Below are positions 1 to 25,269 of a DNA stretch of 25,269 bases, in pieces (within the stretch, counting starts at the first letter, position 1; every line of letters starts with the position of its first letter). The stretch spans positions 1-25,269 of IMG/VR virus record IMGVR_UViG_3300032116_001212. One strand, written 5' to 3'. The position numbers were made by a program, and so were the translations under genes. The stretch comes from a virus (Duplodnaviria > Caudoviricetes). The notes under the pieces were generated by a model. The model ran no database searches. It was not told the DNA's origin and saw only the letters and a list, made by a program, of their open reading frames with translations.

Positions 1-2
1 GG

Positions 3-233
3 GCTGGGGGCGCAGGAGGATCTCCCCCAGCAGGCTATGTCATAGGCGGGACCGGTGGGACTGGTGGGGGGCGCGGCGCAGTAGGCGCTACTGGCGGTAG
101 CAGTACGTCGCCGTCCGGTACTCCTATCGCACAAGCTACTGGAGGGGGTGGCGGGGCAGCAGGTAACTACATTGTTGGAAACCCATTTGTTACTTGGCCC
201 GCCACAGGAACACGGCAGGGCGGAGTTGCTTAA
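3..233 (+). CDS. C-terminal fragment of a glycine-rich tail fibre/adhesin protein (5' truncated by the window)
   Basis: Not in the ORF track. Open frame from base 3 to TAA at 231-233 reads AGGAGGSPPAGYVIGGTGGTGGGRGAVGATGGSSTSPSGTPIAQATGGGGGAAGNYIVGNPFVTWPATGTRQGGVA*. The Gly-rich blocks and the GGAAG..GN...W...G ending resemble the polyglycine C-terminus of T-even gp38-type adhesins. Confidence 0.75.
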   Translation, partial: AGGAGGSPPAGYVIGGTGGTGGGRGAVGATGGSSTSPSGTPIAQATGGGGGAAGNYIVGNPFVTWPATGTRQGGVA

Positions 234-248
234 TACAAAGGAAAAGTT

Positions 249-572
249 ATGAGCGCTATTTACATGAAAATCCACGGGTATGATGAAGCTTCATCGTCAT
301 TACTTGTTTCGTTTGCTTCCGATAAAACTAAGTACCAAGACCCAAGTATGTATCCTGCGTATGCGTATCAACCAATGAAAATGTGGCCTGATATTGAAGA
401 CATGGAAGTAATAAAAAAACGTATTGCATTAGCAGGTTTAAGCTTAACAGAAGACCAAGCTAGAGAAGAAAAATTTATCGCGGACCCAGTTAAAGTAGAA
501 CAATATAAAGATCTTATAGGTAAAGAATTTTCTTTTGACCCAGAAATTCTTATATCCGCAGGAGTTGTATAA
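249..572 (+). CDS. hypothetical phage protein (107 aa), tail-region associated
   Basis: ATG-started ORF fills the gap between the adhesin stop and the oxygenase gene; no recognisable catalytic motif. Confidence 0.75.
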   Translation: MSAIYMKIHGYDEASSSLLVSFASDKTKYQDPSMYPAYAYQPMKMWPDIEDMEVIKKRIALAGLSLTEDQAREEKFIADPVKVEQYKDLIGKEFSFDPEILISAGVV

Positions 573-574
573 CA

Positions 575-1138
575 ATGCCGATATATATCAGTAAACTTAT
601 ACCTCTTGAGTTTTGCCAATTTTTTACACATGTGTTGATGCGGCAAGCTGATATAGCACCGCGTGGGGATGAACAAATTCCTAACGCTAAAGCAATTATG
701 GATCACGAAGTGTTGTTTGAAACGCTACATGAAAGATTGTGGCCTACAGTGGAAAAAGCTGTCGGGGAAGAATTAATCCCTACTTACGCATATGCTAGGT
801 TATACAGTAATGATGATGTGCTAAAAAAGCACAAAGATCGCCCCGCTTGTGAAATAAGCGTTACGGTTCAGTTGGGTAGATCCCATAACTATGCTTGGCC
901 TATTTACATGGGCGACCAGCGATTTGATTTAGCTGAAGGTGACGGTGTTGTATATCCCGGTTGTGATGTAGAACACTGGAGGGACAAATGCGACGGCCCA
1001 AAAGATTATTACTCCGGGCAAGTATTTCTTCACTTTGTTCGAAAAAACGGGCCTCACAATCAAGAAGCTGGTGATAGCACAATACGTGATGTTTATTCTT
1101 ACGCAAAAAATAGAAGTTTTTTAATGGAGTGCAAATGA
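575..1138 (+). CDS. 2OG-Fe(II) oxygenase-like protein (phage type)
   Basis: PTYAYARLY...LKKHKDRPACEISVT gives an HxD iron-ligand motif; distal His in VEHWR; QVFLHFV beta-strand. This pattern is typical of aquatic-phage oxygenases. Confidence 0.8.
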   Translation: MPIYISKLIPLEFCQFFTHVLMRQADIAPRGDEQIPNAKAIMDHEVLFETLHERLWPTVEKAVGEELIPTYAYARLYSNDDVLKKHKDRPACEISVTVQLGRSHNYAWPIYMGDQRFDLAEGDGVVYPGCDVEHWRDKCDGPKDYYSGQVFLHFVRKNGPHNQEAGDSTIRDVYSYAKNRSFLMECK

Positions 1139-1737
1139 TTTTTCCAATACCTCCTCGAAATTCTGCTGGTAAAGACTTTATCGCGTACTGGGAAGGATTT
1201 CTTACCGACGCTGAAATTAATCTTTTACTTGCACAACCTGAATGGATGAGCGTGGAAAATGGCTGTATAGGCGATCAGGATGGAGAAAATATGATGGATA
1301 AAAGCATCCGGTCATCTCAAATTAACTGGGTCGGCGTGAAACCTGAGCTACGACACATTTGGGAAAAGCTTGCTATAGCAGTTGCCGAAGTTAATAGAAG
1401 GTTCTTCCATTTTGAATTGACTGGTTTTTATGAGCCGATGCAGCTTGGTGTATATCAAGGCGGGGAAAAAGGACATTATGACTGGCACATTGATGCTACA
1501 CCTGTAGATTCTTGTGCGCCCCGTAAGCTATCAATGGCACTACTGCTATCTGATCCTACGGAATTTGAAGGTGGGGAATTTCAAGTAAAAGTAGCTAAAG
1601 ACGTAACGGATACGCTGGAATGTAAACGTGGAAGGGCATGGTTTTTTCCGTCCTATGTTTTGCACCGGGTGGCTCCTGTAACTAAAGGGGTGCGTAGATC
1701 GGCGGTGCTTTGGGTGGGCGGACCGGAATTTCGTTAA
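1135..1737 (+). CDS. 2OG-Fe(II) oxygenase, prolyl-4-hydroxylase/PKHD-like
   Basis: GHYDWHID (HxD), RKLS, FEGGEF, FPSYVLHRVAPVTKGVRRS (distal His and 2OG-binding Arg). Start placed at ATG 1135 because of the ATGA overlap with the upstream stop, rather than at GTG 1129. Confidence 0.9.
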   Translation: MIFPIPPRNSAGKDFIAYWEGFLTDAEINLLLAQPEWMSVENGCIGDQDGENMMDKSIRSSQINWVGVKPELRHIWEKLAIAVAEVNRRFFHFELTGFYEPMQLGVYQGGEKGHYDWHIDATPVDSCAPRKLSMALLLSDPTEFEGGEFQVKVAKDVTDTLECKRGRAWFFPSYVLHRVAPVTKGVRRSAVLWVGGPEFR

Positions 1738-1759
1738 TAAACTTATTTCAGGAGGCAAT

Positions 1760-1930
1760 ATGAAATCATATTTTCTGGCACGGGCTAAAGAGCCATCAAC
1801 ATGGCGCGGTGCTTTTATGTTTTTAACAGCAATCGGTATTCCTATTGCGCCGCAAATGGCGGACGCTATTATTACAACCGGGCTGGCTATTGTTGGTCTG
1901 ATTGGTGTGATTGCTCCCGATAAAAAATGA
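1760..1930 (+). CDS. putative holin (56 aa, two hydrophobic segments)
   Basis: Below the ORF-track cutoff. GGAGG RBS at 1751-1755. Translation: MKSYFLARAKEPSTWRGAFMFLTAIGIPIAPQMADAIITTGLAIVGLIGVIAPDKK*. Two hydrophobic stretches, charged C-terminus, and an ATGA overlap with the endolysin start. Confidence 0.8.
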   Translation: MKSYFLARAKEPSTWRGAFMFLTAIGIPIAPQMADAIITTGLAIVGLIGVIAPDKK

Positions 1931-2439
1931 AAGAGAACTTTGCCGCCGCATTGCAAGCCATCTTGAAGCATGAGGGGGGTTTCGTTCACCACAAGCTCGA
2001 CCCCGGCGGCATGACCAATCTGGGCGTAACCAAAAAGGTCTGGGAAGAGTGGGTGGGGCACGTTGTTGACGAAAAGGCAATGCGCGCTCTGACACCCGAG
2101 GTAGTGGCTCCCATGTACAAGCGTAAATACTGGGATGCGGTTAAAGCTGACGAGATGCCGGACGGTCTGGACTACCTGATGTTTGACTTTGCGGTCAACG
2201 CTGGGCCGGGGCGGGCGATCAAGACCATGCAAAAAGCCATCGGTGCTACCCCAGACGGAGCTATCGGACCCAAGACCATGGCGGCATTAAAAGCTGCCAA
2301 TCAAAGCGAATTAGTGGCAAAATTCAGTGCAGAAAAAGAAACGTTTTACCGCAGTCTGCCTACGTTTGCGACCTTCGGTAAAGGGTGGCTGCGCCGCGTT
2401 GCGGAAGCCAAGACCCACGCTGAAACCATGCTGGCCTGA
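1927..2439 (+). CDS. endolysin, glycoside hydrolase family 108 lysozyme with C-terminal peptidoglycan-binding domain
   Basis: HEGG catalytic motif, DPGGMTNLGVT, Y...YW, FDFAVNAG, DGAIGPKT and FGKGWLRRV are all characteristic of GH108. Confidence 0.93.
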   Translation: MKENFAAALQAILKHEGGFVHHKLDPGGMTNLGVTKKVWEEWVGHVVDEKAMRALTPEVVAPMYKRKYWDAVKADEMPDGLDYLMFDFAVNAGPGRAIKTMQKAIGATPDGAIGPKTMAALKAANQSELVAKFSAEKETFYRSLPTFATFGKGWLRRVAEAKTHAETMLA

Positions 2440-2451
2440 TAAGGAACAACC

Positions 2452-4689
2452 ATGCCATTGCAGAAACTTCAATTCCGTCCGGGTGTGAACCGAGAAGGCA
2501 CTACATTAGCCAATGAGGGTGGTTGGTATGACTGCGATAAAATTCGTTTTCGTTCGGGTTACCCTGAGAAGATTGGTGGTTGGGCTGCACTGTCTTACAA
2601 CACATTTTTGGGCGTATGCAGGTCACTGTGGAACTGGGTAACGCTGAAGCAATACAATTTGATGGGTGTAGGCACCAACTTAAAATTCTATGTAGAAGAT
2701 GGCGGTGAATATTATGACATCACGCCTATCCGTGAAACTAACGGCAATACGGCTTCTGCTGGCCCACCAGTAGTTAATTTATCCACAATTGTGCTAACAG
2801 CCAGCGGAACGGTTTTAACTGTTTCGGATAGCGCCGCAGATACTTTGCAAGTAAATGATTTTGTTACGATTGCTGGCGCAAACACAATTGGCGGTGTGGA
2901 CGTTAATGGCGAGTATCAAATTGCAACAGTTATTTCTGGTACATCATACACCGTTACTTTAGCCACAGCTACTACGGGCACGGCTTCAAACGCGGCTATT
3001 ACGATTGCTTACCAAATCAATACTGGTTTTGCCACGTATACCATAGGCACGGGATGGGGGGCTGGGCCGTGGCCGCTTTATTCAACACTAACATTAACCA
3101 ACCCTTTTACCGCTTCCGGTACCGGAGTTTCGGTATTAACAGTAACAACTCCTAACCCACATGATTTAACCACGGGTAACTCGGTGTTTTTTGCAAGTAT
3201 TTCTTCAAATGCTTGCGGTATAAACCGATTAGCTTTGCAAAAAGCTTTTCAAGTCACAGTTACTGGCGCAAATACTTTTACTATCTCGACGGTAATTGGT
3301 ATTGCTCCCGGTCCGGTTATTACGTACACAACGTCTTCCACGGCAGCAAGTGGGGGCGCAGTCACGATGTATGTTCCGACGCCGCTACCTACTACTGCGA
3401 ACAATGTACGAAACTGGGGTTCTGGTTTTACCACTGGCTTTAATTTGCAATTACGTTTATGGAGCCAAGCTAACTTTGGCGAACGTCTGTTATTCTCCCC
3501 TCGCGGAAGTGCGCTATATGTTTGGGACCCCGGTTCAGGCGCAACCCCTGCGTACAACACTCGCGGTACAGTCGTTACAGGCACAGACGTACCGTCTAAA
3601 ATTAACCAGATTATGGTGTCGGATACTTCGCGTATTACGATTGCGTTTGGTTGCAACGACTACGGTGCTTACGACACTACGCCCATAGACCCCTTACTTA
3701 TCCGTTGGTCTGAACAAGAAAGTTATACAGGTTGGACGCCAGCCGCCACAAACCAAGCAGGTAGCTATCGGTTGTCTCACGGGTCTGAGATTGTAGGCGC
3801 ATTACAAACCCGCCAAGAAATTGTAGTTTGGACTGATGCGTCTATTTACGCTATGCAATATTTGGGACCGCCACTTGTGTACGGTTTCACATTGCTTGCG
3901 GACAATGTCTCACTAATTGCCCCCAACGCTATGGCGACTGCTTCTGGTGCTGTGTATTGGATGGGTGTAGACAAGTTTTATATGTACTCAGGCCGGGTCG
4001 AAACGCTGCCGTGTTCGGTGCGTCAGTTCATCTTTAACGACATCAATCGAGATCAAGAAGCGCAGTTTAACGCCGGTACTAACGAAGGTTATTCCGAAGT
4101 CTGGTGGAACTATTGTTCTAAGAAGTCAGATGTAATTGATCGTTACGTCATCTTTAACTATCTGGATCGCGTCTGGTATTACGGAACCCTTGATCGCACG
4201 GCTTGGTTGGACTCTCCATTACGCCCATACCCAATGGCGGCAACGGCTGGTAACATAGTTGTGTACCACGAAGCAGCGGTAGATAACGGTTCAACCAATC
4301 CGCCTACCCCAATCAACGCTTATATTCAATCATCTGACTTTGATATTAGTGACGGCCACAACTACGGGTTTGTATGGCGAATGATTCCAGATATTACTTT
4401 TGATGGTTCAGACACCACAGGACAAACTTCTGATAAACCTTACGTGCAGTTTACGGTACGCCCAAAACAAAATCCCGGTTCTAACTATGGTGCGACTTTG
4501 CCCCGTCAAGTAACCTCCGCGCAAAGCTACGCCGGAGAAACTACTTACAACGTGCAGCAGTTTACCGAAATTATTTATAGTCGGGTGCGTGGACGCCAGA
4601 TGGCGTTTAAAATTGAATCAAATAGTATTGGCACCCAATGGCAGTTAGGTGTGCCACGTATTGATGTGCGTCCTGACGGTAGAAACTAA
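2452..4689 (+). CDS. tail nozzle / virion stabilisation protein (tail tubular protein B-like, beta-propeller type)
   Basis: AAGGA RBS; N-terminus [15 protein letters not shown]...[13 protein letters not shown], internal LIRWS.QE, WMG..KFY.Y.G and EVWW.Y, and C-terminal RIDVRPDGR. These match the pattern I associate with podovirus nozzle proteins; size (745 aa) and position also fit. Confidence 0.75.
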
Positions 4690-5549
4690 TGGCTGGCAAA
4701 GAAAGACTCGACCCTACTAAAGCGCCAGCGCTACCGTTTGCGCCGGTTGAGTTTGATCGTGGGTATACAGATACGACGCATAACATTTTGCGGCAGTATT
4801 TCAACACAATAGATAACTTTGTACAGCAACTACTAGATAAGAGCGGTACACGTTTTCTTAGGGCACCTTACGGAGCGTTTCAAGATACAACGTCTCAAAC
4901 GTTGGCTGCAAATGTACCCACTGCGATGTTGTTTAATACAACAGACTACGCGGCGGATGTGTCGTTGGTAAGCAACTCCAGACTAACCGTTACTTACGCC
5001 GGAATATACAACTTACAGTGGTCTGGGCAATTCCAAAACGCAGATAATGATATTCACAATATATCCATCTGGCTACGTAAGAACGGGGCGGGGCCGGGGT
5101 CAGACATCCCGGGGTCTCGTGGAGTCATTTCTGTACCCGCTAGGAAAAGCGCAACCGCCGGAGATGAGGGCAAAATTATTGCTGGTTGGAATTATTTCGT
5201 AGAGCTTCAGGCGGGGGAGTTTGTAGAAATCTGGTGGGACACAGATAGTGCTTTAGTGACGTTGCAAGCATATCCAGCAGACTCCGCAGTGTTTACTGGC
5301 TCTATATCGGGTACAACGATGACAGTATCCGCTATGACTTCCGGCACAATTAAGCTTTACTCTAGCGTAGTGGGTACGGGAGTGGCGGTGCCTACTTTTA
5401 TAACCGCTTTAGGCACGGGCACAGGCGGAGTAGGAACTTATACTGTTGATACATCGCAGACCGTAGCTAGTACAACTTTGACAAGCACTTTATTCCCCAG
5501 CACTGCCTCGTCCGTAGTAACACTGAGCTTTGTATCGGCGTTGCCATGA
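4689..5549 (+). CDS. virion/tail protein with a C1q/TNF-like beta-sandwich domain
   Basis: YGAF.D...[19 protein letters not shown] and [11 protein letters not shown] resemble the C1q/BclA-CTD strand pattern; helical N-terminus; TAATG coupling to the nozzle gene. Confidence 0.6.
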
Positions 5550-5845
5550 GACAGACGCTTTACAAAGACGAAGAAGTGATCTTCCTGTGCGACTACTTAC
5601 GAGACATAGGTAAGGTGGCTTTGCACTTGAATATAGCGCCGGGGGCGTGGTCGCCGTCAAAGTTCAAAAGGTACTATAGTATTTTTGTTAACACTATAGC
5701 ACCGGAGTTAAAGGCGGAGGGGTACAATGAAGTTTATGCAACCCCCTTCGAGAATGACGTAAAAGCGCGTAAACTTATTGCAATGTTTGGATTACACGAG
5801 TATGGGCAAAACATGGGCCTCATACTAATGAAGAAGGAGATTTAA
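5546..5845 (+). CDS. small GNAT-fold-like protein (99 aa)
   Basis: ATGA overlap with the upstream gene. C-terminal [22 protein letters not shown] resembles GNAT motif B (N..A..L....GF). Confidence 0.5.
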
Positions 5846-5846
5846 C

Positions 5847-7679
5847 ATGCCTACTGCCGTAGCCGCTGGAATAGCTAGTACCGCTTTATCTGCTCCTGTT
5901 GTAGCGGGGGGATTGGGTGCTTTAGGAACTGGTCTTGTCGCTGGCTCTACTTTAGCCGGTGGTGCCGGTATTTTTTCCAACTTTATGGCGGGGGCTGCGC
6001 CGGGCCTTACAGGTACGTTAGGGGGCGCAGCAATGACTCCTACTATCGCCTCTTTGGCTCCCGCCGCTACGGCACAGGCCATGGGTCCCTCGATGCTTCA
6101 GTCAGCAGGATTAGATGCGCTCAAATCACAGGCAATAGGTGGCGGCGTCCAACAAGCAGCGGCACAGCAGGCATCTAACTTGGCGTTTCAACAAGCGGCA
6201 GCACAAAACATGGCAGGGGGGTTAGCAAGCCCAATGTCGCAAATGGGGGCTAAGTTTTTAACTCAATCCCAAGCTGCCGGAATGCCTATTGCAAACGCGA
6301 GTAACATTAATTTTTTAAATTCAGCAACTGCTGGTGGAAATGTAATGCCAGCAGAAACACTTGGTTCTCAAGTAGCAACCACTAGTCCCTACGACTTATC
6401 CGCAGGGTTTAGACAAGGACTTGACCCAAGAGTGCTGCAACAACCAAGTTTGTCCAACCCCACAGTATCCCCATTAAACACTACACAAGCTGCTAACCCC
6501 GCCGACATCGTGGGTCGCTCAATCCGTCCCAATCAAAACTTTGTGCAGAATCTTGGCAATATTAGTTCGTTCCAAGACGTAAAAGACTACGCTTCAGAGC
6601 ACCCCTACGCTACAAGTGCTATGGCCGGGCTTGGTGCTATGGGGCTTGCAAAAATGATGGAGCAAAAGAAAGTTCCAAAACCTGAAGACAAAGCAATGAT
6701 CCGCCCGTATACGTATGAGCGCACCCAACGCCCTGAAGCGTATGCAACTAGCCCCGGCATGGATTCTAGTGAACGCTTGTATTTTAACGATCAATTTATA
6801 GCTGGCGAGCCCTATAAAGCAGCAGAAGGCGGAATAGCTGCGGCATACGCAATAGGGGGGCAAGTCGAACAAATGGCCGCGATGAATGCAGTCGGTCAAA
6901 ACACAGGTTACCCCATGGCAAACCTGCAAACTCCTATGTATTCCAATCCAGCAATACAACGGCCTGAAGCCACAAACATTATTGCTCCGTCTGTAGACGC
7001 TGGTGTAAATGCGTATAGCGGGGAGCCAAGGTTTGCCCAAGGAGGTGGAACAAAAACAGAAGGGGAGTATAAGTACTCGTACGATCCACAAACCATGCAG
7101 TTTACTCAGGCAACCGCCCCTGTCACGAGGACGATAGTACGTAACATAATGACAGCTCCTACAGGCGAGTACACCGCAGGGCCTGTTACTAATACAGGCG
7201 CAAAAATATCTGGCGGTATCACTACTCCTGCTATGGGGCCAATGCAACCCCAGCAAGCTACGCGAATTAATGTTCCTGCGTATCAAAGCCCTGAACAGCA
7301 ATTGGGTCTAGGTGGGTTTTACGACTACATGAATCAGCAGTTGGCCGGTTATGGTGGTTACGCTGCGGGCGGCAATGTTGGTGGGGGCATATCCCATTTG
7401 GGGGATTACTCTGATGGCGGTCGTTTATTGAAAGGACCCGGCGATGGAGTTTCGGATTCTATCCCTGCTGTTATTGGTAAGCGGCAACCTGCTCGTCTTG
7501 CTGATGGTGAATTTGTGGTTCCCGCACGTATTGTGTCCGAACTTGGAAACGGTTCCACTGAAGCCGGTGCCCGTAAGCTCTACGCGATGATGGAACGAGT
7601 GCAAGCTTCGCGCAAAAAAAGCATAGGCAAGAAAAAAGTCGCAGTAAACAGTAAAGCCGATAACCATTTACCAGCGTAA
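5847..7679 (+). CDS. internal virion/ejection-type protein (610 aa)
   Basis: GAAGGAG RBS; hydrophobic Ala/Gly-rich N-terminus; Gln/Ala/Met-rich body; repeated xAxGG motifs; C-terminal GPGDGVSDSIPA...LADGEFVVPA module. Confidence 0.65.
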   Translation: MPTAVAAGIASTALSAPVVAGGLGALGTGLVAGSTLAGGAGIFSNFMAGAAPGLTGTLGGAAMTPTIASLAPAATAQAMGPSMLQSAGLDALKSQAIGGGVQQAAAQQASNLAFQQAAAQNMAGGLASPMSQMGAKFLTQSQAAGMPIANASNINFLNSATAGGNVMPAETLGSQVATTSPYDLSAGFRQGLDPRVLQQPSLSNPTVSPLNTTQAANPADIVGRSIRPNQNFVQNLGNISSFQDVKDYASEHPYATSAMAGLGAMGLAKMMEQKKVPKPEDKAMIRPYTYERTQRPEAYATSPGMDSSERLYFNDQFIAGEPYKAAEGGIAAAYAIGGQVEQMAAMNAVGQNTGYPMANLQTPMYSNPAIQRPEATNIIAPSVDAGVNAYSGEPRFAQGGGTKTEGEYKYSYDPQTMQFTQATAPVTRTIVRNIMTAPTGEYTAGPVTNTGAKISGGITTPAMGPMQPQQATRINVPAYQSPEQQLGLGGFYDYMNQQLAGYGGYAAGGNVGGGISHLGDYSDGGRLLKGPGDGVSDSIPAVIGKRQPARLADGEFVVPARIVSELGNGSTEAGARKLYAMMERVQASRKKSIGKKKVAVNSKADNHLPA

Positions 7680-7681
7680 AG

Positions 7682-8089
7682 ATGCCCCTATACCAGATTA
7701 CTTCGGCGCAGTTACCCCAAGTGTGGCCTGTTGTTGCGCCAATGTTGCAAAGAGCAATTGATTTAGACCCCGAGTTAGTAACCTCGGAACAAGTTGAATA
7801 CGCAATACGTACAGGGCGCACTTATTTATTAATTTGGGATGAACCGGACGAAGGCATTACTGGCGCAGTTACGGTAGATATTATTGACTACCCACGCGAG
7901 CGTGTAGCACATGTAAATTTAATGGGTGGTAAAGGCATAGTGCGTCCGCATGTGTTTGACGAAGCTAAGAATTGGATGCGTCTAATGGGCGCTACTACTG
8001 CACAGTGTTGGGCTAAAGGTACCTTAGTTCAAATGTATGAAAAAATGGGTATGACCAACACTCATCAGGTAATGAGGGAAAAATTATGA
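7682..8089 (+). CDS. GNAT-fold-like virion morphogenesis protein (135 aa; positional analogue of T7 gp13)
   Basis: VWP.VAPML.RA, GAVTVDIIDYP...AHV..MGG, W.R.MGA...Q and MYEKMG give a GNAT-like pattern; lies immediately upstream of an internal virion gene. Confidence 0.55.
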   Translation: MPLYQITSAQLPQVWPVVAPMLQRAIDLDPELVTSEQVEYAIRTGRTYLLIWDEPDEGITGAVTVDIIDYPRERVAHVNLMGGKGIVRPHVFDEAKNWMRLMGATTAQCWAKGTLVQMYEKMGMTNTHQVMREKL

Positions 8090-10575
8090 TTATCCGCAAT
8101 AAGTTTAACGGCTACGTAAACGGCAACAACCGACTTTATCCCGGTGGTGGTGGGGGCAGCCAACAACAACCCACAAGCTCAACGCAGACTACGACAACGA
8201 TTCCGGAATACGCCCGCCCTTACGTTGAACGAATGTTGGGTAAGGCTGAAGCCTTCTCGGAAGCCCCTTATCAAGCTTACGGTGGGCAACGTATTGCTGG
8301 GTTTTCGCCCATGCAGGAACAAGCATTTCAAGGTGCGGCTAACTTAGGCCCTGCGAAACAATTAGGAACCGGCACGCAACTTGCAGGTATTGCGGGGCTT
8401 GGCAGTTTGGGTGCAGGTCGGCAGTATGCACAACAAGCTACGTCTCCCGGCGCAATGCAGGCTTACATGTCGCCTTATATAGAAAACGCTATGGCTCCGC
8501 AGCTTAGAGAGGCAGCGCGTTCTTCAGCCATGATGGGCCAACAAAACCAAACTCAAGCCGTACAACAAGGTGCGTTTGGCGGATCTCGTTCAGCCATTGT
8601 TGAAGCTGAACGCCAACGCAATCTTGCGCAACAGCAGGGTGATATTTACGGTCGTGGTATGCAAACGGCCTACGAGCAGGCTCGACAGGCGCAACAATTC
8701 GGTGCTGACTTAGGGCTACGCGGTTATGGTTTAGCTGGGCAAATGGCCGGTACGCTGGGGCAATTGGGTCAGACTCAGTTTAATCAGCAACAAGGCGCAA
8801 TCCAAGCGCAGGCAGCGGCGGGTGCGCAACAGCAGGGTCTGGAGCAGCAAAAACTCAGCCAAGCTTACCAAGACTTTCTTACCCAGCGCGGTTATCCACA
8901 ACAGCAGTTGTCGTTTATGTCGGATATCTTGCGCGGTGTTCCGCTGGGTCAGCAGACTCAAGTGCAGTATCAGGCTCCGCCTCCGATGACATCGCAGCTT
9001 GCTCAGTTGGGTCTGGGTGCGTACGGCGTCTCGCAGATGATGAAGAAAGAGGGCGGTGTTATTAAGGGCTACGCTGAAGGTGGTATAGCTGACGCTGCGC
9101 CGCAAGAAAACGTGCCCCAAGGTAACGTGCCTAACACTATGCCAATCGACAAGTTGCGCTCTGTGTTGGGTGATATGTCCGAGGACCAGTTAGATCAGGT
9201 GGCCGCAGGTGCAGCAGACGCCACAACACTTGCGTTAGTACAGGAACAGAAGTCGTTAAACGCACGGATGCGCAACGCTAATATATTGGCGGAAGCTATC
9301 CCCCAGACTACGATCAAAGATGAGATGGTCGCGGCTGATGAGGCTGCTGACTCGGGTATTGCTGCTGCTCCACTCCCTGCGGCTATGTTTGCGGATACAG
9401 CGGTTGGCGAAGCTCCTGAAGAACTAGCTATGCGTGGTGGCGGCATTGTGGCTTTTGCTAAGGGTAAGGAAGTTAAAGAAACTAAAGCTGCGCCCACACC
9501 TGCGGATACGTATAGCGCCGACATAGCAGCGGTACGAGCTATGGATCCAAAAGCAGCGTTTACGTCTAAAGAAGACCGCCGGGCCAACGTAAAAGAAGGC
9601 GTTACGTTTATGGAAGAACTGATGGGGCCTGATAAGACCATCGAGATGGCGGAGAAGATTGCTAAGGCGTCAGAGTTAAGTCCAGAAGCTGAGTCCCGAG
9701 CCAAAATGGCTACAGCGTTTGAAATGATGGCGGCGTTTGGAGAACCAACACCGTTTGCTACTGCGTTTGGTAAAGCAGGTGCAATAGCGGGCCGTAACAT
9801 TAAAGAGTTTGAAAAACTTAAGCGCGAGGCAGATAACAAAGCTAACGAACTGCGGCTTAATACTGCGCGGTACGAACGTGCAGAACAACGCGGTAAGATT
9901 AGTGAAGCGGCTAAATTTGCAGATCGGATTGAGCAAAACCAAAAAGACTTGTATACGCTTCAGGCTGCGCAAAAACAAGCAGTTACAGGTCTTAGCGGTA
10001 GACAAGCAGAAATGGCGCAGGCTAAAGACCTTGCTGAAAAACAAATTGCAGTACAACGGGAGCAGATTGCAGCTACTCGTGCGGGTCAGTTTAATTTGGA
10101 CCGTGAACTGCTTAACGCAGAAATGCAAAAAGGTGTTGAAGAGTACCGCGCTATAAATAACGGTAAAGACCCTGTTGGTAAAGACTTGGCAAATATCCGT
10201 GCCCAAGCAGCAAACAAAGCAGCGGAGATGCGACGTAGTCTTAATCCATATGCAGCGTTGACGGCAGGGACAGGGCAGGCAAACGTTATCCAAGACGAGA
10301 TGCTGGCAATAGATAAGCAGCTATCTAACTTGTCGTTGGGTATACCGTTGCCAGAAGGGCAAACAGTAGAAAACCTTCGTGCTCGCCGTACAGACTTACA
10401 AAAACGTTATGACGCAGCCCTTAGTGCTACCCCCGGTAGAGCTACGCAACCTCCTCCCCCTGCGGCGGGCGCAACTACACCACAAGTGGGACAAATATTT
10501 ACGGACGCAAAAGGCAATAGAGCTAAATACATAGGCGGGGACCCCAAAGACCCTAAATCTTACCAAGCGGTATAA
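8086..10575 (+). CDS. internal virion/DNA-ejection protein (829 aa)
   Basis: GGGGGS + Thr/Ser/Gln stretch + IPEYARPY N-terminus; YMSPY and GAFGGSR motifs; Gln/Ala-rich helical and coiled-coil regions; ATGA overlap with the upstream gene. Confidence 0.75.
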   Translation: MIIRNKFNGYVNGNNRLYPGGGGGSQQQPTSSTQTTTTIPEYARPYVERMLGKAEAFSEAPYQAYGGQRIAGFSPMQEQAFQGAANLGPAKQLGTGTQLAGIAGLGSLGAGRQYAQQATSPGAMQAYMSPYIENAMAPQLREAARSSAMMGQQNQTQAVQQGAFGGSRSAIVEAERQRNLAQQQGDIYGRGMQTAYEQARQAQQFGADLGLRGYGLAGQMAGTLGQLGQTQFNQQQGAIQAQAAAGAQQQGLEQQKLSQAYQDFLTQRGYPQQQLSFMSDILRGVPLGQQTQVQYQAPPPMTSQLAQLGLGAYGVSQMMKKEGGVIKGYAEGGIADAAPQENVPQGNVPNTMPIDKLRSVLGDMSEDQLDQVAAGAADATTLALVQEQKSLNARMRNANILAEAIPQTTIKDEMVAADEAADSGIAAAPLPAAMFADTAVGEAPEELAMRGGGIVAFAKGKEVKETKAAPTPADTYSADIAAVRAMDPKAAFTSKEDRRANVKEGVTFMEELMGPDKTIEMAEKIAKASELSPEAESRAKMATAFEMMAAFGEPTPFATAFGKAGAIAGRNIKEFEKLKREADNKANELRLNTARYERAEQRGKISEAAKFADRIEQNQKDLYTLQAAQKQAVTGLSGRQAEMAQAKDLAEKQIAVQREQIAATRAGQFNLDRELLNAEMQKGVEEYRAINNGKDPVGKDLANIRAQAANKAAEMRRSLNPYAALTAGTGQANVIQDEMLAIDKQLSNLSLGIPLPEGQTVENLRARRTDLQKRYDAALSATPGRATQPPPPAAGATTPQVGQIFTDAKGNRAKYIGGDPKDPKSYQAV

Positions 10576-10580
10576 CAGCT

Positions 10581-13500
10581 ATGGCTTTTGACCCAACGAC
10601 AGCGCGTCCAGTAGAAGTAACACGGGGGTTTGCATTTGACCCGTCAACGGCAACATTGGAAACAGAAACCCCGCGTGTAACGGGTTTTGACCCCTCTACT
10701 GCTACCCCGTTTATTGACGCTCGTACTAAGACCGCCGAGCCTACACCTGAAGAGCAGTCTGTATTTAGGCAGGTTGCGGACGTGCCGTTGCAGTTGCAAA
10801 AAGGTTTGGTCACAGGCGTTCGGCTTATCTCTGATGCGTTTGGGGCAGATAGCACCACGTCTAAAAACCTACGCTCCGTAGAAGACTACCTAGCTGGACT
10901 AATGTCTGCGCAGTCCAAACAAGACTCGCGTGAGCAGGCTAGGATTATGAAAGAGGCCGAAGACAAAGGCATCTTGGATCAAGTTGTAGCGGGTGTTAAG
11001 GCACTAGCTGTTGCACCAGTAGATACCGTTGTTAACGCGTTAGGTACATCGGGCCCAGCTATTGTTGCAGGTCTTACGGCTACTGTGGCAGGTGCACCTG
11101 CGGCAGCTATTCTTGGCACTACAGCGGCAGTTGGTTCAGTTATGGGTGCTGGTACCATCAAAGGCGCTATTTACGAAACTGTTACAGAAGAGCTTGTTAA
11201 AGCAGGTTTGAAACCCGCTGAAGCCGAAGCGCGGGCTATAAAGGCGCAGGAGTACTTTGGCGAGAACATGGGCATGATTACCACGGGTGCTGGCCTTGGT
11301 ACGCTCGAAGCTATTACAGGTGCACAACCTGCTATTGCCCGGATGATTGCCAGTAAGATTACGCGCAAAGGCGCAACAGAAATAGCAGAAGACGTAGCCG
11401 AACAAGCAGCCAAAGGTTACTTTGGCGCAGCAACAAAAGCAGCTGCAAAAGAAGCGGCCCCTGAATTTCTCCAAGGTGCACAGGAACAACTGGCGAAGAA
11501 CCTCGCCCTTCAGGAAGAAGGTTTTGATGTGCCTACGATGCGTGGTGTTGTGGCGCAGGGTACGTTGGAAGCTGCTGCTGGTGCTGGTCTTGGTGCAACT
11601 ACTGGGGTGGCTCAAGTTGCTATGGAGCGCCGTGCGGATACGCAAGAACAAAGAGAAATAGATGCGTTACAAGCGGAGATTGAAAAAGAAACAGGTCAGG
11701 TTGTAGCCGGGGCAGAACCGACTATTGAAGAAGGAGTTATTGATGTCACCGAACCTTCACCAGCTATCGACGGAACAGTTGAGCCTAGCGCTGCTATGCC
11801 TGTCGGAGGAGTTGAAGCCGCTACCGCAGGAGTTGAAACACCTCTCGCATCTGGACTGGCTACTGCTGAGCAACTTACTGGAGCACCTATTACTGGAGCA
11901 GCAGTACAACCTACACCACTAACCCAACCGCTACCCACCCTTGAGCAAGCACAGGCGGTAGTAGACTCGCAGCCAAACAAAGATCAACTACAAATTATAG
12001 AGGCCCCTGATGGAGGCTTTGTCGTTGCACAACGTGCTCCTGTCGTTGAACCTACTGTTGTGGCTCCTATTGCCCCTGCCCCTGTGGTGGGAGAAGCAGC
12101 CCCCGTGGAGACAGGTGGAGTTGCTCCGGAAGCTATACAGCCTGCTGTACAAATTGCCCCAGCCGAAGCGCTGGAAGCAGCGCCTGTTCCTGAAACTGTT
12201 GAGCTTGTAGCCGAAGAAGTTGCGCAGGAAGAAGAAGCCTTTGCACGTGCTGCTGAAGAAGTCATTACCCCCACGGAGGAACCCAGTGTCGCTGAAGCCA
12301 TTGAAACCGTCCAAGCAAAAGAAGAAAGACCGCAAGAAACTGCCGCCACCGTCGCAGCCATAGCCGAACAAGCCGAAGCCCCTGTACGTAAACGTGCACC
12401 GGGGGCTGGGCGCAAGAAGTCTGAGGTTGCTAAAACAACGGAAGAACGTAAGGCACAAGCTGGGGACTTGATCCAAGACGCCCGTGACATCGAAGGTCGG
12501 GCTAAAGCTATCCAAAAACTATCATTAGGTTTCGCTCCCGAGCAGTTCGCTAAGCGTGGAGTTAGCGCCGAGGATGCGCAGACGGCCTATGAAGAAGCTG
12601 AGTCTGCACGCAAGGAAGACTTGTGGAACAACAAGATGTACTTGTACATCGCCAGCGTAGACCCCACACGCCGCGACACTAAGGCCGGTCGGGTTGCACG
12701 GGAAGCCGTGGCTACGTTCACTCCACAAGAACAAGCACAGTACAAAAAACTTTACGCCGACTACAAGGCAGAACAACGTGGCGCACCGTTGAAGTCCACA
12801 AGCATCTACTTGTCGGACGACGCAGATCCTAAGTTTAACTCAGCCACAACTGCACAGCAGGCACTGCGCCGGATAATGAACACCGGCAAGCCGTTTGAGA
12901 AGCTGCTGGCTCAACGTCTGTTGAATGCAGTCAAGGGCGTACAGTTTGTCGTAATCCGCTCAGACACTAAGCTACCTGCGGAGATAAACAAAGCATTCAA
13001 AGAGACTACCCAAGGTGTGTACTCCGAAGCGCGTAAGACTATTTATGTGCGGGACGCAAGCTTTGGCGATGTCAATGGCATAAACAACACAACCGTACTG
13101 CACGAGGCTTTGCACGCTGCGACTACCCTGCGCTTGGATTACGCATTGGCTTTAGATGCGCAAGGTGAGTTAGATACCGCGCCTGCACTGCAAGCATTTG
13201 CGCAGATAATGACAAAAACGATGCAACGGGCTGAGCTTGTCTATCGGGTTGCTAAAGCAGAAGGGCGTTCCACTCCTTACCTTGACGCGTTGTATAAGGT
13301 GAACGCATTTACCGATGTGCGTGAGTTTGTGTCGTACGGCTTGACCGACAACATGATGCAGCAGTTCTTGGCTACTCAGGTGCCGGGAATGAAGATGTCG
13401 ATGTACTCACGTTTTGTCGAAGCTATCCGCAAGCTGTTTGGGTTTGACGCTAACTCCCAGTCTGCCTTCCAAGACTTAGTTGTAACTACTGACGCACTCT

Positions 13501-16418
13501 TAAGCGAGCGCCTGCCTCGTGACGCAAGTCTTCTAGCCACTACGCCTGACACGTTGGCTGCAATAAAAAACAAAGGTAAAGAAGCTAAAGACTTCGATGC
13601 TAAGTTAAAGGACCCAAAAGCAGGACCAGAAGAGCAGCTTACTATTATTGGGCAGCTTATAAAAATACGTAGCTGGGATGATGCCGTAGATGTGATGTCT
13701 GACGTTTATAACGGTACAACCTCGCAGTTTCGTAACCCGCTTCTAAAGTCTTTGACCACGCGACAGCTAACTGAGCTCAAAGCGGCCAAGGCAATGATTG
13801 GAGGCGATGGTAAACCTGTTCTAGATACAACACTGCGTATCGCCGAGGACATGAATGGTGCTAAGTCCAAGATGTTGGATGAAACTGCTGACATGGCTAA
13901 AGTCTGGCATGAATGGCAGCGCGCTAATACAGGTAAGTCCCGCACTTTAAATCGGCTTATCCATCTCTCTACTATTAACCAGATTGATCCGTCGGTGGAT
14001 ACCCGGTCAGCTACGCTTACGCAGATGTATGAAGCGTTAGGTCCAGACGGCAAGAAACTGTACAACGATATTCGTGACTTTTACAAAGCCCGGTTTGATA
14101 AGTACAAACAGCTTCTGCTTGACCGTGTATCGCAGACAGAAGCAGACGAAGCGACTAAAGCGCAGATCATTGCAACGCTGGAAAAAGACTTTGAGAAATT
14201 ACCACAGCCTTACTTTCCGTTAGTCCGCGAAGGTAAATACTGGGTGCGCATAGGCAATCCAAAAAGCCCGAACATGGAGTACTACATGTTTGAGGACCCA
14301 CGTGAGCGTAACTTCTTTGTACGTCAACGTGCTAAAGAGCTAGGCACTACTGTAGAAGCGCTAAAGGCTGACGAAAGTAATATCTTTGCTACTGGCGACG
14401 ACTTTAAAGTTGCTGTTGATGAGGGCATGCGCTCGTCCAAGACATTAAAAGATATTCTTGAGTTGGTAGATAACGCCAATATGGTGGATAAGGCGGCGTT
14501 AAAAGATGAGATACATCAGTTGTATTTCTCTACACTGCCTGAACAGAACTTCCGCAAGCACTTTATCCATCGTAAAGGCACGGCGGGTTTCCGCTCAGAT
14601 GCGCTGCGTAACTTTGCTAAGTCCAGCTTTCACACCTCGGTGCAGTTAGCCAAGATTGAGTACGGTCAAAAACTACGAAACTCAGTAGTTAGAGCTTGGG
14701 ATGCTACAAAAGGAATGCCTCAGCGGGAAGAATTGTATGCGCCGTTAATTACTGAAATGAAAGACCGCGTAGAGAACGTGCTGTCACCAGACCGCACTGA
14801 TGCTATGGCTACTAAGTTTGCTAATGTGCTTGGTAGCGCCAGTTTCTTCTACTACATGAGTGCACCTGCATCCGCGCTGACTAACTTAACGGGTCTGTAC
14901 GTTTTTGGTATGCCGGTTCTTAACGGTGAGTTTGGAGGGAAAGCAAACTTGGCACTCGCCAAGAACATGAACATATTTAAAGCAGTGGGCACAACCGATA
15001 AAGACGGTAAGTTTACGTTCCCTACATTGCTTTCAAAGCTGACTGGACATCGCCGGGATGCGTATATGGAAGCCCTGCGCCGTGGAAAAATTGATACGAC
15101 GCTAACTTACGATACGCTCCAGCTTTCGCGCACTCCATCTGAACAGTATGACGGTGGTTCCACAACCACAAAAATTATGAACGCCATGGGGTACCTATTC
15201 CACCATAGCGAAAAACTTAACCGCGAAGTCATGTTTATGACCGCGTACGATTTAGCGTACGACCGTGCTACCAAAGATGGACGCGACGTAAAGACTGCAC
15301 AGGAAGAAGCGTTGAACGAAGCCTCCCGGTTGACTGACGAGGCAATGTTCGATTACTCAGAGTTTAATAAACCTCGTTACTTCCGAGGCAATACAGCACG
15401 GGTGATTTTGCAGTTCAAAGCGTTTGCCCAACAGACTACGTTCTACTTAGTTAAAAACTTTAGGGCTATGTTTGGAGAGCAGCCCCCCGGAGTACGGCGC
15501 ACTGCTGCTACTAAGTTTATTGGTACGCTAGGTATGACCGCCATGTTTGCAGGTGCTATGGGTCTGCCGTTAGTATCCGTTATCTCATACGCAATGTCGC
15601 TTTTTTCTGAAGATGAGGAAGACCCAGAACGTAGAAACCCTAAGCTGCGGTTTAAAAAGTTTTTAACTGATACATTCGGTCTCGACTTAGGTACGATTTT
15701 AGAACGCGGTCCTGTGTCATGGGCAACCGATGTAGACTTCCATGGCCGTACAAAGCTAGACCAGTTATGGTTCCGCGAGATGAAGGCTGGTAAGTCTGAA
15801 CCTGAAACACTGCGAGAGTTTATTATTAATATGCTAGGCCCCAGCGTTGGAATGGGGATAAACGTTGCCGAAGCAATGCGCCGTATAAATAATGGCGATA
15901 CGCAACGGGGTATGGAGTTGCTGCTTCCCGCAGGTTTACGTGGGTTTGCAGTAGCGTTCCGGCAACAAGGGGTTCCGTTTGTTGATAAGGGTGAGGGAGT
16001 AAAGACTCTTAAAGGGGATGTAATAGCTGCTCCAGAGGCTTTAACAGAAGCAAACCGTATAGCTACTATGGCAGGATTTGGCATTACCCGTGTAGCGTCA
16101 AAGCAGGAAAAGACAGCGCAGTTATATGCTGAAATTCAAAAACGAGAAGAACAACGTAGAGCAGCTTTAGATTTGTATAAAGATTTGCTGGATGGGTTTA
16201 CGTTTAGCAAACGAGACGCCGCTATGCAAGCAGTTCTAAAGTTCAATAAAGCAAACCCATACGACGTTATAGATGGAGATGCTATTACTTCAACTATCGA
16301 CCGAGAAGCTGAAGCGCGAGGCAAGTCTATAGACGGGTTACGTGTGAAAGATAAGCTACGTCCGTTAATCATGAAGATGATGCCAGCTAGTGCGCCCATG
16401 AAAAAAGCCCCCGACTAA
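10581..16418 (+). CDS. large internal virion/ejection protein (1945 aa) with zincin-like HExxH domain and PLxRFG-like C-terminal region
   Basis: TVLHEALHA (13101-13115) with downstream EFVSYG; PYFPLVREGKY (about 14208-14240); hydrophobic Gly/Ala segments near both ends; last gene of the structural operon, the position of T7 gp16. Confidence 0.75.
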   Translation: MAFDPTTARPVEVTRGFAFDPSTATLETETPRVTGFDPSTATPFIDARTKTAEPTPEEQSVFRQVADVPLQLQKGLVTGVRLISDAFGADSTTSKNLRSVEDYLAGLMSAQSKQDSREQARIMKEAEDKGILDQVVAGVKALAVAPVDTVVNALGTSGPAIVAGLTATVAGAPAAAILGTTAAVGSVMGAGTIKGAIYETVTEELVKAGLKPAEAEARAIKAQEYFGENMGMITTGAGLGTLEAITGAQPAIARMIASKITRKGATEIAEDVAEQAAKGYFGAATKAAAKEAAPEFLQGAQEQLAKNLALQEEGFDVPTMRGVVAQGTLEAAAGAGLGATTGVAQVAMERRADTQEQREIDALQAEIEKETGQVVAGAEPTIEEGVIDVTEPSPAIDGTVEPSAAMPVGGVEAATAGVETPLASGLATAEQLTGAPITGAAVQPTPLTQPLPTLEQAQAVVDSQPNKDQLQIIEAPDGGFVVAQRAPVVEPTVVAPIAPAPVVGEAAPVETGGVAPEAIQPAVQIAPAEALEAAPVPETVELVAEEVAQEEEAFARAAEEVITPTEEPSVAEAIETVQAKEERPQETAATVAAIAEQAEAPVRKRAPGAGRKKSEVAKTTEERKAQAGDLIQDARDIEGRAKAIQKLSLGFAPEQFAKRGVSAEDAQTAYEEAESARKEDLWNNKMYLYIASVDPTRRDTKAGRVAREAVATFTPQEQAQYKKLYADYKAEQRGAPLKSTSIYLSDDADPKFNSATTAQQALRRIMNTGKPFEKLLAQRLLNAVKGVQFVVIRSDTKLPAEINKAFKETTQGVYSEARKTIYVRDASFGDVNGINNTTVLHEALHAATTLRLDYALALDAQGELDTAPALQAFAQIMTKTMQRAELVYRVAKAEGRSTPYLDALYKVNAFTDVREFVSYGLTDNMMQQFLATQVPGMKMSMYSRFVEAIRKLFGFDANSQSAFQDLVVTTDALLSERLPRDASLLATTPDTLAAIKNKGKEAKDFDAKLKDPKAGPEEQLTIIGQLIKIRSWDDAVDVMSDVYNGTTSQFRNPLLKSLTTRQLTELKAAKAMIGGDGKPVLDTTLRIAEDMNGAKSKMLDETADMAKVWHEWQRANTGKSRTLNRLIHLSTINQIDPSVDTRSATLTQMYEALGPDGKKLYNDIRDFYKARFDKYKQLLLDRVSQTEADEATKAQIIATLEKDFEKLPQPYFPLVREGKYWVRIGNPKSPNMEYYMFEDPRERNFFVRQRAKELGTTVEALKADESNIFATGDDFKVAVDEGMRSSKTLKDILELVDNANMVDKAALKDEIHQLYFSTLPEQNFRKHFIHRKGTAGFRSDALRNFAKSSFHTSVQLAKIEYGQKLRNSVVRAWDATKGMPQREELYAPLITEMKDRVENVLSPDRTDAMATKFANVLGSASFFYYMSAPASALTNLTGLYVFGMPVLNGEFGGKANLALAKNMNIFKAVGTTDKDGKFTFPTLLSKLTGHRRDAYMEALRRGKIDTTLTYDTLQLSRTPSEQYDGGSTTTKIMNAMGYLFHHSEKLNREVMFMTAYDLAYDRATKDGRDVKTAQEEALNEASRLTDEAMFDYSEFNKPRYFRGNTARVILQFKAFAQQTTFYLVKNFRAMFGEQPPGVRRTAATKFIGTLGMTAMFAGAMGLPLVSVISYAMSLFSEDEEDPERRNPKLRFKKFLTDTFGLDLGTILERGPVSWATDVDFHGRTKLDQLWFREMKAGKSEPETLREFIINMLGPSVGMGINVAEAMRRINNGDTQRGMELLLPAGLRGFAVAFRQQGVPFVDKGEGVKTLKGDVIAAPEALTEANRIATMAGFGITRVASKQEKTAQLYAEIQKREEQRRAALDLYKDLLDGFTFSKRDAAMQAVLKFNKANPYDVIDGDAITSTIDREAEARGKSIDGLRVKDKLRPLIMKMMPASAPMKKAPD
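10587..10703 (+). repeat. three in-frame FDP[T/S]TA peptide repeats
   Basis: FDPTTA (10587-10604), FDPSTA (10635-10652) and FDPSTA (10686-10703). Synonymous codons differ between copies. Confidence 0.85.
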
Positions 16419-16426
16419 GCGGGGGC
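16401..16426 (-). terminator. Rho-independent terminator for - strand transcription
   Basis: On the - strand: GCCCCCG-CTTAGT-CGGGGGC followed by TTTTTT (7-bp GC stem plus U6). It overlaps the last codons and stop of the convergent 1945-aa gene. Confidence 0.85.
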
Positions 16427-16471
16427 AAAGGAGAGCGACGGCAGAAGGAGCTAACTTCGGAGGGTGCCGTC
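16401..16471 (-). ncRNA. candidate small RNA with anti-Shine-Dalgarno (CUCC) motifs
   Basis: 7-bp stem GACGGCA/TGCCGTC (16465-16471 with 16437-16443) encloses CCCTCCGAAGTTAGCTCCTTC, then GCTCTCCTTT, then the terminator. A TATACT -10-like hexamer lies at 16483-16478; the -35 match is poor. Confidence 0.5.
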
Positions 16472-16485
16472 CGGCGCAGTATAAC

Positions 16486-16680
16486 CTAGACCCTCCACAC
16501 ACGCACCCCCTGCACGCCCTCCTGTATGACAACGCGTGTTACGATTTTAAACCTAAGCCTTTTCATAACACGCGTAATATCCTGCACTGCCGTAGCGGGG
16601 TTTAAACACGGGATAAAGAACGATGCCCCCGGCTTAAACGCTTGCCAGTTAATTTGGTAGCTGACCTTCTCCACCTGCAT
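16486..16680 (-). CDS. small basic hypothetical protein (64 aa)
   Basis: Start placed at ATG 16680, which has GGAG 7 nt upstream. W..FKPGASFFIP...GVRVWRV pattern; overlaps the primase 3' end. Confidence 0.7.
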   Translation of the reverse strand: MQVEKVSYQINWQAFKPGASFFIPCLNPATAVQDITRVMKRLRFKIVTRVVIQEGVQGVRVWRV

Positions 16681-19540
16681 CAGGTTTCTCCACTGGAACA
16701 AAAGCCTCAACGTTCAAGTACTCGGGGTTGGTGCAGTCAAACTCCAACACATACACGGGTGCCGTTACCATCTTCATCCCAGTGCCGAGTCGGCGTGTGA
16801 CCCGCCCCGTAAACACACCCTTGAGCTTCATTTCCCGTAGCACATCGCTATACCCAATCTGTTTCTTAACGCAGTCATCCTTAAACGCACTGGACTGGAT
16901 GTATAGTTTTTTGGTGTCTGGCTCATATCGTGCAACCAACGCACCTCGGGGTTCCCGTAACGGTGCAGGGCTCAGGTTAGTGCGGGAGTCGGCTTCGCCG
17001 TTGACAACTAAGCACTGGTCCACGTGGCGGTTGAGAAAGTCACCCAACACAGTCGAGGCGTCATCCATAGGGGCACTGCCTTCTTTGCGTAGTTCCTTAA
17101 TCAGGTCTGTTGCCCATTTGTAAATAACCTTCATGTCGTAGTCAATCAAGCCCAGATTGCGGGCAATCAAACCACCGGTAATGTTACAAGCAACAACCGC
17201 AGACCAGAACCGCTCCCGCTGAGTCAGCTTCAGCTCTTTGTCGATCTTGGCTTGTATAGCCCGCATAGTCTGGACTGCTTCTTCTTTGTTGCCTACAAGC
17301 CATTGTGCATATATACCACCCGCCACGCCGTAGTTCTCTCGCAACTGATGGTCAAAGTACTGCTTACCTTCTGCCACGTCGATAGCATTTGAGTAACCAA
17401 TCTGGTACTCCATCAAGCGCATCATCTCCCCGTCCGGCGTAGCCTTCAAAGATGCCAGCTTTTGCGCAAAGTGTGCGTTGGCTGAGCACAAAGAAATGGT
17501 CTGCCAGAATGTCGTGTTAAGTCGGAGTTCGTTGGTCGCTGCCATAGACCGGTCCTTCCAGCGCCCTTGAGACATACCGTAGGACATATCAGAGAACTCT
17601 TCGGCCACCATGTTCGTTATCTCGTCCATCGTGAACGGCAGGTTATTCATCACCCCCAGCTTCAGCATCTTGGCGTTAACCGTGTCTTTTGGGATACACA
17701 TCAGGTTGTCTGGGTGCCCCCATACGCTGTTGCATACAGCCAGCGTTGTTGACTTACCTGAGCCTGAGCCACGGAAGACCAAGTTAATGATCGCGCCCTT
17801 CTGCCCGGTAAACTTAAGCAACGGCGCACCAAATGCTGACAGCGCAGCAAACGCGTTGGGTTCCAAACCGGGGCGAGTGTAGAGGTTAAAGACTTCTTTC
17901 CATTTTTCTAACGTGCCTGACTCAATGACGTACGGTGCCAGATGCTTCGTCGCTGTGGAAGGGGGGCTGTAGTAAATGCTATCCGCCGTAATCTCTCTAT
18001 CACCCACAATAAACTTACTGTCTCCATCAGCCCAACCAAATTGTGTTCTCATAATATCTGCCTTTGTGGTTATTTGTATTTCCTTTGCACACCTAAGCAA
18101 AAAGTTAATTACTTCATCCATCTGCGTACCCCGAGCCAACACGCCCTTGGCACCTAACAGTTTTTTTGGTTCGTCCTTACCGGTCAGTGCGCTTGCTGCT
18201 ATCGTAAAATCCTTAACGCCGTCCTTGGGTAAGTGCAGACGTATCCGCATTACTTCGCCTACTTCTGGGTCGATCATGCGCTGCATTACGTATATGTCGT
18301 GCTCGTAAATCAACTTTGCTTCTTCCTCATCCTTCATCGGCTCCCGATATACGCCGCCACTTGCACCACGCTTATATGGGAATGGGTACGTCGGAATGTA
18401 AGTGGGCGCAATCGCTACGCTGCCTTCATCCTCTTCTTCGTCTTCCGGTTGTTCAGGTTCGACCAAGTATCCTTCCTCAGTTGCTTCAGACAAAGCTATC
18501 GTCCGACCTAAAGCGATAGGAGAAGCAAATGCGCCTTTATGTTTGCAATTATCACAGCCGCCGGGGTTCCAACGCGCAAACGTCGTGCAGTAGTGGGGGG
18601 CTCCGGTATCTCGCAAGTTTTGCGCTTTCGCATCCACTTCCGCTGGGTCGTAATGCGGGTGGTTTTTAGACAACTTGTGAACTGCCGAGTACGAGTCCTC
18701 ACAGAATGCCGCGATAGACATAGCTGAGCGCCACAGGTTGTAATCTATGGACTCTTGGTTCTGATAACAATGTATTAACTGAGCGCAGCCTTCATCGCCC
18801 ATCGTCATAATCTTTTTAAACGACGACGTGCGGTTCTTCATCAACGCCAAAGTAAGTGCCGACGGTGGCCCTCTGCGTCTGGGTATGTACTGCTCGTCCT
18901 CGGCGCTTACACCAAGTATTTCTTTAATCTTTTCGTATTCTACGGGTGGAGCAACTGACAACACCTCGACGGGCTTAGGTGTTTCATCCTTGAAATTTAA
19001 TGTCCCCGGTACGCGTAATATCCGAGCCGACTCGAAGACGGAAGGGTCCACAATCAAGCCGTGAGTGACGCAAAGTTTAGATAGCCGCTTAGTAAGTGGT
19101 TGCCAGCGTGCTTTGTCTATGGTTTCAGTAAGCAGCCAGTACAAATGCCAGCCACGTCCTGAGTTAACGACTGTAGGTTTGGGCAGTCCTATCGTGGAAC
19201 AGAACTCTCGTAGTGCTTGTAATCCGGTGGCTTGGTCTACGTAGCCTTCAATCCGGTTATTCTTTTTAGGGTTAGGCTTTCCTTTATCTTCGCCGCAGTC
19301 AATATCCATCCAGAGGGCACGGAAATACGTAGCATTCTCCTGCTTACGATTCGCGTTGGTTGCAAACTTAGCACAACCAAAATAAACATCGCGCCCACCC
19401 TCCAGATACTGCTTGATAAACTCGTCTGCCTCTTCTCTAGTCTGTACAAGCTCCTGCCACGCTACGTCGTTCTTAATTCCTACAATGCAATACCAACCCT
19501 CATCGGGCAGCACAGCATCCATTAAGTCGAAGTTAGCCAT
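16649..19540 (-). CDS. primase-helicase fusion: N-terminal AEP/RepB-like primase, Cys cluster, DUF927 and P-loop helicase
   Basis: WMDIDCG (DxD), VNSGRGWHLYW and RILRVPGT.NFK are AEP motifs. Cys cluster C...HYC...GGCDNCKH; QFGW (DUF927-like); Walker A GSGSGKST; Walker B FTMDE. Confidence 0.88.
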   Translation of the reverse strand: MANFDLMDAVLPDEGWYCIVGIKNDVAWQELVQTREEADEFIKQYLEGGRDVYFGCAKFATNANRKQENATYFRALWMDIDCGEDKGKPNPKKNNRIEGYVDQATGLQALREFCSTIGLPKPTVVNSGRGWHLYWLLTETIDKARWQPLTKRLSKLCVTHGLIVDPSVFESARILRVPGTLNFKDETPKPVEVLSVAPPVEYEKIKEILGVSAEDEQYIPRRRGPPSALTLALMKNRTSSFKKIMTMGDEGCAQLIHCYQNQESIDYNLWRSAMSIAAFCEDSYSAVHKLSKNHPHYDPAEVDAKAQNLRDTGAPHYCTTFARWNPGGCDNCKHKGAFASPIALGRTIALSEATEEGYLVEPEQPEDEEEDEGSVAIAPTYIPTYPFPYKRGASGGVYREPMKDEEEAKLIYEHDIYVMQRMIDPEVGEVMRIRLHLPKDGVKDFTIAASALTGKDEPKKLLGAKGVLARGTQMDEVINFLLRCAKEIQITTKADIMRTQFGWADGDSKFIVGDREITADSIYYSPPSTATKHLAPYVIESGTLEKWKEVFNLYTRPGLEPNAFAALSAFGAPLLKFTGQKGAIINLVFRGSGSGKSTTLAVCNSVWGHPDNLMCIPKDTVNAKMLKLGVMNNLPFTMDEITNMVAEEFSDMSYGMSQGRWKDRSMAATNELRLNTTFWQTISLCSANAHFAQKLASLKATPDGEMMRLMEYQIGYSNAIDVAEGKQYFDHQLRENYGVAGGIYAQWLVGNKEEAVQTMRAIQAKIDKELKLTQRERFWSAVVACNITGGLIARNLGLIDYDMKVIYKWATDLIKELRKEGSAPMDDASTVLGDFLNRHVDQCLVVNGEADSRTNLSPAPLREPRGALVARYEPDTKKLYIQSSAFKDDCVKKQIGYSDVLREMKLKGVFTGRVTRRLGTGMKMVTAPVYVLEFDCTNPEYLNVEAFVPVEKPDAGGEGQLPN

Positions 19541-19559
19541 TTAGTTATTGTATGAGGGT

Positions 19560-19583
19560 AAAAAAGGGGGGATTTCTCCCCCC
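19560..19583 (-). terminator. Rho-independent terminator between the HTH gene and the primase gene
   Basis: On the - strand: GGGGGGA-GAAA-TCCCCCC followed by TTTTTT (7-bp stem, GNRA loop, U6). Confidence 0.8.
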
Positions 19584-19607
19584 AAAAAGCACTAGGTGCC
19601 ATACTCT

Positions 19608-19838
19608 TTACTTCAAGCGTTTCAACAGTTTGAAAATCGCTGCGTGGTATTTTGGATGCGGATCACATAATCCAGAAAACCAGTTGTAAACCGTGGTGCG
19701 GCTTACCCCCAGTTGGTCAGCAATCTCACGTACCGAAGATCCAGCCCCAATACATGCGTTACCCAAGATAACACCAAGCAGCTTCTTGTCAGCCCGTTTA
19801 TTTATGGTCGCAAGTCGCTGGCTGTATCCGTAGGTCAT
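19608..19838 (-). CDS. Cro/XRE-like helix-turn-helix protein (76 aa)
   Basis: SVREIADQLGVSRTTVYNWFSG is a canonical HTH; TAATG coupling to the upstream gene. Confidence 0.85.
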   Translation of the reverse strand: MTYGYSQRLATINKRADKKLLGVILGNACIGAGSSVREIADQLGVSRTTVYNWFSGLCDPHPKYHAAIFKLLKRLK

Positions 19839-20758
19839 TAGGCGTCGCTCCAGTCACTGACCACATCCGCAAGAGATTTCTTAGGCGTATCCGAAACCTC
19901 GGCCTTTGATTTAGAAGCGCGTTTCGTAGGTTCTGCCACCGCTTCCTCTTCGACTGCTTCTGCCTTGGCTTTCTCGGCTTTTGGTACAGGCGATTGCTCA
20001 AACTCCTCATTGTTTGCTTTCCCCTCCGTATCCGTTTGGTACACAGACATAACTACAGCTTTCTGTGCAGTCTCGGACACCGCTGCTTCTGCAACAATAG
20101 CTTCTAACTGCGGATACTTAGCAACGAAGTCCACTGCCTTAAACAGCACAGTCTGGTTATCGTTATCTTCGTTAAAACTTATCTCCGTAATTACAGATTC
20201 AATGTCGCTACCATTGGCAAAGATGTAGTCTATGTACGCGTTGAACGGGAAGGTGTGGTTGTTACCCTTACCGAAGATAGACTTAGCCGACAACTGCATC
20301 TGATACACATCACCAGCCACGTTAGTATCCATATCGTCTGGCAGCACCAGTGCGATACGACGGCCATAGCGGCATGCCTTAGTATTACCCTGACCGGAGC
20401 CAGCGATGTTCTTAGGGCAGGTCTCACAAGTTTTACCTTGTGGCTGCTTCACACCTACATCTGGCTTGCGGCCATCAGGCGACCAGCAGTCTGGCGGCGC
20501 AGCTTCAGCGTTTGGGTCGTAGGTCTTAGCGTAGAACGTACGTGAAATATCTGGTGCTGCGTTAACAATGACAACACGCAAAGGCGCTTTCAACTTGCCC
20601 ACATCTTCGCCATTAGCCAGTCGGCGCAGGATGCCATTCTTAGCCACAACGCGCTTCAATGACTTCTTCTTCATCAGCGACTGCGTCAGTGCTGATGGGC
20701 TCTTCTTCGCTGAGAGGGCTACATCACCGGATTTAAAAATAGAAACTTCGTTGCTCAT
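19838..20758 (-). CDS. putative single-stranded DNA-binding protein (306 aa)
   Basis: AAGGAG RBS; Cys motif PDCWS...CETCP.N..GS....KACR; low-complexity Lys/Ala/Glu linker; acidic-aromatic tail (LADVVSDWSDA); replication-module context. The function is inferred. Confidence 0.55.
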   Translation of the reverse strand: MSNEVSIFKSGDVALSAKKSPSALTQSLMKKKSLKRVVAKNGILRRLANGEDVGKLKAPLRVVIVNAAPDISRTFYAKTYDPNAEAAPPDCWSPDGRKPDVGVKQPQGKTCETCPKNIAGSGQGNTKACRYGRRIALVLPDDMDTNVAGDVYQMQLSAKSIFGKGNNHTFPFNAYIDYIFANGSDIESVITEISFNEDNDNQTVLFKAVDFVAKYPQLEAIVAEAAVSETAQKAVVMSVYQTDTEGKANNEEFEQSPVPKAEKAKAEAVEEEAVAEPTKRASKSKAEVSDTPKKSLADVVSDWSDA

Positions 20759-21156
20759 TTGCTTCTCCTTACAGTAATTTTGTATTTGCTATCGGACATA
20801 AGACCTTTGGGTAACTGGTCTGGGTTTTCTTCAAGGTACTGCTTCATGTTGGTCTGGTGAATACGTTTCTCGAACAAACCATACGCATCATTTTCTTTTA
20901 CAAACTCATACATAGATTCCCAATCATTCGTCCAGAACCGGGTATCAACCCTACGCATGATTGTGCCAACGGGGGTTTTGATGCTATCAGCATTATTCTC
21001 TTTGCACAACTCTAGCATCTCGGTTGATATGAGCGCTAACTGTTCTTCCAACACTTTATATTCTTCATCAAACTTCTTCTGCAACGCATCACGCTTATCG
21101 CGTATTTTTATATACACTTCCGTCAGTTGATCTGCGGGGTAGTCTTTTACATCCAT
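20755..21156 (-). CDS. phage replication-module hypothetical protein (133 aa, N-terminal coiled coil)
   Basis: GAAGGAG RBS; YIKIRD..., SIKT..GT, DWES.YEFV.EN and L.EKRI.Q pattern; ATGA overlap with the downstream gene. Confidence 0.8.
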   Translation of the reverse strand: MDVKDYPADQLTEVYIKIRDKRDALQKKFDEEYKVLEEQLALISTEMLELCKENNADSIKTPVGTIMRRVDTRFWTNDWESMYEFVKENDAYGLFEKRIHQTNMKQYLEENPDQLPKGLMSDSKYKITVRRSK

Positions 21157-21334
21157 CGTAGCTCCTTCAATAAAAATGCGGGGTCACCGAGTGGAAGACC
21201 TATAGGTAAATGAAAAAAGCCTACGGTTTTAGCTCAGCCCCCGCCGCTGTAGTTATTAGCCCCACACACAGCTTGGGTGTCGTCACTTCAACATTTAAAT
21301 CTACTCCCACATCCACCAGCACTCACGTACTGAT
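21157..21334 (-). ncRNA. candidate structured 5' leader or stand-alone ncRNA (~180 nt)
   Basis: This is the longest intergenic gap in the window. It holds several hairpins: CAGTAC-GTGA-GTGCTG, GCTGT...ACAGC, and a long interrupted stem at 21244-21178 followed by ATTTTT. Confidence 0.45.
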
Positions 21335-21340
21335 ACCTGA

Positions 21341-21368
21341 ACTATACACCAACTTTTGACATTGTCAA
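21341..21368 (-). promoter_or_regulatory. sigma70-type promoter overlapped by a 13-bp palindrome
   Basis: On the - strand: TTGACA (21368-21363), 16-nt spacer, TATAGT (21346-21341). The perfect inverted repeat TTGACA-T-TGTCAA lies at 21356-21368. Confidence 0.75.
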
Positions 21369-22924
21369 GCGCCTTTAAGCTCTTGCTTGTATAAATCAAT
21401 TATTTTTGTGTGGTTGGCTATGTTGTTGCGCAGCATTCGGTAAAGCCTTGCTTCTACTTCACTACCCTTAATATGCACGATAGTCATTGCGTTTTTTTGA
21501 CCGGGGCGATTGATACGTGCGTTTGCTTGTAGATAAGTTTCAACACTCGTCACCGGCGCGTACCAGATAATCGTATCCGCTGCGGTCAATGTCAACCCAT
21601 GGGATGCTGCCTGTGGTTGAATAATTAATACTCGTGGCTCTTTACTATTTTGAAACCTTTGGATAACGTCGTTGCGCCTGTTGACCGTAACCTTGCCGCT
21701 TATAATCTCGCAAGTAATACCAGCAGATGTAAGGTGGCTCATGAGTAGCTCAATTGTATGTGTGAATGGCACGAAGACCAGCACCTTGTTACTTGATTCC
21801 TCAATAACTTCCTGTACAACTTTGAGCCGGTTAGACACATCAAACTCCACAACCTCTCGGTTATCTGCGTAGACAGCACCGCCCGATATTTGCAAAAGTT
21901 TATTTAAGTTAACCGCAGCGTTGACAGACGTAACCTCTTCACCTCCGGCATTAATCATCATTTGCTGCTTAAGCATTTTGTAATACTTGTCTTGTTGCGG
22001 TGTAAGTGGCGCATCGCGTTCCGTGTAAGTTACTTCTGGTAAGTCCAAGCACTGCGCTTTTTCAAACCGAATTGCTGGTTGCAAGGCGTTATGCACAGTA
22101 ACCTCGGCGTTCTGACGTGGCACCCAACGGAACTGGCCTACCTTCTCCATTACCTTATCGCGGAACTGCCCAAAGAACTTAGGCACACCGTCTGGATTAA
22201 CCAGCTTTGCTATACCGTAAGCATCCACAGGCGATTGTGCAGCGGGCGTACCGGTCAACATCCACAGCCAAGTCTCTGGGGTGAGTACAGACTTCAGTGT
22301 TTTCCAGCGGGCTGTCTGCATGTTCTTATATGCCGAAGCCTCATCCGCTACGATCAAGTCAAACCCACCGTTAGCCACCTCGTCCTTGACGATGTCCAAC
22401 CCATCAAAGTTAATGATGACAAACTCAGCATCGCCGTTAATTATGGCTCTACGTTGGTCACGCTTACCATAAGCAATGTCACAGCTACGGTGCACAGCAA
22501 ACCGGAACAGGTCGTTCTGCCATGCCGATTTCATAATAGATAGTGGGCAGATAATAAGCACACGACGCACCAAGCCCAGTTTCATCAGGTAGTCAGCCGC
22601 CCAGATAACAGCCGCCGTCTTACCCGTACCTTGCTCATTAAAACAAAATGCTCGTTTGCGCAGGGTTAAAAATGACGCGGTTTGCTTCTGGTGCTCGAAC
22701 GGCTTGAACTGCCCCGGCCAGTCGTAGTCTCGGGTTATGGGTGACGGCACATTTTTAATGTTTAGCTTAGCCAGCGCTTGCGTTTCGTCAAGCCCATAAT
22801 GCACGGCGACATCGTGCAGATCATCCGGCAACCGACCGATGACTTTGCTCTTTTTGATCGTCTCCGTTATCAAGTGCGGGCGTCTCGTTCTAATGACGAT
22901 GACTTTGTTATCTACGATTTGCAT
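21365..22924 (-). CDS. SNF2-like superfamily 2 helicase/ATPase
   Basis: Q motif (PFEHQ), motif I EQGTGKT, Ia ICPLS, II ADEAS, III LTGTP, V HGLTLT.A, VI QANARINRPGQ. Confidence 0.92.
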   Translation of the reverse strand: MQIVDNKVIVIRTRRPHLITETIKKSKVIGRLPDDLHDVAVHYGLDETQALAKLNIKNVPSPITRDYDWPGQFKPFEHQKQTASFLTLRKRAFCFNEQGTGKTAAVIWAADYLMKLGLVRRVLIICPLSIMKSAWQNDLFRFAVHRSCDIAYGKRDQRRAIINGDAEFVIINFDGLDIVKDEVANGGFDLIVADEASAYKNMQTARWKTLKSVLTPETWLWMLTGTPAAQSPVDAYGIAKLVNPDGVPKFFGQFRDKVMEKVGQFRWVPRQNAEVTVHNALQPAIRFEKAQCLDLPEVTYTERDAPLTPQQDKYYKMLKQQMMINAGGEEVTSVNAAVNLNKLLQISGGAVYADNREVVEFDVSNRLKVVQEVIEESSNKVLVFVPFTHTIELLMSHLTSAGITCEIISGKVTVNRRNDVIQRFQNSKEPRVLIIQPQAASHGLTLTAADTIIWYAPVTSVETYLQANARINRPGQKNAMTIVHIKGSEVEARLYRMLRNNIANHTKIIDLYKQELKGA

Positions 22925-23133
22925 CTAAGTTTTATTTTGTATTGGTGATGGTTGTACTCAAGTAGAGCTTCGTAATCTAAAATAACAGAGGCGGCATCAA
23001 GTGGAGAGTTATAAGGCGCATCCATAATCACGTCCTCATCCACCCAATCAGAACCTAACATTGTTAGCCAGATCATTCGGGCTTCTTCCACGGACATCGT
23101 ATCCATCAGTGGTTGTTGCTTCTCGTCCATCAT
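22912..23133 (-). CDS. hypothetical protein (73 aa, acidic)
   Basis: Fills the gap with short overlaps on both neighbours (ATGA overlap upstream); no motif recognised. Confidence 0.6.
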   Translation of the reverse strand: MMDEKQQPLMDTMSVEEARMIWLTMLGSDWVDEDVIMDAPYNSPLDAASVILDYEALLEYNHHQYKIKLRCKS

Positions 23134-23423
23134 TTTTTACGTTCTCGCTTACTGACTTCAGACTTCAAGCTACGATCAGAGCCACGTAGAAAAGACCGGT
23201 TAGCCCCAGCACTCTCTACCTTCAAGCCTGTTGTATTGCTACCGCCCTTAGATAATGCTTTGGTGTGTGCAACGTCTTTACCATCACCCTTACTGACTTT
23301 GCCTTCTTTCATCAGCTTGGCACGGGCTGCATTGCGCGTGGCGCGTTTCTTAATTTGCTCTGGTGTGCCCTGATACTCTTCGTATTCTTTTTTGTATGGG
23401 CGGGGTTTATTTATGTAAGGCAT
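23130..23423 (-). CDS. small basic HNH-like protein (97 aa)
   Basis: RPYKKEY...KRATRNAAR...GDGKDVAHTKALSKGGSN...L.V.S...NRS is a beta-beta-alpha-Me-like signature; GAGGAAGGA RBS. Confidence 0.7.
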   Translation of the reverse strand: MPYINKPRPYKKEYEEYQGTPEQIKKRATRNAARAKLMKEGKVSKGDGKDVAHTKALSKGGSNTTGLKVESAGANRSFLRGSDRSLKSEVSKRERKK

Positions 23424-23802
23424 GGGATGTTTCCTTCCTCAAATTAAAATACGCATTAGGTGAACGGGGCATACGTTTCATAGAATACTTCAAATATAAA
23501 GCGCCGCAAATAAAATCTCCGTTGCTTACGTACTGCTTAGCATCACGCTCTACTCGGTGTTTCCATCCGTAGCTACTTGTGCTGGTATTAATAGTTTTCC
23601 TACGGTCAAGCGCGTCATAGTTTAGTAACCACTCAACTACGGCTGTAAATCCTTCCGGTGTAACGGGTCCGTGGTCTTTACCCCACCCATCGTCTTGGTT
23701 GTACAAAGCGTATCTATTCTCATACTTAAACCCGTTCGCAGTTAGGTCAGGGTAGTCTTTAAGTACTTTGTTGATATACTCTTGTGCTTCGGCTTCAGTC
23801 AT
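23407..23802 (-). CDS. hypothetical protein (131 aa)
   Basis: Strong AGGAGGAG RBS; TAATG coupling; SSYGWKH..E....YVSNGDFI.GA motif-like segment. Confidence 0.75.
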   Translation of the reverse strand: MTEAEAQEYINKVLKDYPDLTANGFKYENRYALYNQDDGWGKDHGPVTPEGFTAVVEWLLNYDALDRRKTINTSTSSYGWKHRVERDAKQYVSNGDFICGALYLKYSMKRMPRSPNAYFNLRKETSHALHK

Positions 23803-24476
23803 TAGCTCCTCCTATTGTGTGCGCAACTAGTTACAGGACAGAATTTACACAGTGGGCCGGACACCGGGTTCCACACGTTCGTTTTTATCGCTGCTTCTAA
23901 CCGAGTTAACTCCGGCTCCATTGAATTCAGATACGAAGTTTGCATCATGAACTCGTGCTTCTTCTTAACCATCTCGTTGCTAACCACAAACAACAGTGCG
24001 GACTTAATTTCCATAATCTTAGGGTAGTGCGTAAAGACTGCACCCGCCAGTAAGTCTAGCTGTTTGGTGTCGGCATACTTCGCGTTCTTGCTGGTCTTGT
24101 AGTCCACCAGATACGCAGTTTGTTTTTCCTCGTTAACAATGAGCAAGTCAGCTATACCTCTCCACCAGACATCCTTGGCAAAGAAGTCACACGGTGCAAA
24201 CTTACCATCGCGCTTAGCTACACCTAATTTAATCTCGCAATGCTTCTCGCCTTCTATCTTGTTAAGAGCCTGTAAAGTCTCCTGCACAAAGCTAAACTGC
24301 GGCGGTATAGGTGTGCCATCTTTAATATAGTCCTCTGCCGCTTTGTGCAGATCCTTACCATAGACCGTAGCAGTCGAGTCCGCATCTTTGTAGTCCTTAA
24401 GTATGCGCAAATGATGGTACTTCTTCGGGCATTGATCGAAGGTTTTGATGCTACTGTATGACCATGCTGGTATCAT
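23802..24476 (-). CDS. PD-(D/E)XK exonuclease, Cas4/AddB-like
   Basis: WSYSS...F.QCP, G..LH, E.KL, RGIADLL, VDYKT and QL.L.A, plus C-terminal CKFCPVTSC (1+3 Cys arrangement). Start placed at ATG 24476 (ATGA overlap) rather than GTG 24488. Confidence 0.88.
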   Translation of the reverse strand: MIPAWSYSSIKTFDQCPKKYHHLRILKDYKDADSTATVYGKDLHKAAEDYIKDGTPIPPQFSFVQETLQALNKIEGEKHCEIKLGVAKRDGKFAPCDFFAKDVWWRGIADLLIVNEEKQTAYLVDYKTSKNAKYADTKQLDLLAGAVFTHYPKIMEIKSALLFVVSNEMVKKKHEFMMQTSYLNSMEPELTRLEAAIKTNVWNPVSGPLCKFCPVTSCAHNRRS

Positions 24477-24826
24477 TCTTTGTTCCACCTTTTTTCACGT
24501 TCGACAATACGCTCCGCTTTTCTTACCAGTTGCATTGCCCTGTTAGCAGATACAAACATAGCTACACCGACAGCTTTATATGTCCAGCCTTTATTGCGTA
24601 ACTTTAGTGCTTCTAATGCACGCTCTTTGGCCGCTGCGCTTATTTCTTTTTGTTTACTTGGTTTAACTACGCGTTGTTCTTTTAGTTTGTCGCTATAAAT
24701 GGTACGAAGGTCGCTAATTACGCATTTAAGTACATCTAACTGCGACACAGGATCGAGTGCATCAAATGCTGCTGATGTGACAATCGTGGTTTCAAAATTT
24801 TTAATACTTGCGCTCAGTACCCTCAT
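24473..24826 (-). CDS. protein with C-terminal sigma70 region 4-like HTH (117 aa)
   Basis: ALKLRNKGWTYKAVGVAMFVSANRAMQLVRKAER resembles the region-4 pattern. Start placed at ATG 24826 (TAATG coupling to the polymerase stop). Confidence 0.6.
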   Translation of the reverse strand: MRVLSASIKNFETTIVTSAAFDALDPVSQLDVLKCVISDLRTIYSDKLKEQRVVKPSKQKEISAAAKERALEALKLRNKGWTYKAVGVAMFVSANRAMQLVRKAERIVEREKRWNKE

Positions 24827-25269
24827 TAACATTCTCCATAACTTTTTCCATATCCTGATTCGCAGTTAAGCGGTAAGTCCGGTGCCCATTCAGGCCGCAG
24901 CTTCATACACAACTCGACAAACTCCTGCGCAGTTTCAACTTCTCCCTCCGGCACGATACAAGCAACAGCATCATGCACCGTCATAACAACCTTGTACTTC
25001 TTGGCTATCATCAGCATTTGCTTACCGATTGCTATGCGGGCTAGGGCTTGGCAAACGTTCTCTGTTACCTTGCCGCCGTATATCCTATTCGGTATGGTTG
25101 CTTTCCCCCTCTTTGTATCGTACACCATCTCCGTTTTGCCGTCATCATTTGTGACCTTGCGCAAGTGCGGGTATTTAACGCGCATGCCGTTTGGTAAAAG
25201 AATGCCTTGCAGCCCGTCAATTTTTAAGACGCCATCCCTACCCAACTCCCCCGCCTGATTGCTCATGAT
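24826..25269 (-). CDS. family A DNA polymerase, C-terminal fragment (5' truncated by the window)
   Basis: LPNG..V.YP, IYGGKVTENVCQALAR, motif C MTVHDAV, and P.WAPDLPL.CE.G.G.SY. The frame is open to the window edge. Confidence 0.9.
   Translation of the reverse strand: MMSNQAGELGRDGVLKIDGLQGILLPNGMRVKYPHLRKVTNDDGKTEMVYDTKRGKATIPNRIYGGKVTENVCQALARIAIGKQMLMIAKKYKVVMTVHDAVACIVPEGEVETAQEFVELCMKLRPEWAPDLPLNCESGYGKSYGEC

Follow-up and report, generated by a model that had tools for sequence, protein, structure and literature searches.

The window analysed here is the whole stretch of 25,269 nt of IMG/VR record IMGVR_UViG_3300032116_001212 (Caudoviricetes). Behind the primase gene, its minus strand carries a small conserved gene (16486..16680; 74 aa as listed, 64 aa when read from the ATG of 16680), which matches phrog_7200 weakly and is present in all 24 long records. 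The 3' end of this gene holds a predicted promoter. The -35 position (16501..16506, minus strand) lies within the last codons and the -10 hexamer TATACT (16478..16483, minus strand), which is sigma70-like, stands 2 nt past the stop codon. The two are spaced by 17 nt, and the -35 is poor in this lineage (GTGCGT, 2 of 6 consensus positions); the -10 site is below the threshold of the consensus promoter scan and hence unlisted there. Counting from the -10, the predicted RNA would start near 16471, some 6-7 nt downstream, which leaves the hexamer outside the transcript. It would be ~71 nt long (16401..16471, minus strand) and end at a one-way intrinsic terminator (16401..16426, minus strand; a 7-bp GC stem at 16426-16407 and six U) that overlaps the last codons of a convergent 1945-aa virion gene (stop codon at 16416-16418).

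Both the minimum free energy and the centroid predictions fold the RNA into an outer 7-bp stem (16437..16471, minus strand; 16471-16465 with 16443-16437), which is lineage-specific and encloses a 21-nt loop (16464-16444). Inside this loop a seed hairpin is predicted, with a 4-bp stem and a 7-nt loop ending in GCUC (16444..16458, minus strand); its loop and 3' arm can pair with SD and spacer of the target genes. A second anti-SD motif, the third CUCC of the unit (16427..16435, minus strand), is unpaired in the predicted fold and precedes the terminator. An earlier, sequence-only reading of the window had pointed out a -10-like TATACT, a 7-bp stem, its loop, a third CUCC and a terminator, and we located them all on the minus strand, with two changes. 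The 21-nt loop is there, but would not be open, given the predicted sub-hairpin, and the hexamer, although real, lies upstream of the inferred start of the RNA to which it had been assigned.

In all close relatives whose sequence extends far enough, the layout of promoter, seed and terminator again follows this small gene. In a first set of 78 loci plus the window, the unit is found behind the small gene in 66 of the 66 junctions with at least 100 nt downstream; 13 junctions were left out as too short, and the unit is still visible in 2 of these. A second scan recovered it in 11 of 14 complete junctions, the three where it is absent (L162-L164) being relatives of 30% identity. The -10, the seed hairpin and the terminator are kept across primases only ~50% identical, while the remaining spacer turns over. 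CUCC occurs in 42 of the 45 distinct units and is mostly unpaired in the predicted folds of 37 of these 42. As to stem covariation, proposed earlier as a check, stem pairs of the seed hairpin change yet are kept across the 18 distinct rows of this module, and loop bases follow the spacer of the target. In an alignment of 13 neighbours, RNAalifold recovered the terminator alone, the outer stem being misaligned; outer-stem-like folds do appear in neighbours taken singly.

Does the unit have its own promoter? It might simply be the 3' end of the mRNA of the primase and the small gene, with the seed freed by processing or acting from the 3' UTR. Transcription through the primase unit would meet no terminator before this one, where the mRNA would end anyway, and the poor -35 of this lineage fits such a scheme. 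Yet, TAnnnT occupies exactly the place of the window's -10, which is non-coding, in 36 of the 45 distinct units, and is found at a spacing of 16-18 in 20 of the 27 clade representatives. Furthermore, the -35 of the relatives reads TTGCGN/TTACGN, and among leucine codons at this place 18 of 22 are TTA or TTG, against 28% in the primase genes. We regard a unit devoid of its own promoter as quite improbable.

An Rfam 15 search, suggested by the earlier reading, gave no match at the locus up to E=5 and a single tRNA in 15 relatives; no family reached the gathering threshold for the unit. Among cultured relatives, the best primase identity is 29%; the corresponding junction has no gap in Pseudomonas phage Rollin, and in Rhizobium phage RHph_TM27A it has a 64-nt gap with a terminator alone. 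Three RNA runs of the same study yielded no contig against positions 14000-25269; they contained no sequence of the phage and are evidence neither way. A host search returned one short MAG contig and one distant match. Literature searches brought up no description of this RNA family. The seed 12-mer is absent from the six searched supplementary files of PMC10690425, and the unit may be among the unnamed candidates of that study.

The sequence-only reading had matched the RNA to four gene starts, and the four matches are exact as it described them. They comprise 10 nt over codons 2-4 of the primase gene (19528..19537, minus strand), 10 nt at the RBS of a 133-aa gene (21159..21168, minus strand), 7 nt at a 306-aa gene (20764..20770, minus strand), and 9 Watson-Crick pairs at 23802-23810 within the RBS and start of a 131-aa gene (23797..23815, minus strand), which extend to 14 with three G-U pairs (extension checked by eye). 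In the rest of the window there are only three 10-nt matches to the unit, two of them at gene starts. Shuffled controls had been called for, and we ran 5,000 shuffles in which the CUCC(UU) motifs were held fixed. Under this model the matches at window starts exceed chance: at least 3 of the 11 starts reach 9 nt (p=0.001). Taken singly, the sites of the 133-aa and 131-aa genes have p=0.02 and p=0.028, and the primase match was equalled in 0 of 5,000 shuffles; a 10-mer not derived from the SD has p=0.005 at any of the 11 window starts and p=0.02 at any of 40 early starts. The 7-nt match of the 306-aa gene is at chance level (p=0.60), and the SSB label once given to this gene has no Pfam support. 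In the whole phage, 5 of 40 early starts match by at least 9 nt, against 0.88 in the shuffles (p=0.009). The best site of this phage, with 12 nt, is beyond the window, at a 96-aa gene two genes before the DNA polymerase gene (G001:12377-12388). Plain duplex energy did not single out or rank targets. When accessibility is counted, the 131-aa gene is the second-best site of 73 starts, and the 133-aa gene is outside the top six sites in this phage. The RBS and start of the 131-aa gene are a probable target, in a gene family found in only 3 records.

Comparison between lineages makes the RBS of the 133-aa gene the best-supported target. This gene heads a unit of three (133 aa, 306 aa and HTH), in which stop codons overlap the next start. 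Its product has Mu Gam-like Pfam matches, all sub-threshold, and PHROGs labels it a minor head protein. A strong sigma70-type promoter serves the unit (21341..21368, minus strand; 11 of 12 consensus positions, with a 13-bp palindrome over the -35), and such a promoter lies at most 300 nt from the target unit in 37 of 45 relatives. On average, a lineage's own RNA matches this RBS better than permuted ones do, both in 27 clades (8.56 vs 6.89; 0 of 20,000 permutations) and in 45 units with automatic starts (7.84 vs 6.60 nt; 0 of 10,000), figures to be read knowing that gene starts come from a simple caller, that the records are mutually related and that four starts in the 27-clade rows were hand-set on a visible SD. 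The match reaches at least 9 nt in 17 of the 27 clades. Some lineages have their own extensions past the SD: 11 nt each in L049, L060 and L076, 12 nt in L147 and L150, two 11-nt blocks in L025 and two 8-nt blocks in L067. Where the spacer switches from TA to AA, the loop matches it in 13 of 16 cases, although the switch maps mostly to one branch. A phylogenetically independent test on 18 sister pairs is only suggestive: the own target wins 13 to 3 on duplex energy (p=0.011) and 6 to 1, with 11 ties, on match length (p=0.06), and the HTH gene, used as a control, also gives 10 to 3 on energy (p=0.046). In a held-out set of 8 units, the 133-aa target has p=0.057.

This ranking reverses that of the sequence-only reading, which held the 133-aa match to be partly expected of any anti-SD sequence and the primase match to be the informative one. 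The former co-varies. For the latter, the co-variation of loop and 5' codons that was to be looked for is not found (5.17 vs 5.01, p=0.19 in 27 clades; p=0.22 in 45 units). The primase match, real in this phage, reaches 9 nt in only 2 of 54 units, this phage and a 91%-identical neighbour, and relatives with an identical loop have primase starts that do not match. We therefore rejected the primase as main target, as neither unit sets, sister pairs, held-out units nor clades show co-variation. The match arises because the 5' arm and loop of the conserved hairpin coincide with conserved Ala-Asn-Phe codons, and it is possibly a lineage-specific extra site. The other genes of the target unit were also rejected: the 306-aa gene has p=0.02 in the 45 units, but its sister pairs go 4 vs 11 and the held-out set gives p=0.96; the HTH gene has p=0.68 in the 45 units.

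Matches concentrate in the early arm. Among GGAG-bearing starts of the 20 longer records, at least 9 nt are matched at 46 of 350 early starts and 3 of 149 late ones; own RNAs exceed permuted ones at early starts (8.87 vs 7.90) and hardly at late ones (7.17 vs 7.07, p=0.28). An operator-like palindrome is not the cause of this bias, which persists without the 28 starts bearing it (44/323 early vs 3/148 late), and 9 records with at most one copy show 25 of 128 early against 2 of 69 late. Other early genes are matched too, an AAA-family gene by 18 nt (G003) and a 285-aa gene by 12-13 nt (G004, G017 and G013); in neighbours, 12-13 nt matches are carried by the equivalent of the second anti-SD motif. 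The pattern is not uniform: 6 of the 20 records have no early start with at least 9 nt, in 5 records the own RNA comes no higher than 12th among the 20, and the early/late difference is absent from the complete records G005 and G007.

One might argue that no regulatory RNA is made, and that the locus holds an inverted copy of a favoured RBS sequence, or CU-rich DNA flanking a terminator, kept by descent and recopying. Early starts within each genome do share an RBS style, long matches such as that of 18 nt could stem from recent copying, and many sister pairs are tied. But this is at odds with the persistence of -10, seed hairpin and terminator while the remaining spacer turns over, and with the avoidance of late starts, and we give it little credence. 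It is still less probable, indeed very improbable, that the opposite strand does the work, late virion read-through with its GGAG repeats serving as a decoy for an SD-binding or CsrA-like protein. The opposite strand of the terminator hairpin has a U tract in 0 of 45 units, so that late RNA may run through, and folding energy favours neither strand (18 vs 18, 9 ties). Yet, it is the minus strand that carries the promoter and the U tract, and a decoy need not follow single targets base by base.

The -10 and terminator are conserved, early RBSs are complementary to the unit, and seed and target change together between lineages. We think it probable that the unit is the gene of a ~71-nt trans-acting RNA, which would occlude the RBSs of several early and replication genes of its own phage and thereby stop translation. 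As judged from sequence, it would have the marks of a trans-encoded sRNA: a promoter and terminator of its own away from its targets, albeit with a poor -35 here, and a predicted accessible seed that co-varies, although the sister-pair test is only suggestive. Of the proposal that an anti-RBS RNA acts in trans on the replication module, the conserved layout, the co-variation at the 133-aa gene and the early bias speak in favour, and the primase as main target and the 306-aa site did not stand. Host sigma70 polymerase would make the RNA, starting at the promoter within the small gene's end, or it would be released as the 3' end of the primase transcript. The 7-nt hairpin loop would touch the target first, reading the 3' half of the SD and three spacer bases; the weak stem would then open and the whole SD be covered. 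Reading of the spacer by the loop would make the RNA prefer the early RBS type of the phage to late and host sites. Likely targets here are the 96-aa gene (12 nt), the 133-aa and 131-aa genes and one DUF3310 gene; if the 133-aa gene is silenced, a polar effect on its overlapping neighbours is probable. The RNA would likely damp early and replication gene expression as it builds up in lytic growth.

The c4 antisense RNA of P1/P7 offers a close parallel to pairing of this kind: it binds a phage mRNA around the RBS via loop-exposed sequence and blocks translation, with a specificity that differs between related phages (PMC12197685; PMC8198154). The window unit likewise has predicted loop-exposed complementarity to phage RBSs. 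But c4 shares a C1-repressed operon with its target (c4-icd-ant) and works in the service of lysogeny (PMC12197685; PMC8198154), whereas the window unit stands alone at the arm junction, 3-30 kb from several targets, with matched starts kilobases upstream, matches nothing in Rfam and belongs to phages in which we found no integrase. Profiles of tyrosine and resolvase-type recombinases (PF00589/PF00239) had no match in 5 near-complete relatives, which weakens a reading in terms of lysogeny. Since c4 confers heteroimmunity through RBS pairing (PMC12197685), one might wonder whether the RNA acts mainly on host mRNAs or on incoming related phages (superinfection exclusion or a carrier state), self matches reflecting a clade-specific RBS code. 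Only 4 of 27 clades have a seed that matches its own target strictly better than that of any other clade; in the other 23, starts of related phages are matched equally well or better, and several lineages lack a good self target. Still, the lineage-specific extensions track their own genome, and the lack of integrase or resolvase matches in the 5 near-complete records also speaks against this possibility, which we hold to be unlikely.

An RNA that would silence the phage's own early genes has partial counterparts elsewhere. The Cuckoo sRNAs of Alphaproteobacteria (RSs0680/CcsR, ar14) also present anti-SD sequences in hairpins, of variable stems, with RBS occlusion as the proposed mode; they are chromosomal and have 2-4 hairpins, each with CCUCCUCCC in the loop (PMC4615179). 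This motif is absent from the window unit and was not seen among the 45 units, read by eye. Here, in contrast, one hairpin reads the 3' half of the SD plus the spacer, the anti-SD is partly in the stem, and the seed changes with the phage targets. In phage T4, RegB inactivates early mRNAs at GGAG SD sites, bases 3' of GGAG sparing late sites, and RegA blocks ~30 initiation regions (PMC3014915). The analogy is functional: both are proteins, and here discrimination would be by RNA pairing. Other short phage RNAs regulate by pairing, some on phage mRNAs. VpdS (VP882) and PreS (lambda) act in trans, depend on Hfq and largely affect host RNAs, whereas sar, OOP and aQ are cis-antisense RNAs against a single phage gene each (PMC12197685); all five come from temperate phages.

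One may speculate further that a large family of integrase-less phages has in this RNA a counterpart of RegB: a private RBS code of SD and spacer would mark the early arm, one hairpin RNA would read the code and shut the arm while sparing late and host mRNAs, the co-evolving code would provide clade-specific exclusion of related phages, and late read-through across the one-way terminator would act as an antisense sponge. We put this whole scheme forward as a tentative idea, more doubtful than not. Most of the phage sRNAs described in the review PMC12197685 belong to temperate phages and work in cis or target host RNAs. If our interpretation is true, a stand-alone RNA acts on many early RBSs of its own genome, and co-evolves with them, in a probably lytic phage, and the early-to-late switch, made by proteins in T4, gains a route through RNA. 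The natural pairs of seed and target (e.g. those of L025, L049, L060, L076, L147 and L150) would then form a ready set for swaps and also a collection of compact orthogonal repressors.

The candidate small-RNA unit at 16401..16483 (- strand), directly after the small gene behind the primase, is a real and conserved element. The stem, loop, -10, terminator, CUCC motifs and matches to gene starts that the sequence-only reading had described are all present, and a 4-bp sub-hairpin with a 7-nt loop is predicted inside the 21-nt loop. A primase scan found 377 relatives, of which 78 loci were kept; these and the window gave 66 junctions with at least 100 nt behind the small-gene stop, the other 13 being dropped as too short. 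All 66 combine a CU-rich body with a strong GC hairpin that carries a U tract, and the unit is still visible in two of the 13 short junctions. The 66 collapse to 45 distinct bodies, with CUCC in 42 and mostly unpaired in 37. A second scan, started from a distant member, gave 30 more loci; the unit is in 11 of their 14 complete junctions and was not found in the other three, from relatives at 30% identity, nor in the two cultured phages examined. A module recurs in 18 distinct rows, with a 5-bp stem whose pairs vary yet stay paired and a 6-7-nt loop that ends in GCUC and has variable first bases. The Rfam search suggested by that reading returned no family, either at the window locus or in 15 relatives, where one tRNA was the only match. 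Behind the small gene at the relatives' loci L137, L142-L144, L147 and L154 the unit is longer, about 85-100 nt, and includes an additional C-rich hairpin; some of these longer units are predicted to form a three-way junction.

The sequence TAnnnT stands 2 nt behind the small-gene stop in 36 of the 45 bodies. Among 27 clade representatives, Leu codons placed 17 bases upstream of the -10, within the coding sequence, are TTA or TTG in 18 of 22 cases, against a 28% share of Leu codons in primase genes, a bias that points to a -35 of TTGCGN type. The window lineage has a Val codon at this place and its -35 is poor. This poor -35 speaks for a rival origin, in which the RNA comes from a 3' UTR, and the recurrent promoter-like elements speak against it. 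Another rival has the opposite strand working as a decoy; no unit carries a U tract on that strand. The 1945-aa gene on the + strand enters the terminator hairpin before its stop codon (window 16400-16418), in many relatives TAA lies within the complement of the U tract, and the late (+) strand is without an intrinsic terminator at 16400-16418.

The window belongs to a virus record of 40% completeness. A longer record, G001, includes it with 100% identity and supplied the remainder of the early arm for analysis. The genome is organised as two convergent arms and the unit sits at their junction. The + strand arm carries lysis, tail and ejection genes and ends with the 1945-aa gene; the - strand arm carries DNA polymerase, nuclease, SNF2 helicase, the 133-aa gene, the 306-aa gene, an HTH gene, a DUF927 primase and the small gene. 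No cultured phage exceeded 29% identity in the primase comparison. One relative, L167 (JAFMIT010000073.1), is an 8-kb contig bearing the primase, the small gene and a unit of the usual kind. It is catalogued under an Actinomycetota MAG, perhaps through misbinning of phage DNA, and Actinomycetota is hence not taken as the host. In L062, another relative, the replication genes are preceded by a tRNA gene (L062:1397-1469).

The stem-loop region matches the rest of the window over 10 nt at only three places, and two of these lie at gene starts. In 5,000 shuffles keeping the CUCC(UU) motifs, at least three of the 11 window starts reached at least 9 nt with p=0.001, and 5 of 40 early starts in G001 reach 9 nt where the shuffles average 0.88 (p=0.009). 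At the 306-aa gene the 7-nt match (20764-20770), noted earlier as a further one, is at chance level (p=0.60).

To measure co-variation we took, for four genes near the junction, the longest Watson-Crick match between each RNA and positions -25 to +15 of its own phage's start, and likewise for the starts of other phages. With automatic starts and 45 units (40 for the HTH gene), the 133-aa gene gave 7.84 for own and 6.60 for other targets, a difference reached in 0 of 10,000 permutations. The values were 6.38 and 6.05 for the 306-aa gene (p=0.02), 5.31 and 5.18 for the primase (p=0.22) and 5.28 and 5.32 for the HTH gene. When 55 units were collapsed on the primase tree to 27 clades, the 133-aa gene gave 8.56 and 6.89 (0 of 20,000 permutations), a figure that four starts hand-set on a visible SD may inflate; the 45-unit test had no hand edits. 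Matches of at least 9 nt occur there in 17 of the 27 clades. The clearest signal lies in lineage-specific extensions: 11 nt each in L049, L060 and L076, the last including an SD-flank change, 12 nt in L147 and L150, two 11-nt blocks in L025 and two 8-nt blocks in L067. Across 18 independent sister pairs duplex energy favoured the own target 13 to 3 (p=0.011), the HTH control giving 10 to 3, and match length favoured it 6 to 1 with 11 ties (p=0.06). A held-out set of eight units gave 8.75 and 7.95 (p=0.057). The loop tracks the spacer dinucleotide in 13 of 16 rows, the switch falling mostly on one branch, and the own target is better than every other clade's in only four of 27. A further rival takes the unit for a by-product. 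On these comparisons the conserved target is probably the 133-aa gene and not the primase.

The primase match (19528-19537) had been held the most informative. It does not co-vary (own 5.17, other 5.01, p=0.19, 27 clades) and reaches at least 9 nt in two of 54 units, the window and its relative L007. It is not the conserved function of the unit. In the window's genome alone it is improbable by chance (p=0.005 to 0.02) and ranks fourth by accessible energy, and the site may be used in this phage. An intrinsic terminator (19541-19583, - strand) stops about 20 nt short of the primase start, and in the window and most relatives inspected the primase is without an SD. Primase expression may thus depend on read-through.

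The bias towards the early arm was assessed in 20 of 24 long records, with genes called by a simple script. Of the starts with a GGAG, matches of at least 9 nt occur at 46 of 350 in the early arm and at 3 of 149 in the late arm. The three best early matches average 8.87 for the own RNA and 7.90 for permuted RNAs; late starts give 7.17 and 7.07 (p=0.28, 14 records). The records are related, and the p values therefore overstate the significance. Repeatedly matched families are the 133-aa gene (7/20), the family just upstream of the polymerase (7/13), the DUF3310 gene (7/12), an AAA ATPase (3/12, up to 18 nt) and a 285-aa gene (3/14); the best site in this phage has 12 nt (G001:12377-12388). Six of the 20 records have no early start matching at least 9 nt, the own RNA ranked 12th or worse in five, and the early/late difference is absent under the accessibility model in the complete records G005 and G007. 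Hence some lineages use other targets or have lost theirs.

The early arm also holds a 13-bp palindrome, CTAACA(A/T)TGTTAG, at window 23055-23067. With one mismatch allowed it has 15-20 copies in the early regions of G001, G002, G005, G006, G007, G009 and G013, often inside genes or with a start codon at the centre, and is absent from G003, G004 and G017. A copy in G020 overlaps both the -10 and the start of the predicted RNA. These copies look like an operator array. They were considered as a cause of the early bias, which persists without the starts that carry them. A palindrome built alike, TTGACA-W-TGTCAA, covers the -35 of the 133-aa gene promoter (21356-21368), and 39 of 45 relatives have TTGACWnTGT; it is a possible operator for the HTH protein encoded in the same unit. 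In the window (21200-21335, - strand) the leader of the 133-aa gene is about 180 nt long, with a G-rich stretch and a U run near 21215, and an attenuator or a further small RNA may lie in it. Many relatives have the promoter just 50-60 nt from the start.

The predicted RNA resembles the c4 RNA of P1/P7 in pairing through its loop at the RBS of a phage mRNA (PMC12197685; PMC8198154) and cuckoo sRNAs in its anti-SD hairpins (PMC4615179), and belongs to neither. The closest functional analogy is with T4 RegB, a nuclease that inactivates early mRNAs at GGAG and uses the bases 3' of it (PMC3014915). In literature listings and the openings of abstracts we found no description of this family; it may be an unnamed candidate of PMC10690425, which mined IMG/VR intergenic regions.

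Layout, complementarity, co-variation and arm bias make it fairly probable, in our judgement, that the unit is a functional anti-RBS small RNA. Three RNA runs from the same study, searched over 14000-25269, gave no contig, a result that speaks neither for nor against the RNA. An RNA of roughly 71 nt would be transcribed by the host polymerase; its hairpin loop would contact the target first, reading GAGC and three spacer bases, and the stem would then open and cover the SD. Initiation would be blocked at the targets, and most late and host sites would be spared. A rival reading gives the RNA a role in excluding related phages or acting on host mRNAs. The 133-aa gene, whose RBS lies at 21159-21168 (-), is the first of a unit whose genes overlap at their stops and starts and whose near-consensus promoter is kept in 37 of 45 relatives, and repression by the anti-RBS RNA would thus probably spread downstream. 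Integrase or resolvase genes were not found in five near-complete relatives. Hence, the likeliest role of the RNA is damping of early expression during lytic growth.
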